Shown: positions 1 through 7,745 of the stretch, piece by piece | Numbering within the stretch: position 1 is the stretch's first letter | Layout of the letters: each line of letters begins with the position of its first letter | Origin: a virus | Lineage: Duplodnaviria > Heunggongvirae > Uroviricota > Caudoviricetes | Length of the DNA: 7,745 nt | Direction: 5' to 3' (one strand) | Virus record (IMG/VR): IMGVR_UViG_2671180921_000004 | Coordinates: 1 to 7,745 of that record | Translations under genes and position numbers: made by a program | Notes under the pieces: generated by a model | The model's input: only the letters and a program-made list of their open reading frames with translations | What the model was told of the DNA's origin: nothing | The model's database searches: none

Positions 1-16
1 GATAGCCATAAGTGTT

Positions 17-157
17 TTATCCATTTTGGGGAACTCCTGGCTGATTAAGTACGTCGATGAGTCGTTTCCATCCGTCACGTAATTTACGTGTGATTCGCTC
101 AAGTAAAGATTCGGAAGGGCAGCCAGCAACAGGCCACCCTGCAATGGCATATTGCAT
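17..157 (-). CDS. cIII: cIII-like regulatory protein (FtsH/HflB inhibitor that stabilises cII), 46 aa
   Basis: Not in the ORF track (under 60 aa). Minus-strand translation from the ATG at 157 gives MQYAIAGWPVAGCPSESLLERITRKLRDGWKRLIDVLNQPGVPQNG*, matching lambda cIII as I recall it almost residue for residue over the N-terminal 43 aa. A TAAGGAG Shine-Dalgarno lies about 6 nt upstream. Stop TAA is at 17-19 (plus-strand tta). Confidence 0.8.
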   Translation of the reverse strand: MQYAIAGWPVAGCPSESLLERITRKLRDGWKRLIDVLNQPGVPQNG

Positions 158-262
158 GGTGTGCTCCTTATTTACGCTTTAAATTGCTCCGTGTATTCAC
201 TCGTTGGAATGAATACACAGTGCAGTGTTTATTCTGTTGTTTATGCCAAAAATAAAGGCAGA

Positions 263-886
263 CTATGCGGCCTCGGAAGGAAGTCCAATCATCTTATTCA
301 AATCTTCTACCCGTAAAGCAGGAAGTGCTGTACTTGCTTTATCTGCTTCTTTTGGTAGCAATTCTTTGCTTTCAGGCCAAACTTCAATAAGTCGCTTAAC
401 TGTTGTGACTGAGTTCAAAGCAGCCCATACATTTGATTCGATATCCTTTTTCTTGTCTTCAAGTTTTTGTTGCAATGCGCAGATTTCATCAAACCTTTTT
501 GTTATTTCGTGTTCTGCGTCAAACATGCATTTATCTTTGGTCGGAGTAGGGAGCAATATATCTTCGCCGTTGCCGTCTTTCCCATATGAATGCCATCCAA
601 CCCTTCTGCCAGATACAGTCAGATAAATCGAAGTAGAACGAACATCGCATGAGTAAAATGAACATCCCATCTTTTCAAGTTCTTCACTTATAGCTACTAA
701 CCTGGATGATAACTGATCCACTTCATCAGTTTTCTTTTTACCGCCAAACGCAATAACTCTGGCGTCAAGTGCAAGCTGGTTCTTTAACTTTGTTACTTCT
801 TCAAGTTCAGTGAAAACCCCAGACTTAATTAAAGCGTTACGAGCGATTTCCTCTTTCATTCTCGTAGTTAAGCGGATTGATGACAT
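263..886 (-). CDS. hypothetical early-left (PL operon) accessory protein, 208 aa
   Basis: Long minus-strand ORF (track 263..946). The start was chosen at the internal ATG at 886 (MSSIRLTTRMKEE...), which is preceded by GAGAGGA; the longer track ORF would run to within 2 nt of the N stop. Same orientation as cIII and N. No family recognised from the sequence alone. Confidence 0.6.
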   Translation of the reverse strand: MSSIRLTTRMKEEIARNALIKSGVFTELEEVTKLKNQLALDARVIAFGGKKKTDEVDQLSSRLVAISEELEKMGCSFYSCDVRSTSIYLTVSGRRVGWHSYGKDGNGEDILLPTPTKDKCMFDAEHEITKRFDEICALQQKLEDKKKDIESNVWAALNSVTTVKRLIEVWPESKELLPKEADKASTALPALRVEDLNKMIGLPSEAA

Positions 887-947
887 ATTAATTCCTCTCA
901 AATAAGTGGTTTGCTGCCTAATTTCATTTTCTGGCGACCAACACAAG

Positions 948-1220
948 TCATCTTGCTGTCAGTTGTTTGGATTTCCGGTAGCCTGCCGCGTAAAGAGCTA
1001 CGTTCGGAAGACAAGTTGAGCCTTCATATTTTCTGGTCAACGTTGTCAGTGTTATTACTTCTGCTCTCATTGCTGGTTTGCGCTTGCATTGCAAGACCAC
1101 TCGAGAGGGGGTTGGTCTGTGTAGCTTGTCGGAGCTAATCGCCTCCTGACTTTGCAGGTTTGCGCGACGAGCTCTACGACGAGAAGCTGAGGTGCCTTTA
1201 AATTCTGTTTTTCTGGACAT
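948..1220 (-). CDS. N: N-like transcription antitermination protein, 90 aa
   Basis: Start taken at the ATG at 1220 (MSRKTEFKGTSASRRRARRANLQSQ...), preceded by GGGAGGA. The N-terminal arginine-rich motif SRRRARRA resembles the lambda N ARM (QTRRRERRAEKQ). The C-terminus LPNVALYAAGYRKSKQLTAR resembles the P22 gene 24 (N-like) C-terminus as recalled. It lies immediately downstream of the nutL and PL elements. Confidence 0.75.
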   Translation of the reverse strand: MSRKTEFKGTSASRRRARRANLQSQEAISSDKLHRPTPSRVVLQCKRKPAMRAEVITLTTLTRKYEGSTCLPNVALYAAGYRKSKQLTAR

Positions 1221-1318
1221 AGATTCCTCCCGAATAAACTTTGGTGATGCAATCTCGAAGCTCCTCCTGAGACGGTTGCTTCGGCATTGCATCCCACAGC
1301 TCATGTGGTTGGGTGATC

Positions 1319-1365
1319 TGGCTTTTCAGCCACGTAGTCGAGAGTTCGACGTTGTTTAAAGAGCC
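1319..1365 (-). promoter_or_regulatory. nutL: nutL site: boxA-like GCTCTTTAAACAAC (1351-1364) and boxB hairpin UGGCU-GAAA-AGCCA (1319-1332) on the leftward transcript
   Basis: Read on the minus strand, GGCTCTTTAAACAACG is followed 18 nt later by TGGCTGAAAAGCCA (5-bp stem, GAAA loop). Both elements have near-identical counterparts at nutR (4084-4129). Position between PL and N matches lambdoid layout. Confidence 0.6.
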
Positions 1366-1410
1366 TGCCAGTCTGTTCCGTTTGGCTTCCAGCGTCCTGC
1401 TGACGGTTAA

Positions 1411-1439
1411 ATAGTACGATATGTACTTTATTGGGTCAA
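1411..1439 (-). promoter_or_regulatory. PL promoter with embedded operator (OL1-like): -35 TTGACC (1434-1439), 17-bp spacer, -10 TACTAT (1411-1416)
   Basis: Minus-strand read is TTGACC-caataaagtacatatcg-TACTAT. The spacer and -10 region carries AAAGTACATATCGTACT, which is 15/17 identical to a motif in the PR spacer (3813-3829). Confidence 0.55.
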
Positions 1440-1625
1440 TACGATTTGTTCTAAAATAGGGTGGTTTTTTATAACACTTTGTATTTAATAGTGTTGTTTT
1501 TTAGCGTGGGTGTATCGCCTCGGCGATGTAAGGAGAGATCAGAATTGCGTGGTTTAGTGAGTTGTATCTATTTATTTTTCAATAAATACATTTGGTTATG
1601 TGTTTTTAGGTGGCGAACGTGAGGC

Positions 1626-1651
1626 AAAGAAAACCCGGCGCTGAGGCCGGG
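1626..1651 (-). terminator. rho-independent terminator closing the leftward cI/TAC transcription unit
   Basis: On the minus strand the hairpin CCCGGC-ctcagc-GCCGGG (plus 1634-1651) is followed by TTTTCTTT (plus 1626-1633). It sits 10 nt downstream of the stop of the SecB-like gene. Confidence 0.6.
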
Positions 1652-1660
1652 TGGGGAATT

Positions 1661-2065
1661 TCACTTATTACTGTTCGTTTCCATGGGATTGGCCAAGAAA
1701 TCAAAATAAGGCAGAGTGAACCTACCAAGATTTGACATGAGGATAATTTGCTCGGCATATGTTTTTATATAGGGATATGCCATATTGGGAGCAATGGACC
1801 TTACCTCATATGATTTTGCCATTTCATGAGAAAAATCATCTTCTGACCGGAAGTCAAAGTCGTATGTGATGTCCATCTCAAGCCTGCCTTCAATAGTTAC
1901 GGAGGCAAAATATCTCACTCTAAATAGCTTTGAATCCTTCACATTAGTGTAAAGTTCATTATTTAGATTAACGGTTGTTTTTATGGCTTTTTTTGCTGTT
2001 GAATCGCCTTCTAGCCGTGTCATAACCAAGCGTTCAACTTTTTTGCTAATGAGTTCAATTTTCAT
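1661..2065 (-). CDS. SecB-like chaperone, third gene of a toxin-antitoxin-chaperone (TAC) cassette, 134 aa
   Basis: ORF track 1661..2065. Its start ATG overlaps the upstream gene's stop by 4 bp (ATGA), indicating translational coupling. The C-terminal region ...SIAPNMAYPYIKTYAEQIILMSNLGRFTLPYFDF... resembles the E. coli SecB segment ...[38 protein letters not shown]... as recalled. Size is similar to SecB. Product call is from memory-based similarity only. Confidence 0.6.
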   Translation of the reverse strand: MKIELISKKVERLVMTRLEGDSTAKKAIKTTVNLNNELYTNVKDSKLFRVRYFASVTIEGRLEMDITYDFDFRSEDDFSHEMAKSYEVRSIAPNMAYPYIKTYAEQIILMSNLGRFTLPYFDFLANPMETNSNK

Positions 2066-2718
2066 GGTAATAATAAGTAATTTCCGTCAGAAGTCATTTC
2101 GTCATTCAGGTTGCTAGCCGCTGTGAAACTTGATGACAAGTTACTTATCAAAGAAAAAACATTCCGTTTTTCTTTGCATTTGCCGTTACCCCTTACTGCG
2201 CTGAACAACATTTTTGAAAAGTAAGATTCTGTAGCCTTTTCAGCGAAATAAGCAGAAGGTGATGTGACGGCTGACTCACACCGAGCAATGACGCTAGTCA
2301 TGGCTGTTTCTTCTTCCTCTGCGTCAACTAGGCTCCATTCAATTGCGCTCATATCTTGAATTAAGATATCTGCAGGAATTCCAAGTCCGTCATGTAGTCT
2401 ACGGATCATTGAAAGACTTAATGGACGCTTACGATTTAAGACCTCAGATACTTTAGATGCTGAGCCAATGTATTGTTTCATATCGGCATAAGAGAGGCCT
2501 TGTTGATCCATACGGAACTTGATTGCTTCTATGGGATCTGGCTTGTCCATAGGGAACTCGCGTGACTCATAGTGCTCGATAAGCAAGCCTAGTAGTTCAA
2601 ACTCATCAAAATCTTCAGTTCCAGGTTGTAAATCACTAGACGCAAGTTCAATGAGCCTTTCCATAGCTGCAGCATGCTCTTCACTATTTTTAATGATGCG
2701 CCAGCTAGTTCGATTCAT
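2062..2718 (-). CDS. higA: HigA-family HTH (XRE-type) antitoxin with a ~96-aa C-terminal extension, 218 aa
   Basis: ORF track 2062..2718. Residues about 66-121 (IKFRMDQQGLSYADMKQYIGSASKVSEVLNRKRPLSLSMIRRLHDGLGIPADILI) align with the HTH end of E. coli HigA (...IRTLMDQYGLTLSDLPEIGSKSMVSRVLSGKRKLTLEHAKKLATRFGISPALF) as recalled. GGAGG lies 5 nt upstream of the ATG. 4-bp ATGA overlaps with the HigB stop upstream and the SecB-like start downstream. Confidence 0.8.
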   Translation of the reverse strand: MNRTSWRIIKNSEEHAAAMERLIELASSDLQPGTEDFDEFELLGLLIEHYESREFPMDKPDPIEAIKFRMDQQGLSYADMKQYIGSASKVSEVLNRKRPLSLSMIRRLHDGLGIPADILIQDMSAIEWSLVDAEEEETAMTSVIARCESAVTSPSAYFAEKATESYFSKMLFSAVRGNGKCKEKRNVFSLISNLSSSFTAASNLNDEMTSDGNYLLLP

Positions 2719-3002
2719 TTAAGCCTCCACTTGTCGTACTCTGCATGAGTTCCAACTCTTTCAACTATGACCATTCCTGCCTGGTAAACAACTTGGACAA
2801 CGAGCCGATAGTTATTGCCTTTTATATTAAAAATTACCCTGTTGTTAGGAAGGAAGTCGGCAGAATTAAATCTATTCCGTATGTCTTGAGTCGTTTTCCA
2901 GTTTTCTCTTATCACTTCATCATACCAAGAGTCTAAAGCCCCCTTGGCCTGATTGTGCTTCCGGCTAAAACTGTGAAGCTTCTCTACGTTTAAGACCTTC
3001 AT
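2715..3002 (-). CDS. higB: HigB-family toxin (RelE/ParE superfamily mRNA interferase), 95 aa
   Basis: ORF track 2715..3002. The segment NRVIFNIKGNNYRLVVQVVYQAGMVIVERVGTHAEYDKW aligns with E. coli HigB HYVFNVGGNELRVVAMVFFESQKCYIREVMTHKEYD as recalled. Toxin-first gene order is typical of higBA. Confidence 0.85.
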   Translation of the reverse strand: MKVLNVEKLHSFSRKHNQAKGALDSWYDEVIRENWKTTQDIRNRFNSADFLPNNRVIFNIKGNNYRLVVQVVYQAGMVIVERVGTHAEYDKWRLK

Positions 3003-3024
3003 AATCCGATTTTGTTCCCTCTTT

Positions 3025-3057
3025 GGGAATTATAGATTCATTTCCCATAAAGGGAAT
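3025..3057 (-). promoter_or_regulatory. putative promoter and operator of the higB-higA-secB-like operon: -10 TATAAT (minus strand, plus 3029-3034) flanked by GGGAAT / TTCCC-ataaa-GGGAA inverted repeats
   Basis: A perfect TATAAT hexamer on the minus strand lies 26 nt upstream of the higB ATG. GGGAAT occurs at 3025-3030 and 3052-3057, with TTCCC at 3042-3046 forming the dyad TTCCC-ATAAA-GGGAA. No good -35 is visible. Antitoxin autoregulation sites are typically palindromes over the promoter, which is the basis for the operator call. Confidence 0.35.
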
Positions 3058-3087
3058 CTGTATTTTTATCCAGAAATGCTATGTACA

Positions 3088-3747
3088 TCACCCAAACGTC
3101 TCTTCAGGCCACTGGCTAGCGATAACTTTCCCCACAACGGAACAACTCTCATTGCATGGGATCATTGGGTACTGTGGGTTTAGTGGTTGTAAAAACACCT
3201 GACCGCTATCCCTGATCAGTTTCTTGAAGGTAAATTCATCACCACCAAGTCTGGCTATGCAGAAATCGCCGGGCTCAACAGCTTGCTCTGGGTCAACCAG
3301 AATTAACATCCCGTCAGGAAAACTAGGTTTGGAACCTGTTGGGGCGGTCATTGAGTTACCTTCAACCTCAAGCCAGAATGCAGAGTCACTGGCTTTTTTG
3401 GTTGTGCTTACCAATCTCTCCGCATCGCCTTTGGTAAAGGTTCTGAGTTCTGGAGAGAACATCCCAGCCTGAACATGAGAAAAAACAGGGTACTCATATT
3501 GTTTTTTAACTGGGGCCGATGAGTATTCGCCAACAGGTGAAAATGTCCCGTCGTGGTTGAATGATATGTTATCAATACCAAGGTATTTAAACACCACACC
3601 AATATCACTAAGAGATGGATGACGAGATCCGCGCAACCAGTGTCCAATCCCACCCTGCGTCATACCTAGCTCTTCGGCTAACTTCTCTTGAGTTATGCCG
3701 AGCTCTTTCATTCTGGATCTAGCCAGTTCATACCATTTCATTTTCAT
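3088..3747 (-). CDS. cI: cI-type prophage repressor: heterologous N-terminal HTH domain fused to a lambda-cI-like C-terminal LexA/S24 autocleavage and dimerisation domain, 220 aa
   Basis: The C-terminal ~135 aa ([28 protein letters not shown]...[18 protein letters not shown]) are near-identical to lambda cI as recalled, including the Ala-Gly cleavage region and the catalytic Ser/Lys context. The N-terminal ~85 aa ([45 protein letters not shown]...) are not lambda-like. Start taken at the ATG at 3747 (alternative ATG at 3741); the track ORF extension to 3909 would cross the operator region into cro and is rejected. Confidence 0.9.
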
Positions 3748-3857
3748 GTCCTTATTATTACGCTCTGTATTGCAACCATCCATGCACAATGTGTATTTTT
3801 GCTTGCATTCAAAAAGTACATATTGTATTTTTTCTTCATGGTTACTATGGAGGGCAT
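3748..3857. promoter_or_regulatory. OR region with divergent PRM/PR; PR -35 TTGCAT (3803-3808) and -10 TATTTT (3826-3831); operator-like repeats with TGTATT cores at about 3760-3775, 3784-3799 and 3813-3829
   Basis: 110-bp gap between divergent cI and cro. The motif AAAGTACATATTGTATT (3813-3829) sits in the PR spacer and -10 and matches the PL spacer motif at 15/17 positions. Two further related repeats (CACAATGTGTATTTTT, CTCTGTATTGCAA) recur at about 26-32 bp spacing. Confidence 0.55.
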
Positions 3858-4073
3858 ATGAGCAACCTACGAAAATATCGAGAGTCACTGAATATCTCTC
3901 AAACAACACTTGCTAAGGCAGTTGGATGCACACAGGGAGCTATCGGACATTGGGAATCTGGTCGTCGCTTCCCAGACCTTAAAACATGCCGTGCTCTTGT
4001 TGCGTGTCTAAACAAGTTAGGCGCAAAAGTAAGTCTTGATGACGTGTTCCCGCCGGAGCACAAATCCGCTTAA
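3858..4073 (+). CDS. cro: Cro-like HTH (XRE-family) regulator, 71 aa
   Basis: Start at ATG 3858 with GGAGGG 4 nt upstream. The HTH region [24 protein letters not shown] parallels the cI N-terminal HTH ([24 protein letters not shown]), as expected for two proteins sharing operators. Divergent from cI. The longer track ORF from 3789 lacks an RBS and overlaps the operators. Confidence 0.8.
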
Positions 4074-4083
4074 TAAGCGGAGC

Positions 4084-4129
4084 CGCTCTTTGTAACAACG
4101 GACATTCGTCCTACGTCGCTGAAAAGCGA
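4084..4129 (+). promoter_or_regulatory. nutR: nutR site: boxA CGCTCTTTGTAACAAC (4084-4099) and boxB hairpin UCGCU-GAAA-AGCGA (4116-4129)
   Basis: Immediately downstream of cro. Near-identical in architecture and sequence to the nutL elements on the opposite strand (boxA GCTCTTT..AACAAC; boxB N-GCU-GAAA-AGC-N). Confidence 0.6.
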
Positions 4130-4214
4130 GCCCCAAGATATCTGACCAACTAAGGCCATATGCGTTTCCACGCATACCTTTCAACTAACTATTCACTATT
4201 GGAAATCTTAAGAA

Positions 4215-4511
4215 ATGGAACAAACAAGTTACAGCAAACTATCACAGCGTGACGTTGATCGCGCAGAAACAGATTTACTCATCAACCTGTCAACGCTTAC
4301 CCAGCGTGGTCTGGCAAAGATGATTGGCTGTCATGAATCGAAGATAAGCAGAACGGACTGGCGGTTTATTGCTTCGGTCTTGTGTGCTTTCGGAATGGCA
4401 TCAGACATCAGTCCAATTAGCAGGGCTTTTAAGTATGCGCTTGATGGAATCACAAAGAAAAAACGCCCGGCGGCAACCGAGCGTTCTGAACAAATCCAGA
4501 TGGAGTTCTGA
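4215..4511 (+). CDS. cII: cII-like transcriptional activator, 98 aa, with a lambda-identical C-terminal tail and a divergent N-terminal region
   Basis: The C-terminal 18-19 aa (KKKRPAATERSEQIQMEF) match the lambda cII C-terminus as recalled. The N-terminal ~80 aa differ from lambda. Position between cro/nutR and O is canonical. Confidence 0.8.
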   Translation: MEQTSYSKLSQRDVDRAETDLLINLSTLTQRGLAKMIGCHESKISRTDWRFIASVLCAFGMASDISPISRAFKYALDGITKKKRPAATERSEQIQMEF

Positions 4512-4533
4512 GGTCATTACTGGATCTATCAAC
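4457..4533 (-). ncRNA. oop: oop antisense RNA (about 77 nt), antisense to the 3' end of cII, with its rho-independent terminator
   Basis: The minus-strand sequence GTTGATAGATCCAGTAATGACCTCAGAACTCCATCTGGATTTGTTCAGAACGCTCGGTTGCCGCCGGGCGTTTTTT matches the lambda oop RNA as recalled. GC-rich hairpin (plus 4464-4483) followed by a U-tract. Confidence 0.6.
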
Positions 4534-4543
4534 AGGAGTCATT

Positions 4544-5443
4544 ATGACAAATACAGCAAAAATACTCAACTTCGGCAGAGGTAACTTTGCCGGACAGGAG
4601 CGTAATGTGGCAGATCTCGATGATGGTTACGCCAGACTATCAAATATGCTGCTTGAGGCTTATTCAGGCGCAGATCTGACCAAGCGACAGTTTAAAGTGC
4701 TGCTTGCCATTCTGCGTAAAACCTATGGGTGGAATAAACCAATGGACAGAATCACCGATTCTCAACTTAGCGAGATTACAAAGTTACCCGTCAAACGGTG
4801 CAATGAAGCCAAGTTAGAACTCGTCAGAATGAATATTATCAAGCAGCAAGGCGGCATGTTTGGACCAAATAAAAACATCTCAGAATGGTGTATCCCTCAA
4901 AACGAGGGAAAATCCCCTAAAACGAGGGATAAAACATCCCTCAAATTGGGGGATTGCTATCCCTCAAAACAGGGGGACACAAAAGACACTATTACAAAAG
5001 AAAAAAGAAAAGATTATTCGTCCGAGAATTCTGGCGAATCCTCTGACCAGCCAGAAAACGATCTTTCTGTGGTTAAACCGGATGCTGCAATTCAGAGCGG
5101 CAGCAAGTGGGGAACAGCAGAAGACCTGACCGCCGCAGAGTGGATGTTTGACATGGTGAAGACCATCGCGCCATCAGCCAGAAAACCGAATTTTGCTGGG
5201 TGGGCTAACGATATCCGCCTGATGCGTGAACGTGACGGACGTAACCACCGCGATATGTGTGTGCTTTTCCGCTGGGCCTGCCAGGACAACTTCTGGTCCG
5301 GTAACGTGCTGAGTCCGGCCAAACTCCGCGACAAGTGGACCCAGCTCGAAATCAACCGTAACAAGCAACAGGCAGGCGTGACAGCCAGCAAACCAAAACT
5401 CGACCTGACAAACACTGACTGGATTTACGGGGTGGATTTATGA
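4544..5443 (+). CDS. O: replication initiation protein O (origin-binding), 299 aa
   Basis: Translation matches lambda O as recalled (MTNTAKILNFGRGNFAGQERNVADLDDGYARLSNMLLEAY...). AGGAG RBS upstream. Contains the ori iterons internally. Stop overlaps the P start (ATGA). Confidence 0.95.
   Translation: MTNTAKILNFGRGNFAGQERNVADLDDGYARLSNMLLEAYSGADLTKRQFKVLLAILRKTYGWNKPMDRITDSQLSEITKLPVKRCNEAKLELVRMNIIKQQGGMFGPNKNISEWCIPQNEGKSPKTRDKTSLKLGDCYPSKQGDTKDTITKEKRKDYSSENSGESSDQPENDLSVVKPDAAIQSGSKWGTAEDLTAAEWMFDMVKTIAPSARKPNFAGWANDIRLMRERDGRNHRDMCVLFRWACQDNFWSGNVLSPAKLRDKWTQLEINRNKQQAGVTASKPKLDLTNTDWIYGVDL
4892..5016. other. origin of replication (ori-lambda type): four ~19-bp iterons with internal dyad TCCCTC-N5-GAGGGA, followed by an AT-rich DNA-unwinding region
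   Basis: Iterons visible at about 4892-4910, 4911-4930, 4931-4955 and 4956-4980 (ATCCCTCAAAACGAGGGAA, ATCCCCTAAAACGAGGGAT, ATCCCTCAAATTGGGGGAT, ATCCCTCAAAACAGGGGGA), then AAAAGACACTATTACAAAAGAAAAAAGAAAAGATTA. Located inside the O coding sequence as in lambda. Confidence 0.85.
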
Positions 5444-6141
5444 AAAACATCGCCGCACAGATGGTTAACTTTGACCGTGAGCAGATGCGTCGGATCGCCA
5501 ACAACATGCCGGAACAGTACGACGAAAAGCTGCAGGTACAGCAGGTTGCGCAGATCATCAACGGTGTGTTCAGCCAGTTACTGGCAACTTTCCCGGCGAG
5601 TCTGGCTAACCGTGACCAGAACGAACTGAACGAAATCCGCCGCCAGTGGGTTCTGGCTTTCCGGGAAAACGGGATCACCACAATGGAACAGGTTAACGCA
5701 GGAATGCGCGTAGCCCGTCGGCAGAATCGACCATTTCTGCCATCACCCGGGCAGTTTGTTGCATGGTGCCGGGAAGAAGCATCCGTTATCGCCGGACTGC
5801 CAAACGTCAGCGAGCTGGTTGATATGGTTTACGAGTATTGCCGGAAGCGAGGCCTGTATCCGGATGCAGAGTCTTATCCGTGGAAATCGAACGCGCACTA
5901 CTGGCTGGTTACCAACCTGTATCAGAACATGCGGGCCAATGCGCTTACTGATGCGGAATTACGCCGTAAGGCCGCAGATGAGCTTGTCCATATGACTGCG
6001 AGAATTAACCGTGGTGAGGCGATCCCTGAACCAGTAAAACAACTTCCTGTCATGGGCGGTAGACCTCTAAATCGTGCACAGGCTCTGGCGAAGATCGCAG
6101 AACTCAAAGCTAAGTTCGGACTGAAAGGAGCAAGTGTATGA
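5440..6141 (+). CDS. P: replication protein P (DnaB helicase loader), 233 aa
   Basis: Translation matches lambda P as recalled (MKNIAAQMVNFDREQMRRIANNMPEQYDEK...). ATGA overlap with the O stop. Confidence 0.95.
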   Translation: MKNIAAQMVNFDREQMRRIANNMPEQYDEKLQVQQVAQIINGVFSQLLATFPASLANRDQNELNEIRRQWVLAFRENGITTMEQVNAGMRVARRQNRPFLPSPGQFVAWCREEASVIAGLPNVSELVDMVYEYCRKRGLYPDAESYPWKSNAHYWLVTNLYQNMRANALTDAELRRKAADELVHMTARINRGEAIPEPVKQLPVMGGRPLNRAQALAKIAELKAKFGLKGASV

Positions 6142-6428
6142 CGGGCAAAGAGGCAATTATTCATTACCTGGGGACGCATAATAGCTTCTGTGCGCCGGAC
6201 GTTGCCGCGCTAACAGGCGCAACAGTAACCAGCATAAATCAGGCCGCGGCTAAAATGGCACGGGCAGGTCTTCTGGTTATCGAAGGTAAGGTCTGGCGAA
6301 CGGTGTATTACCGGTTTGCTACCAAGGAAGAACGGGAAGGAAAGATGAGCACGAACCTAATTTTTAAGGAGTGTCGCCAGAGTGCCGCGATGAAACGGGT
6401 ATTGGCGGTATATGGAGTTAAAAGGTGA
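6138..6428 (+). CDS. ren: Ren protein (confers resistance to Rex exclusion in lambda), 96 aa
   Basis: Translation MTGKEAIIHYLGTHNSFCAPDVAALTGATVTSINQAAAKMARAG... matches lambda Ren as recalled. ATGA overlap with the P stop. Confidence 0.8.
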   Translation: MTGKEAIIHYLGTHNSFCAPDVAALTGATVTSINQAAAKMARAGLLVIEGKVWRTVYYRFATKEEREGKMSTNLIFKECRQSAAMKRVLAVYGVKR

Positions 6429-6453
6429 CCATCTACATCACTGAGCTAATAAC

Positions 6454-6486
6454 AGGCCTGCTGGTAATCGCAGGCCTTTTTATTTG
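6454..6486 (+). terminator. rho-independent terminator (tR2-like) downstream of ren
   Basis: Hairpin AGGCCTGC-tggtaatc-GCAGGCCT (8-bp perfect stem) followed by TTTTTATTT on the plus strand. Confidence 0.65.
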
Positions 6487-6500
6487 GGGGAGAGTAAATC

Positions 6501-6707
6501 GTGGTTGAGTTGATTTTTTCTGCATTGAGGATTCTCGGTGCTATGTGGATGGTGTCGACGTTCATTGCGGTTGTCGGAAGTTTTGTCCGGTTGGTAGGCG
6601 AAGGTAAAGACCTGGTGGGTGTGCTGTTCGGTAGCATTCTCCTGTGGGTGATTATCGGTGTTGCGCCTGTCGCTGTAGCAAAAATGGCGTGGCGTTTTGT
6701 TAGTTGA
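6501..6707 (+). CDS. small hydrophobic protein with two predicted transmembrane segments, 68 aa (GTG start)
   Basis: ORF track 6501..6707. Two hydrophobic stretches (ILGAMWMVSTFIAVVGSFV and LVGVLFGSILLWVIIGVAPVAVA). GGGGAGAG lies about 6 nt upstream of the GTG. Coding status is uncertain: short, non-ATG start. Confidence 0.4.
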   Translation: MVELIFSALRILGAMWMVSTFIAVVGSFVRLVGEGKDLVGVLFGSILLWVIIGVAPVAVAKMAWRFVS

Positions 6708-6714
6708 GGGGAAT

Positions 6715-6993
6715 ATGAGCGAGATCTACCGACAATTCGAAGAGTGGTGGTCAAAACACAAAAGCCCGTTCACGGAAGACGATGAGCTAAAAGAGTTTGC
6801 CTGGGAGATATGGCAGGCATCGCGAGCAACTATTGAACTGGATATCGACTGGCCCGAATCGAATGACGACTTTTGGAAAGATGGTGAAGAAGGTGCTTAT
6901 GCGATGGGTTATGAGGATGGGCGTGACAAAACGGTAATTGCAGTAATGAAAGCCATCAGGGCCGCAGGAATCAAAGAAAAGAATTTCGATTAA
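6715..6993 (+). CDS. hypothetical small acidic, Trp-rich protein, 92 aa
   Basis: Start taken at ATG 6715 (MSEIYRQFEEWW...), preceded by GAGGGG. About a quarter of residues are Asp/Glu. No recognised family. Confidence 0.55.
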   Translation: MSEIYRQFEEWWSKHKSPFTEDDELKEFAWEIWQASRATIELDIDWPESNDDFWKDGEEGAYAMGYEDGRDKTVIAVMKAIRAAGIKEKNFD

Positions 6994-7125
6994 GCAAATA
7001 TCACTTCAATAAATCGCTTTTAAGGCATCACAATCGCTCTGTAGTGAGGTAAGTGCGTGCAAGGAATGCCGATAAGCAGCGAGAATGAAAAATGCGTCAG
7101 AATGCGTTTGAGGAGGTTTTAAGAA

Positions 7126-7341
7126 ATGAGTACGGTAGCTGAACTTGTCAGGGCTAATTTTCGTGAAGAGTTGGTGCGTTGGTATCGGTATCGTTCATCG
7201 TCCAGTTTGCCGCTTGATGAGTTGTATGAGCATTCACCTGCCGCACGACGCTATCCGCGTGACCGTGTTCTTCGACGGTTGTTCAAACTCAACAATGAGT
7301 TTCAGCGCAACAGAATTATCCGGAGTCTGGATTTAAAGTGA
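7126..7341 (+). CDS. hypothetical small basic protein, 71 aa
   Basis: ORF track 7126..7341. Strong AGGAGG RBS about 9 nt upstream of the ATG. Arg-rich. No recognised family. Confidence 0.45.
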   Translation: MSTVAELVRANFREELVRWYRYRSSSSLPLDELYEHSPAARRYPRDRVLRRLFKLNNEFQRNRIIRSLDLK

Positions 7342-7351
7342 AGGAGTGAGC

Positions 7352-7534
7352 ATGAGCGAGCAAATATTCAGAGAGATTAAGCCACGGTTTTATCGCAAGG
7401 TAAGGGTGGTTTATCAGGACGAAAACAAGACCTGTGCATACGCCATTCATAATGGTCGGTGGTCAGTGTTCGACACCAAAAACTTCGAGAAGAACTTCGA
7501 GAGGATTAAGGGTGATGAGGAAACTAACATTTGA
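7352..7534 (+). CDS. hypothetical small protein, 60 aa
   Basis: Start taken at ATG 7352 (MSEQIFREIK...) with AAGGAG 5 nt upstream; the track ORF begins at the GTG at 7346. Its 3' end overlaps the ninB-like start by 20 nt. Confidence 0.45.
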   Translation: MSEQIFREIKPRFYRKVRVVYQDENKTCAYAIHNGRWSVFDTKNFEKNFERIKGDEETNI

Positions 7535-7745
7535 ACTAAGAAGCCCCATCCATCAGCAGAACGCCATTCCAGCTAGCCAGCAAATCCTGCCAGCCCCAAC
7601 CTAACCAACCGTAGTAACCATTCAGGACCGCAACCGTAGCTTAGACCACAACCGAAAGCTCCGAGATTGCCCTGGTGACGTCTCGCGTCAGGTTGAATGG
7701 CCGGATAGTTGTCTGGATGCCGAAAGCTGGACGTGTGTGTTTACC
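7515..7745 (+). pseudogene. ninB: ninB/Orf-family recombination protein homologue, interrupted by an in-frame TAA at 7602-7604 and truncated by the window end
   Basis: Frame from ATG 7515 reads MRKLTFELRSPIHQQNAIPASQQILPAPT*PTVVTIQDRNRSLDHNRKLRDCPGDVSRQVEWPDSCLDAESWTCVFT, versus lambda NinB MKKLTFEIRSPAHQQNAIHAVQQILPDPTKPIVVTIQERNRSLDQNRKLWACLGDVSRQVEWHGRWLDAESWKCVFT as recalled. The stop replaces the Lys codon at position 30. Not in the ORF track because of the stop. Confidence 0.5.

Follow-up and report, generated by a model that had tools for sequence, protein, structure and literature searches.

An Nmad5 family gene in the N–cIII interval of a lambdoid phage: context, predicted structure and possible roles

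The window, by which we mean the whole 7,745-nt stretch of DNA analysed, raises the question of what is encoded by a leftward gene between the genes for N and cIII. The slot directly behind N usually holds the gene for Ral, the restriction alleviation protein of lambda. The original prediction had placed here a gene of 208 aa from no known family and had suggested an accessory function such as anti-restriction, host takeover or exclusion. We asked whether the gene is real, to which family it belongs, and what its neighbours, its conserved residues and its predicted fold suggest about its role.

The nmad5 gene and its surroundings

The six-frame ORF list and the reverse-strand sequence place the coding sequence, nmad5, on the minus strand at positions 263–886, from an ATG at 886 to a TAG stop codon at 265–263. 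The stop codon is included in these coordinates, and the predicted 208 aa are 208 codons, i.e., 207 aa and the stop. A Shine-Dalgarno motif, GAGG, is found at 894–897 (minus strand), 8 nt before the ATG. A longer version initiating at a TTG at 946 (227 aa) was rejected, since all 19 of the 19 aligned homologues have M-S-S-[IV]-R-L-T as their N-terminus and thereby favour the ATG at 886. The product is charged and rich in Lys and Glu, as had been described (10.1% of each); it contains 32 Lys and Arg residues versus 34 Asp and Glu residues, for a net charge of about −2. A comparison of 44 close alleles gave a pN/pS of 0.45, with a premature stop codon in one of them only. This, together with the Pfam and PHROG matches and the 2302 family representatives described below, puts the ORF far beyond chance.

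The flanking genes were identified as predicted. The cIII gene (17–157, minus strand; Pfam Lambda_CIII, E=3.1e-30) is the downstream neighbour of nmad5, and the N antiterminator gene (948–1220, minus strand; Pfam N_peptide, 7.6e-32; PHROG 271, 5.9e-25) is its upstream neighbour in the same operon. Within the 118-aa ORF the N_peptide match starts only at residue 27, and the real start of N is therefore taken to be the ATG at 1220. The spacers measure 61 nt towards N and 105 nt towards cIII, and besides nmad5 we saw no other credible gene in the N–cIII interval, in agreement with the single gene reported there. An Rfam Lambda_thermo element, the cIII thermoregulator (112–170, minus strand; 88.5 bits, E=3.7e-21), spans the start of cIII and begins inside the nmad5–cIII spacer.

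A consensus scan located a promoter-like site, TTGACC-17-TACTAT, at 1411–1439 on the minus strand, approximately 525 nt upstream of nmad5. Just upstream of this site, and following the repressor-side operon, is a terminator-like hairpin at 1652–1633. From the gene order of lambda we infer that the promoter-like site is pL. Consensus scans of the region between it and cIII detected no promoter-like or terminator-like sites. The interval had been called a moron hot spot, and the part of that term which refers to a variable accessory interval holds; a promoter and terminator belonging to nmad5 itself are unsupported by the consensus scans, and the term is therefore a loose one. The gene reads as a cassette within the pL–N operon and not as a self-contained moron.

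Two further elements border the gene. The 77-nt segment 3’ of nmad5 contains a 9-bp perfect inverted repeat, GTGTATTCA-n10-TGAATACAC (191–218, minus strand), which is followed by no T-run and was not called by the intrinsic terminator scan. An identical segment follows ral in phage 2B8, indicating that the repeat belongs to the backbone rather than to the cassette. On the other side, a short frame at 898–1014 (minus strand) runs up to the nmad5 ribosome-binding site and, in a different reading frame, covers the last part of the intact N gene (948–1220). It ends in ...MTCVGRQKMKLGSKPLI, which we take to resemble the C-terminus of lambda N. The frame is also found in phage 2B8, and its equivalent in the Stx1a prophage of E. 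coli 2013C-4830 is annotated by PGAP as a partial antitermination pseudogene; it is probably the scar of a recombination between N alleles.

A three-gene module (1661–3002, minus strand) occupies the rexAB position, between pL/N and a cI-like repressor gene. It consists of a HigB toxin (2715–3002, minus strand; Pfam HigB_toxin, 4.5e-30; PADLOC PD-Lambda-2_A, 2.5e-42), an HTH antitoxin of 218 aa with a long extension at its C-terminus (2062–2718, minus strand; PD-Lambda-2_B, 3.8e-50 over the first 123 aa) and a 134-aa protein (1661–2065, minus strand; PADLOC PD-T4-9_C, 3.2e-11, full length; PHROG 10298). Judged by these profile matches, the module looks like a toxin-antitoxin-chaperone type of defence that would be expected to be co-expressed with the repressor in lysogens. 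It is also present in the Stx1a prophage of E. coli 2013C-4830.

The Nmad5 family and the cassette

Profile matches assign the nmad5 product, with near certainty, to the Nmad5 family (Pfam PF18757, ‘Nucleotide modification associated domain 5’), as a stand-alone protein of full length. The match has an E-value of 6.6e-71 and a score of 239.1 bits, against a gathering cut-off of 27, and aligns protein residues 4–203 with profile positions 1–206 of 206; PHROG 1965, of unknown function, was matched at 3.6e-83. No NCBIfam model matched the protein. The view that the protein belongs to no known family is thus superseded: the NCBI pipeline names it in the 211 of 5426 complete E. coli genomes that carry the gene, and in all matches listed the RefSeq name is ‘Nmad5 family putative nucleotide modification protein’. 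The original prediction had held that a match to a characterised housekeeping phage protein would speak against its reading; the family found here has a name and no demonstrated activity, and the literature searched contains no report of a biochemical activity on nucleotides or DNA for any Nmad5 member. Hypothetical proteins of the mEp235, HK542, SH2026Stx1, Japanese Stx1a and PhiR12 phages and of APC_JM3.2 are 95–98% identical to the window’s protein, and the closest chromosomal context of the gene is the Stx1a prophage of E. coli 2013C-4830. Neither the sequence nor the named family is new, and nmad5 is an accessory gene that is annotated routinely.

The family is large. A profile search of 1.8 billion representatives (E up to 0.001) recovered 2302 clusters at 50% identity, each with its representative, and among the best 150 of these 2302 nearly all are single-stretch, stand-alone proteins of 190–220 aa. 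All of 60 diverse members (60/60) matched Nmad5 alone in Pfam; a search of the same 60 for a second Pfam family, at E up to 1, returned scattered coiled-coil matches only. The window’s protein matched none of the families in PADLOC-DB (E up to 0.1) and none of the known anti-defence families. A DNA mimic of the Ocr/ArdA type was also considered and rejected, given the net charge of about −2 and the lack of any Pfam or fold match to such proteins.

Comparison with the ral-bearing phage 2B8 by blastn delimits the cassette at 260–896 (minus strand). Window positions 183–259 and 897–1652 align to 2B8 at 96–97%, and 260–896 does not; the breakpoints lie at most 10 nt from the nmad5 start codon and at most 3 nt from its stop codon. 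In 2B8 the place of the cassette is taken by a 283-bp segment that encodes a 66-aa Ral, and a 525-bp ea10 segment of 2B8 is absent from the window. The same flanks thus carry ral and ea10 in 2B8, which bears out the description of the interval as one that holds accessory genes.

Gene order was constant in 80 close IMG/VR loci. nmad5 was located downstream of N/Nun and upstream of ea10, cIII, kil or gam, with no violations of this order (0 of 80). Of the 80 loci, 11 have ral as the gene directly preceding nmad5, and 14 have ea10 downstream of it. This co-occurrence means that the interval is an array of independently shuffled small cassettes, in which nmad5 is the neighbour of ral and not its alternative. 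The proposal that nmad5 is a functional replacement of ral was rejected as stated, since the two are adjacent in those 11 loci.

The cargo to the left of nmad5 varied. Directly downstream of the gene, 16 of the 80 close loci carry a 354-aa ORF (MSLVTKQEPTCSDYWKSS...; e.g., at 6703–7764 (+) in one of them), and in other close loci ORFs that by eye are Rad52-, SSB-, RecT- or Erf-like are found 3’ of nmad5 instead of cIII. Homologues with 43–56% identity in Providencia, Serratia and Klebsiella prophages occupy the first place, or one close to it, in the operon that runs away from the S24 repressor gene, and recombination or replication genes come after them.

Predicted structure, conservation and the Tmn-escape site

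An AlphaFold2 model from a 60-sequence alignment reached a mean pLDDT of 91.4 and a pTM of 0.82, and its topology agreed with that of an earlier model built from 20 sequences (pLDDT 84.7). The predicted structure contains long helices at residues 8–22, 24–46, 50–72 and 127–158, two short helices within 163–176, and a small β-sheet at 86–100 with short strands up to 122. The possible coiled coil of the original prediction corresponds to the long predicted helices at 8–72 and 127–158. No solved relative of the predicted fold was found. In the tail (residues 181–207) pLDDT falls to 52–74, compared to values above 90 in the body.

Conservation was assessed in 148 diverse sequences. Positions conserved at 80% or more include, in the N-terminal part, the initiator Met, R5, L6, I14, A18, G23, R43, G48 and G49; in the central part, G93 and V153; in a C-terminal module, T162, L166, W170, P171, E172, E175, L176 and P178; and in the tail, L188, P189, L196, N197, G201, L202 and P203. 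The family-wide motifs R-L-T..I..NA, R43..G-G, T..L...W-P-E..E-L.P and L-P-A...L-N..I-G-L-P are all present in the window’s protein, and each of those motif residues listed above is 82–100% conserved across the 148 sequences. Codons 163–172 (371–400, minus strand), which encode V-K-R-L-I-E-V-W-P-E, begin the C-terminal module, and L166, W170, P171 and E172 are conserved at 97–99%. Among the conserved positions of the 148 sequences there is no His/Cys/Asp/Ser cluster and no recognisable cofactor motif, which suggests that the conserved residues may be non-catalytic.

Conservation peaks in the C-terminal module and the tail, of which the tail is the part that the model cannot fix. Encoded by codons 181–207 (266–346, minus strand), it carries L188-P189-A190 ... 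L196-N197-x2-I200-G201-L202-P203, with N197 conserved at 100%, L196 at 99% and G201 at 95%. Strong conservation combined with low model confidence would be expected of a tail that takes up its fold on binding a partner. Readings of the tail as a clamp-binding segment or as a helix-turn-helix were dropped after inspection by eye, as neither consensus fits.

Phenotypic data exist for a relative from Dhillonvirus, in which a single Lys-to-Glu change in nmad5, K296E in SM_S22 or K216E in SM_A8, allows escape from the Tmn defence, and reversion of the change restores Tmn sensitivity (PMC11846954). Deletion of nmad5 gives no escape from Tmn, and the deleted phage could be synthesised and spot-tested; the gene itself was uncloneable in E. 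coli, apparently as a result of toxicity (PMC11846954). The abstract of a 2026 preprint on Tmn names T2 RIIB as a trigger.

The deposited SM_S22 gene (PP627283, CDS6, 5005–6009 (−)) encodes 334 aa and overlaps a scaffold gene. Its annotated start is probably 80 codons too early: initiation at the homologous M81-R-L-T-K-D gives a protein of 254 aa, as in SECphi18 gp24. An 80-residue false extension would make K296E and K216E equivalent. K296 of SM_S22 is the second Lys of T-D-K-K-L-I-K-A-W-P-E and, in a pairwise alignment, aligns with R165 of the window’s protein. Position 165 is Lys or Arg in 111 of the 148 sequences and directly precedes the near-invariant L166. By this alignment, the one functional lesion known from any Nmad5 protein lies within the conserved C-terminal module.

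The family name and possible roles

The name of the Nmad5 family rests on gene neighbourhood in a few lineages, and we take its source to be the computational paper cited as reference 29 of PMC11846954. In Pseudomonas phage M6, gp56 lies among PLP-enzyme, radical-SAM-like and thymidylate-synthase-like genes, i.e., a thymidine-hypermodification cluster. In the N4-like Shigella phage B2, gp19 comes after DNA polymerase and thymidylate synthase genes and before genes for an AAA protein and SSB. Klebsiella prophages carry Dam and C5-methylase genes 3–4 kb downstream of the nmad5 homologue in the same operon. Other homologues keep different company: that of phage ZRG1 is situated between the terminase and portal genes, that of eiAU-183 after the helicase-primase gene, and those of Dhillonvirus inside the head-gene block on the opposite strand.

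A census of distant contexts, in which 80 IMG/VR loci were reduced to 18 groups at 70% identity and four ORFs on each side were compared with Pfam, gave a broader view. Upstream of nmad5 were HTH/S24 repressors, N, O/P, DUF2800, Enc34-type SSB, primase zinc ribbon, PolA and terminase; downstream were SNF2/DEAD helicases, DUF2800, AAA_24, YqaJ, RecT, DUF669, PolA, VRR-NUC and DinI. No methyltransferase, glycosyltransferase, thymidylate-synthase-like protein or kinase was among the families listed within four ORFs in the 18 contexts. The ORF list and Pfam likewise revealed no modification gene in the 7.7-kb window, and these two negative results together leave the label unsupported for the window’s nmad5. 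The recurrent company of the gene is the immunity/early region and replication-recombination modules. Taken with conserved residues that seem non-catalytic, an early operon position beside ral and a defence-escape mutation within the conserved module, the lack of modification partners suggests that the ‘nucleotide modification’ label may mislead for the family. The nearest modification-related genes to a close orthologue are those of the nin region of the Stx1a prophage of E. coli 2013C-4830 (13983–15146), a Lar-family restriction-alleviation gene and an N6-adenine methyltransferase gene; they are approximately 7 kb from nmad5 and not adjacent to it.

Our tentative reading, to which we assign somewhat less than an even chance, is that the nmad5 product is an early protein without catalytic activity that binds a partner and serves counter-defence or host takeover; the absence of catalysis, the partner binding and the counter-defence role are each proposed with low confidence. 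Near certain, by contrast, is the place of the gene as a small cassette within the leftward early (pL) operon of a prophage that is lambdoid and resembles Stx1 phages. If transcribed from pL, it would be expressed early in the lytic cycle, after N antitermination has set in. Its non-catalytic product would have a compact, novel helix-and-sheet body (residues 1–180), and the C-terminal module T162-x-K-[KR]-L ... W170-P-E-x2-E-L-x-P178, followed by the flexible tail L188-P-A ... L196-N-x2-I-G-L-P203, would dock to a partner, from the host or the phage, that takes part in DNA metabolism or defence. nmad5 would thus be an optional counter-defence or host-takeover factor and not a core function. 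The counter-defence part of this reading draws on the early placement adjoining ral, on the patchy distribution of the gene, on the finding that a Dhillonvirus with nmad5 deleted can be built and plated (PMC11846954), and on the apparent cloning toxicity and the Tmn-escape mutation in the Dhillonvirus relative. The absence of a His/Cys/Asp/Ser set and of a modification gene nearby argues for a non-enzyme, and the invariant residues in the sole low-confidence part of an otherwise very confident model point to the tail as the partner-binding segment.

Several observations stand against this reading. The protein has no homology to any known anti-defence protein and is not an acidic DNA mimic, and the Tmn result comes from an unrelated phage and from a protein that is 32% identical over half its length. 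E172 and E175, which are invariant or near-invariant, could still form an active site with R5 and R43. An anti-restriction or host-takeover role for nmad5 is possible, but the co-occurrence with ral in 11 of the 80 close loci weakens it in the form of a ral replacement. The wider proposal, that Nmad5 proteins are no nucleotide-modification proteins at all but widespread early effectors of a new fold whose conserved C-terminal module and tail bind a component of host DNA metabolism or immunity, with the lambdoid copy serving counter-defence and the Tmn-escape site marking the interaction surface, we regard as rather doubtful.

The distant contexts are mostly of replication and recombination genes, and they would equally fit a helper in DNA metabolism. 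Nmad5 might then assist phage DNA replication or recombination as an accessory factor (a loader, a scaffold or an end-protection helper) that acts with SSB, recombinase, exonuclease or polymerase rather than against the defences of the host. The DUF2800, Enc34-type SSB, PolA, helicase, AAA_24, RecT, YqaJ, DUF669, VRR-NUC and O/P families of the 18 distant loci agree with such a role, as do the polymerase, AAA and SSB neighbours in phage B2, the helicase-primase in eiAU-183 and, in lambdoid phages, the position of nmad5 upstream of gam/bet/exo or of a Rad52/SSB/exonuclease block. However, nmad5 is missing from most lambdoid phages that share N, cIII, gam/bet/exo and O/P with its carriers, the gene occurs in 211 genomes compared to 4182 that match some part of the window, it is exchangeable for the ral segment, and in Dhillonvirus and ZRG1 it is housed in head or packaging regions and not in replication modules. 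We consider this role unlikely. A part in the modification of nucleotides or DNA bases, whether as an enzyme, as a specificity or activating subunit, or as a methyltransferase stimulator in the manner of Ral, appears improbable. Ral acts via the host type I modification enzyme, and the nmad5 slot is next to ral or takes its place; the M6 cluster, the thymidylate synthase beside B2 gp19 and the methylases downstream in Klebsiella also speak for a modification role, and the M6 and B2 contexts, as the basis of the family name, count against our non-modification reading. Against a modification role is the lack of modification genes in the window and in the 18 distant contexts, from which the label finds no support for this copy.

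Lastly, the gene could belong to the prophage as an exclusion or defence function that protects the lysogen from other phages. The N–cIII interval of lambda holds sieB-type exclusion genes, and the window contains the defence-like toxin-antitoxin-chaperone module nearby. The consensus scan found no promoter of nmad5’s own, so that the gene should be silent in a repressed lysogen; the protein has no PADLOC match, and family members are frequent in N4-like, Dhillonvirus and M6-like phages, which are not known to be lysogenic. We find an exclusion role very hard to credit. For the window itself little changes; nmad5 is a catalogued gene, and published phage genomes contain near-identical copies of it. 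The Nmad5 label concerns thousands of phage lineages, the Shiga-toxin phages among them, and identification of what Nmad5 binds would provide a function for a large block of phage ‘dark matter’. The partner might also account for the interaction of some phages with Tmn.

Among known systems, the closest are the lambdoid orthologues. mEp235_037 (AFM76255.1) is 98% identical to the window’s protein, and the mEp235, HK542 and Stx1a orthologues and WP_000095081.1 share its length and its place after N/Nun and before cIII. Nothing of substance differs between the window’s nmad5 and the mEp235, HK542 and Stx1a genes, and it is another allele of the same gene. Ral of phage 2B8 has the same operon, orientation, flanking sequences and exact location, but it is a Cys-rich protein of 66 aa, whereas Nmad5 has 207 aa, and the two have no resemblance in sequence or size.

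More distant comparisons are provided by M6 and Dhillonvirus. M6 gp56 and its relatives in Yuavirus, phages with hypermodified thymidine, belong to the same Pfam family, and their C-terminal 87 residues are 32–43% identical to those of the window’s protein; gp56 is embedded in a base-hypermodification cluster, whereas no such genes accompany the lambdoid nmad5. The Dhillonvirus protein (SM_S22 CDS6, SECphi18 gp24) is the sole member with phenotypic data (PMC11846954). It shares with the window’s protein the N-terminal R-L-T...I..N and the C-terminal module, with 32% identity over residues 103–203. It differs in its longer, divergent middle, for a total of 254 aa compared to 207 aa, and in its setting: the regions of Dhillonvirus examined contain no lysogeny module.

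Follow-up and report, generated by a model that had tools for sequence, protein, structure and literature searches.

Genes and transcription signals of the region

The window (the whole 7745-nucleotide stretch that was analysed) carries two divergent genes, cI (3088–3747, minus strand) and cro (3858–4073, plus strand), and the 110-bp gap between them contains three dyads. The cI product is a 219 amino acid repressor that joins an HTH_3 N-terminal domain (residues 11–58, 41 bits, Pfam E = 1.9e-10) to a lambda-type S24 C-terminal domain (Peptidase_S24, E = 1.1e-28); its residues 84–219 match the lambda CI structures 3bdn and 8gmu with one natural substitution, W to L. Cro, 71 amino acids long, is all-helical and of the HTH_3 type (residues 4–52, 46.4 bits, E = 4.2e-12), and both proteins score above the Pfam gathering cut-off for this family, which is 23 bits. 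The gene is annotated as cro in VT2-Sakai, 1717 and Nil2, and the protein sequence weakly matches P22 C2 structures (E about 0.009). The likeness between the helix-turn-helix segments of CI and Cro that had been noticed in the original prediction was recovered: the CI N-terminal domain and Cro are 36% identical (E = 6e-13), with TQGGIGHW in CI against TQGAIGHW in Cro.

A second cluster of dyads (1412–1486) is found at the predicted leftward promoter PL, upstream of the gene for the N antiterminator (948–1220, minus strand; Pfam N_peptide, E = 1e-31), which is the first gene of the PL transcript. The accompanying nut regions each contain a boxB-like hairpin: GCTGAAAAGC in nutL, downstream of PL (1318–1337, minus strand), and its counterpart in nutR, downstream of cro (4111–4130, plus strand). 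Together they form inverted repeat I3 (20 nt, 90% complementary) and correspond to the annotated N-utilisation sites of VT2-Sakai.

In AP005153, cI is annotated as coding for a 231 amino acid protein, with a start equivalent to position 3783. Such a reading frame would pass through OR3 into OR2 (see below); it is disfavoured since the ATG at 3747 holds a fixed distance of 8 nt from OR3, both in the window and in five relatives (L086–L090). We infer that cI transcription would start at or near the A of this ATG, and the cI message is probably leaderless, as in lambda.

Putative operators and predicted promoters

The original prediction had described two motifs of 17 bases, identical at 15 positions and placed in the spacers of two promoters of one architecture. 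Exact reading of the window bears this out: AAAGTACATATCGTACT occupies 1413–1429 on the minus strand, within TTGACC-17-TACTAT, and AAAGTACATATTGTATT occupies 3813–3829 on the plus strand, within TTGCAT-17-TATTTT; their identity is 15/17, and the dyad AGTAC-ATATC-GTACT that had been pointed out in the left copy is present. When up to three mismatches were allowed, the common pattern had these two matches in the whole window and no others (0.04 expected by chance; none of 200 shuffles had two or more). The pattern was drawn from the same data, and a repeat finder run with no prior knowledge of the motif is the fairer test; it returned the pair as inverted repeat I4 (1409–1429 and 3813–3833, 21 nt, 86% complementary). 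Two details had to be amended. The 17-base frame was one base off the centre of the dyad (the centred sites are 1412–1428 and 3814–3830), and four further copies, here called OL2, OL3, OR2 and OR3, had been missed. The informative core of these putative operators is a 15-bp dyad, ARTACR-NNN-YGTAYT, and a 17-mer is given by convention.

On the left, OL1 (1412–1428, minus strand; AAGTACATATCGTACTA, read toward N) overlaps the spacer and the -10 hexamer of PL and is the same as a 'putative operator' in AP000422 and AP005153 and as the published OL1 of VT2-SA. OL2 (1437–1453; CAATACGATTTGTTCTA), whose centre is 25 bp from that of OL1, shares 3 bp with the PL -35 hexamer, and OL3 (1470–1486; TATAACACTTTGTATTT) is centred 33 bp from OL2; these two are homologues of annotated VT2-Sakai operators with one substitution (A to G) and two substitutions, respectively. 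On the right, OR3 (3756–3772; TATTACGCTCTGTATTG) overlaps the -10 hexamer of the predicted cI promoter PRM and differs from its annotated VT2-Sakai homologue by one substitution (C to T). OR2 (3782–3798; ATGCACAATGTGTATTT) and OR1 (3814–3830, plus strand; AAGTACATATTGTATTT) are the same as the annotated and published VT2-Sakai sites. OR1 overlaps the spacer and -10 hexamer of PR. OR2 abuts the PRM -35 hexamer and ends 4 bp before the -35 hexamer of PR, so that its promoter placement differs from that of OL2. Measured from centre to centre, the spacings in the window are OR3-26-OR2-32-OR1 and OL1-25-OL2-33-OL3. All differences from VT2-Sakai in OR3, OL2 and OL3 fall outside the invariant TAC/GTA core.

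Each site was also scored with a matrix built from the other five. These leave-one-out matrices rank all six sites between 1 and 8 of 7729 positions (OR1, 1; OL1, 3; OL2 and OL3, 5; OR2 and OR3, 8), and OR1 has the top matrix score of the six (20.6; OL1 scores 19.0). Two extra matches, at 2155–2171 (score 13.0, inside a HigA-like gene) and 1584–1600 (10.8), were rejected as operators: they lie outside the control regions, and both score near the range of shuffled sequences (mean maximum 9.9, largest 18.6).

The architecture proposed for the two early promoters, a -35 hexamer followed by 5 nt and a 17-bp dyad whose final five bases form most of the -10 hexamer, was found on both sides. PL (1411–1439, minus strand) was predicted by a promoter scan with a -35 of TTGACC (1439–1434), a 17-nt spacer and a -10 of TACTAT (1416–1411), as originally quoted, at the position of the annotated major leftward promoter of VT2-Sakai. 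The quoted hexamers of PR (3803–3831, plus strand) likewise hold as read from the sequence, with TTGCAT at 3803–3808, a 17-nt spacer and TATTTT at 3826–3831, though this promoter fell under the threshold of the generic scan of the window. It is the homologue of the annotated VT2-Sakai PR, whose -35 hexamer differs (TTGTAT); the spacers of PR and PL are also unlike those of VT2-Sakai. An extended -10 element (TGn) supplied by the TGTA of the operator was discarded, because the TG adjoins TATTTT with no base between them and so is out of register. PRM is predicted at 3754–3782 on the minus strand (-35 TGGATG at 3782–3777, 17-nt spacer, -10 AATAAT at 3759–3754), where VT2-Sakai has its annotated 'maintenance promoter for cI'. 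Transcription is predicted to begin near 3838 from PR (plus strand) and near 1404 from PL (minus strand).

Immunity type and conservation of the sites

On sequence grounds, the window very probably holds a lambdoid prophage's immunity region, of the VT2-Sakai/Sp5 type, and the two motifs of the original prediction would be OR1 and OL1, the promoter-proximal operators in two sets of three. DNA identity with VT2-Sakai/Sp5 across cI-cro is about 98%, and positions 3088–4080 are 97.9–98.6% identical to AP005153 (a Stx1-converting phage), Stx2 II, Nil2, 1717, YYZ-2008 and 2B8; the PA-series Stx2a phages belong to the same immunity group, and 80 IMG/VR loci encode a Cro with 99% identity. The six operators stand at positions homologous to those of VT2-Sakai, with OR1, OR2 and OL1 identical, and the annotated layout of PL, PR, PRM, the nut sites and the CII site is shared. 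A difference lies in the cargo between OL and cI, where the window has a HigB/HigA/SecB-like cassette instead of H0092 and H0093. The window looks like a mosaic. In the collections searched, no record covered at least 80% of it, and phages of the BP-4795 type, which gave the best whole-window matches, were absent among the 40 records listed when cI-cro served as the query.

The finding holds but is an ordinary one: GenBank records of VT2-Sakai-type phages already carry six 17-bp 'putative operators', and the same six are in published tables. Its practical value is small and consists in placing the prophage in the Sakai/Sp5 immunity group, with a correct six-site operator map. Given this membership, homoimmunity is predicted between the prophage and many Stx1 and Stx2 phages. 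Searched in full text, the OR1 17-mer gave no match, and the sequence was located in a supplement only. Outside the primary publication (Fattah et al. 2000, Genes Genet Syst 75:223), literature searches found no EMSA or footprint with cognate CI or Cro on Sakai-type phages; they returned only work with lambda CI or on other immunity types (933W, BAA2326), and the single EMSA in the literature so covered was done with lambda CI, whose binding was weak (apparent KD 3.7–6.4 uM). A cognate binding study seems to be lacking for one of the commonest immunity types of Stx phages.

Two sets of comparisons bear on the function of the dyads. Among natural alleles (37 of OR and 18 of OL), 13 of 72 positions in the half-site cores were variable, against 42 of 104 non-operator intergenic positions (Fisher P = 0.0017). 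In eight relatives with Cro 45–79% identical, which span Enterobacteriaceae, Erwinia, Rahnella, Thorsellia, Pantoea, Nicoletella, Silvania and Avibacterium, the equal half-site ARTACR was found at equal places. Centre spacings in these relatives are 25–26 and 32–34 bp in OR and 24–26 (OL1–OL2) and 30–33 bp in OL, and the half of OR3 closest to cI, CGTAATA, is kept in seven of the eight. In a set of 46 sites, C at -3 never varies and 91 of 92 half-sites have A at -4; this information profile is partly circular, as the relatives' sites were chosen with the matrix from the six sites of the window, but the clustering, spacing and position of those sites lie outside that circularity. The core layout of PR, compared in the eight relatives, and that of PL, compared in six, are kept as well, with exceptions at the -35 hexamer: six of the eight have a TTGnnn hexamer that precedes OR1 by 5 nt, and TTGAC(C/G) precedes OL1 by the same 5 nt in four of the six, the remaining two having it shifted by one base.

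Throughout the family the recognition helix reads TQG(A/G)IGH(W/Y), in CI and Cro alike, and the half-site is constant wherever the helix TQGAIGH(W/Y) is constant. The one relative whose helix differs, from Actinobacillus (GQGRISNY), has sites of the TATCACAAATTGTGATA type, with TCAC/GTGA half-sites. A modestly useful outcome is that the CI/Cro/operator family reaches well past E. coli while its geometry stays fixed, and that its specificity has changed naturally in one member; what is new here is that half-site, site spacing and promoter overlap, as read from these genomes, are kept from Erwinia to prophages of Pasteurellaceae. The six copies, the low allelic variation and the linkage between half-site and helix support the original suggestion that the motif is the probable recognition sequence of CI and Cro.

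Proposed operation of the switch and alternative readings

The data at hand are the site sequences, where they lie, how far they are conserved and how they covary with the recognition helix; from these we infer that the helix-turn-helix domains of both CI and Cro would read the dyad; the relative affinities of the sites are likewise predicted rather than observed. CI on OR1 and OL1 would cover the spacer and -10 hexamer of PR and PL and so block RNA polymerase, and occupancy of OL2 would additionally cover the PL -35 hexamer. OR2 is beside the weak -35 hexamer of PRM, and CI bound there is expected, by analogy with lambda, to activate cI transcription. At OR3, over the PRM -10 hexamer, high levels of CI, or Cro, would turn PRM off. 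Because the C-terminal domain of CI is that of lambda CI apart from one substitution, lambda-type dimerisation, cooperativity between adjacent sites, looping between OL and OR and RecA-stimulated self-cleavage are also expected.

Much of this layout resembles lambda: cI and cro diverge from an OR of three sites, OL beside N likewise has three, the O1 sites lie on the spacer and -10 hexamer of their promoters, OR2 adjoins the PRM -35 hexamer and OR3 covers the PRM -10 hexamer. The differences are that the repressor has its own DNA-binding domain, with the half-site ARTACR instead of the TATCACCGC of lambda, that Cro is of the all-helical HTH_3 type and outside the fold family of lambda Cro, and that OR1 and OR2 are 32 bp apart (24 bp in lambda), with OR2 clear of the PR -35 hexamer. 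In having a repressor N-terminal domain and a Cro that are related HTH_3 (Xre-type) proteins and that would share dyad operators, the system resembles 434 and P22; it differs from them in operator length and sequence (434 has a 14-bp operator, ACAA...TTGT, and P22 an 18-bp site) and in its lambda-type C-terminal domain.

Since OR2, unlike in lambda, misses the PR -35 hexamer and is 32 bp from OR1, the cooperative logic of lambda may not transfer directly. The operators could then be real and the switch wired differently, with a cooperative pairing and a PRM autoregulation that could lower the repressor level; we regard this as unlikely. About three helical turns separate OR1 from OR2, and the lambda-like spacing of 25–26 bp sits at OR2–OR3 and OL1–OL2; relatives with as little as 45% Cro identity show this asymmetry too, and the unequal reach of OL2 and OR2 toward their -35 hexamers points the same way. 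Against it stand the C-terminal domain, so close to that of lambda CI, and the fact that lambda CI cooperates at its natural distance of ~2.3 turns as well as when larger whole numbers of turns lie between its sites; both spacings may accordingly permit ordinary pairwise cooperativity. Altered pairing or autoregulation would liken the phage to 933W and other Stx phages, and PMC5977221 reports alternative binding strategies of Stx-phage repressors that lower repressor levels. A more specific form, which we consider doubtful, is that in this family the partner of OR2 is OR3 and not OR1, despite the lambda-type C-terminal domain of the present repressor. If true, such pairing would tighten the negative autoregulation of PRM and bring repressor levels down, and would be one possible basis for the easy induction of Sakai-type Stx prophages.

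Recognition of one dyad by both proteins is preferred to a reading in which either CI or Cro uses it and the other a different or extended motif in these regions. Identity of just 36% between the two domains outside the helix-turn-helix would allow the latter, but the recognition helices are near-identical in the window and in the family, and the repeat search shows no second repeated motif in OR or OL, which makes it very improbable. Hardly credible is the idea that the two original motifs resemble each other merely as a shared promoter core, or through recent sequence exchange between PL and PR, with no protein site: the right end of the motif does double as a -10 hexamer and both regions are A+T-rich, but the motif is a dyad present in six copies, some of them outside promoter cores (OL3, OR2), its half-site away from the promoter is equally conserved, spacing is equal in far relatives with unalignable flanks, and the motif shifts with the helix.

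Rediscovery of OR1 and OL1 of a known immunity type

The two 17-mers of the original prediction, proposed as a common operator in the spacers of PL and PR, were found at the quoted places: AAAGTACATATCGTACT at 1413–1429 on the minus strand and AAAGTACATATTGTATT at 3813–3829 on the plus strand. No other stretch of the window fits the 17-mer pattern at up to three mismatches (0.04 expected; two or more in 0 of 200 shuffles). Since this pattern was derived from the data, a repeat finder used without prior knowledge is a fairer test; it recovered the pair as a 21-nt inverted repeat, 86% complementary (1409–1429/3813–3833). The observation on both motifs is thus confirmed, and their interpretation as the CI/Cro recognition sequence is supported. 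The pair corresponds to the putative operators OR1 and OL1, which had been rediscovered, but the 17-mer frame was set one base off the dyad centre; the 15-nt dyad AGTAC-ATATC-GTACT singled out in the same prediction is exactly the informative core seen across family sites. The proposed resemblance of the CI N-terminal domain to Cro reflects homology (36% identity, E = 6e-13; TQGGIGHW versus TQGAIGHW).

The finding on OR1 and OL1 is already known, since both motifs have been annotated and published as putative operators in a common immunity type of Stx phages. The cI-cro segment is 97.9–98.6% identical to that of an Stx1-converting phage (AP005153), Stx2 II, Nil2, 1717 and YYZ-2008; the same identity group also takes in many Stx2a phages of the PA series, as well as 2B8 and other non-Stx phages. 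In VT2-Sakai (Sp5), the PL-N segment is 93% identical to that of the window, and OR can be aligned with the window's base by base. In GenBank, VT2-Sakai (AP000422) and AP005153 both carry annotation of 17-bp 'putative operators', three at OL and three at OR, together with PL, PR, the cI maintenance promoter, nutL, nutR and a CII binding site. Mapping from these records, which gives a corrected six-site operator map of the window, placed OL1 at 1412–1428, OR2 at 3782–3798 and OR1 at 3814–3830 (all identical to VT2-Sakai), OL2 at 1437–1453 and OR3 at 3756–3772 (one base different each) and OL3 at 1470–1486 (two bases different). Table S5 of Yin et al. 2015 gives these six 17-mers as Sakai-type putative operators, with R and L labels swapped, and credits them to Fattah et al. 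2000; Sedhom and Solomon 2023 (Table S1) had them synthesised for EMSA. The sole EMSA on these sites found in the searchable literature used lambda CI, which bound with apparent KD of 3.7–6.4 µM; a search there for binding or footprinting work on the cognate CI or Cro found none. What is contributed here is site conservation across relatives and covariation of recognition helix and half-site.

Conservation of the sites in alleles and relatives

In each leave-one-out trial, a symmetric matrix built from five of the sites placed the sixth at rank 1–8 among 7729 positions. Natural alleles were sampled from 80 IMG/VR loci with a 99% identical Cro plus two annotated phage loci; these 82 loci yielded 37 distinct OR and 18 distinct OL alleles, the window's included. 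Variable positions were fewer in the half-site core (13/72) than in intergenic non-operator sequence (42/104; Fisher P = 0.0017), and changes within operators fell mainly at the centre and outer edges.

The comparison was extended to relatives with a Cro 45–79% identical, from genomes of an Enterobacteriaceae isolate, Erwinia, Rahnella, Thorsellia, Pantoea, Nicoletella, Silvania, Actinobacillus and Avibacterium. In those that keep the recognition helix TQGAIGH(W/Y) in both Cro and the divergently encoded repressor, matrix matches scoring at least 9 are almost confined to two clusters: one 5′ of cro, with centres about −96, −70 and −37 from the ATG (spacings 25–26 and 32–34 bp), the other 0.9–3.9 kb leftward (spacings 24–26 and 30–33 bp). 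Stray matches occur at about the shuffle-expected rate. Over 46 such sites the half-site reads A-(A/G)-T-A-C-(A/G), with the C invariant, the preceding A in 91 of 92 half-sites and no information past position 9 from the centre; this profile is partly circular, the sites having been picked with the window's own matrix, a circularity which spares their clustering, spacing and position. In the Actinobacillus relative the recognition helices differ (GQGRISNY in Cro, GQSRIGNY in the repressor) and the sites are of TATCACAAATTGTGATA type, with OL spacing kept at 25 and 32 bp. Operators in this A. vicugnae locus (L093), at 3208–3281 and 4893–4964 of the locus, are TATCAC...GTGATA-like and resemble the lambda half-site TATCAC. 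This relative is a case of natural helix/half-site covariation. As a separate observation, PDB entry 28tn ('lambda repressor-like protein', 82 aa), which resembles the Silvania-type relative, matches Cro residues 1–70 (E = 3e-17, about half identity).

Promoter architecture and the proposed switch

PL (1411–1439, minus strand; TTGACC-17-TACTAT) was found by a generic promoter scan; PR (3803–3831, plus strand; TTGCAT-17-TATTTT) reads as claimed and scores under the threshold of that scan. As in the window, a TTGnnn hexamer lies exactly 5 nt 5′ of OR1 in six of eight relatives, and in all eight the PR −10 (TATTTT, TATTAT or TACTAT type) is made up of the operator's last five bases and one further base. 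Of six relatives compared at PL, four have TTGAC(C/G) 5 nt 5′ of OL1, and in two this hexamer is shifted by one base. With PL matching PR in core layout, the 'one architecture' ascribed to both holds for the core promoter and O1 site, but not for O2: OL2 and the PL −35 share 3 bp, whereas OR2 stops 4 bp short of the PR −35. OR2 adjoins the weak −35 of the predicted PRM (TGGATG, 3782–3777), whose −10 (AATAAT, 3759–3754) overlaps OR3. CGTAATA, the cI-side half of OR3, is kept in seven of eight relatives, and the distance from OR3 to the cI ATG is fixed at 8 nt in the window and five relatives, as would be expected if the cI message is leaderless like lambda's.

CI residues 84–219 align with lambda CI structures and differ by one natural substitution, whereas the specificity of the N-terminal domain is unrelated; this marks a natural domain-swap junction close to residue 83. 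Within the C-terminal domain (window 3088–3500, cI codons 84–219), the substitution is Trp to Leu in ...GDAER(W/L)VST... Given this near-lambda C-terminal domain, the protein should dimerise, cooperate pairwise and over long range, and undergo RecA-stimulated cleavage just as lambda CI does. The switch most likely follows a lambda-type mechanism, in which CI on OR1 and on OL1/OL2 would block PR and PL, CI on OR2 would activate PRM, and OR3, once filled by excess CI or Cro, would turn PRM off. The geometry differs from that of lambda: OR1 and OR2 are spaced by 32 bp, about three turns, and the lambda-like spacing of 25–26 bp is found instead at OR2-OR3 and OL1-OL2. As this asymmetry is kept throughout the relatives, it is probably functional, and it may alter which sites pair.

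Gene content and neighbouring elements

The 7745 bases are a lambdoid prophage early control region. On the minus strand lie, in the PL operon, N (948–1220, Pfam) and, downstream of it, an Nmad5-family gene (nucleotide modification associated domain 5, 263–886, 6.6e-71), as well as cI (3088–3747, Pfam HTH_3 and Peptidase_S24). The plus strand carries cro (3858–4073, Pfam HTH_3), cII (4215–4511, Pfam CII), O (4544–5443), P (5440–6141) and further genes past P. A three-gene cassette (1661–3002, minus strand) takes the place of rexAB between cI and OL, with a terminator beside it (1633–1652, minus strand). It encodes a HigB toxin (2715–3002; Pfam HigB_toxin, 4.5e-30; PADLOC PD-Lambda-2_A, 2.5e-42), a 218-aa HigA-like HTH protein (2062–2718) whose match to PD-Lambda-2_B is limited to the latter's N-terminal 125 residues, and a 134-aa protein (1661–2065) matching PD-T4-9_C (SecB-like chaperone CmdC, 3.2e-11). 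The cassette looks like a toxin-antitoxin-chaperone defence module, is probably co-transcribed with cI from the predicted PRM, and recurs at 99% identity in 88 complete E. coli genomes. No phage record or complete E. coli genome covers at least 80% of the window in one place (best 73%, in several pieces); these two collections lack the mosaic formed by Sakai-type immunity, HigB cassette and flanking genes. An OR identical to the window's is present in IMG/VR loci.

A boxB-containing inverted repeat (1318–1337/4111–4130; 20 nt, 90% complementary) with GCTGAAAAGC-type hairpins constitutes nutL and nutR, and matches the annotated N-utilisation sites of VT2-Sakai. N and the nut sites are positioned as PL and PR transcripts need, with nutL 3′ of PL and nutR 3′ of cro. 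The O gene contains a direct repeat of about 20 nt in four copies (ATCCCTCAAAACGAGGGAAA and variants; 4892–4978), 20–24 nt apart; these are lambda-type origin iterons. Just inside cII, TTGCTGTAACTTGT (4224–4237, minus strand) comes near the TTGC-N6-TTGC CII box and corresponds to the annotated CII binding site and PRE of VT2-Sakai.

Follow-up and report, generated by a model that had tools for sequence, protein, structure and literature searches.

A cassette that replaces rexAB in a lambdoid immunity region is very probably an allele of HigBAC, the anti-phage toxin-antitoxin-chaperone system of E. coli

What do the three genes that stand between the cI repressor and the leftward promoter of a lambdoid phage encode, and what might they do for a lysogen? 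The genes lie in a stretch of 7,745 nucleotides from a tailed phage (Caudoviricetes; IMG/VR record IMGVR_UViG_2671180921_000004, positions 1 to 7,745), which we refer to as the window. The work described here was conducted in silico and covers protein folds, gene architecture, landmark residues, location, and conserved regulatory DNA. Taken as a whole, the evidence makes it very probable that the cassette is E. coli HigBAC, a toxin-antitoxin-chaperone (TAC) system directed against phage, in an allelic form that occupies the lambdoid rexAB slot as cargo expressed by the lysogen. Coordinates of the cassette and of its neighbors are collected in Table 1.

Table 1 Features of the HigBAC cassette and the flanking immunity region, in window coordinates.
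Feature	Position	Strand	Description
N gene	948-1304		Downstream of the cassette; Pfam N_peptide 7.6e-32
PL-like promoter and OL operator-like repeats	1405-1503	-	Promoter scan; repeats common to the cI/cro intergenic region
Intrinsic terminator closing the operon	1623-1652	-	Terminator scan; identical in sequence to the terminator that follows rexB in lambda
Gene 3, higC	1661-2065	-	134 aa; ATG start, TGA stop (ORF listing and direct translation)
Gene 2, higA	2062-2718	-	218 aa; ATG start, TGA stop (ORF listing and direct translation)
higA C-terminal extension, residues 122-218 and stop codon	2062-2355	-	Chaperone-addiction (ChAD) region; aromatics W128, F158, F188, Y214
higA N-terminal domain, residues 1-121	2356-2718	-	Canonical HigA helix-turn-helix antitoxin/DNA-binding domain
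Gene 1, higB	2715-3002	-	95 aa; ATG start, TGA stop (ORF listing and direct translation)
Putative own promoter and operators	3015-3056	-	-10 TATAAT at 3034-3029; two flanking palindromes, TTCCC-N5-GGGAA
cI-type repressor	3088-3741/3747	-	HTH and S24 peptidase; VT2-Sakai/Stx2-phage-1717 immunity type (annotated homologues)

A sequence-only reading of the window had described three minus-strand genes joined by two ATGA overlaps, and the ORF listing and translation return exactly the same coordinates, with start and stop codons overlapping at 2715-2718 (higB/higA) and at 2062-2065 (higA/higC). The same 4-nt overlaps recur in Citrobacter, Serratia, and one Enterobacteriaceae strain, in orthologous cassettes with chaperones that share 60-80% identity with that of the window; this argues for coupling of the genes rather than chance. 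The genes are co-directional and run in the order toxin, antitoxin, chaperone that marks a TAC system, an arrangement shared by the orthologues. Rfam and tRNA scans returned nothing within the cassette.

The same reading had placed the cassette between cI and PL/OL, in the slot of rexAB, and local BLAST against lambda makes this placement exact. Homology to lambda is seen in two blocks around the cassette, one at 1533-1652 (the terminator after rexB) and one at 3087-3498 (the C-terminal half of cI, with 94% identity to lambda cI). The 1434 bp between them are exactly the position of rexA-rexB, which the cassette replaces. Upstream of the cassette, the repressor matches Pfam Peptidase_S24 (1.1e-28) and HTH_3 (1.9e-10); downstream of the cassette, the PL-like promoter on the minus strand consists of a -35 element TTGACC (1439-1434), a spacer of 17, and a -10 element TACTAT (1416-1411). 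An H-19B/BP-4795-type immunity region was first assumed from the 99.6% identity of the cassette, and this assignment was dropped because the cI and cro of the window are of the VT2-Sakai/1717 type; BLAST shows that only 1525-3118 is common. In Citrobacter, Pantoea, and other Enterobacterales prophages, orthologous cassettes also directly follow S24 repressors.

The product of higB matches the Pfam HigB_toxin profile well above its cut-off (E=4.5e-30; 104 bits against a cut-off of 27), and a sequence search of the PDB retrieved the E. coli and Shigella HigB structures 5YCL, 5IFG, and 6KML at about 1e-4. By these matches, gene 1 is a HigB/RelE-family toxin, as had been proposed, and a putative ribosome-dependent mRNA interferase.

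Gene 2 had been read as a HigA helix-turn-helix antitoxin of about twice the usual length, and it is HigA by both sequence and fold, with 218 aa compared with 122-135 aa for ordinary HigA proteins. Its first ~125 residues share 53-73% identity with these shorter proteins (search and alignment), and the N-terminal domain matches PDB HigA sequences 5YCL_A and 5IFG_B at 5e-5, while the Pfam HTH_3 score by itself (20.9) falls under the cut-off of 23. The model of this domain is all-helical with pLDDT >90, and Foldseek pairs it with E. coli HigA (6KMQ_B; 30% identity over 121 columns). The remaining tail of ~95 residues is missing from short HigA homologues, which end at ~125-135, and is variable except at the aromatic positions. 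It is predicted to be disordered, since residues 129-218 are modeled with pLDDT of about 40 and without secondary structure. Gene 2 is thus a canonical HigA domain followed by an unstructured extension, as TAC antitoxins require.

Sequence searches with HigC retrieved no match in Pfam or NCBIfam (SecB models included), and searches of the PDB by phmmer and with a 20-sequence profile yielded chance matches only, to an RNA polymerase subunit and thioredoxin. The sole PADLOC match of gene 3 is PD-T4-9_C, the CmdC chaperone (3.2e-11). The AlphaFold model (pLDDT 86.9) consists of four strands and a long helix, and its top Foldseek match is 5MTW, in which the SecB-like chaperone Rv1957 of M. tuberculosis binds a ChAD peptide (TM 0.73-0.75), followed by E. 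coli and H. influenzae SecB; across 5MTW, 1QYN, and 1FX3, TM values are 0.70-0.77 and E-values 5e-7 to 3e-6. The SecB assignment of gene 3 therefore rests on the PADLOC CmdC profile and the predicted structure, because sequence-only searches miss SecB. On this basis gene 3 is a predicted SecB-fold chaperone (SecB-TA). The sequence-only reading had called it SecB-like and had named Rv1957, the protein on which the model superposes best; structure prediction with Foldseek recovers both the HigA helix-turn-helix fold and the SecB fold that it had anticipated.

A toxin-antitoxin-chaperone cassette of this kind has been characterized experimentally in E. coli NT1F31, whose HigBAC likewise follows cI within a lambdoid prophage (Mets et al. 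2024, bioRxiv 10.1101/2024.02.24.581848). All of its published landmarks are present in the window: a HigA of 218 aa with the ChAD at 122-218, aromatic residues W128, F158, F188, and Y214, and a C-terminal Leu-Pro, together with the HigC pocket residues Y39, N41, R49, and D71. Seven of the nine mapped NT1F31 primer segments (Dataset S1) match exactly at gene boundaries, including the toxin primer (2973-3002) and primers within and around higC (1661-1685 and 2030-2089), all with 0 mismatches; the terminator primer maps to 1622-1641 with 1 mismatch. The window contains no match to the -150 upstream primer, and thus the flanking cI allele differs and the expression context could differ as well. 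Over the ~12 landmark residues and lengths and ~180 nt of primer compared, a comparison narrower than a full alignment, the cassette matches known HigBAC at every published landmark. The system is therefore not new, having been described in 2024.

In NT1F31, HigC stabilizes HigA, HigBA is toxic without HigC and is rescued by it, deletion of the ChAD abolishes chaperone dependence, and HigC R49A gives no rescue (Mets et al. 2024). NT1F31 HigBAC protects against lambda-vir and Bas25, gpV S54P escapes, the lambda tail protein gpV competes for HigC in isothermal titration calorimetry, and HigB, once freed, halts translation (Mets et al. 2024). The published system was expressed from Ptet in K-12; native regulation and Stx phages lie outside that work (Mets et al. 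2024). A prophage-encoded role in phage defense, put forward as inference in the sequence-only reading, has thus been demonstrated for a cassette alike at every published landmark and, by analogy, would apply to the window.

These results also bear on whether the locus could instead be an ordinary two-gene HigBA addiction module next to an unrelated small gene, with a role in prophage maintenance by post-segregational killing rather than chaperone-gated defense. HigB and the N-terminal domain of HigA are conventional, and gene 3, which public records annotate as a hypothetical protein, lacks a Pfam, NCBIfam, or PDB sequence match, as such a module would allow. Against it, gene 3 is coupled to higA by an ATGA overlap kept in orthologues, its confident SecB fold is closest to a TAC chaperone and is accompanied by the CmdC profile match, and the ~95-aa disordered tail is missing from ordinary HigA. 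The toxicity of NT1F31 HigBA without HigC, and the defense that the system provides against phage (Mets et al. 2024), had largely refuted this explanation already, and we consider it highly improbable.

Membership in the PD-Lambda-2 family (a HigB-like protein, a toxic HigA-peptidase fusion, and a P4-antitoxin-like factor; Vassallo et al. 2022) is suggested by the strongest PADLOC matches in the cassette, namely PD-Lambda-2_A for gene 1 (2.5e-42) and PD-Lambda-2_B for gene 2 (3.8e-50). The latter match, however, spans only positions 3-125 of the 402 in the profile, so that the defining peptidase domain is missing and a disordered tail stands in its place, and gene 3 matches the SecB-like CmdC (PD-T4-9_C) rather than the P4-antitoxin-like component. 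The HigB/HigA core is common to both systems and the back ends differ; membership was rejected and is hardly credible.

Reading the cassette as HigBAC, a mechanism can be proposed in which the steps from chaperone dependence onward are experimental for NT1F31 HigBAC and are carried over by the landmark match. HigB would act as a ribosome-dependent mRNA-cleaving toxin that the N-terminal domain of HigA neutralizes. The ~95-residue ChAD tail would leave HigA non-functional unless a tetrameric, SecB-like HigC wraps it, presumably by gripping the four regularly spaced aromatics (W128, F158, F188, and Y214) in equivalent pockets. The major tail protein gpV has a similar aromatic/acidic pattern (W36...DDED...W67). 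When lambda or another sensitive siphovirus infects, nascent gpV could compete with the ChAD for HigC and so inactivate HigA. HigB would then be released, translation would stop, and the infection would abort. The cassette probably does not trigger itself in the phages in which it resides. A search of phages that carry the cassette for a tail tube gene like lambda gpV detected no such gene in ST2-8624 and a marginal similarity over 25 residues in BP-4795, a result that is suggestive against self-triggering.

The DNA around the cassette points to regulation of its own. Upstream of higB, the two TTCCC-N5-GGGAA palindromes, the only copies in the window, lie across the -35 position (3056-3042) and across the start site (3029-3015). 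Across eight loci (six distinct sequences), the spacers differ but the TATAAT element and the proximal palindrome are invariant; among these loci are one from Serratia that lies outside a cI context and one from Pantoea with a chaperone of only ~50% identity. The candidate -35 element is poor (TTCCCT/ATTCCC), and a simple promoter scan of the window did not call the proposed TATAAT promoter. From this conservation, the cassette is probably transcribed from its own TATAAT promoter, and HigA may autoregulate it at the two palindromes; read-through from PRM could contribute as well.

At the other end, a terminator at 1626-1651 had been proposed to close the genes, and a terminator-like hairpin is found there, with its stem at 1633-1652 (7 pairs, 6 of them G-C) followed on the minus strand by TTTTCTTT to about 1623. 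It is conserved in alignment with the lambda, Citrobacter, and Serratia loci, and about 800 E. coli genomes match the window at 1600-1652 only. As judged from these alignments, the terminator is as much conserved lambdoid backbone (the lambda terminator after rexB) as it is cassette.

The cassette was recovered from 88 of 5426 complete E. coli genomes (about 1.6%), at about 99% or more DNA identity in all except one of them, and Stx1- and Stx2-converting phages carry it at a DNA identity of about 99% or above. Near-identical copies in the Stx phages BP-4795 and ST2-8624 stand behind a cI unlike that of the window. Among complete E. coli genomes and phage records, none covers at least 80% of the whole window. 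From this rare mosaic one might suspect a cassette that has decayed or fallen silent and rides along without function in the lysogen, yet such a fate is scarcely probable for three intact ORFs whose exact protein sequences each occur on at least 1000 contigs, in a cassette that is ~99% or more identical in 87 of its 88 carrier genomes and in many Stx phages, with promoter, palindromes, and terminator conserved. Public records list the chaperone as a "hypothetical protein" and HigA as a "transcriptional regulator", and higB is uncalled in one phage record.

The practical value of identifying the cassette as HigBAC is the annotation of a characterized defense system in medically relevant Stx phages. 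A TAC defense system in the lambdoid immunity-region hotspot can be recognized from sequence alone, although the biology itself is not new. Small testable additions are the conserved promoter/operator element, the exact replacement of rexAB, and the spread in Stx-converting phages and E. coli genomes. A literature search for HigB or SecB linked to Stx prophages returned no match. A more speculative joint reading, which we regard as unlikely, is that the cassette is both a HigA-autoregulated unit independent of cI/PRM and an inter-prophage weapon in EHEC and other multi-lysogens. Its carriers ST2-8624 and BP-4795 are regarded as being without a lambda-gpV-type tail tube (with the marginal similarity in BP-4795). 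If this reading holds, a cassette on an Stx phage could abort lambda-tailed prophages that are induced alongside it, or siphoviruses that superinfect, and could thereby bias both the choice of phage and the amount of Shiga toxin released after SOS induction.

Several known systems share parts of this cassette. RexAB of lambda is a two-protein membrane-depolarizing exclusion system and not a toxin-antitoxin system; it occupies the identical slot, bounded by the stop codon of cI and by the terminator upstream of OL, and both are regarded as lysogen-expressed exclusion cargo, but RexAB has no homology to the cassette. The housekeeping SecB export chaperone was rejected as an identity for gene 3, which has no Pfam or NCBIfam SecB match and lies in a prophage immunity region; housekeeping secB is found in the context yibN-grxC-secB-gpsA (Mets et al. 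2024).

PD-Lambda-2 (Vassallo et al. 2022, PMC9519451) has a closely related HigB-like component and a HigA-like N-terminal domain, and it and NT1F31 HigBAC both protect against lambda-vir. In that family, component B is itself the toxic protein and has a peptidase at its C terminus, and component C is P4-antitoxin-like, whereas the back end here is a ChAD with a SecB-like chaperone. CmdTAC/PD-T4-9 (Vassallo et al. 2022; PMC11618068) has a SecB-like chaperone in common with the cassette, as seen in the PD-T4-9_C match of gene 3. Its toxin CmdT, however, is an mRNA ADP-ribosyltransferase rather than a HigB, its antitoxin is unrelated, and PADLOC gave no PD-T4-9_A or PD-T4-9_B match for genes of the window. 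CmdTAC is reported to target T-even phages and to have a different structural protein as its trigger.

Likeness to M. tuberculosis HigB1-HigA1-Rv1957 had been proposed from the architecture, and the same families are found here, with Rv1957 as the best structural match of gene 3. Both combine a HigB toxin with a HigA whose C terminus is a ChAD and add a SecB-like chaperone, following the same logic. HigC, however, shares only 16-17% sequence identity with Rv1957, the ChAD of the window is more than twice as long and has four aromatic motifs, and HigA ends in Leu-Pro where the M. tuberculosis protein has a Val-Ala ClpXP degron; in NT1F31, toxicity of HigBA is ClpXP-independent (Mets et al. 2024). 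The mycobacterial locus is a chromosomal stress-response locus, while that of the window is a prophage defense locus. NT1F31 HigBAC shares the three genes, their order, and their place behind cI of a lambdoid prophage; the window copy differs from it by its VT2-Sakai/1717-type cI and its upstream flank.

The three minus-strand genes of the cassette, higB, higA, and higC, all start with ATG and stop with TGA; in a scripted check, start and stop codons overlap as ATGA at precisely 2715-2718 and 2062-2065. Elsewhere, the window carries the usual early genes of a lambdoid phage (cro, cII, O, P, Ren, cIII). The ORF list, overlap check, and flank annotation bear out the coordinates and description of the cassette in the sequence-only reading. 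Just past cro, at 4065-4081, a palindrome with a 7-bp stem (TCCGCTTATTAAGCGGA) was picked out as a minus-strand terminator-like element; in this phage type it may represent the hairpin of the tR1/nutR region.

Features of the cassette and its lambdoid surroundings (window positions)
Feature	Position	Strand	Length	Evidence or remark
Gene 1 (higB)	2715-3002	minus	95 aa	six-frame ORF list and reverse-complement read
Gene 2 (higA)	2062-2718	minus	218 aa	six-frame ORF list and reverse-complement read
Gene 3 (higC)	1661-2065	minus	134 aa	six-frame ORF list and reverse-complement read
Terminator-like hairpin, G+C-rich	stem 1633-1652, then TTTTCTTT	minus		just past gene 3 stop
cI-type repressor				upstream of cassette; Pfam Peptidase_S24 1.1e-28, HTH_3 1.9e-10
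PL-like promoter	1439-1411	minus		downstream of cassette; TTGACC-17-TACTAT
Operator-like repeats				downstream of cassette; common to cI/cro intergenic region
N gene				downstream of cassette; N_peptide 7.6e-32
cro	3858-4073			
Lambda_thermo (cIII thermoregulator element)	112-170	minus		Rfam, 88.5 bits, E=3.7e-21
cIII ORF	17-157	minus	46 aa	start overlapped by Lambda_thermo element

Gene 1 is clearly HigB, scoring 104 bits for Pfam HigB_toxin (cut-off 27 bits) and matching E. coli and Shigella HigB structures at about 1e-4 in a PDB sequence search. Gene 2 reaches 20.9 bits for Pfam HTH_3, under the 23-bit threshold; its residues 53-119 match E. coli and Shigella HigA structures by sequence, and residues 1-125 form a confident all-helical domain in the AlphaFold model, with E. 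coli HigA (6KMQ_B, 6KML_B; 30% identity over ~121 columns) as top PDB matches. Database relatives of gene 2 form two populations, full-length proteins of ~210-229 aa and ordinary HigA of 122-135 aa that are 53-73% identical to its N-terminal part only. The earlier description of a HigA roughly double the normal length is correct. The last ~95 residues are poorly conserved except at a few aromatic positions and have a pLDDT of ~40 with no predicted secondary structure; as modelled, this extension resembles a disordered tail. For gene 3, Pfam, NCBIfam, and PDB sequence searches gave no match, even with a 20-sequence profile; it matches the PADLOC profile PD-T4-9_C (SecB-like chaperone CmdC) at 3.2e-11. 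Its model (pLDDT 86.9), built of four antiparallel strands plus one long helix, superposes best on the M. tuberculosis SecB-like chaperone Rv1957 bound to a peptide of the chaperone-addiction region (ChAD) of HigA (5MTW; TM 0.73-0.75, E 5e-7), followed by E. coli and H. influenzae SecB. All three predicted folds (RelE/HigB, HigA HTH, and SecB) held.

The proposed toxin-antitoxin-chaperone (TAC) cassette is supported and corresponds to a system already described and mechanistically dissected, HigBAC of E. coli NT1F31 (Mets et al. 2024, bioRxiv 10.1101/2024.02.24.581848). Published landmarks comprise, in HigA, the ChAD at 122-218, W128, F158, F188, Y214, and a C-terminal Leu-Pro, and, in HigC, the pocket residues Y39, N41, R49, and D71 (Mets et al. 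2024); the window proteins carry every one at the same position. Nine segments of the NT1F31 cloning primers (Dataset S1) were mapped onto the window, and seven match with zero mismatches, including those at the higB start (2973-3002, 2979-2999), the higA/higC junction (2030-2089), and the higC start (2038-2062) and stop (1661-1685). The terminator primer has one mismatch (1622-1641), and the primer 150 bp upstream is the sole segment absent from the window, indicating that the neighbouring cI allele differs. Judged on landmarks and primer segments rather than on a percentage, it is very well supported that the two are the same system, in the same or nearly the same allele.

In NT1F31, HigBA without HigC is toxic and HigC rescues growth; HigA lacking residues 122-218 is chaperone-independent, and rescue is lost in a ChAD triple aromatic mutant and in HigC R49A (Mets et al. 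2024). HigB specifically blocks translation, and cells with the system are protected from lambda-vir and from the siphovirus Bas25; escape phages carry S54P in the lambda major tail protein gpV (Mets et al. 2024). Co-expressed gpV triggers toxicity. A peptide spanning gpV 48-78 competes with a ChAD peptide for HigC, which it binds with a Kd of 250 nM; gpV-N in its folded form shows no binding, pointing to co-translational sensing (Mets et al. 2024). In the model proposed for NT1F31, the tail protein would titrate HigC, HigA would then fail, and HigB would be freed to abort infection (Mets et al. 2024). By analogy with NT1F31, a chaperone-gated phage-defence mechanism is predicted for the window copy.

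Placement in the lambda rexAB slot was found by local BLAST to be an exact replacement. Window segments 1533-1652 (terminator and sequence after rexB) and 3087-3498 (cI C-terminal half) are 92-94% identical to lambda, and homology breaks at two points, the stop codon of rexB and one base beyond that of cI; therefore, the 1434-bp cassette replaces rexA-rexB exactly. Its G+C content is 40%, vs. 46-50% in the flanks. In approximately 800 E. coli genomes, the match is limited to the terminator segment (1600-1652); in the lambda lysogens among them, this segment abuts rexB. The terminator thus belongs to the conserved backbone.

The 85-bp cI-higB spacer contains a perfect TATAAT (3034-3029) between the only two TTCCC-N5-GGGAA palindromes in the window (3056-3042 and 3029-3015); the -35 is weak. 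The TATAAT and the proximal palindrome are unchanged in all eight loci compared (six distinct sequences; Citrobacter, Serratia, Pantoea, and further Enterobacterales), including a Serratia copy adjoining no repressor; the N5 spacers and flanking sequence do vary. Type II TA modules usually carry a self-contained promoter with antitoxin operators, and this element looks like one. This putative promoter is not discussed in Mets et al. 2024.

Of 5426 complete E. coli genomes, 88 carry the entire cassette (87 at ≥99% identity), and the exact protein sequence of each gene occurs on at least 1000 contigs. Among the matches listed, Stx-converting phages carry it at 99.6% identity, including BP-4795, ST2-8624 (Stx2 phage of O157:H7 86-24), and many Stx1a phages. 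HigBAC is under-annotated in public phage records: all three genes are "hypothetical protein" in BP-4795 (AJ556162.1), as are two in ST2-8624 (KU238070.1, 11386-12843), where higB is uncalled. These two phages share only 1525-3118 with the window, and their adjacent cI/cro allele differs from the window's, which is of the VT2-Sakai/Stx2-phage-1717 type (3087-4100; 773 complete E. coli genomes). The same cI accompanies other slot cargo: phage 1717 has a 173-aa hypothetical protein there, and E2348/69 has a BRO-family protein. No complete E. coli genome or phage record covers ≥80% of the window, making this combination of cassette and immunity a rare mosaic.

By its sequence, the window cI encodes a hybrid repressor, with the recombination joint lying within the gene: the C-terminal half (S24 peptidase/oligomerisation, 3087-3498) has 94% DNA identity to lambda cI, and the N-terminal DNA-binding part and operators are unrelated to lambda. 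T-rich direct-repeat pairs with 32-bp spacing lie on the OL side (1455-1503; AATAGGGTGGTTTTTTA / AATAGTGTTGTTTTTTA) and OR side (3792-3836; TGTATTTTTGCTT / TGTATTTTTTCTT); together with an AGTAC-N5-GTACT palindrome (1413-1427), these candidate operators probably mirror how operators are arranged in this immunity type. Between N and cIII, a 227-aa protein (263-946, minus) has a full-length Pfam match to Nmad5 (nucleotide modification associated domain 5; E=9e-71), vs. a different 156-aa hypothetical gene in BP-4795 and ST2-8624; this interval may be another variable cargo position.

In other genera, orthologous cassettes (chaperone 50-80% identical) directly follow diverse S24 repressors. In Serratia marcescens, the orthologous HigBAC (about 4055-5405 of its locus) adjoins no repressor and lies between a primase-like gene (DUF927) and genes for P22-type ejection proteins (gp7, gp20-like, gp16). 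It keeps the promoter/palindrome element and has a comparable terminator hairpin; the module therefore moves as a unit between different prophage slots. Using tblastn, no lambda-gpV-like tail tube protein was detectable in BP-4795 or ST2-8624, a Sepvirinae phage; the BP-4795 major tail protein has a marginal 25-residue match to gpV outside the W36-W67 trigger segment. These sequence comparisons are consistent with a resident phage that does not trigger its own cassette.

In PADLOC, gene 1 matches PD-Lambda-2 A most strongly and gene 2 matches PD-Lambda-2 B. Membership was rejected because the B match ends at profile position 125 of 402 and PD-Lambda-2 has a peptidase in B and a P4-antitoxin-like third gene; the HigB/HigA core is common to both systems, whereas the back ends differ. 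CmdTAC has only the chaperone type in common with the window cassette. All three families recur in the M. tuberculosis TAC, but the chaperones are 16-17% identical, and its ChAD is much shorter and ends in a ClpXP degron.

What the first reader, a model, noticed from the sequence alone, without database searches (positions are those of the whole stretch)
2065..2355. About 96-aa Ser-rich C-terminal extension on the HigA antitoxin: candidate chaperone-addiction segment
The HigA HTH homology ends near residue 121 (GIPADILI). Residues 122-218 (DMSAIEWSLVDAEEEETAMTSVIARCESAVTSPSAYFAEKATESYFSKMLFSAVRGNGKCKEKRNVFSLISNLSSSFTAASNLNDEMTSDGNYLLLP) have no counterpart in canonical ~100-140-aa HigA proteins and look low-complexity. 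In described TAC systems the antitoxin carries a C-terminal chaperone-addiction region bound by the SecB-like partner. This extension is much longer than the short M. tuberculosis one as I recall it, so it may have an added function such as sensing a phage trigger.
Basis: inference. Interest (0 to 1): 0.6.

Follow-up and report, generated by a model that had tools for sequence, protein, structure and literature searches.

The report
Known HigA chaperone-addiction tail (HigBAC)
The long C-terminal tail on this prophage HigA antitoxin is real, but it is the chaperone-addiction segment of the E. coli HigBAC anti-phage system that was characterised experimentally in 2024, so the finding is correct but not new.

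Summary
Window 2065-2355 (minus strand) encodes residues 122-218 of a 218-aa HigA.

**What is there**
- It lies in a higB-higA-higC operon with overlapping stop and start codons, between a cI-like repressor and pL/N of a lambdoid prophage. That is the slot held by rexAB in phage lambda.
- The tail is predicted to be disordered and matches no known domain.
- Two-gene HigA relatives lack it. Relatives that carry it are followed by a SecB-like gene.
- The 134-aa third protein models as a SecB fold. Its best structural match is the M. tuberculosis TAC chaperone bound to its ChAD peptide.

**Why it is already known**
- This is a near-identical allele of E. coli NT1F31 HigBAC (Mets et al. 2024).
- That paper defines the ChAD as residues 122-218 and names W128, F158, F188 and Y214 as anchors. 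All four are present here.
- It shows that deleting 122-218 makes HigA independent of the chaperone.
- It shows that HigC senses the lambda tail protein gpV, which competes with the ChAD for HigC.

**Verdict**
- One correction: the chaperone is the phage sensor, not the tail.
- Novelty is "already known" and interest is low.

The parts
2715..3002 (-). higB, a 95-aa RelE/HigB-family mRNA interferase toxin. Its TGA stop overlaps the higA ATG (ATGA).
   Evidence: Pfam HigB_toxin E = 4.5e-30. PADLOC PD-Lambda-2_A E = 2.5e-42. It differs from the published NT1F31 HigB at residue 31, I against R.
2356..2718 (-). higA codons 1-121: the folded helix-turn-helix antitoxin domain.
   Evidence: Pfam HTH_3 covers residues 67-118. 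Solved E. coli HigA 5ifg/5ycl match at E = 5e-5, ending at residue 119. AlphaFold2 pLDDT is 91-95 with seven helices. dN/dS is 0.025.
2065..2355 (-). higA codons 122-218: the chaperone-addiction (ChAD) tail, which is the finding itself.
   Evidence: pLDDT 41-53 with no secondary structure. No Pfam or PDB match. Absent from short homologues. dN/dS 0.24. The published ChAD is residues 122-218.
2335..2337 (-). Codon for W128, the first aromatic anchor of the ChAD.
   Evidence: An aromatic residue is conserved here in 33 of 35 tailed homologues. The published W128A change abolishes peptide binding to HigC.
2245..2247 (-). Codon for F158, the second aromatic anchor.
   Evidence: Aromatic in 24 of 35 homologues, and in 32 of 35 within two columns either side.
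2155..2157 (-). Codon for F188, the third aromatic anchor. It lies in the patch the paper predicts to be aggregation-prone.
   Evidence: Aromatic in 23 of 35 homologues..
2077..2079 (-). Codon for Y214, the fourth aromatic anchor.
   Evidence: Aromatic in 30 of 35 homologues.
1661..2065 (-). higC, a 134-aa SecB-like chaperone. Its ATG overlaps the higA TGA stop (ATGA).
   Evidence: AlphaFold2 model with pLDDT 86.9. The top Foldseek hit is 5mtw, M. tuberculosis Rv1957 with its ChAD peptide, at E = 5e-7 and TM 0.73-0.75, followed by E. coli and H. influenzae SecB. PADLOC PD-T4-9_C (CmdC) E = 3e-11. Pocket residues Y39, N41, R49 and D71 are present and invariant or nearly so.
1633..1652 (-). Intrinsic-terminator-like hairpin with a T run, 9 nt after the higC stop.
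   Evidence: The paper's 'terminator_rev' cloning primer matches window 1622-1641 at 19 of 20 bases.
3088..3909 (-). Context: the cI-like repressor ORF (HTH plus Peptidase_S24) directly upstream of higB. The true start is probably an internal ATG.
   Evidence: Pfam Peptidase_S24 E = 1.9e-28 and HTH_3 E = 2.6e-10.
948..1304 (-). Context: the antiterminator N gene downstream. The pL/oL and nutL region lies between it and higC.
   Evidence: Pfam N_peptide E = 7.6e-32. A boxB-like inverted pair lies at 1318-1337 and 4111-4130, and an operator-like pair at 1409-1429 and 3813-3833.

Best explanation
Residues 122-218 of HigA are the chaperone-addiction (ChAD) element of a prophage-borne HigBAC toxin-antitoxin-chaperone anti-phage system.

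1. The tail is intrinsically disordered. Left alone, it makes HigA unstable, so HigB is not neutralised.
2. The SecB-like tetramer HigC binds the tail. Four regularly spaced aromatic residues (W128, F158, F188, Y214, spaced 30, 30 and 26 residues apart) fit into equivalent pockets on HigC. This stabilises HigA and keeps HigB silent in the lysogen.
3. When a sensitive siphovirus such as lambda infects, nascent major tail protein gpV presents a similar aromatic and acidic pattern and competes with the ChAD for HigC.
4. HigA is then lost, HigB cleaves mRNA, translation stops and the infection is aborted.

Shown here: the anatomy, the disorder, the SecB fold, the link between tail and chaperone gene across loci, and near-identity to the published system. 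Taken from the paper: the biochemical and genetic steps.
For: **Anatomy**
- The three ORFs overlap by ATGA at both junctions.
- A terminator-like hairpin follows higC.
- The operon lies between the cI-like repressor and N.

**Tail**
- Predicted disordered.
- No domain match.
- Under purifying selection that is about ten times more relaxed than on the N-terminal domain: omega 0.24 against 0.025.
- The aromatic anchors are conserved although tail identity to the window falls to 9-50% in most homologues.

**Chaperone**
- SecB fold, with the M. tuberculosis TAC chaperone-ChAD complex as best match.
- Family members reach or nearly reach the Pfam SecB cut-off: 28.7, 25.4 and 23.4 bits against 26.
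- Pocket residues are invariant or nearly so.

**Comparative test**
- All 9 long-tailed HigA loci examined carry a third ORF of 128-144 aa. In 7 of the 8 scored it is a clear HigC homologue (E = 1e-37 to 4e-53). The ninth, L093, has a 134-aa third ORF that aligns to HigC over its full length.
- All nine sit next to a phage repressor.
- The short homologues P0081 and P0118 are plain two-gene higBA loci.
- None of 80 loci with short or peptidase-fused HigA holds a HigC homologue.
- Tail divergence tracks HigC divergence better than it tracks the antitoxin's own N-terminal domain: partial rho 0.55, partial Mantel p about 2e-4.

**Identity with the published system**
- HigA is 218 aa and ends in Leu-Pro. 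W128, F158, F188 and Y214 in HigA, and Y39, N41, R49 and D71 in HigC, all match.
- The published peptide HigA121-146 is identical to the window sequence.
- The readable part of the NT1F31 TAC fragment is 98.6% identical over 365 nt, and the paper's primers match the window.

**Function in that system:**
Against: - The window's HigC has no Pfam, NCBIfam or PDB match at sequence level. Its SecB assignment rests on a predicted fold, on PADLOC and on homologues.
- The window allele is not identical to NT1F31. HigB has I31 instead of R31, and there are a few silent or non-coding differences.
- I could compare the tail with the published one only at the named residues, at residues 121-146 and at the primer sites. 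The held supplement cuts the fragment short.
- No experiment was done on this allele.
- The protease that removes free HigA is unknown. According to the paper it is not ClpXP, Lon or HslVU.
Confidence: 0.93

Rival explanations
1. The tail itself is the phage sensor. A phage protein would bind or modify the extension directly, and the chaperone would be only a folding helper.
For: The tail is long, fast-evolving and disordered, as sensor surfaces often are.
Against: In the published system gpV is pulled down with HigC. The gpV48-78 peptide binds HigC with a KD of 250 nM and competes with the ChAD peptide. Escape mutations and gpV W67A act through HigC recognition. HigC moved onto the CmdTA module carries its spectrum with it (abstract).
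Confidence: 0.04
2. The tail is only a protease degron of the ClpXP type, as in M. tuberculosis HigA1 or CmdA, and the chaperone simply masks the C-terminal tag.
For: The paper finds that HigA is undetectable without HigC and that no aggregates form, which points to proteolysis.
Against: The tail ends in Leu-Pro rather than Ala-Ala or Val-Ala. HigBA remains toxic in clpP, clpX, lon and clpPX lon hslVU backgrounds. Four dispersed aromatic residues, not the terminus, determine both instability and HigC binding.
Confidence: 0.03
3. The extension is an independent folded domain with another function, or an artefact such as a fused or frameshifted ORF.
For: The same HigA N-terminal domain is fused elsewhere to a real domain: about 400-aa forms carry Peptidase_M78.
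Against: The best Pfam hit for the tail has E = 0.11, below the cut-off, and there is no PDB hit. pLDDT is below 55 with no secondary structure. The PADLOC PD-Lambda-2_B profile matches only positions 3-125 of 402. The ORF is conserved in length across genera, occurs on at least 1000 contigs, and has omega 0.24.
Confidence: 0.01

Closest known systems
E. coli NT1F31 HigBAC (Mets et al. 2024, Cell Host Microbe 32:1059; preprint 10.1101/2024.02.24.581848)
   Same: Same three genes in the same order, and the same site downstream of cI in a lambdoid prophage. HigA is 218 aa with the ChAD at 122-218, carries W128, F158, F188 and Y214, and ends in Leu-Pro. HigC is 134 aa with Y39, N41, R49 and D71. 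The HigA121-146 peptide is identical, and DNA identity is 98.6% over the 365 nt that could be compared.
   Different: It is an allelic variant. HigB has I31 instead of R31, and there are a few silent or non-coding substitutions. The flanking repressor and immunity region differ between carriers, as expected for mosaic prophages.
M. tuberculosis TAC: HigB1-HigA1-Rv1957 (Bordes et al. 2016, PMC5105189; Guillet et al. 2019, PMC6377645; PDB 5mtw)
   Same: A HigB toxin, a HigA antitoxin with a C-terminal ChAD extension, and a dedicated SecB-like chaperone. The HigC model superposes best on Rv1957 bound to its ChAD peptide.
   Different: The tail here is more than twice as long and carries four anchor motifs. 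It has no ClpXP-type C-terminal degron. HigC and Rv1957 share only 16-17% identity. The system here is prophage-borne, with a shown anti-phage role.
CmdTAC / PD-T4-9 (Vassallo et al. 2024, PMC11618068)
   Same: A SecB-like chaperone that guards an antitoxin and acts as the phage sensor. The window's HigC matches the PD-T4-9_C profile at E = 3e-11.
   Different: The toxin there is an mRNA ADP-ribosyltransferase, not HigB. The antitoxin is unrelated, shorter, and has an Ala-Ala ClpXP degron. It targets T-even phages.
PD-lambda-2 (PADLOC models PD-Lambda-2_A and PD-Lambda-2_B)
   Same: HigB and the HigA N-terminal domain match these profiles strongly, at E = 2.5e-42 and 3.8e-50.
   Different: The antitoxin there is about 400 aa and carries a Peptidase_M78 (ImmA/IrrE-like) domain where the window has a disordered tail. 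No HigC homologue was found at such loci.

Membership tests
HigBAC toxin-antitoxin-chaperone (TAC) system | Three-gene operon in the order toxin, antitoxin, SecB-like chaperone | tested here: met
   higB 2715-3002, higA 2062-2718 and higC 1661-2065 all lie on the minus strand, with ATGA overlaps at both junctions and a terminator-like hairpin after higC.
HigBAC toxin-antitoxin-chaperone (TAC) system | Toxin of the HigB/RelE family | tested here: met
   Pfam HigB_toxin at 104 bits against a cut-off of 27.
HigBAC toxin-antitoxin-chaperone (TAC) system | Antitoxin with a HigA-type HTH domain plus a C-terminal extension that two-gene homologues lack | tested here: met
   Short homologues end at reference positions 124-137, and 40 of 80 genome loci encode HigA of 116-145 aa.
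HigBAC toxin-antitoxin-chaperone (TAC) system | Extension is disordered and is not an independent domain | tested here: met
   pLDDT 41-53 with no secondary structure. No Pfam or PDB match.
HigBAC toxin-antitoxin-chaperone (TAC) system | Third protein has the SecB fold | tested here: met
   Model pLDDT 86.9. Foldseek finds 5mtw, 1qyn and 1fx3 at E = 5e-7 to 3e-6 with TM 0.70-0.77.
HigBAC toxin-antitoxin-chaperone (TAC) system | Third protein matches the SecB family at sequence level (Pfam PF02556) | tested here: inconclusive
   The window protein itself gives no hit. The HigC homologues from L084 and L087 (E = 1e-41 and 1e-37 to the HigC profile) score 28.7 and 25.4 bits against a cut-off of 26. 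UniRef names the exact sequence 'Preprotein translocase subunit SecB'.
HigBAC toxin-antitoxin-chaperone (TAC) system | Published ChAD anchors (W128, F158, F188, Y214) and HigC pocket residues (Y39, N41, R49, D71) | tested here: met
   All eight residues are present at the stated positions and conserved among homologues.
HigBAC toxin-antitoxin-chaperone (TAC) system | Tail co-occurs with the chaperone gene across related loci | tested here: met
   Clear HigC homologues follow 7 of 8 long-tailed HigA genes scored, and a ninth locus (L093) has a 134-aa third ORF that aligns to HigC. Proteus and Xenorhabdus carry a different SecB-like ORF. HigC is absent from the short two-gene loci.
HigBAC toxin-antitoxin-chaperone (TAC) system | Functional chaperone addiction: the antitoxin fails without the chaperone, and removing the tail cures this | not testable with these tools
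   Shown experimentally for the near-identical NT1F31 allele, but not for this allele.
PD-lambda-2 | Antitoxin of about 400 aa with a C-terminal Peptidase_M78-like domain | tested here: not met
   The window HigA covers only positions 3-125 of the 402-position profile. The tail has no M78 match.
CmdTAC (PD-T4-9) | ADP-ribosyltransferase toxin CmdT and antitoxin CmdA | tested here: not met
   Only the chaperone profile PD-T4-9_C matches. The toxin is HigB.

The most novel reading that the evidence does not exclude
Across prophages, the ChAD tail and HigC may diversify together as an exchangeable sensor cassette on a conserved HigBA warhead. Different tail and chaperone variants would then recognise different phage structural proteins. 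The same HigA N-terminal domain also occurs bare and fused to an M78 peptidase, so these could be alternative trigger modules. Supporting observations:
- Tail divergence follows HigC divergence after controlling for the N-terminal domain (partial rho 0.55, p about 2e-4).
- The tail and HigC evolve at similar elevated rates (omega 0.24 and 0.17, against 0.025 for HigB and the N-terminal domain).

The sample is small (14 systems, six of them paired only by matching contig length). Physical linkage in mosaic prophages could give the same signal without any change in specificity.
Probability: 0.3. Interest if true: 0.4.

Novelty: already known. Interest (0 to 1): 0.1.

Why it matters
The segment is the switch of an abortive-infection system that many E. 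coli prophages carry, Shiga-toxin phages among them. It shows how a disordered tail and a SecB-like chaperone turn a toxin-antitoxin pair into a phage sensor. All of that has been published for a near-identical allele, so this window adds only an annotation. RefSeq still labels HigC 'hypothetical protein' and HigA 'helix-turn-helix domain-containing protein', and those labels could be corrected. The three architectures of this HigA family and the co-divergence of tail and chaperone are modest leads for comparative work.

Tried and rejected
- **Sequence searches on HigC.** Pfam, NCBIfam, and PDB searches with the single sequence and with a profile found nothing. Only the predicted fold, PADLOC and homologues link it to SecB.
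- **Genome-contig scan with the HigA alignment.** It returned short and peptidase-fused forms, not the enterobacterial long-tailed ones, so I fetched long-tailed loci one at a time.
- **L078.** Its 183-aa 'long' HigA is a read-through in a high-GC genome with no chaperone gene, and I discounted it.
- **Accession check.** I could not confirm WP_112844289.1 in the cluster listing.
- **Full NT1F31 fragment.** The held supplement cuts it short. Identity was therefore checked on 365 nt, one peptide, the primers and the named residues.
- **Low-complexity reading of the tail.** Rejected.
- **Promoter scan.** Matches are no more frequent than in shuffled sequence, so I claim no promoter.

Full report
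**1. What is in the window**

The window is the immunity and early region of a lambdoid prophage.

Minus-strand genes:
- a cI-like repressor (3088-3909, HTH plus Peptidase_S24)
- higB (2715-3002, Pfam HigB_toxin E = 4.5e-30)
- a 218-aa HTH protein (2062-2718)
- a 134-aa ORF (1661-2065)
- the antiterminator N (948-1304)
- an Nmad5 gene (263-946)

Plus-strand genes to the right of cI, assigned from the RefSeq annotation of the related O26:H11 prophage:
- cro-like, cII, O, P and ren

Regulatory features:
- higB/higA and higA/higC overlap by ATGA.
- A hairpin with a T run lies 9 nt after higC.
- A boxB-like pair lies at 1318-1337 and 4111-4130, and an operator-like pair at 1409-1429 and 3813-3833. 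These mark nutL/nutR and oL/oR.

The three genes therefore fill the cI-to-pL slot that holds rexAB in phage lambda.

The 1.6-kb block is widespread:
- It is 99% identical in 88 complete E. coli genomes, including O26:H11 11368 and O157:H7 86-24.
- It is also present in Shiga-toxin phages such as BP-4795 and ST2-8624.
- RefSeq labels HigC 'hypothetical protein'.

**2. Checking the observation**

Window 2065-2355 is exactly HigA residues 122-218, which is 97 residues.

- Solved E. coli HigA aligns only to residue 118-119, at its own C-terminus.
- The PADLOC antitoxin profile covers residues 5-127.
- Seven short homologues of 122-135 aa, 53-73% identical, stop at reference positions 124-137.

Other properties of the tail:
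- An AlphaFold2 model built on 42 sequences gives pLDDT 91-95 for residues 1-120. For the tail it gives 41-53 with no secondary structure.
- The tail alone has no Pfam hit (best E = 0.11, below the cut-off) and no PDB hit.
- Serine makes up 16.5% of it. Entropy is 3.88 bits against 4.00 for the N-terminal domain, and no window is low-complexity. It is disordered rather than low-complexity.
- Against a Salmonella salamae allele the tail has dN/dS 0.24. The N-terminal domain and HigB each have 0.025, and HigC has 0.17. The tail is therefore translated and constrained, but evolves fast.

**3. The third gene**

Pfam, NCBIfam and PDB sequence searches give nothing for the 134-aa protein. Other evidence places it with SecB:
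- PADLOC matches it to PD-T4-9_C, the CmdC chaperone, at E = 3e-11.
- A model built on 20 homologues has pLDDT 86.9.
- The best Foldseek matches are the four chains of 5mtw, the M. tuberculosis Rv1957 SecB-like chaperone with a HigA1 ChAD peptide, at E = 5e-7 and TM 0.73-0.75. E. coli and H. influenzae SecB follow.
- The family members from L084 and L087 score 28.7 and 25.4 bits on Pfam SecB, against a cut-off of 26.

**4. Comparative test of the tail-chaperone link**

| HigA type | Loci examined | What follows higA |
|---|---|---|
| Long tail, 192-244 aa | 8 (Buttiauxella, Citrobacter x2, Cedecea, Klebsiella, Pectobacterium, Rosenbergiella, Salmonella) | A 128-144 aa third ORF. Seven score E = 1e-37 to 4e-53 against the HigC profile. 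The Salmonella one (L093, 134 aa) aligns to HigC over its full length. |
| Long tail, 189 aa | 1 (Gilliamella) | A 132-aa ORF with no detectable similarity to HigC or SecB. |
| Shorter tail, 190-195 aa | 2 (Proteus, Xenorhabdus) | A different 156-157 aa SecB-like ORF. Pfam SecB E = 6e-5 for the Xenorhabdus one. |
| Short, 131-135 aa | 2 (P0081, P0118) | Nothing; plain two-gene higBA. |
| Short or about 400 aa | 80 genome loci | No HigC homologue in any of them. |

- All nine long-tailed loci in the first two rows sit next to a phage repressor.
- Half of the 80 genome loci encode HigA of 116-145 aa.
- About 29 encode forms of about 400 aa. The one I scanned carries Peptidase_M78, the PD-lambda-2 architecture.
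- In 35 tailed homologues, tail identity to the window falls to 9-50% in most, yet aromatic residues persist. The counts are W128 33/35, F158 24/35, F188 23/35 and Y/F214 30/35.
- The HigC pocket residues N41, R49 and D71 are invariant, and Y39 is at least 90% conserved.
- Over 14 paired systems, tail divergence follows HigC divergence after controlling for the N-terminal domain. Partial rho is 0.55 and partial Mantel p is about 2e-4. The reverse partial correlation is 0.17.
- Two caveats apply to that last result. Six of the pairs were matched only by equal contig length, and the tail and higC are physically adjacent.

**5. It is already described**

[quoted passage not shown] The preprint is 10.1101/2024.02.24.581848. 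The journal version is Cell Host Microbe 32:1059, 2024, as cited in PMC11980606.

What the paper reports:
- W128, F158, F188 and Y214 slot into HigC pockets formed by Y39, N41, R49 and D71.
- HigA ends in Leu-Pro.

How the window compares:
- All of these features are present at the same positions.
- The paper's ITC peptide HigA121-146 (QDMSAIEWSLVDAEEEETAMTSVIAR) is identical to the window sequence.
- The readable part of the paper's NT1F31 TAC fragment is 98.6% identical to window 2754-3118. The one coding difference is HigB I31 against R31.
- The paper's cloning, truncation and W128A primers map onto the window.

**6. Mechanism, as published for that allele**

- HigBA without HigC is toxic, and HigC rescues it.
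- Deleting residues 122-218 makes HigA sufficient on its own.
- The W128A, F158A, Y214A triple mutant cannot be rescued by HigC.
- The quadruple mutant is stable without HigC.
- HigA is undetectable without HigC. This instability does not depend on ClpXP, Lon or HslVU.
- Lambda escape mutants carry gpV S54P.
- The gpV48-78 peptide binds HigC with a KD of 250 nM and competes with the ChAD peptide. Folded gpV N-terminal domain does not bind HigC, which points to co-translational sensing.

The chaperone is the sensor, and the tail is the ligand that gets displaced.

**7. Verdict**

The finding is already known, and its value here is as an annotation. The only mildly new leads are the three architectures built on one HigA domain and the co-divergence of tail and chaperone.

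Noticed in passing
L002-L081 (for example L005:3007-4212): The same HigA N-terminal domain, about 50-60% identical to the window's, occurs in three architectures: bare proteins of 116-145 aa, proteins of 190-245 aa with a disordered tail plus a SecB-like gene, and proteins of about 400 aa. The one about-400-aa form I scanned carries a Peptidase_M78 (ImmA/IrrE-like) domain, which is the PD-lambda-2 type.
   Followed up: partly
L088:2501-3494 (Gilliamella sp.): A 189-aa tailed HigA next to a prophage repressor is followed by a 132-aa ORF. That ORF has no similarity to HigC or Pfam SecB, so it may be a different partner or a very divergent chaperone.
   Followed up: partly
L012:3001-4024 and L043:2971-4015 (Proteus vulgaris, Xenorhabdus): HigA proteins of 190-195 aa with shorter tails of roughly 55-70 residues overlap a 156-157 aa third ORF. 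That ORF belongs to a different SecB-like clade. Pfam SecB gives E = 6e-5 for Xenorhabdus, and neither ORF hits the HigC profile.
   Followed up: partly
L090:2291-3164 (Serratia symbiotica): This looks like a decayed locus. A 62-aa ORF sits where higB should be, HigA is cut to 128 aa (73% identical to the window's N-terminal domain), and an unrelated 86-aa ORF follows. This fits gene decay in an endosymbiont.
   Followed up: no
window 2911 (HigB codon 31): The window HigB has Ile31 where the published NT1F31 HigB has Arg31. The effect on toxin activity is unknown.
   Followed up: no
window 2070-2097 (-): A sigma-70-like match (ATGACT, 16-nt spacer, TATTAT; 9 of 12) lies inside the last codons of the ChAD, just upstream of the higC start. 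It could be an internal promoter for the chaperone. However, promoter-like matches in this region are no more frequent than in shuffled sequence.
   Followed up: no
window 112-170 (-): There is an Rfam Lambda_thermo (cIII thermoregulator) element at 88.5 bits, E = 3.7e-21. This confirms the pL operon context.
   Followed up: no
window 263-946 (-): An Nmad5 (nucleotide modification associated domain 5) gene lies directly downstream of N, at Pfam E = 9e-71. It is an accessory gene in the early-left operon with an untested function.
   Followed up: no
window 1318-1337 / 4111-4130 and 1409-1429 / 3813-3833: Two inverted pairs flank the cI-higBAC block. One is boxB-like (nutL/nutR, 90% complementary) and the other operator-like (oL/oR, 86% complementary).
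   Followed up: no
window 3088-3909 (-): The similarity of the higBAC block to Stx prophages stops at about window 3100, at the end of the repressor gene. The same higBAC cassette is therefore joined to different immunity (cI) types in different prophages. No complete E. coli genome covers 80% or more of the window.
   Followed up: partly

Follow-up and report, generated by a model that had tools for sequence, protein, structure and literature searches.

Genetic Neighbourhood of the Locus

The analysed stretch of DNA (7,745 nt, hereafter the window) covers the part of an E. coli lambdoid prophage that is concerned with immunity and replication. A gene for a cI-type repressor with HTH and S24 peptidase domains (Pfam Peptidase_S24, 1.9e-28; HTH_3, 2.6e-10) is located on the minus strand within a maximal ORF at 3088–3909, the true start probably being internal to this ORF. 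To the right of cI, the plus strand carries a cro-like HTH gene followed by cII, O, and P. On the other side, the minus strand carries the gene of the N antiterminator (948–1304; Pfam N_peptide, 7.6e-32) and, immediately downstream of it in the leftward early operon, a gene encoding nucleotide modification associated domain 5 (Nmad5; 263–946, minus strand; Pfam, 9.1e-71). The interval between cI and N is filled by a cassette of three minus-strand genes, higB, higA, and higC, with cI as the next gene upstream of higB, likewise on the minus strand. Since N lies at 948–1304 and cI upstream of the cassette, the latter occupies the interval which in phage lambda is the site of rexAB, as is well established and was also pointed out by Mets et al. 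(bioRxiv 10.1101/2024.02.24.581848).

A search for the whole window among complete E. coli genomes returned no full match, and the best genome covered 73% of it at 97% identity, which indicates that the prophage is a mosaic. At the sequence level, HigBAC seems to be exchanged as a modular unit from one immunity region to another.

A promoter-like site on the minus strand (1411–1439; TTGACC, a 17-nt spacer, and TACTAT) is found between the terminator of the cassette and N, at the place expected for pL; this is a consensus match only, and sites of this kind were no commoner in the scan than in shuffled sequence.

Organisation of the higBAC Operon

The first gene of the operon, higB (2715–3002, minus strand), encodes a 95 aa toxin of the HigB/RelE family, which matched Pfam HigB_toxin at 4.5e-30 (104 bits, with a cut-off of 27) and the PADLOC model PD-Lambda-2_A at 2.5e-42, and shares 100% identity with WP_000866443.1 from E. 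coli O26:H11 11368. The product of the second gene, higA, consists of two parts. Its N-terminal domain (residues 1–121; 2356–2718, minus strand) is of the HigA/Xre HTH type and matched PADLOC PD-Lambda-2_B at 3.8e-50, HigA residues 5–127 being aligned to positions 3–125 of the 402 in the model, while residues 67–118 matched Pfam HTH_3 with an E-value of 3.6e-4, under the gathering score. The C-terminal extension (residues 122–218 and the stop codon; 2062–2355, minus strand), delimited from the translation and the boundaries published for E. coli NT1F31, corresponds to the chaperone-addiction (ChAD) element; its 97 residues carry the aromatics W128, F158, F188, and Y214, and no match to residues 122–218 was found in domain searches against Pfam and PADLOC. 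The third gene, higC (1661–2065, minus strand), starts with ATG and encodes a SecB-like TA chaperone of 134 aa.

Stop and start codons overlap by 4 nt at both the higB–higA and higA–higC junctions. Eight nucleotides past the higC stop, an intrinsic terminator-like element (1623–1652, minus strand), comprising a hairpin (1652–1633) with a stem of seven pairs, six of them GC, followed by a T-run, TTTCTTTGCC, marks the end of the operon. Judged by this sequence arrangement, the three genes are a single operon kept as a unit and with the anatomy of a toxin–antitoxin–chaperone (TAC) system.

Sequence Relationship of HigC to SecB

A preliminary description of this DNA, prepared from its letters and ORF translations, had called the third cassette gene SecB-like on the basis of one motif, and noted that the TAC interpretation depended on this call, for which a profile search and a structure comparison were proposed as independent confirmation. 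The ORF proved to be real and to contain the quoted segment, APNMAYPYIKTYAEQIILMSNLGRFTLPYFDF, and the SecB counterpart proposed for it is genuine, being found at residues 102–134 of PDB chain 1qyn_A. The segment covers HigC residues 92–123 (1697–1792, minus strand), spanning the end of the loop before helix α1, helix α1 itself, and the next loop, where conservation within the family is highest.

Independent confirmation was indeed needed, since the motif by itself does not exceed chance: BLASTP of the window protein against E. coli SecB aligned only the motif segment, with an E-value of 0.018 for this single comparison, and the real Smith–Waterman score was matched by 4.7% of 2000 shuffles. 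The other single-sequence searches were uninformative. SecB was absent at E ≤ 10 from a phmmer search of PDB sequences, which listed RPABC3 (0.09) and Fyn (2); Pfam yielded no SecB at E ≤ 1, the gathering threshold of 26 bits not being reached, and returned a spurious 3Beta_HSD match (0.13); NCBIfam gave no match.

For profile searches, 28 close homologues were collected, and 19 of them were aligned with the query into a narrow 20-sequence profile. Searched against the PDB, this profile found only a thioredoxin (E 1.1), and its hhalign comparison with E. coli SecB was not significant (probability 0.33); the best of the close homologues scored 21.6 bits against Pfam SecB, under the 26-bit threshold. 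Since the family was too shallow at 20 sequences, the search was extended exhaustively, by HMM, to 1.84 billion representatives, and the 120 relatives found, from which an 87-sequence alignment was obtained, made the link to SecB significant. In the PDB the 87-sequence profile matched SecB chains only, over their full length (E 2.2e-6, 1.8e-5, and 1.9e-5), and Pfam SecB (PF02556) was matched by 74 of its 87 members at E ≤ 0.01, with a best value of 1.4e-13. The proposed profile test therefore turned out positive with the broad profile, where the protein alone and the narrow profile had failed. In addition, the window protein matched over residues 1–129 the PADLOC CmdC model PD-T4-9_C (3.2e-11), CmdC being the validated SecB-like chaperone of CmdTAC (PMC9519451).

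The family-profile alignment also allowed the motif to be compared with SecB position by position. P93-N94 of HigC is in register with P103-N104 of SecB, Y97 with F107, P98-Y99 with P108-Y109, K101 with R111, L118 with L128, and F123 with F133. In the same alignment the proposed 'G-x-F' element is off by three residues and 'FD' by one; in BLASTP and hhalign alignments G-x-F came into register only with an added 3-residue gap. The resemblance suggested earlier consequently holds for the P-N pair, the aromatic-P-Y triplet, the basic position, and the L and F towards the end, but not for G-x-F and FD. Across the 87 sequences P98 is invariant, and P93, L118, P119, and F123 are conserved in at least 90%. 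Since no other part of the family is as well conserved as this segment, the preliminary description had picked what is, on the evidence of these alignments, the correct and truly homologous stretch.

Predicted Structure of HigC

The AlphaFold2 monomer model of HigC, which is of good confidence (mean pLDDT 86.9, pTM 0.80), contains four long beta strands at residues 3–17, 30–40, 47–58, and 62–74, one short helix, and one long helix (residues 86–110). The predicted topology is that of SecB, a four-stranded antiparallel sheet followed by the long helix α1. Helix α2 and the C-terminal tail of export-type SecB are absent from the model, which has no helix past residue 110; residues 111–134 are modelled as coil, the last of them with low pLDDT. 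In a Foldseek search of the PDB, the first 19 places were all taken by SecB-type chaperones. The best match was Mycobacterium tuberculosis Rv1957 in complex with a ChAD peptide (5mtw; E 5e-7, TM 0.73–0.75), and other matches included SecB of E. coli (1qyn and 5jtl) and Haemophilus influenzae (1fx3 and 1ozb). The structure comparison thus points the same way as the broad profile, the predicted monomer matching SecB-type structures before any others. For the published HigC, a tetramer has been modelled and a stoichiometry of ~0.5 peptide per chain was obtained by ITC (Mets et al., bioRxiv 10.1101/2024.02.24.581848).

Correspondence with the HigBAC System of E. coli NT1F31

HigBAC of E. coli NT1F31 is a prophage-borne anti-phage system that was experimentally characterised in 2024 (Mets et al., bioRxiv 10.1101/2024.02.24.581848). 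An accession number is given neither in the preprint nor in its Dataset S1, and the window was compared with this system by means of primers, named residues, and the length of HigA. The gene order and the prophage location downstream of cI are the same. HigA has 218 aa in both cases, with ChAD at 122–218 and W128, F158, F188, and Y214 at the exact positions, and the same is true of Y39, N41, R49, and D71 of HigC, so that all eight named residues are present in the window. Seven parts of the NT1F31 cloning and mutagenesis primers (Dataset S1) match exactly in higB, at the higA–higC junction, and at both ends of higC; the HigB cloning primer is among the exact matches (2973–3002). The two loci differ in one base of the terminator site, the 'native terminator' primer matching at 1622–1641 with one mismatch, and in the region upstream of higB. 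No match to the 5'UTR primer was found in the window, and therefore the cI-side flank differs from the published clone. We concluded from these comparisons that the window, at the sequence level, carries the published NT1F31 system or a near-identical allele.

Distribution of the Cassette

The same gene order, with a HigA of 220–241 aa between HigB and HigC, recurs in Pantoea, in a metagenomic lambdoid phage, and in Serratia, where the identity of HigC to the window protein is 50% (Pantoea prophage), 55–58% (metagenomic phage), and 61–63% (Serratia), and these homologous cassettes mostly adjoin a cI-type repressor gene. Across the same homologues the N-terminal domain of HigA is strongly conserved, while the extension diverges, except that W128, F158, and F188 do not vary and position 214 is either Y or F.

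Of 5426 complete E. coli genomes, 88 contain the cassette. The three window proteins show 100% identity to their counterparts in E. coli O26:H11 11368, and the cassette (window positions 1600–3010) occurs with 99.6% identity in many phages that convert to Stx1 or Stx2 production, including BP-4795, ST2-8624, and those with the H-19B-type immunity region. In many genomes the homology block with the cassette begins only at ~1525; in O26:H11 11368 the match reached the query end at 3100, and the annotated cI was not lined up with the cI ORF of the window. In BP-4795, a long-tailed phage, the cassette is located at 8720–10061 and the annotated major tail subunit at 36187–37032.

Comparison with Other Known Systems

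The founding TAC system is HigBA1–SecB-TA of M. tuberculosis (Rv1955–Rv1956–Rv1957; PDB 5mtw). Its chaperone is only 14–17% identical to HigC, and the ChAD of the window has over twice the length. The E. coli system further differs in being prophage-borne with a demonstrated anti-phage role, and the published E. coli HigA is not under ClpXP control (bioRxiv 10.1101/2024.02.24.581848). CmdTAC (PD-T4-9; Vassallo et al. 2022, PMC9519451) is likewise a prophage-borne TAC defence system with a homologous chaperone; however, its toxin is an ADP-ribosyltransferase, its antitoxin is unrelated (PMC9519451), and it targets T-even phages, not lambda (bioRxiv 10.1101/2024.02.24.581848). Housekeeping SecB proteins (E. 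coli 1qyn and 5jtl, H. influenzae 1fx3) share 11–17% identity with HigC, which is ~20 residues shorter, and the housekeeping gene belongs to a yibN-grxC-secB-gpsA operon, whereas higC belongs to a TA operon (bioRxiv 10.1101/2024.02.24.581848).

PD-lambda-2 (Vassallo et al. 2022, PMC9519451) contains close relatives of HigB and of the HigA N-terminal domain (2.5e-42 and 3.8e-50, respectively). There, the HigA-like domain forms part of a fusion protein with a peptidase, and the third component is similar to a P4 antitoxin (PMC9519451), whereas the window has ChAD and a SecB-like chaperone. One toxin–antitoxin core is thus found, in PD-lambda-2 and in the window cassette, with two different arrangements of the third component and sensor.

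Proposed Function of the Locus

Altogether, the region 1661–2065 on the minus strand is best explained as higC, the gene of a minimal SecB-fold chaperone forming the third part of the HigBAC TAC anti-phage system downstream of cI, to which we assign a probability of about 0.93. The present analysis provides the fold, the family assignment, the operon anatomy, the synteny, and the match in sequence to the published system. Both earlier proposals stand: the SecB-like nature of the third gene product is supported by the 87-sequence profile, the PADLOC CmdC model, and the fold, and the TAC interpretation by the anatomy of the operon together with its correspondence to the validated HigBAC of NT1F31.

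From the literature come the dependence on the chaperone, the tetrameric state, gpV as the trigger, and the role in defence. In NT1F31, HigBA is toxic without HigC and is rescued by it, deletion of residues 122–218 makes HigA chaperone-independent, and HigB specifically blocks translation (bioRxiv 10.1101/2024.02.24.581848). At the window locus, by correspondence of sequence, neutralisation of HigB would likewise depend on the chaperone. HigB would act as a ribosome-dependent mRNA interferase neutralised by the N-terminal domain of HigA, while the disordered 97-residue ChAD would render HigA non-functional unless held by a HigC tetramer, with W128, F158, F188, and Y214 slotting into the HigC pockets of Y39, N41, R49, and D71.

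The NT1F31 system restricts lambda-vir and Bas25, and escape mutants carry the S54P substitution in gpV; a peptide comprising gpV residues 48–78 has a KD of 250 nM for HigC and is a competitor of a ChAD peptide (bioRxiv 10.1101/2024.02.24.581848). According to the authors' model, nascent gpV diverts HigC, which leaves HigA inactive and frees HigB (bioRxiv 10.1101/2024.02.24.581848). Transferred to the window allele, this would mean that upon infection by a sensitive siphovirus the nascent major tail protein (gpV in lambda), with its similar pattern of aromatic and acidic residues, would compete for HigC, that HigA would be inactivated, and that HigB would then shut down translation and restrict the phage. 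By analogy with NT1F31, the window allele would have both the gpV trigger and the role in phage defence.

The fold that HigC shares with E. coli and H. influenzae SecB, and the alignment of the broad profile with SecB over its full length, would also be expected if the third gene were a phage-borne paralogue of export SecB, handing preproteins to SecA and not dedicated to a TA system. We consider this very improbable, since HigC has 134 aa and its model lacks helix α2 and the C-terminal tail, and the acidic D20 and E24 of SecB are aligned, in a low-reliability part of the alignment, to R12 and T16. Moreover, the higC start overlaps the stop of an antitoxin with a long extension, the three-gene synteny is kept across genera, the closest structure is that of the TA-dedicated Rv1957, and the published HigC rescues HigBA toxicity (bioRxiv 10.1101/2024.02.24.581848). 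More probable than export, and still quite unlikely, is that the cassette is a true TAC whose main role is addiction or stabilisation, or which responds to a trigger other than gpV, so that the defence mechanism of NT1F31 could not be transferred to it. Against this stand the presence of all residues shown or predicted to be involved in ChAD and gpV recognition, the identity of the primer sites within all three genes, and the position of the locus in the classic exclusion-gene slot of lambdoid phages; in its favour are the upstream flank and the one terminator base that differ from the published clone.

A nucleotide hydrolase is suggested by the UniRef name of one homologue, 'SMODS-associated NUDIX' (Pfam Sa_NUDIX, PF18167). 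Eight of the 20 close homologues matched this model at E ≤ 10, and one of them, P0027, did so with 26.9 bits, the cut-off being 25. However, the window protein has no match to it at E ≤ 10, the P0027 match (residues 19–124) overlies the Pfam SecB match of the same protein (16–122), and at E ≤ 0.01 it is found in only one of the 87 members of the broad family, versus 74 for SecB. The window protein contains no RE dipeptide and hence no Nudix box (REUxEE), and no NUDIX structures were among the fold matches listed; on these grounds the assignment was rejected, and we regard it as hardly credible. None of the papers searched contained Sa_NUDIX terms. PF18167 and Pfam SecB match HigC-family proteins over the same ~105 residues (16–124 in P0027), and the PF18167 label gives a misleading UniRef name to a HigC homologue. 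Given the SecB-like fold and the lack of a Nudix box, SecB-like proteins may be relatives or contaminants of the PF18167 model.

Under the preferred reading, in which higC encodes the chaperone of a HigBAC defence system, two further suggestions could be made, neither of which appears in the preprint of Mets et al. (bioRxiv 10.1101/2024.02.24.581848). The 'warhead' of HigB and the HigA N-terminal domain being shared with PD-lambda-2, lambdoid prophages could swap sensors on a constant core, and Stx siphophages carrying HigBAC may escape self-killing on induction because the motif recognised by HigC has been lost from the major tail protein that they encode. We offer this combination tentatively, as possible and somewhat more doubtful than probable. 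The annotated major tail subunit of BP-4795 has almost no similarity to lambda gpV and is without a counterpart of the gpV region that extends from W36 through DDED to W67, the gpV sequence used in this comparison having been checked only against the numbering in the paper and one primer. Such a divergence would fit a carrier that does not trigger its own HigBAC.

Implications for the Annotation of EHEC Prophages

HigBAC is an already known system; the SecB-like guess was right, the result is ordinary, and nothing in it is biologically new. What remains is an annotation gap, HigC escaping both Pfam and NCBIfam. Its RefSeq name, including that in O26:H11 11368, is 'hypothetical protein', and in the GenBank phage records listed it has no functional name, being mostly a 'hypothetical protein' or having no feature at all. 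The EHEC prophages concerned thus carry a defence system that is understood from experiments and yet unannotated.

Follow-up and report, generated by a model that had tools for sequence, protein, structure and literature searches.

A probable promoter-operator with two HigA sites upstream of the HigBAC antiphage cassette of a lambdoid prophage

Introduction

HigBAC is an antiphage toxin-antitoxin-chaperone system, which was described by Mets et al. in Escherichia coli NT1F31 and is located there in a variable locus downstream of cI in a lambdoid prophage (bioRxiv 10.1101/2024.02.24.581848). In that work expression was driven by PBAD or Ptet (the Ptet construct included 150 bp of native upstream DNA), and HigC was required for HigA solubility; operator, autoregulation and native promoter are unmentioned in the paper (bioRxiv 10.1101/2024.02.24.581848). 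For the related E. coli hig system, one source gives similar operator affinities for HigA and for the HigBA complex (PMC10135005), and another refers to O1-O2 sites (PMC12266136). The Salmonella homologue SehB has two palindromes on the putative -35 and -10 boxes (PMC7160566). Our literature searches returned no described TTCCC/GGGAA HigA operator, no paper on HigBAC regulation and no transcription start data for higB of Stx phages.

We analyzed a stretch of 7,745 nucleotides from a tailed phage record (IMG/VR IMGVR_UViG_2671180921_000004, positions 1 to 7,745), which is called the window below. It carries a HigBAC cassette behind a cI-type repressor gene, and the short region between these genes is the subject of this report.

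Results and Discussion

Genes of the window and identity of the cassette

The window is the immunity region of a lambdoid prophage, with the N antiterminator gene, the HigBAC cassette and the repressor gene on the minus strand and cro, cII, O and P on the plus strand (Table 1). A 21-nt inverted repeat, 86% complementary, pairs 1409-1429 in the N-higC intergenic region with 3813-3833 in the cI-cro intergenic region, and these repeats are probably the CI operators at PL and PR. The product of the minus-strand ORF downstream of N (263-946) is 227 aa long and matches nucleotide modification associated domain 5 at full length (Nmad5, E = 9e-71); it is an unusual cargo for an early-left operon and had no PADLOC match.

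Table 1. Positions of the genes and predicted regulatory features in the window.
Feature	Position	Strand	Evidence or remark
N antiterminator gene	948-1304	minus	
HigBAC three-gene cassette	1661-3002	minus	
Intrinsic terminator right after higC, operon end	1633..1652	minus	7-pair stem (6 G-C) and T-run
higC, SecB-like chaperone, 134 aa	1661..2065	minus	PADLOC PD-T4-9_C (CmdC), E = 3e-11; UniRef name SecB
higA, antitoxin, 218 aa	2062..2718	minus	homology to structures 5YCL and 5IFG (E. coli K-12 HigA)
higB, toxin, 95 aa	2715..3002	minus	Pfam HigB_toxin PF09907, E = 4.5e-30; PADLOC PD-Lambda-2_A
Proximal dyad O2, TTCCC-TCTTT-GGGAA	3015..3029		exact palindrome; centre 3022, 20 nt before higB ATG
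Predicted transcription start	3021..3023	minus	6-8 nt past -10, inside O2; predicted from sigma-70 geometry
-10 hexamer TATAAT of the proposed higBAC promoter	3029..3034	minus	sequence; invariant in relatives
Distal dyad O1, TTCCC-N5-GGGAA	3042..3056		exact palindrome; centre 3049, 47 nt before higB ATG
Weak -35-like TTCCCT, left arm of O1	3051..3056	minus	3/6 matches, 16-nt spacer
A-rich block CTGGATAAAAATACAG upstream of O1	3058..3073	minus	near-invariance in relatives
cI-type repressor gene	3088-3747	minus	HTH_3 and Peptidase_S24; upstream of, and outside, the promoter-operator element
cro, cII, O and P genes		plus	

PADLOC assigned HigB to PD-Lambda-2 A and the N-terminal part of HigA to PD-Lambda-2 B. 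HigA contains an N-terminal domain and a helix-turn-helix, followed by a C-terminal chaperone-addiction extension (residues 122-218). It matched 5YCL_A and 5IFG_B across the helix-turn-helix region in phmmer (E = 5e-5), and its Pfam HTH_3 match was under the gathering score (20.9 vs 23 bits). The nearest solved structures for HigB and HigA are those of HigB and HigA from E. coli K-12 and Shigella. The third protein, HigC, whose function as a SecB-like chaperone is established, was assigned by PADLOC to the SecB-like chaperone of CmdTAC; it had no match to any Pfam or NCBIfam model, SecB included, and the CmdC model of PADLOC alone recognized it.

Both gene junctions, higB/higA and higA/higC, are 4-nt overlaps (ATGA), which suggests translational coupling of the two pairs. 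A good Shine-Dalgarno sequence was absent before higB (3003-3014), with just GGA or GGG at 2-3 nt from the ATG, and this weak site may keep toxin translation low. The terminator hairpin after higC is strong and has equivalents 3' of higC in relatives, called on the sense strand in L091 and on the opposite strand in L085 and L087.

All eight residues named in the published work are present at the published positions (W128, F158, F188 and Y214 of HigA; Y39, N41, R49 and D71 of HigC), and the HigA length of 218 aa is equal to that of NT1F31 HigA. Because every named residue is present, the cassette, as judged from these residues, gene order and HigA length, is NT1F31 HigBAC or a near-identical copy of it. 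HigBAC was carried by 88 of 5,426 complete E. coli genomes (~1.6%), and the carriers include Stx phages of O157:H7 strain 86-24 and O26:H11 strain 11368. In the record of phage ST2-8624 (L002, KU238070.1; 3618-3905) there is no higB CDS, and higA and higC are given as hypothetical proteins. It means that this defence system is unannotated in several Stx phage records.

From 1600 to ~3115 the window has 99.6% identity to Stx phages (BP-4795, ST2-8624 and many Stx1a phages), and the identity then ends, which indicates a mosaic junction ~25 nt inside the cI C-terminus. Other prophages have DUF1828 cargo or rexAB at this same position.

Two dyads and the promoter elements

The original prediction for this region was a HigA operator overlapping an independent promoter, based on a TATAAT hexamer and flanking repeats upstream of higB. 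The hexamer is correctly located on the minus strand (3034..3029), 26 nt (3028..3003) before the higB ATG (3002..3000), and we verified GGGAAT on the plus strand at 3025-3030 and 3052-3057 and TTCCC-ATAAA-GGGAA at 3042-3056. The repeat pattern was incomplete in one respect: GGGAAT at 3025-3030 is an arm of a second perfect dyad, O2, whose other arm (3015-3019) had been missed.

O1 and O2 have the same arms and their centres are 27 bp apart. TATAAT sits between them, and its last base is common to the hexamer and O2. These two dyads are the only exact TTCCC-N5-GGGAA occurrences in the 7745-base window, with a chance expectation of 0.01 per window in 200 dinucleotide shuffles, none of which contained two or more. 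TATAAT on its own is statistically unremarkable, and the case for it as a -10 element comes from its invariance in relatives. A third dyad with one mismatch, TTCCCCACAACGGAA, was noticed at 3128-3142, 86 bp from the O1 centre; it lies within the cI coding sequence, and as an operator candidate it was treated as probable chance for this location.

According to sigma-70 criteria the -10 is perfect, and the best -35, TTCCCT, has 3/6 matches at a 16-nt spacer. A consensus promoter scan of the window, with a threshold of at least 4/6 in each hexamer, called no promoter at the TATAAT site because of this weak -35, and we did not count the missed call against the promoter since the scan demands at least 4/6 in the -35. 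The TG of an extended -10 is absent at the proposed promoter. The A-rich block spans about -36 to -51 relative to the predicted start, the location expected for an UP element; it is possibly an UP-element-like promoter enhancer, and this conserved block may compensate for the weak -35. A second, leaderless promoter with CAAAAT at 3014..3009 was considered by analogy with single-dyad loci; it was not supported, as its -35 has just 1/6 matches and the hexamer is not conserved in relatives.

The cI stop codon is at 3088-3090, and no intrinsic terminator was called on the sense strand between cI and higB (3088-3002). The single terminator-like call in this interval is on the opposite (+) strand and is weak; it consists of O1, with 5 pairs (3 G-C), and a T-run. 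In RNA reading through from cI, a helix of ~14 bp between the two dyads (3015-3056) is possible, and it is not significant against shuffles; this helix would be absent from a transcript starting at the cassette's own promoter.

Conservation upstream of higB

HigA homologues were aligned, and at least 80 loci of distant relatives, mostly plain two-gene higBA, were taken. Among the matches listed, these loci belong to Gamma-, Beta- and Deltaproteobacteria, Bacteroidota, Chloroflexota, Verrucomicrobiota and Spirochaetota, and their HigA proteins show 48-61% identity over the N-terminal domain and helix-turn-helix for most and 39-40% for two. The footprint count was restricted to 60 loci among the matches listed with a placeable higB start, whose upstream regions are otherwise unalignable. 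Exact TCCC-N5-GGGA was found at most 80 nt upstream of higB in 47 of these 60 listed loci, and most of the remaining ones had the motif with one mismatch. Still among the matches listed, the density was 49 sites in 4.8 kb upstream vs 2 in 429 kb elsewhere in the same loci, an enrichment of ~2,190-fold, for which the Poisson P of ~1e-144 is not a true probability because the loci are related. The site centres of the listed matches have two modes, at about -20 and -47 from the start codon, and the dyads of the window are exactly at -20 (3022) and -47 (3049).

The promoter context of the motif differs between groups. Betaproteobacterial loci have a single dyad, which occupies the whole 17-nt spacer from a TTGnnn to a TAnnnT hexamer; judged by this layout, it is the textbook arrangement of a promoter with an operator built into it. 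Four gammaproteobacterial loci (L020, L008, L004 and L024) have dyad-TATAAT-dyad in the 27-bp register, with nothing else conserved there. In the single-dyad betaproteobacterial higBA loci (L018-L068) the -10-like hexamer ends ~7 nt before the higB start, so the higB mRNA would be leaderless or nearly so, vs a leader of ~20 nt in the family of the window.

Ten HigBAC relatives with HigB 69-96% identical were collected from Klebsiella, Salmonella, Serratia, Citrobacter and metagenomes. Eight of them lie behind repressor genes of differing families (Peptidase_S24 CI, Phage_CI_repr), with intergenic gaps of ~130 to 260 nt between repressor and cassette. The other two have no called upstream repressor: L093 adjoins tail-fibre genes and L095 comes after a DUF927 gene. 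When 11 HigBAC upstream regions were aligned (HigB 69-100% identical), both dyads (TTCCCTTT..GGGAA and TTCCCA.A..GGGAAC), TATAAT and all spacings were invariant, while variation was present in the 5' leader, in the dyad spacers and in 6 of the 7 columns that separate O1 from the -10. The A-rich block (3073..3058) was near-invariant in 9 of the 11 sequences despite differing upstream genes. The same block of ~75 nt is located before higB both where the upstream genes are unrelated repressors and at L093 and L095, where the genes called upstream are not.

Covariation with HigA and reverse search

The core TCCC/GGGA is constant across the family, and the outer base pair shifts with the HigA recognition helix. 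Helix SK(V/A)SE(V/I)L goes with TTCCC...GGGAA (21 of 21 perfect sites), NRVYE(V/I)L with GTCCC...GGGAC (16, plus 3 with A...C) and GRVSEVL with CTCCC...GGGAG (3 of 3), all among the matches listed, and SMVSRVL of E. coli K-12 with TTGCC...GGCAA (1); since these classes largely coincide with clades, they stand for few independent events. Recognition of these bases by the HigA helix-turn-helix would be expected to give such covariation of helix and half-site.

For a reverse search, the two-dyad pattern alone (20 specified bases, no -10 required) was used against 2.9 million IMG/VR viral contigs. Among 38 exact two-dyad stretches, 36 were located 12-17 nt upstream of a higB homologue (32-100% identity) that was followed by higA. 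TATAAT or TATACT was present in 15 of the 17 distinct higB-linked two-dyad sequences from IMG/VR. Two exact matches in G+C-rich viral contigs, L100 (13342-13383) and L109 (183-224), had no HigB-like ORF nearby, and they may be due to chance or to a different regulator.

Proposed regulation of higBAC

We consider it quite probable that 3015-3073 is the native promoter-operator of the higB-higA-higC operon, with two HigA sites placed around a sigma-70 promoter. This promoter, PhigBAC, would consist of the -10 TATAAT (3034..3029), the weak -35 TTCCCT inside O1 and the A-rich upstream block, and transcription would start near 3022. Each dyad would bind a dimer of the helix-turn-helix antitoxin HigA. 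O1 covers the -35 position, O2 overlaps the last -10 base and the predicted start, and HigA binding at O1/O2 would exclude RNA polymerase, giving negative autoregulation. Since HigA depends on HigC for solubility, the repressing species in vivo is probably an assembly of all three proteins, in which HigC keeps HigB-HigA in solution. The distance of 27 bp is 2.6 helical turns, so the HigA dimers would be on different faces of the DNA, which would favour independent binding over side-by-side cooperative binding.

The operator part of the original prediction is supported by the family-wide motif, the invariance in close relatives, the helix covariation and the reverse search. Its independent promoter finds support in the invariant register of TATAAT, the presence of the block at sites without a repressor gene and the geometry shared with K-12, with the poor -35 standing against it. 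The original prediction also held that such a promoter would let the cassette be expressed independently of PRM read-through from cI; this read-through probably adds to the proposed promoter and is not replaced by it. With no sense-strand terminator after cI, transcripts from PRM probably also enter the operon in lysogens, and in this prophage the cassette could be expressed without a promoter of its own. Such a contribution of read-through in the lysogen is likely, as in lambda cI-rexAB.

An own promoter would allow expression wherever the cassette lands. It would explain why the match to Stx phages BP-4795 and ST2-8624 extends from the terminator across the intergenic region and is lost only at ~3115, inside the 3' end of cI, why the cassette works behind unrelated repressors, and why it is present at sites without an upstream repressor gene. 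HigBAC is an experimentally validated anti-phage system, of which the probable promoter and two operators are now defined, and this element would explain its function after recombining behind unrelated repressors or into other prophage sites.

A more speculative reading, which we regard as possible and rather doubtful, is that the operator pair is part of the phage-sensing circuit and, beyond homeostasis, amplifies abortive infection through transcriptional feed-forward. HigC has to hold the chaperone-addiction tail of HigA for HigA to stay soluble. If HigC were titrated by the phage major tail protein, HigB would be freed and O1 and O2 vacated together; the promoter would then be derepressed and fresh higB mRNA made. 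HigA on the operators might also stop PRM read-through, which would insulate the toxin dosage from CI levels.

Alternative explanations

The dyads could be HigA sites without a functional promoter, so that the operon would be transcribed by PRM/cI read-through only and HigA would act as a roadblock or attenuator. This fits with the weak -35, the missing call in the consensus scan, the cI-higB interval without terminator and the location of most HigBAC relatives directly downstream of a repressor gene. However, TATAAT keeps a fixed register to both dyads in all 11 sequences while the neighbouring bases vary, the same block is present at L093 and L095, where the upstream genes called are not repressors, clear -35/-10 hexamers surround the dyad in distant two-gene relatives, and the geometry is homologous to the K-12 higBA promoter. 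We consider a layout without promoter unlikely for these reasons, and prefer the sigma-70 promoter with two HigA sites.

It is very improbable, in our estimation, that the repeats act as RNA in the cI-higB read-through transcript, where a hairpin or a helix between the dyads would serve as terminator, processing site or translational control. O1 and O2 can pair mutually in the predicted RNA fold (-23 kcal/mol), but the z-score of the fold is -1.84, with 9 of 200 shuffles folding at least as well, and the stems are of 5 pairs each with no sense-strand U-tract. The terminator-like score of O1 with its T-run belongs to the opposite (+) strand, on which no gene is known to be transcribed towards the dyad site. 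Moreover, the TCCC/GGGA arms are conserved across phyla as sequence and not via compensatory changes, and the sole arm changes track the HigA recognition helix. The same tracking speaks against binding of another regulator (phage CI, Cro or a host factor), which the location in the immunity region beside cI could suggest: the motif covaries with HigA and travels with higBA in non-phage chromosomal contexts of many phyla, whereas the candidate CI operators near 1409-1429 and 3813-3833 are different sequences. Chance repeats are disfavoured by the expectation of 0.01 dyads per window, and we consider both another regulator and chance very improbable.

Comparison with known systems

The TAC system of Mycobacterium tuberculosis (HigB1-HigA1-SecB-like Rv1957) is likewise a tripartite operon with a helix-turn-helix HigA carrying a chaperone-addiction extension. 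HigA1 reportedly represses a promoter upstream of higB1. The toxin and antitoxin families and the operator sequences differ from those of the window, and the system is chromosomal and not prophage-borne. Its antitoxin is degraded by ClpXP, whereas NT1F31 HigA is not.

Phig of Proteus vulgaris (Rts1) HigBA also belongs to a toxin-first operon, with inverted-repeat O1 and O2 overlapping the -35 and -10. There a HigA dimer binds each operator, with or without HigB, and full repression needs both. In contrast to this likeness in layout, the HigB and HigA families are unrelated to ours (RelE-type HigB, other helix-turn-helix antitoxin), the operator sequences differ, and the P. vulgaris complex does not bind E. 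coli hig operator DNA.

With NT1F31 HigBAC the window shares gene order, the 218-aa HigA, the position downstream of cI in a lambdoid prophage and the eight named residues. The difference is in what was studied, as the published work used PBAD/Ptet and the native promoter was not studied there.

The element represents the standard autoregulation design of type II toxin-antitoxin systems, and its closest relative, K-12 higBA, is already characterized. The newer parts, neither of which turned up in our literature searches, are the assignment of such an element to the HigBAC defence system and the family-wide consensus (T/G/C)TCCC-N5-GGGA(A/C/G) with an apparent recognition code. E. coli K-12 higBA is also a toxin-first operon with a PF09907 HigB and a HigA of the same N-terminal domain and helix-turn-helix. 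Upstream of K-12 higB there are TTGCCA-ATCT-GGCAA, 14 nt including TATCAT, and then TTGCCA-ATTT-GTCAA. Both regions therefore have two 5-N5-5 dyads, with the left arm of O1 at the -35 and the -10 just before O2. The -35 in O1 is TTGCCA (5/6) in K-12, 16 nt before TATCAT, and TTCCCT (3/6) in the window, 16 nt before TATAAT. The half-site is TTGCC with helix SMVSRVL in K-12 but TTCCC with SKVSEVL in the window, and the dyad centres are 29 bp apart in K-12 vs 27 bp in the window. Unlike K-12 HigA, that of the window has a 96-residue chaperone-addiction tail and needs HigC. Judged from these shared positions of dyads and hexamers, the promoter-operator architectures of the window and of K-12 higBA are homologous.

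What the first reader, a model, noticed from the sequence alone, without database searches (positions are those of the whole stretch)
3088..4511. Mosaic immunity module: lambda-type cI C-terminal domain and cII tail joined to heterologous DNA-binding regions
The cI C-terminal domain, the last ~18 aa of cII, oop, O, P, ren and cIII look lambda-like, while the cI N-terminal domain, Cro, the cII N-terminal part, the operators, N and the nut boxB sequences differ. The recombination joints therefore appear to lie inside cI (near residue 85) and inside cII, a textbook example of lambdoid modular exchange with intragenic junctions.
Basis: partly seen in the sequence, partly recalled or inferred. Interest (0 to 1): 0.4.

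Follow-up and report, generated by a model that had tools for sequence, protein, structure and literature searches.

The report
Known lambdoid immunity-region mosaic (Nil2 type)
This is the repressor/Cro/cII control region of an E. coli lambda-like prophage in which the repressor's back half, the cII tail and the replication genes match phage lambda, while the DNA-recognition parts match Shiga-toxin phage Nil2 and phage 21; the shuffling is real but long known and very common.

Summary
Against phage lambda the window has sharp identity blocks. The cI 3' part (3087-3498) is 93.9% identical in DNA and 135/136 in protein. The block 4450-6494 (cII tail, oop, O, P, ren) is 98.3% identical. Nothing aligns between them (3499-4449).

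The cI joint lies between codons 81 and 82, in the inter-domain linker, 10 codons before the Ala-Gly cleavage site. The cII joint coincides with the 3' end of the antisense oop RNA.

The arrangement is not new:
- cI is 217/217 identical to the published Nil2 repressor, and Cro is 70/71.
- The exact cI protein is indexed in 1617 blocks of public assemblies.
- One E. coli prophage is 99.56% identical over 3086-6508.
- Phage 21 matches 4183-6494 at 98.1%, so the cII joint exists only relative to lambda. It is the classical imm21 right border, already annotated in the phage 21 record.

Among 119 cI homologues, 47 show a significant change in identity level, 45 of them at residues 73-83. The linker is therefore a recurrent boundary.

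Six 17-bp operators (nAnTAC-N5-GTAnTn), PR, PL, nutL, nutR, a PRE-like site, Po and oop are all in place.

Verdict: textbook lambdoid mosaicism, already known, low interest.

The parts
3088..3741 (-). cI repressor, 217 aa from the ATG at 3741. In-frame upstream ATGs at 3747 and 3783 give the 219- and 231-aa database calls.
   Evidence: Pfam HTH_3 (residues 9-56) plus Peptidase_S24 (residues 85-207). 217/217 identical to Nil2 CI. PDB 3bdn lambda repressor, E 2.8e-96.
3087..3498 (-). Lambda-like part of cI: linker from YEYPVF, the Ala-Gly cleavage site and the whole S24 autocleavage/oligomerisation domain.
   Evidence: 93.9% nt identity to lambda 37226-37637, ungapped. 135/136 aa identical; dS 0.34, dN 0.003.
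3499..3741 (-). Heterologous cI N-terminal HTH domain (residues 1-81), which sets the immunity specificity.
   Evidence: About 20% aa identity to the lambda N-terminal domain. 100% identical to the Nil2, Morioka Stx1 phage, 1717, 2851 and 2B8 repressors; next-nearest relatives about 51% (epsilon34/SPN9CC).
3756..3830 (.). OR: three 17-bp operators at 3756-3772, 3782-3798 and 3814-3830. PR is TTGCAT (3803-3808), N17, TATTTT (3826-3831).
   Evidence: Sites annotated in AP005153 map here: two identical, one with 1 mismatch. Consensus nAnTAC-N5-GTAnTn: 9 matches versus 2.15 expected, 0 of 200 shuffles reach 9, and 5 of the 9 lie in OR/OL. Sequences checked.
3858..4073 (+). cro, 71 aa, an HTH_3-type Cro (not matched to the lambda Cro family).
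   Evidence: Pfam HTH_3, 4.2e-12. 70/71 identical to Nil2 and Morioka Cro; 27% to lambda Cro. 36% identical to the window's own cI N-terminal domain, sharing TQGxIGHW.
4084..4129 (+). nutR: boxA CGCTCTTTG (4084-4092), spacer hairpin (4100-4111), boxB TCGCTGAAAAGCGA (4116-4129).
   Evidence: Sequence and fold. The segment from 4083 onward is H-19B/BP-4795 type, 95%.
4159..4176 (+). tR1-like hairpin TATGCGT-TTCC-ACGCATA followed by CCTTTCAA.
   Evidence: Fold z-score -4.1. Same position as tR1 in the phage 21 record.
4215..4511 (+). cII, 98 aa, phage 21 / H-19B / HK97 allele. A TTGC-N6-TTGT site lies at 4224-4237 on the minus strand (PRE -35 position).
   Evidence: Pfam Phage_CII, 2e-34. 89/98 identical to phage 21 cII, 86/98 to H-19B. 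Site sequence.
4450..4511 (+). Lambda-identical cII tail: the last 17 aa plus the stop codon.
   Evidence: Identity to lambda starts at AAAAAACGCCC. PDB 1xwr alignment.
4454..4534 (-). oop antisense RNA. The terminator stem is 4460-4487 and its T-run is at 4454-4459, which is where the junction lies.
   Evidence: Maps onto oopRNA of AJ237660. Terminator found. Two-hairpin fold, z-score -3.7.
4541..4569 (-). Po promoter: TTGAGT, N17, CATAAT.
   Evidence: Promoter scan. Identical to lambda.
4544..6428 (+). O (4544-5443), P (5440-6141) and ren (6138-6428), the lambda/21-type replication module.
   Evidence: 98.3% nt identity to lambda and 98.1% to phage 21. O 299/299, P 229/233, ren 94/96 aa.
1411..1486 (-). 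OL/PL: operators at 1412-1428, 1437-1453 and 1470-1486. PL is TTGACC (1439-1434), N17, TACTAT (1416-1411).
   Evidence: Same consensus as OR. Segment 897-1652 is Morioka/2B8 type, 94-96%.
948..1364 (-). N (948-1220, 90 aa) and nutL (boxA 1364-1356, spacer hairpin 1350-1337, boxB 1332-1319). These travel with the same immunity type.
   Evidence: Pfam N_peptide, 7.6e-32. 89/90 identical to Morioka N, 29% to lambda N. Sequences.

Best explanation
The region is an ordinary lambda-type lysis/lysogeny switch of an E. coli lambdoid prophage, assembled from interchangeable segments by recombination among related phages.

The specificity cassette is Nil2 / Morioka-Stx1-phage type. It comprises the cI HTH domain, OR with PRM and PR, and cro, together with the separately located OL/PL, nutL and N. 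The repressor's HTH domain and Cro share a TQGxIGHW recognition region. They are predicted to bind six 17-bp operators of consensus nAnTAC-N5-GTAnTn.

This cassette is joined in the cI linker to a lambda-family C-terminal domain. That domain supplies the Ala-Gly cleavage site, the Ser/Lys autoprotease, dimerisation and cooperativity. The prophage should therefore be SOS-inducible in the way lambda is, but heteroimmune to lambda.

To the right follow an H-19B-type nutR/tR1 and a phage 21-type cII. The last 17 codons of that cII overlap the conserved oop antisense RNA and are shared by lambda, 21, H-19B, HK97 and even P22-like phages. After them comes a lambda/21-type O-P-ren replication module.

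The two intragenic joints are the edges of conserved tracts (the cI C-terminal domain and the oop island). Inference: these tracts act as homology handles for Red/RecA-mediated exchange, and selection keeps only recombinants whose joints fall at a domain or functional boundary.

Shown here: the sequence blocks, the breakpoints, the domain content, the presence of the sites, and the recurrence in other genomes. Inferred: operator binding, induction behaviour, and the recombination mechanism.
For: - Sharp blocks versus lambda, with background-level identity in between.
- cI residues 82-217 are 135/136 identical to lambda and match PDB lambda repressor structures.
- cI is 217/217 identical to Nil2 CI, Cro 70/71, N 89/90 to Morioka N. 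The N-terminal domain is 100% identical in at least 56 phage records.
- Phage 21 is 98.1% identical over 4183-6494, and its record carries 'border lambda immunity' and oopRNA features.
- The junction lies at the oop terminator T-run.
- Recurrent match ends at 4450, 4507 and 4551 across 344 phage records.
- Operator motif is enriched and confined mainly to OR/OL. Lambda operators are absent.
- The cI N-terminal domain and Cro share their HTH.
- 45 of 47 cI homologues with a significant change point change at residues 73-83, spanning at least 4 N-terminal domain classes.
- The exact cI is indexed in 1617 blocks of the collection, and a 99.56%-identical prophage exists.
- Literature: the same domain pattern is described for the epsilon34 repressor and cII tail (PMC2629481). 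The imm21 hybrid differs from lambda left of oop, and the last 17 aa of cII are needed for OOP regulation (PMC3349717). Red promotes recombination of diverged flanks (PMC2327257).
Against: - No 'shoulder' of intermediate identity is visible at either joint. The original joint formation could therefore have been illegitimate rather than homologous.
- dS of 0.34 in the cI C-terminal part shows that the exchange with lambda's lineage is not recent.
- Relatives with uniformly about 80% N-terminal and about 83% C-terminal identity exist (P0002-P0007). The pairing of these two domains is therefore old, and the direction of transfer cannot be determined.
- Operator binding, immunity and induction were not tested.
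Confidence: 0.93

Rival explanations
1. No recombination occurred. The whole region shares one history with lambda, and the DNA-binding parts simply evolved much faster under diversifying selection while the cI C-terminal domain and cII tail were constrained.
For: The N-terminal domain is still a homologous HTH: ELG-x-QE...GM-Q-G-G aligns with lambda. cII aligns over its full length. Protein-level change points alone could also reflect different evolutionary rates in the two domains.
Against: Synonymous sites are conserved in the cI C-terminal part: 24 of 25 differences are synonymous, with dS 0.34. The adjacent coding and non-coding DNA (OR, the cro-cII spacer) is unalignable. That would need dN far above dS over more than 900 bp, including intergenic DNA. 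The same cassette sits next to unrelated flanks in other phages. Blocks differ in divergence from lambda (1.7% versus 6.1%).
Confidence: 0.03
2. The chimeric cI and cII arose newly in this particular genome, as a recent, unique recombination with a lambda-like prophage.
For: In 3116-3234 the window is identical to lambda, whereas Morioka, Nil2 and 2B8 differ at 4-6 sites. This suggests a small recent conversion patch. No record covers 80% or more of the whole window.
Against: cI is 217/217 identical to Nil2 CI. The exact protein is indexed in 1617 blocks. A prophage is 99.56% identical over 3086-6508. Phage 21 already has the cII joint. Only the outer combination (rex-slot cargo, nin region) is unusual.
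Confidence: 0.03
3. Assembly chimera or laboratory hybrid (of the lambda imm21 kind) rather than a natural arrangement.
For: The cII border equals that of lambda imm21 hybrids such as DE3.
Against: The same arrangement is present in many independent complete E. coli chromosomes and isolated phages. The window lacks the 21 cI and cro that define imm21: cI is only 75/217 identical to 21 cI and Cro only 13/71 identical to 21 Cro.
Confidence: 0.01

Closest known systems
Immunity region of Stx phage Nil2 (AJ413274), the Morioka V526 Stx1-converting phage / Stx2 II (AP005153/4), VT2-Sakai, 1717, 2851, YYZ-2008 and coliphage 2B8. This is CI 'Clade I', reported as 61% identical to lambda CI, in PMC8951638.
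   Same: cI 217/217, Cro 70/71, N 89/90. Three of six operators are identical and the others differ by 1-2 bases. Segment 3090-4551 is 96-98% identical in DNA. 2B8 and E. coli prophage L016 also share the lambda-type O-P-ren.
   Different: Nil2 and Morioka carry a DnaB-type replication module after 4551. The genes between OL and cI differ.
Phage lambda immunity and replication region (NC_001416)
   Same: Gene order; cI C-terminal domain 135/136 aa; cII last 17 aa; oop and Po identical; O 299/299; P and ren 98%; cIII 96%.
   Different: The cI N-terminal domain, OR/OL operators, Cro (HTH_3 type rather than lambda Cro), N, nut sites and the cII N-terminal 80 residues are not alignable in DNA. rexAB is replaced by other cargo.
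Phage 21 and lambda imm21 hybrids (AJ237660; DE3)
   Same: cII, oop, O, P and ren are 98.1% identical over 4183-6494. The lambda/21 border inside cII next to oop is the same joint (PMC3349717).
   Different: 21 cI (75/217 identical) and 21 Cro (13/71) are a different immunity type. nutR/tR1 at 4083-4182 is H-19B type, not 21 type.
Salmonella phage epsilon34 repressor and CII (PMC2629481)
   Same: The same pattern is described there. [quoted passage not shown] Its operator consensus WTACRAWWTGTAT resembles the sites here. Its CII tail has 16 of 18 residues identical to lambda.
   Different: A different, diverged allele in a P22-like Salmonella phage, about 51% identical in the N-terminal domain.

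Membership tests
Lambda-type (lambdoid) immunity switch | Divergently transcribed cI and cro separated by a tripartite operator that overlaps PR and PRM. | tested here: met
   cI 3088-3741 (-) and cro 3858-4073 (+). Three 17-bp sites lie in the 116-bp spacer and PR overlaps the site at 3814-3830.
Lambda-type (lambdoid) immunity switch | Repressor made of an N-terminal HTH domain plus a LexA-like S24 autocleavage domain with an Ala-Gly site and a Ser/Lys dyad. | tested here: met
   Pfam HTH_3 and Peptidase_S24. Residues 82-217 are 135/136 identical to lambda cI, including VQAGMF, and the only difference is W to L. Actual cleavage was not assayed.
Lambda-type (lambdoid) immunity switch | A second tripartite operator (OL) with the same consensus at PL, upstream of N and nutL. 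| tested here: met
   Sites at 1412-1428, 1437-1453 and 1470-1486. PL is TTGACC-N17-TACTAT. nutL and N lie downstream.
Lambda-type (lambdoid) immunity switch | cII activator with a TTGC-N6-TTGC site at PRE, antisense oop RNA over the cII 3' end, and cIII. | tested here: met
   Phage_CII 2e-34. TTGC-N6-TTGT at 4224-4237. oop, Po and terminator. cIII with a Lambda_thermo hit of 88.5 bits.
Lambda-type (lambdoid) immunity switch | Repressor actually binds the operators and confers immunity. | not testable with these tools
   Needs EMSA or footprinting and superinfection tests.
Nil2 / Morioka Stx1-phage immunity type (same specificity) | Near-identical cI DNA-binding domain and Cro. | tested here: met
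   cI 217/217 to Nil2, Cro 70/71. N-terminal domain 100% identical in tblastn.
Nil2 / Morioka Stx1-phage immunity type (same specificity) | The same operator sequences in OR and OL. | tested here: met
   Three of six annotated AP005153 operators are identical. OR at 3756 and OL2 have 1 mismatch each, and OL3 has 2.
Lambda immunity (imm-lambda) | Lambda operators (TATCACCGC... type) and the lambda cI N-terminal domain and Cro. | tested here: not met
   No lambda-type operator in OR or OL. N-terminal domain about 20% and Cro 27% identical.
imm21 | Phage 21 cI and cro. | tested here: not met
   cI 75/217 and Cro 13/71 identical to the phage 21 proteins. Only cII onward is 21-like.

The most novel reading that the evidence does not exclude
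This repressor's oligomerisation and cooperativity domain is 135/136 identical to lambda cI. It could therefore form mixed dimers or higher oligomers with lambda-type repressors (or with other N-terminal domain classes carrying the same C-terminal domain) in polylysogenic E. coli. That would couple the stability or induction thresholds of otherwise heteroimmune prophages. The lambda-identical patch at 3116-3234 would then be a trace of ongoing conversion between co-resident prophages.
Probability: 0.12. Interest if true: 0.4.

Novelty: already known. Interest (0 to 1): 0.1.

Why it matters
The region is a clean worked example of how lambdoid phages swap immunity specificity while keeping the induction and replication machinery. 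It also identifies the immunity group of this prophage (Nil2/Morioka type, heteroimmune to lambda, 21 and H-19B), which is useful for annotation. It opens no new question, because the proteins, the joints and the principle are all already documented.

Tried and rejected
- My first operator guess (ATACA-N4-TGTAT) was no better than chance: 4 matches versus 3.25 expected. The inverted-repeat finder saw nothing in OR or OL. The sites were found instead by mapping the AP005153 annotation and by OR/OL word sharing.
- A single-breakpoint max-chi-square test on mismatch density inside the cI lambda-like block was not significant (p = 0.068). The extra joint rests instead on the ordering of informative sites.
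- The search for a donor carrying a near-identical cI N-terminal domain with a different C-terminal domain found none. About 63 phage records have at least 90% N-terminal identity, and a similar number (62) match at least 80% of 3088-4215. The closest protein with a differently diverged C-terminal domain has only 78% N-terminal identity (P0030).
- Rfam has no oop or nut family. Only the cIII thermometer matched.
- Literature searches did not recover a paper that dissects this particular cI domain by domain. PMC8951638 reports only 61% overall identity to lambda CI.
- Structure prediction was not run, because the informative half is 99% identical to solved lambda repressor structures.

Full report
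WHAT THE WINDOW IS. The ORF list, Pfam and PHROG scans show the early region of a lambdoid phage. In order:
- cIII (17-157, minus strand)
- an Nmad5-family ORF (263-946, -)
- N (948-1220, -), nutL and PL/OL
- three cargo ORFs in the position of lambda rexAB (1661-3002, -)
- cI (3088-3741, -), OR and cro (3858-4073)
- nutR/tR1, cII (4215-4511) and oop
- O, P, ren and part of the nin region

Megablast finds hundreds of related Stx-converting and other E. coli and Salmonella lambdoid phages. No single record covers 80% or more of the window, in either the phage collection or the complete E. coli genomes.

CHECK OF THE OBSERVATION. Only six blocks align against lambda:
- 1-174 (94.3%)
- 183-259 (98.7%)
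- 1533-1652 (92.5%)
- 3087-3498 (93.9%, ungapped, 25 mismatches)
- 4450-6494 (98.3%)
- 7512-7745 (80%)

A forced global alignment of 2990-4620 drops from 79-90 identities per 90 columns inside the blocks to 42-51 per 90 between 3499 and 4449, with no zone of intermediate identity.

At the protein level, cI residues 82-217 are 135/136 identical to lambda, while residues 1-81 are about 20% identical. The last 17 residues of cII are identical. O is 299/299, P 229/233, ren 94/96 and cIII 44/46. Cro, N and cII overall are 27%, 29% and 38% identical.

THE TWO JOINTS. In cI, identity starts at TATGAGTACCC (Y-E-Y-P). The joint lies between codons Q81 and Y82 of the 217-aa protein. This is in the inter-domain linker, 10 codons upstream of the Ala-Gly cleavage site.

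In cII, identity starts at AAAAAACGCCC (about 4450-4457). This is the T-run of the terminator of the antisense oop RNA (4534 to 4454). The oop coordinates come from mapping the phage 21 annotation, from the terminator and Po hits, and from the two-hairpin fold.

WHERE THE 'HETEROLOGOUS' PARTS COME FROM. Segment 3090-4551 is 96-98% identical to the Morioka V526 Stx1-converting phage, Nil2, 1717, 2851, YYZ-2008 and coliphage 2B8. cI is 217/217 identical to Nil2 CI, Cro is 70/71 and N is 89/90. Segment 897-1652 (N, nutL, PL/OL) belongs to the same type, as expected because OL must match the repressor.

From 4083 rightward the window also matches H-19B and BP-4795 (95%). From 4183 it matches phage 21 at 98.1% all the way to 6494. 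Relative to phage 21 there is therefore no joint in cII at all. The lambda/21 discontinuity inside cII is the classical right border of the imm21 substitution. It is annotated as 'border lambda immunity' next to 'oopRNA' in AJ237660 and described for lambda imm21 hybrids in PMC3349717.

A distant search with 4150-4900 shows match ends recurring at 4183-4200, 4450, 4507 and 4551 in 344 records. P22-like Salmonella phages share only the 4450-4517 island.

REGULATORY SITES. Mapping the operators annotated in AP005153 gives six 17-bp sites, three in OR and three in OL. Their consensus is nAnTAC-N5-GTAnTn. The core pattern occurs 9 times in the window against 2.15 expected (0 of 200 shuffles reach 9), and five of the nine lie in OR/OL. 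Lambda-type operators are absent there.

PR (TTGCAT-N17-TATTTT) and PL (TTGACC-N17-TACTAT) overlap the promoter-proximal operators. The cI N-terminal domain and Cro are 36% identical and share TQGxIGHW, consistent with one operator set.

Both nut sites have boxA, a spacer hairpin and a boxB with a GAAA loop. This differs from lambda's boxB. A TTGC-N6-TTGT site sits 9-22 nt inside cII, in the lambda PRE position.

HOW GENERAL THE cI JOINT IS. I examined the 120 best cI homologues from the 5.8-billion-protein search. Among them the lambda-family C-terminal domain (80-99% identical) is attached to at least four N-terminal domain classes:
- lambda-like
- this type
- a roughly 50%-identical epsilon34/SPN9CC type
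- 207- and 212-215-residue types

A two-rate change-point test was significant for 47 of 119 full-length proteins. In 45 of those 47 the change lies at residues 73-83. Proteins with uniformly about 80% N-terminal and about 83% C-terminal identity also exist (P0002-P0007), so the pairing of this N-terminal domain with a lambda-family C-terminal domain is old.

The epsilon34 genome paper states the same two patterns explicitly, namely a conserved repressor protease domain with a divergent N-terminal domain, and a conserved cII tail. It names VT2-Sa and Nil2 as the nearest N-terminal relatives and gives a similar operator consensus (PMC2629481). PMC8951638 places this CI in its Clade I at 61% overall identity to lambda CI. 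That figure is simply the average of an almost identical C-terminal domain and an unrelated N-terminal domain.

HOW COMMON THE EXACT ARRANGEMENT IS. The exact cI (231-aa call) is indexed in 1617 blocks of public assemblies. E. coli prophage L016 is 99.56% identical over 3086-6508 and 99.2% over 897-1651. It differs only in the genes between 1652 and 3086. All eight loci examined break at exactly those two positions and carry different cargo: HicA-type toxin-antitoxin genes, Bro-N, unknown ORFs or IS elements.

AGE AND NUMBER OF EVENTS. In the cI C-terminal block, 24 of 25 differences from lambda are synonymous (dS 0.34, dN 0.003). O-P-ren differs by only 1.7%.

Inside the cI block the informative sites are ordered. 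At five consecutive sites from 3118 to 3192 the window agrees with lambda against the Morioka type. At 20 consecutive sites from 3235 to 3466 it agrees with the Morioka type against lambda. With 6 lambda-type and 22 Morioka-type sites, the chance that the last 20 are all Morioka-type is about 7e-5 by my own calculation. This indicates a further joint between 3192 and 3235. Several exchanges of different ages are therefore recorded.

MECHANISM (INFERENCE). The switch should work as in lambda. Repressor dimers would bind OR and OL through the Nil2-type HTH and cooperate through the lambda-type C-terminal domain. RecA-stimulated self-cleavage at Ala-Gly would induce the prophage. Cro would bind the same sites. 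cII (21 type) would activate PRE and be limited by oop antisense RNA and, by analogy with lambda, by proteolysis through its conserved tail.

The conserved tracts flanking the specificity cassette are plausible substrates for homologous or homeologous recombination by Red or RecA (PMC2327257). Only joints at domain or functional boundaries would survive selection. Because neither joint has a shoulder of intermediate identity, the original formation of the joints may have been illegitimate.

RIVALS. Uniform ancestry with unequal constraint is contradicted by conserved synonymous sites next to unalignable coding and non-coding DNA, and by unequal block ages. A new chimera unique to this genome is contradicted by the identity to Nil2 CI and by phage 21. 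An artefact or laboratory hybrid is contradicted by the many independent genomes with the same arrangement, and by the absence of 21 cI and cro.

VERDICT. The feature is an already-known, very widespread allele combination and a textbook illustration of lambdoid mosaicism. Interest is low.

Noticed in passing
window 1661-3002 (minus strand), between OL and cI: The rexAB position holds three co-oriented ORFs. They are a HigB-family toxin (2715-3002), a 218-aa HTH protein (2062-2718) and a 134-aa protein (1661-2065). Their PADLOC hits are PD-Lambda-2_A (2.5e-42), PD-Lambda-2_B (3.8e-50, but only positions 3-125 of a 402-position profile) and PD-T4-9_C (3.2e-11). This is probably a prophage-borne toxin-antitoxin-like anti-phage defence cargo. 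The same cargo (98-99% identical) is in H-19B, BP-4795 and JNE Stx1 phages.
   Followed up: partly
window 1652 and 3086/3087: The cargo slot has razor-sharp, recurrent borders. In 8 of 8 E. coli prophages carrying the identical cI, homology to the window stops at 1651/1652 and resumes at 3086/3087, which is the cI stop codon. Different cargo lies in between: HicA-type toxin-antitoxin genes, Bro-N, unknown ORFs or IS elements. The left flank 1533-1652 is a conserved island also present in lambda (35708-35825).
   Followed up: partly
window 3192-3235, inside the cI C-terminal domain: There is an extra recombination joint. At informative sites from 3118 to 3192 the window matches lambda against Morioka, Nil2 and 2B8. 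At 20 sites from 3235 to 3466 it matches the Morioka type against lambda. Segment 3116-3234 is 100% identical to lambda.
   Followed up: partly
window 263-946 (minus strand): A 227-aa Nmad5-family ('nucleotide modification associated domain 5') ORF lies between the cIII/ea10 region and N (Pfam 9.1e-71). It is shared with JNE Stx1 phages and some E. coli prophages but is absent from lambda, H-19B, 2B8 and Morioka at this position.
   Followed up: no
window 4084-4129 (nutR) and 1364-1319 (nutL): Both nut sites carry an extra GC-rich hairpin between boxA and boxB, and a boxB with a 4-5 bp stem and a GAAA loop. The predicted lowest-energy folds pair the boxA region with the boxB region around the central hairpin. 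From memory, this resembles what has been described for H-19B nut sites; I did not check it in a paper.
   Followed up: no
window 112-170 (minus strand): Rfam Lambda_thermo (the cIII thermoregulator) matches at 88.5 bits against a gathering score of 50, so the cIII 5' RNA switch is conserved.
   Followed up: no
window 6495-7745: The nin region is itself patchy: 6716-7359 is BP-4795/JNE type (96%), 6495-6715 matches only some prophages, and ninB (7512-7745) is only 80% identical to lambda. No public record in the collections searched covers 80% or more of the 7745-bp window, so the overall combination of modules may be unrecorded there.
   Followed up: no

What the first reader, a model, noticed from the sequence alone, without database searches (positions are those of the whole stretch)
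6501..6993. Two small nin-region ORFs of unknown function: a two-TM membrane peptide and an acidic Trp-rich protein
Directly after the tR2-like terminator comes a 68-aa double-TM hydrophobic ORF (GTG start) and then a 92-aa protein with about 25% Asp/Glu. Small membrane proteins in phage early regions can be exclusion or toxic peptides, and small acidic proteins are frequently DNA mimics or anti-defence factors. Neither matches a family I recognise.
Basis: inference. Interest (0 to 1): 0.4.

Follow-up and report, generated by a model that had tools for sequence, protein, structure and literature searches.

The report
Two uncharacterised lambdoid phage accessory genes
Right after the tR2 terminator this lambdoid prophage carries two real, conserved small genes, a 68-residue membrane hairpin protein and a 92-residue acidic protein of the catalogued Phage_phiTE_015 family; both are common in enterobacterial phages, neither has a known function, and the finding is ordinary.

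Summary
A tR2-like terminator (6454-6485) is followed by a GTG-started 68-aa ORF with two hydrophobic stretches (6501-6707). An ATG-started 92-aa ORF follows (6715-6993; 25% Asp/Glu, 6 Trp, pI 4.4).

Both are real genes under purifying selection. ORF1 has dN/dS 0.21-0.31 between divergent types. It keeps 68 codons in 83 of 86 loci. ORF2 has dN/dS 0.21.

Both belong to catalogued but uncharacterised families, contrary to "neither matches a family".
- ORF1 is PHROG 1165. It is found only in Escherichia and Salmonella lambdoid and P22-like phages and occurs in about 8% of complete E. coli genomes. It is not "NinA".
- ORF2 is Pfam PF26207 (Phage_phiTE_015) / PHROG 343, with 480 clusters at 50% identity across Enterobacterales and Pseudomonas phages.

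The two genes are independent modules. ORF1 often sits directly before ninB, and the 92-aa ORF2 type usually follows tR2 with no ORF1.

ORF2 is a mosaic of two exchangeable modules joined at a conserved WQASRAAIE hinge and closed by an IRAAGIKVK tail. The acidic Trp-rich part is one cassette, not a family trait.

No fold, sequence, defence-library or literature link to any function was found. My functional proposals are inference only: a lytic-phase inner-membrane modulator and a modular protein binder. Interest is low to moderate.

The parts
6454..6485 (+). tR2-like intrinsic terminator: stem AGGCCTGC / GCAGGCCT, 8-nt loop, then TTTTATTT
   Evidence: Pattern scan and sequence. The same element is annotated tR2 in HK620, 933W and Lahn1. 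It lies directly upstream of ORF1 in essentially all 86 loci.
6486..6494 (+). Shine-Dalgarno GGGGGAGAG for ORF1, 6 nt before the GTG
   Evidence: Sequence. The motif is conserved in 85 of 86 loci with at most 1-2 changes.
6501..6707 (+). ORF1: 68-aa predicted helical-hairpin inner-membrane protein, PHROG 1165. Hydrophobic stretches at about residues 11-29 and 38-60, loop GEGKD, basic C-terminal AKMAWRFVS.
6706..6711 (+). Shine-Dalgarno GAGGGG for ORF2, overlapping the ORF1 stop codon (TGA 6705-6707). This arrangement allows translational coupling.
   Evidence: Sequence. Analogous stop/SD overlaps occur before whatever gene follows ORF1 in other loci.
6715..6993 (+). ORF2: 92-aa acidic cytoplasmic protein, Pfam PF26207 Phage_phiTE_015 / PHROG 343
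6715..6810 (+). ORF2 N-module (residues 1-32): conserved M..S..QFE.W start plus a variable segment. Predicted helix-turn-helix hairpin (H3-15, H23-38).
   Evidence: This N-module (N19) is found with 5 different C-modules.
6811..6837 (+). ORF2 conserved hinge WQASRATIE (residues 33-41), the joint at which modules are exchanged
   Evidence: W33 is invariant and A35, S36, R37 nearly invariant across 123 diverse members. Module table.
6838..6954 (+). ORF2 C-module 'C0' (residues 42-80, LDIDWPESNDDFWKDGEEGAYAMGYEDGRDKTVIAVMKA): the acidic Trp-rich cassette
   Evidence: Near-identical behind 19 of 21 different N-modules. Lower-confidence loop followed by a long helix in the AF2 model.
6955..6981 (+). 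ORF2 conserved tail IRAAGIKEK (residues 81-89)
   Evidence: I81, A84, G85 and K89 are invariant in alignment A3. G85 is invariant and K89 nearly invariant in A5.

Best explanation
ORF1 and ORF2 are two real, separately mobile, delayed-early accessory genes. They occupy the variable slot between the tR2 terminator and ninB of a lambdoid prophage.

Shown:
- Both are protein-coding and under purifying selection.
- Both belong to catalogued, uncharacterised phage families: PHROG 1165 for ORF1, and PF26207 Phage_phiTE_015 / PHROG 343 for ORF2.
- They occur independently of each other.
- No sigma-70-like promoter match lies on their strand in 6000-7745. They lie immediately downstream of tR2 in the pR operon.

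Inferred from established lambda biology: they are transcribed only when N-modified RNA polymerase reads through tR2. That means in lytic growth or after induction, not in the lysogen.

ORF1 (inferred):
- It is a two-helix hairpin inserted in the inner membrane, with both ends probably cytoplasmic.
- It is made at low level from a GTG start.
- Its conserved second helix and C-terminal AKMAWRF tail contact a host inner-membrane component during lytic growth.
- My best guess for the effect is protection of the infected cell's membrane functions, for example blocking entry of superinfecting DNA in the manner of T4 Imm.

ORF2 (inferred):
- It is a small soluble alpha-helical protein with no enzymatic motif.
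- A conserved scaffold (N-terminal QFE.W helix, WQASRAAIE hinge, IRAAGIKVK tail) carries two exchangeable cassettes.
- I think it is a stoichiometric binder of a host or defence protein, with the cassettes setting the target specificity.
For: Coding and selection:
- ORF1 dN/dS is 0.21-0.31 in the annotated frame against 0.45-1.5 in the other frames, between types that are 57-63% identical in DNA.
- ORF1 keeps 68 codons in 83 of 86 loci, always behind tR2 plus the SD. Salmonella homologues have ATG at the same position.
- ORF2 dN/dS is 0.21 against 0.39-1.6 in the other frames.

Families:
- PHROG 1165 is matched over 1-68 of 68 positions (E 1e-34), and PHROG 343 at E 6e-28.
- PF26207 Phage_phiTE_015 is recorded on the exact window protein and on 75 of 78 homologues.
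- phiTE_015 itself is a family member.
- 480 representatives at 50% identity reach E <= 1e-3.

Independence:
- 53 of 86 ORF1 loci lack the ORF2 C-module.
- In one search, ORF1 is followed by ORF2-family mosaics (about two thirds of the intact loci), by NinB directly (about 25), or by DUF7301 (7).
- 65 of 72 loci with the 92-aa ORF2 type have it directly behind tR2 with no ORF1. 933W is an example.
- The block recurs behind O/P/ren, O/DnaB and DnaC-like replication modules.

Membrane hairpin:
- KD19 peaks are 2.03 and 2.54 with a polar loop between them.
- The C-terminal half is more conserved: 12 against 6 invariant columns.

Mosaic:
- 21 N-modules and 7 C-modules give 31 combinations.

Structure:
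- AF2 gives pLDDT 82.5 and pTM 0.61 for a mainly helical model (H3-15, H23-38, H52-55, H61-83) with two short strands.

Transcription context:
- The terminator is found and no promoter-like site lies on the + strand in 6000-7745.
Against: - No experiment or homologue of known function supports any of the functional steps.
- Pfam (local copy), NCBIfam and PADLOC give nothing for either ORF.
- Literature searches return nothing.
- ORF1 selection is only moderate, and among close relatives dN/dS is 0.53 and does not single out the frame.
- The Hessa-type insertion energy of both ORF1 helices is near zero, computed with scale values recalled from memory.
- ORF1 topology rests on a weak positive-inside bias.
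- Conserved ends of ORF2 could partly reflect DNA-level recombination linkers rather than protein function.
- Transcription only by tR2 read-through is inferred from lambda. It was not measured here.
Confidence: 0.55

Rival explanations
1. ORF2 is a DNA-mimic anti-restriction or anti-defence protein (Ocr/ArdA-like in principle). Its acidic surface would imitate DNA and titrate a host nuclease or defence sensor early in infection.
For: - 25% D+E and pI 4.4.
- Delayed-early position.
- In phage phiTE the family member lies next to a Lar-like restriction-alleviation gene.
- The family is mostly acidic, with a median pI of 5.0.
- Cassette shuffling resembles an arms-race pattern.
Against: - The charge is concentrated in one exchangeable cassette (C0). 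Other cassettes and members are far less acidic: median D+E is 17%, and 35% of representatives have pI above 5.5.
- At 92 residues with a low-confidence acidic loop, it is not an obvious rigid DNA-shaped surface.
Confidence: 0.12
2. ORF1 is a membrane-damaging peptide, holin-like or type-I-toxin-like. It would depolarise the host membrane for host shut-off or lysis timing.
For: - It is a small, very hydrophobic two-helix peptide with a basic C-terminus.
- The weak GTG start is conserved in E. coli phages, as expected for a dose-sensitive product.
- It is 68 aa, the same size class as pinholins (the pinholin size is from my own knowledge).
Against: - It sits in the early nin operon, not in the lysis cassette downstream of Q.
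- No antisense RNA or Rfam toxin-antitoxin element is present.
- It is carried in up to 4 copies per genome.
- It has no sequence relation to any holin or toxin family.
Confidence: 0.12
3. ORF1 and ORF2 work together as a two-component unit, a membrane anchor plus a soluble partner.
For: - They are adjacent, and the stop codon overlaps the next SD, which allows translational coupling.
- The pair is present in about 210 complete E. coli genomes.
- The exact block recurs behind different replication modules.
Against: - Each is commonly found without the other. 53 of 86 ORF1 loci lack the ORF2 C-module, and about 25 have NinB directly after ORF1.
- 65 of 72 loci of the 92-aa ORF2 type lack ORF1.
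- The ORF2 family extends to Pseudomonas, Pectobacterium, Yersinia and Klebsiella phages. ORF1 was found only in Escherichia and Salmonella.
Confidence: 0.04
4. ORF1 is not a gene. On this view the stretch is conserved as DNA or RNA, for example as a spacer or leader for nin-operon expression, and the open frame is incidental.
For: - Among close relatives dN/dS is 0.53, and another frame scores similarly.
- The antisense frame is also open in all homologues.
- ORF1 is unannotated in HK620 and H-19B.
Against: - At 57-63% DNA identity the frame, the exact length, the start position and the hydrophobic pattern are all kept. The annotated frame also has clearly the lowest dN/dS, 0.21-0.31.
- The SD is conserved at correct spacing.
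- Differences peak at third codon positions (39-40, against 30-31 at first and 17-18 at second positions).
Confidence: 0.04

Closest known systems
Pfam PF26207 Phage_phiTE_015 / PHROG 343 (founder: hypothetical protein phiTE_015 of Pectobacterium phage phiTE; also phage D3 Orf41, ST64T orf-86, 933W orf5/L0091)
   Same: ORF2 is a member.
- The family hit is recorded on the exact protein.
- It shares the consensus M..SR.QFE.W ... W.AWQASRAAIE ... AIRAAGIKVK.
- It has the same length class (about 80-105 aa).
- It is likewise placed among early genes.
   Different: Nothing sets it apart beyond its particular module combination: N-module WWSKHKSPFTEDDELKEF plus the acidic C0 cassette. The family has no known function.
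PHROG 1165 (unnamed 68-aa hypothetical proteins: HK022_58, SPN9CC_0027, Stx2 phage 86 orf70; unannotated in HK620 and H-19B)
   Same: ORF1 is a full-length member. It has the same length and the same position directly after tR2.
   Different: None of note. It is 88-95% identical to the HK022, HK75, HK629/HK630 and Stx2-phage copies. The family has no known function.
NinA of P22 / HK620 / HK630 / SPN9CC
   Same: It is the first named 'nin' reading frame after the replication genes, in the same few hundred bases.
   Different: NinA as annotated is a 27-aa frame that spans the tR2 hairpin itself and ends where ORF1 begins. ORF1 is a different, downstream reading frame.
T4 Imm and other small phage inner-membrane exclusion proteins (comparison from my own knowledge)
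   Same: Small early-expressed phage protein with two hydrophobic helices. This is the model for my functional guess.
   Different: There is no sequence similarity, the phage type differs, and no exclusion phenotype has been tested.
DNA-mimic anti-restriction proteins such as T7 Ocr and ArdA (comparison from my own knowledge)
   Same: Small, acidic, early phage protein.
   Different: There is no fold or sequence similarity. The acidity is confined to an exchangeable cassette and is not conserved across the family.

Membership tests
Pfam PF26207 Phage_phiTE_015 | Hit to the family HMM | tested here: met
   A precomputed PF26207 hit is recorded on the exact 92-aa window protein and on 75 of 78 homologues. 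The model is absent from the local Pfam copy, so I could not rescore it.
Pfam PF26207 Phage_phiTE_015 | Homology to the founder protein phiTE_015 | tested here: met
   An Erwinia prophage member found with the ORF2 profile (L098) hits phiTE_015 by tblastn. The match has E 5e-6, 32% identity and 93% coverage. The link is through an intermediate sequence, not direct.
Pfam PF26207 Phage_phiTE_015 | Conserved residues of the family (F8, W33, A35-S36-R37, G85, K89 in ORF2 numbering) | tested here: met
   All are present in ORF2. They are invariant or at least 90% conserved in 123 diverse members.
PHROG 343 | Profile match | tested here: met
   E 5.9e-28, residues 1-92 against profile positions 36-127 of 135.
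PHROG 1165 | Full-length profile match | tested here: met
   E 1.2e-34, residues 1-68 against profile positions 1-68 of 68.
NinA (P22/HK620 sense) | The short reading frame that overlaps the tR2 hairpin, directly after the replication gene | tested here: not met
   In HK620, HK630 and SPN9CC, NinA is an 84-nt CDS across tR2. The ORF1 homologue lies downstream of it and is unannotated or called a hypothetical protein.
Holin / pinholin | Encoded in the lysis cassette next to an endolysin, downstream of Q | tested here: not met
   ORF1 lies upstream of ninB and Q in every locus examined. No holin family is hit.
Type I toxin (Hok/Ldr/TisB-like) | Known toxin family or cognate antisense RNA | tested here: not met
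   No Rfam family is found in 6000-7745, and no Pfam, NCBIfam or PADLOC hit.
DNA-mimic anti-restriction proteins | High negative charge conserved across the family | tested here: not met
   ORF2 itself has 25% D+E. Family representatives have a median of 17%, and 35% of them have pI above 5.5. Most of ORF2's excess charge lies in the exchangeable C0 cassette.
DNA-mimic anti-restriction proteins | Fold related to a known mimic (Ocr, ArdA, others) | tested here: not met
DNA-mimic anti-restriction proteins | Inhibition of a restriction or defence system | not testable with these tools
   This needs plating assays.
Superinfection-exclusion membrane proteins (Imm-like) | Blocks DNA entry of a superinfecting phage | not testable with these tools
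   Only a resemblance in size, hydrophobic pattern and timing is available.

The most novel reading that the evidence does not exclude
The Phage_phiTE_015 family, including ORF2, could be a widespread modular counter-defence or host-takeover scaffold. Its exchangeable cassettes, such as the acidic Trp-rich C0 cassette here, would each neutralise a different host protein and would be reshuffled by recombination at the conserved WQASRAAIE hinge. ORF1 could be a previously unrecognised lytic-phase inner-membrane protein of lambdoid phages that excludes superinfecting phages or disarms a membrane-based abortive-infection system.
Probability: 0.2. Interest if true: 0.55.

Novelty: already known. 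Interest (0 to 1): 0.22.

Why it matters
As it stands the finding adds little. Both genes are already in public databases as hypothetical proteins of named but uncharacterised families.

The useful points are practical.
1. ORF1 is a well-conserved gene still missing from, or truncated in, the annotation of classic phages. It is absent from the HK620 and H-19B annotation and shortened in HK630. It should not be confused with NinA.
2. ORF2 belongs to a large family: 480 clusters at 50% identity, in temperate and probably virulent phages of Enterobacterales and Pseudomonas. Its clear two-cassette mosaic architecture makes it a reasonable candidate for anti-defence screens.
3. The slot between tR2 and ninB is a recombination hot spot for small accessory genes.

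If either protein proved to act on host defence or on superinfection, it would fill a gap in the otherwise well-studied lambda nin region.

Tried and rejected
Searches that returned nothing useful:
- The local Pfam copy gave nothing for ORF1 and only a sub-threshold chance hit for ORF2 (His_Phos_1, E 0.068).
- NCBIfam gave nothing, even for the E. coli homologue that PGAP names "phiTE_015 family protein".
- PADLOC gave nothing for ORF1, ORF2, DUF7301 or the 60-aa ORF.
- A Pfam scan of 123 diverse ORF2 relatives found no shared domain, including none for the Cys-rich N-terminal extensions.
- A PDB sequence-profile search gave 0 hits at E <= 10.
- Literature searches found no paper on either family. 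Terms tried were phiTE_015, PF26207, the PHROG ids, DUF7301, L0091 with 933W, four peptide motifs, and nin region with anti-defense.

Ideas rejected:
- "ORF1 = NinA". This was suggested by feature names under tblastn hits. I rejected it after reading the annotations, where NinA is the 27-aa frame across tR2.
- ORF1 and ORF2 as a functional pair, rejected on distribution.

Inconclusive or failed:
- dN/dS on closely related ORF1 copies was inconclusive (0.53, with another frame similar). I had to redo it on divergent types.
- A genome-collection scan with the very diverse alignment A5 failed for lack of a conserved stretch. Repeating it with A3 gave only 8 loci.
- ORF1 was not modelled by AF2.

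Full report
**Context**

The window is the immunity, replication and early nin segment of a lambdoid prophage related to Stx1a-converting phages and BP-4795. The best matches have 97% identity over 64-73% of the window, and no record covers it all.

On the + strand the genes run cro, cII, O (4544-5443), P (5440-6141) and a Ren-like gene (6138-6428; PHROG 142). The finding follows these.

**Observation**

- An intrinsic-terminator pattern lies at 6454-6477: an 8-bp stem with 6 G-C pairs and an 8-nt loop, followed by TTTTATTT. It is the only + strand terminator-like site in 6000-7745. The same element is annotated tR2 in HK620, 933W, Lahn1 and Nil3.
- GGGGGAGAG (6486-6494) lies 6 nt before a GTG at 6501 that opens a 68-codon frame ending at 6707.
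- The TGA of that frame overlaps a GAGGGG Shine-Dalgarno for an ATG at 6715, which opens a 92-codon frame ending at 6993.
- ORF1 has pI 10 and GRAVY 1.5. Its two hydrophobic stretches have 19-residue Kyte-Doolittle means of 2.03 (residues 11-29) and 2.54 (residues 41-59), above the classical 1.6 threshold. The loop between them is RLVGEGKD.
- ORF2 has 23 Asp+Glu in 92 residues (25%), six Trp and pI 4.4.

**Are they genes?**

ORF1:
- It has more than 190 homologue clusters at 90% identity, almost all exactly 68 aa.
- In 86 fetched loci, 83 keep 68 codons with a GTG start. All sit directly behind the tR2 T-tract and the GGGGGAG(A/G)G motif.
- Two divergent types exist: the HK620 type (about 53-56% amino-acid identity) and the Salmonella SPN9CC type (44%). 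They keep the length, the start position (ATG in the Salmonella type) and the hydrophobic pattern.
- Between types that are 57-63% identical in DNA, the annotated frame has dN/dS 0.21-0.31. The other five frames give 0.45-1.5. Differences peak at third codon positions.
- Among close relatives the test is uninformative (0.53), so constraint is moderate. That is usual for small membrane proteins.
- The C-terminal half (loop GKD, LFG, WV.IG, AKMAWRF) is more conserved than the first helix.

ORF2:
- Fourteen distinct 92-codon sequences give dN/dS 0.21 in frame, against 0.39-1.6 in the other frames.

I conclude both are real protein-coding genes. Translation itself has not been observed.

**Families**

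ORF1:
- It matches PHROG 1165 end to end (E 1e-34).
- It matches nothing in Pfam, NCBIfam or PADLOC.
- Its homologues are restricted to Escherichia and Salmonella.
- They occur in HK022 (HK022_58), HK75, HK629, HK630, mEp235, mEpX1, mEp213, HK620, H-19B, Stx2 phage 86, many Stx2a phages and P22-like Salmonella phages.
- They occur in 414-502 of 5426 complete E. coli genomes, with up to four copies per genome.

ORF1 is not NinA. In HK620, HK630 and SPN9CC, NinA is the 84-nt frame lying across the tR2 hairpin. The ORF1 homologue lies just downstream. It is unannotated in HK620 and H-19B and shortened to an internal ATG in HK630.

ORF2:
- It matches PHROG 343 (E 6e-28).
- The exact protein carries a precomputed hit to Pfam PF26207, named Phage_phiTE_015. 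That model is newer than the local Pfam copy, which explains the empty local scan.
- A profile search of 1.84 billion representatives found 480 family members at E <= 1e-3.
- tblastn with an Erwinia prophage member reaches phages of Salmonella, Escherichia, Klebsiella, Hafnia, Yersinia, Pectobacterium and Pseudomonas. These include phiTE_015 itself, noted by its depositors as similar to phage D3 Orf41, and 90-kb Pseudomonas myoviruses.

So the statement that neither ORF matches a family is wrong. Both families are nonetheless annotated "unknown function".

**Architecture of the locus**

The two genes are independent modules.
- Of 86 loci with ORF1, 53 lack the ORF2 C-terminal module.
- The gene after ORF1 is an ORF2-family mosaic (about two thirds of the intact loci), NinB directly (about 25), or DUF7301 after a short scar (7).
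- Conversely, the 92-aa ORF2 type lies directly behind tR2 with no ORF1 in 65 of 72 usable IMG/VR loci, as in 933W (orf5/L0091). ORF1 precedes it in only 3.
- The exact block ORF1, ORF2, DUF7301, (60 aa), NinB recurs behind O/P/ren and O/DnaB replication modules. The ORF1 plus ORF2 pair also lies behind a DnaC-like module. The block therefore travels as a cassette in a recombination hot spot.
- In prophages of Atlantibacter, Pluralibacter, Pseudocitrobacter and Erwinia, an ORF2-family gene again sits one or two small genes upstream of ninB. In phiTE and the Pseudomonas phages the context differs.

**Architecture of ORF2**

The family consensus is M..SR.QFE.W, a variable stretch often containing G.Y, then W.AWQASRAAIE(I/L)(E/D)LP, a second variable stretch of 20-40 residues, then AIRAAGIKVK.

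In the E. coli and Salmonella set I could separate 21 N-modules and 7 C-modules, occurring in 31 combinations.
- The window's N-module pairs with five different C-modules.
- Its C-module (LDIDWPESNDDFWKDGEEGAYAMGYEDGRDKTVIAVMKA) appears nearly unchanged behind 19 N-modules.
- That count is inflated because the search was seeded with this protein.

Some members carry a further about 36-aa N-terminal extension with CxxC...CxC, or another unrelated extension.

Family representatives have a median of 17% D+E and a median pI of 5.0, and 35% have pI above 5.5.

**Structure**

- With a shallow alignment, AF2 gave pLDDT 75.
- With 123 diverse sequences it gave pLDDT 82.5 and pTM 0.61. The model has helices 3-15, 23-38, 52-55 and 61-83, plus two short strands at the hinge and the tail. 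The acidic loop (residues about 45-60) is the least confident part.
- Foldseek against PDB and BFVD gave nothing at E <= 0.001. The best BFVD hit is an unnamed 89-aa protein at E 0.025.
- The PDB sequence-profile search was empty.

There is thus no structural lead to function.

**How it most likely works**

Shown: both are conserved coding genes in the pR operon, directly downstream of tR2. No promoter-like site lies on their strand in 6000-7745.

Inferred from established lambda biology: they are delayed-early genes expressed only when N-modified polymerase reads through tR2. They therefore act in lytic growth, not as lysogen-expressed morons.

For ORF1 I infer a helical hairpin in the inner membrane.
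- The flanking charges are N-terminal R10, loop net zero, and C-terminal K61 and R65. This weakly favours both ends in the cytoplasm.
- The conserved GTG start and the better-conserved second helix and tail suggest a low-abundance protein that contacts a host membrane component.
- My best guess is an Imm-like protective or exclusion role during lytic growth (about 25%). A membrane-damaging role is the main alternative (about 12%).

For ORF2 I infer a stoichiometric protein binder whose cassettes set specificity. Counter-defence is plausible, but the specific DNA-mimic idea is weakly supported (about 12%).

None of these functional steps is demonstrated.

**Comparison with the known, and novelty**

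Both proteins are ordinary members of existing, uncharacterised families. Near-identical proteins are already deposited many times. The exact ORF2 sequence is indexed in 168 blocks of the assembly collection. I therefore rate the finding as already known at the level of sequence and family, with function unknown.

A specialist would not be surprised by it. The modest value lies in three points: the clarified annotation (ORF1 is not NinA and is missing from several reference phages), the evidence that the two are not a pair, and the two-cassette mosaic of the Phage_phiTE_015 family. The last makes that family a sensible candidate for anti-defence screening.

**Verdict**

Interest is 0.22.

The most novel reading not excluded is a modular counter-defence scaffold plus a new lytic-phase membrane exclusion protein. 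I give it about 20% probability and an interest of about 0.55 if true.

Noticed in passing
window 7515-7745 (+): The ninB homologue has an in-frame TAA at codon 30 (MRKLTFELRSPIHQQNAIPASQQILPAPT*), with similarity continuing in the same frame after it. NinB therefore looks disrupted here. 933W likewise annotates two ninB-homologous fragments (orf8 and orf9). Sibling loci with the identical ORF1-ORF2-DUF7301 block have an intact 146-aa NinB.
   Followed up: partly
window 1661-3002 (-): A defence-like cassette lies between N and cI, where lambda has rexAB. It has three parts:
- a HigB-like toxin matching PD-Lambda-2_A (2715-3002, E 2.5e-42);
- an HTH protein matching only the first 125 of 402 positions of PD-Lambda-2_B (2062-2718, E 3.8e-50);
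- a 134-aa protein matching PD-T4-9_C (1661-2065, E 3e-11).
It looks like a shortened or hybrid PD-Lambda-2-type system.
   Followed up: partly
window 263-946 (-): A 227-aa protein of the Nmad5 family (nucleotide modification associated domain 5, E 9e-71) sits between cIII and N in the pL operon.
   Followed up: no
window 112-170 (-) and 17-157 (-): The lambda cIII thermoregulator RNA element (Rfam RF01804, 88.5 bits) overlaps the start of a cIII gene (Pfam Lambda_CIII, E 3e-30).
   Followed up: no
window 7126-7341 (+) and 7352-7534 (+): Two further small uncharacterised nin-slot genes follow ORF2: a DUF7301 protein (71 aa, E 4.5e-26; PHROG 1785) and a 60-aa protein (PHROG 9493, E 2.5e-47). 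Many loci have a small gene starting MSM... immediately before ninB.
   Followed up: partly
window 6994-7020 (+); loci such as L031 and L034: The sequence just after the ORF2 stop (AAGCAAATATCACTTCAATAAATCGC) recurs in 9 loci. In those loci ORF1 is followed by ATGAAGCAAATATCACTTCAATAA, that is, the first codons of a ninB-type gene fused to this spacer. The shared AAGCAAATAT looks like a short-homology recombination junction marking gain or loss of the ORF2 cassette.
   Followed up: partly
window 6446-6754 (-): A 102-aa antisense frame spans ORF1. The matching antisense frame has no stop in the four ORF1 homologues compared (window, HK022, HK620, SPN9CC), but it shows weaker constraint (dN/dS 0.63-0.77). 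It is probably a by-product of ORF1's codon composition rather than a gene.
   Followed up: partly
L002 2791-3225; P0241, P0243, P0244, P0268, P0295, P0297: A subset of Phage_phiTE_015 family members carries an about 36-aa N-terminal extension with a CxxCxGTG...CDC pattern, which looks like a zinc ribbon. Others carry an unrelated extension (MRWAIKHKSGRTLFVTSDEF...). No Pfam domain matched these.
   Followed up: partly
L091, L092, L094 (genome contigs): Enterobacterial lambdoid-phage contigs carrying these genes are binned in MAGs labelled Collinsella, Bacillota and Geobacteraceae. This is most likely metagenome binning contamination rather than true host range.
   Followed up: no

What the first reader, a model, noticed from the sequence alone, without database searches (positions are those of the whole stretch)
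7515..7745. ninB/Orf homologue carries an in-frame ochre codon at codon 30
The reading frame is otherwise colinear with lambda NinB. A TAA at 7602-7604 replaces the Lys codon (..ILPAPT*PTVVTIQ.. versus ..ILPDPTKPIVVTIQ..). This could be a genuine inactivating mutation in a decaying or cryptic prophage, a sequencing error, or a site suppressed in the host. The upstream 60-aa ORF also overlaps the ninB start by 20 nt.
Basis: partly seen in the sequence, partly recalled or inferred. Interest (0 to 1): 0.4.

Follow-up and report, generated by a model that had tools for sequence, protein, structure and literature searches.

The report
Sequencing-error tail at a contig end
The stop codon in the phage ninB gene is real in the deposited text, but it is one of 22 random-looking base errors packed into the last 176 bases of a short draft-assembly contig, so it is almost certainly an assembly artefact and not biology.

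Summary
ninB starts at ATG 7515, and TAA at 7602-7604 replaces the Lys-30 codon AAA. The upstream 60-aa ORF overlaps ninB by 20 nt, exactly as in intact relatives.

The stop is not an isolated mutation. The window is the complete 7,745-nt contig LOCS01000066.1 of the E. coli-type draft assembly GCA_001606755.1, so ninB is cut off by the contig end.

Against its closest relatives (L012, L011), the window has 0 mismatches over 1,120 nt (6450-7569). It then has 22 substitutions and no indels in 7570-7732, inside the final 176 nt (P about 8e-20 under uniform placement).

- Fifteen of the 22 are transversions, 12 are changes to C, and 17 start from A or T.
- They alter 15 codons, including Trp50, Trp66, His63 and Gly64. 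Random substitution predicts 15.7 ± 1.9 altered codons and a 62% chance of at least one stop.
- Eight fetched natural alleles and lambda NinB (PDB 1PC6) have identical protein over residues 22-77.
- No fetched locus contains any 13-mer spanning a variant. The best identity among 1,370 E. coli records with a ninB match and 221 phage records is 86-87.6%.

Verdict: a low-quality read tail left at a contig end at a prophage repeat. It is not a cryptic-prophage mutation and not a suppressed codon. Interest is very low.

The parts
7515..7745 (+). 5' part (77 codons) of a lambda-type ninB/orf gene, cut off by the end of the contig
   Evidence: The conceptual translation hits Pfam NinB PF05772 at 59.7 bits against a cutoff of 23.8, matching profile positions 2-76 of 131. 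Intact 146-aa relatives align without gaps. The contig is 7,745 nt long, the same as the window.
7602..7604 (+). In-frame TAA at codon 30, an AAA to TAA change relative to all natural alleles
   Evidence: The exact 30-mer around it is absent from the genome contigs, viral contigs and metagenome contigs collections.
7570..7745 (.). Terminal error tail: 22 substitutions at 7570-7732, no indels, 12.5% divergence. One of them (7586 T>C) is shared with other natural alleles; the rest are private.
   Evidence: The mismatch lists against L012 and L011 are. The spectrum is 15 transversions to 7 transitions, 12 of 22 changes to C, and 16 nonsynonymous to 6 synonymous. No 13-mer around any variant occurs in any other fetched locus. 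The best identity elsewhere is 87.6% in E. coli genomes and 86.0% in phages.
6450..7569 (+). Error-free part of the nin-region module (68-aa ORF, phiTE_015-family ORF, DUF7301, 60-aa ORF, first 18 codons of ninB), 100% identical to L012 and L011
   Evidence: There are 0 mismatches in 1,120 nt against L012, and none against L011 after position 6425.
7352..7534 (+). 60-aa ORF whose 3' end overlaps the ninB start by 20 nt. This is the normal arrangement.
   Evidence: where L011, L015 and L016 show the same overlap with an intact NinB.

Best explanation
The ochre codon is an artefact of a draft assembly. The window is a whole short contig that ends inside ninB. This happens because the nin region downstream of about 6449 is a module shared between lambdoid prophages, and short-read assemblies break there. 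The last 176 nt of the contig were most likely built from one or very few low-quality read ends (an unclipped 'tip'), which introduced 22 substitution miscalls. One of those miscalls turns AAA (Lys30) into TAA. The real prophage almost certainly encodes an ordinary 146-aa NinB/Orf recombination mediator.

Shown here: the contig end, the abrupt onset of the substitutions, their non-natural spectrum, the absence of selection, and their uniqueness to this record. Inferred: that the cause is low read support or low base quality, and which sequencing platform was used.
For: 1. The window is the entire contig LOCS01000066.1 of GCA_001606755.1, with contig length 7,745. L019 is identical to window 2440-7745.
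2. Against L012 there are 0 mismatches in 6450-7569 (1,120 nt), then 22 in 7570-7732. The probability that all 22 fall in the last 176 of 1,296 nt is 8e-20.
3. There are no indels. Transversions outnumber transitions 15 to 7. Seventeen changes start from A or T and 12 end at C. In the body of the same window the differences from L011 are 23 transitions to 18 transversions and 28 synonymous to 8 nonsynonymous, against 6 synonymous to 16 nonsynonymous in the tail.
4. Fifteen codons are altered. Random substitution predicts 15.7 ± 1.9, with P(at least one stop) = 0.62. This means no purifying selection acted on the tail.
5. Eight natural alleles differing by up to about 8% in DNA encode an identical protein over codons 19-77. 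Lambda NinB (1PC6) matches them over residues 22-103.
6. The variants occur nowhere else. No 13-mer matches in any other fetched locus. The best identity is 87.6% among 1,370 E. coli records with a ninB match and 86.0% among 221 phage records. The exact 30-mer is absent from three large collections.
7. Other draft assemblies of the same prophage break in this region. L020 (0 mismatches to the window), L021 and L022 all end exactly at window 6448. The DUF7301-ninB stretch (7100-7745) occurs up to 4 times per E. coli genome.
8. Published Illumina error profiles fit the pattern: substitutions are about 1000 times more frequent than indels, they rise towards read ends, and A and T are the most error-prone bases (PMC4787001).
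Against: No reads, coverage or quality values could be inspected, so the cause of the miscalls is inferred and not seen. The sequencing platform and assembler of GCA_001606755.1 were not found. The 5' end of the contig shows no comparable tail, only one private T>G at position 28, so the effect is one-sided. The substitutions are partly clumped (7661-7672 and 7702-7712) and do not form a smooth ramp.
Confidence: 0.9

Rival explanations
1. Genuine decay. The strain really carries a heavily mutated, non-functional ninB remnant, for example at the edge of a deletion or recombination junction in a cryptic prophage, and the contig happens to end inside it.
For: Lambdoid prophages are mosaic, and sharp identity boundaries are common. 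One is visible at 6448/6449. Nonsense mutations and loss of conserved Trp residues are what a pseudogene looks like.
Against: The divergent block starts 176 nt from a contig end. It has no indels, which is unusual for old pseudogenes. The direction of change is from A/T to C/G (17 of 22 from A/T, 15 of 22 to C/G), the opposite of the usual bacterial bias towards AT (own knowledge). Transversions dominate at 15 to 7. No allele intermediate between this tail and normal ninB exists in 1,370 E. coli or 221 phage records. All other genes in the window are intact.
Confidence: 0.05
2. Collapsed-repeat chimera. This is still an artefact. The tail would be a consensus that mixes reads from several different ninB paralogues in a polylysogenic genome.
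For: The DUF7301-ninB stretch (7100-7745) occurs up to 4 times per genome, and contigs break in this region.
Against: A mixture of natural alleles would contain natural variants. Here 21 of 22 variant bases are seen in no natural allele that was fetched, and no 13-mer around a variant occurs in any other locus. The second allele class (L002, L003) does not share them either.
Confidence: 0.04
3. A functional gene with a read-through or suppressed ochre codon, by programmed recoding or a suppressor tRNA in the host or phage.
For: Only that the frame stays open after the TAA up to the contig end.
Against: The stop is not conserved in any relative; all have AAA. The downstream frame carries 10 further replacements, including W50R, L53P, H63P, G64D and W66C, at residues invariant in natural lambda-type alleles. 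Read-through would therefore not rescue a normal protein.
Confidence: 0.01

Closest known systems
Bacteriophage lambda NinB / Orf recombination mediator (Pfam PF05772; crystal structure PDB 1PC6)
   Same: It sits in the same position in the nin region, downstream of O, P and ren. The first 18 codons are identical to natural alleles. The nearest intact relative (L012) matches 1PC6 at E = 1.7e-94, with residues 22-103 identical. The window's conceptual translation still scores 59.7 bits against PF05772.
   Different: In this record the gene is truncated at codon 77 by the contig end. It carries TAA at codon 30 and 14 other codon changes that are found in no natural allele.
Unclipped low-quality read tails ('tips') at the ends of short-read draft contigs next to repeats
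   Same: The tail is at the very end of a 7.7-kb contig. It starts abruptly after perfect identity, consists only of substitutions, mostly affects A and T, shows no selection, and is unique to this record.
   Different: Read-level support could not be examined. Only one contig end is affected.
Nonsense-mutated genes of cryptic lambdoid prophages (such as the defective prophages of E. coli K-12)
   Same: An in-frame stop in a phage accessory gene.
   Different: Real prophage decay is scattered over many genes, includes indels and IS insertions, and is shared by related strains. Here the rest of the window is intact, and the changes are confined to the contig terminus and seen in no other record.

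Membership tests
NinB/Orf (PF05772) | Sequence match to the family profile above the curated cutoff | tested here: met
   The window's conceptual translation (stop written as X) scores 59.7 bits against a cutoff of 23.8. The intact relative L012 scores 183.2 bits and matches PDB 1PC6 at E = 1.7e-94.
NinB/Orf (PF05772) | Position in the nin region of a lambdoid phage, downstream of the replication genes | tested here: met
   The gene order is cII, O, P, ren, 68 aa, phiTE_015, DUF7301, 60 aa, NinB, identical to L011 and L015.
NinB/Orf (PF05772) | Uninterrupted reading frame of about 146 codons | tested here: not met
   There is a TAA at codon 30, and the record ends at codon 77. This is judged to be a property of the record, not of the phage.
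Contig-end sequencing/assembly error tail | The anomaly abuts the physical end of an assembled contig | tested here: met
   The window is the whole contig LOCS01000066.1 of 7,745 nt, and the variants lie 14-176 nt from its end.
Contig-end sequencing/assembly error tail | Abrupt change from near-perfect identity to dense private mismatches | tested here: met
   The rate is 0 in 1,120 nt and then 22 in 176 nt, P = 8e-20.
Contig-end sequencing/assembly error tail | Changes behave as random noise: no codon-position or selection signal and a non-natural spectrum | tested here: met
   The tail has 16 nonsynonymous to 6 synonymous changes and 15 codons altered, against 15.7 ± 1.9 expected at random. 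Transversions outnumber transitions 15 to 7. The body of the window has 28 synonymous to 8 nonsynonymous.
Contig-end sequencing/assembly error tail | Variants absent from every independent sequence | tested here: met
Contig-end sequencing/assembly error tail | Low read depth or low base quality over the tail | not testable with these tools
   Raw reads are not available here, and the platform and assembler were not found.
Pseudogene of a decaying or cryptic prophage | Other genes of the prophage also disrupted, and lesions shared with related strains | tested here: not met
   All other genes in the window are intact with the same lengths as in relatives. An independent assembly of the same prophage (L020) is identical over 2440-6448. 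No other record carries the lesion.
Programmed stop-codon read-through or suppression | The stop codon is conserved among relatives, with conserved coding sequence downstream | tested here: not met
   All relatives have AAA. Downstream residues that are invariant in natural alleles are replaced here.
Diversity-generating retroelement target | Adenine-specific changes, a template repeat and a reverse transcriptase nearby | tested here: not met
   Only 9 of 22 changes are at A. The window holds no second copy of the stretch. No ORF in the window was identified as a reverse transcriptase.

The most novel reading that the evidence does not exclude
The strain really carries a locally hypermutated ninB. 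A process targeted at about 170 nt would have introduced 22 mostly A/T-to-C/G substitutions without indels, next to 1.1 kb of unchanged sequence. That would point to an unusual localised mutagenic mechanism acting on a prophage recombination gene.
Probability: 0.03. Interest if true: 0.4.

Novelty: not a real feature. Interest (0 to 1): 0.03.

Why it matters
It has no biological importance. Its practical value is as a caution. Premature stops and odd residues within the last few hundred bases of a short draft contig, especially in repeated prophage modules, should be compared with close relatives before being read as pseudogenisation, recoding or suppression. Genome-scan pipelines could mask or down-weight contig termini. 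Pseudogene counts taken from draft assemblies may be inflated by such tails.

Tried and rejected
1. I looked for the exact variant sequence elsewhere. A 30-mer around the TAA was scanned against genome contigs, viral contigs and metagenome contigs, with 0 matches in each. Genome contigs holds only one genome per species, so that negative is weak on its own.
2. I looked up the 56-aa ORF ending at the TAA (7434-7604) in the gene-position index. It is not on record.
3. The search for homologous proteins with the 47-aa post-stop peptide returned 'no candidate shares three 5-residue words'. Natural NinB shares at least 9 such words with the query, so this is a sensitivity limit for short queries and not evidence. 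I disregarded it.
4. I tried to find a paper describing the assembly by searching for LOCS00000000, LOCS01, LOFW01 and GCA_001606755. The only hit, PMC6267907, merely cites an LOFW01 contig as a BLAST subject. The platform remains unknown.
5. I tested whether the 5' contig end has a matching error tail. It does not; there is only one private mismatch, at position 28.
6. I considered a divergent natural allele. This was rejected because both natural NinB allele classes keep the residues changed here and none is closer than 87.6%.
7. I considered a DGR-type mechanism. This was rejected because the changes are not adenine-specific and the window holds no template repeat.
8. The apparent cluster of private mismatches at 6701-6850 in the first 8-locus scan disappeared once closer relatives were fetched (L012 and L011). 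It was a sampling effect.

Full report
**What is in the sequence.** The window is the early region of a lambdoid prophage. On the minus strand it holds kil/cIII, an Nmad5-like gene, N, a HigB/HTH pair and a LexA-type cI. On the plus strand it holds cro, cII, O (299 aa), P (233 aa), ren, three small ORFs, a DUF7301 gene, a 60-aa ORF and the start of ninB.

ninB begins at ATG 7515. Translating 7515-7745 gives MRKLTFELRSPIHQQNAIPASQQILPAPT*PTVVTIQDRNRSLDHNRKLRDCPGDVSRQVEWPDSCLDAESWTCVFT.

The 60-aa ORF (7352-7534) overlaps ninB by 20 nt. The same overlap is annotated in relatives whose NinB is intact, so it is ordinary.

**Where the window comes from.** An exact-protein look-up with the P protein returned NCBI contig LOCS01000066.1 of draft assembly GCA_001606755.1. 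Its length is 7,745 nt, the same as the window, and the returned locus L019 is identical to window 2440-7745. The window is therefore a complete short contig, and ninB is cut by the contig end.

**The stop is not alone.** An alignment with three relatives first showed that mismatches unique to the window start near 7570 and continue to the end. Closer relatives came from a look-up with the DUF7301 protein.

- Against L012 (GCA_039763785.1) the window has 2 mismatches at the 6448/6449 mosaic junction.
- It then has 0 mismatches in 6450-7569 (1,120 nt).
- It then has 22 substitutions in 7570-7732, with no indels.
- L011, a metagenome scaffold with the same gene order and an intact 146-aa NinB, gives the same 22.
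- If 22 mismatches were placed uniformly over those 1,296 nt, the chance that all fall in the last 176 is 8e-20.

**Nature of the changes.**

- A>C 7, T>C 5, T>G 3, A>T 2, G>A 2, C>A 2, G>T 1.
- Transversions outnumber transitions 15 to 7. Seventeen of 22 changes start from A or T, and 12 of 22 end at C.
- Sixteen are nonsynonymous and 6 synonymous.
- For comparison, the 41 differences between the same window and L011 in 4450-7569 are 23 transitions to 18 transversions, and 28 synonymous to 8 nonsynonymous.

Fifteen codons are altered: Q19P, I21S, D27A, K30*, I32T, E38D, Q45H, W50R, A51D, L53P, H63P, G64D, R65S, W66C and K73T. A simulation of 22 random substitutions in this stretch gives 15.7 ± 1.9 altered codons and at least one stop in 62% of trials. 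The tail therefore behaves like unselected noise, and a stop codon is an expected by-product.

**Comparison with natural alleles.** Natural lambda-type alleles differ from each other by up to about 8% in DNA in this stretch, yet encode the same protein. Eight fetched loci are identical over codons 19-77 and one has a single T-to-S change. Lambda NinB itself (PDB 1PC6) is identical to L012 over residues 22-103. A second, much more divergent allele class (L002, L003) still keeps Q19, I21, D27, K30, I32 and E38.

**Uniqueness.**

- None of the 13-mers centred on the 22 variants occurs in any other fetched locus.
- Over 7560-7745 the best identity among 1,370 E. coli records with a match (from 5,426 complete genomes) is 87.6%. 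Among 221 phage records it is 86.0%.
- The stretch just upstream finds matches at 97-100%.
- A 30-mer around the TAA has no exact match in three large contig collections.

**Why a contig would end here.** Three other draft assemblies carry the identical P protein. One of them, L020, has 0 mismatches to window 2440-6448. The contigs of L020, L021 and L022 all stop exactly at window 6448. That is the point where homology to the widely shared nin-region module begins. The DUF7301-ninB stretch (7100-7745) occurs up to four times per complete E. coli genome.

The region downstream of 6449 is therefore a repeat that fragments short-read assemblies. In this assembly the contig was carried 1.3 kb further and ends in a stretch that looks like an unclipped low-quality read end.

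Published Illumina error profiles fit this picture. Substitutions are about 1000 times more frequent than indels, they rise towards read ends, and A and T are the most error-prone bases (PMC4787001). I could not establish which platform or assembler was used, so this last step is inference.

**Rival explanations.**

- *Real pseudogene remnant.* This cannot be excluded without reads. Several points argue against it: the block coincides with the contig end, it has no indels, its direction of change (A/T to C/G, transversion-rich) is the opposite of the usual bacterial mutational bias, there are no intermediate alleles, and every other gene in the window is intact.
- *Consensus mixing several ninB paralogues.* This is unlikely because the variant bases are not those of any natural allele.
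- *Read-through or suppression.* This is unsupported. The stop is not conserved, and the downstream frame is itself damaged at invariant residues.
- *DGR-like mechanism.* The changes are not adenine-specific and the window holds no template repeat.
- *Error at both contig ends.* The 5' end has only one private mismatch (T>G at position 28), so the defect is one-sided.

**Verdict.** More precisely, it is a contig-end error tail with about 21 private miscalls, not a single-base error. The underlying gene is an ordinary lambda-type ninB/orf. Confidence in the artefact reading is about 0.9. Novelty: not a real feature. Interest is about 0.03.

Noticed in passing
window 6448-6449: This is a mosaic and repeat boundary. 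Contigs from three other draft assemblies that carry the identical P protein (L020 with 0 mismatches, L021 and L022) all end exactly at window 6448. From 6450 the window becomes 100% identical to an unrelated set of prophages (L012, L011). It is a clean example of a lambdoid module junction that also breaks short-read assemblies.
   Followed up: partly
window 28: There is a single private T>G (TTTTTGGG becomes TTTTGGGG) 28 nt from the 5' contig end, in the kil/cIII overlap. It is absent from the three E. coli genomes aligned. It may be a second, minor end-of-contig miscall.
   Followed up: partly
window 2062-3002 (- strand): A HigB-family toxin gene (95 aa, 2715-3002) and an adjacent 218-aa helix-turn-helix protein (2062-2718) lie between N and cI, as in phage BP-4795 and Stx1a phages. 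This is a toxin-antitoxin-like pair inside the immunity region.
   Followed up: no
window 4892-4978: Four roughly 20-nt iterons (ATCCCTCAAAACGAGGGAAA and variants, spaced 20-24 nt apart) lie inside the O gene. This is the lambda-type replication origin.
   Followed up: no
window 5964-6024: There is a dense cluster of mostly third-position differences from L011 inside the P gene (about 14 in 60 nt). It has a natural-looking spectrum and looks like a small recombination patch. It gives a useful contrast with the error tail.
   Followed up: no
window 7605-7745 (query): the search for homologous proteins reported no candidate sharing three 5-residue words with the 47-aa post-stop peptide. Natural NinB shares at least 9 such words with it (for example GDVSRQVEW). 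Short queries seem to fall below the tool's indexing sensitivity, so that negative should not be taken as evidence.
   Followed up: no
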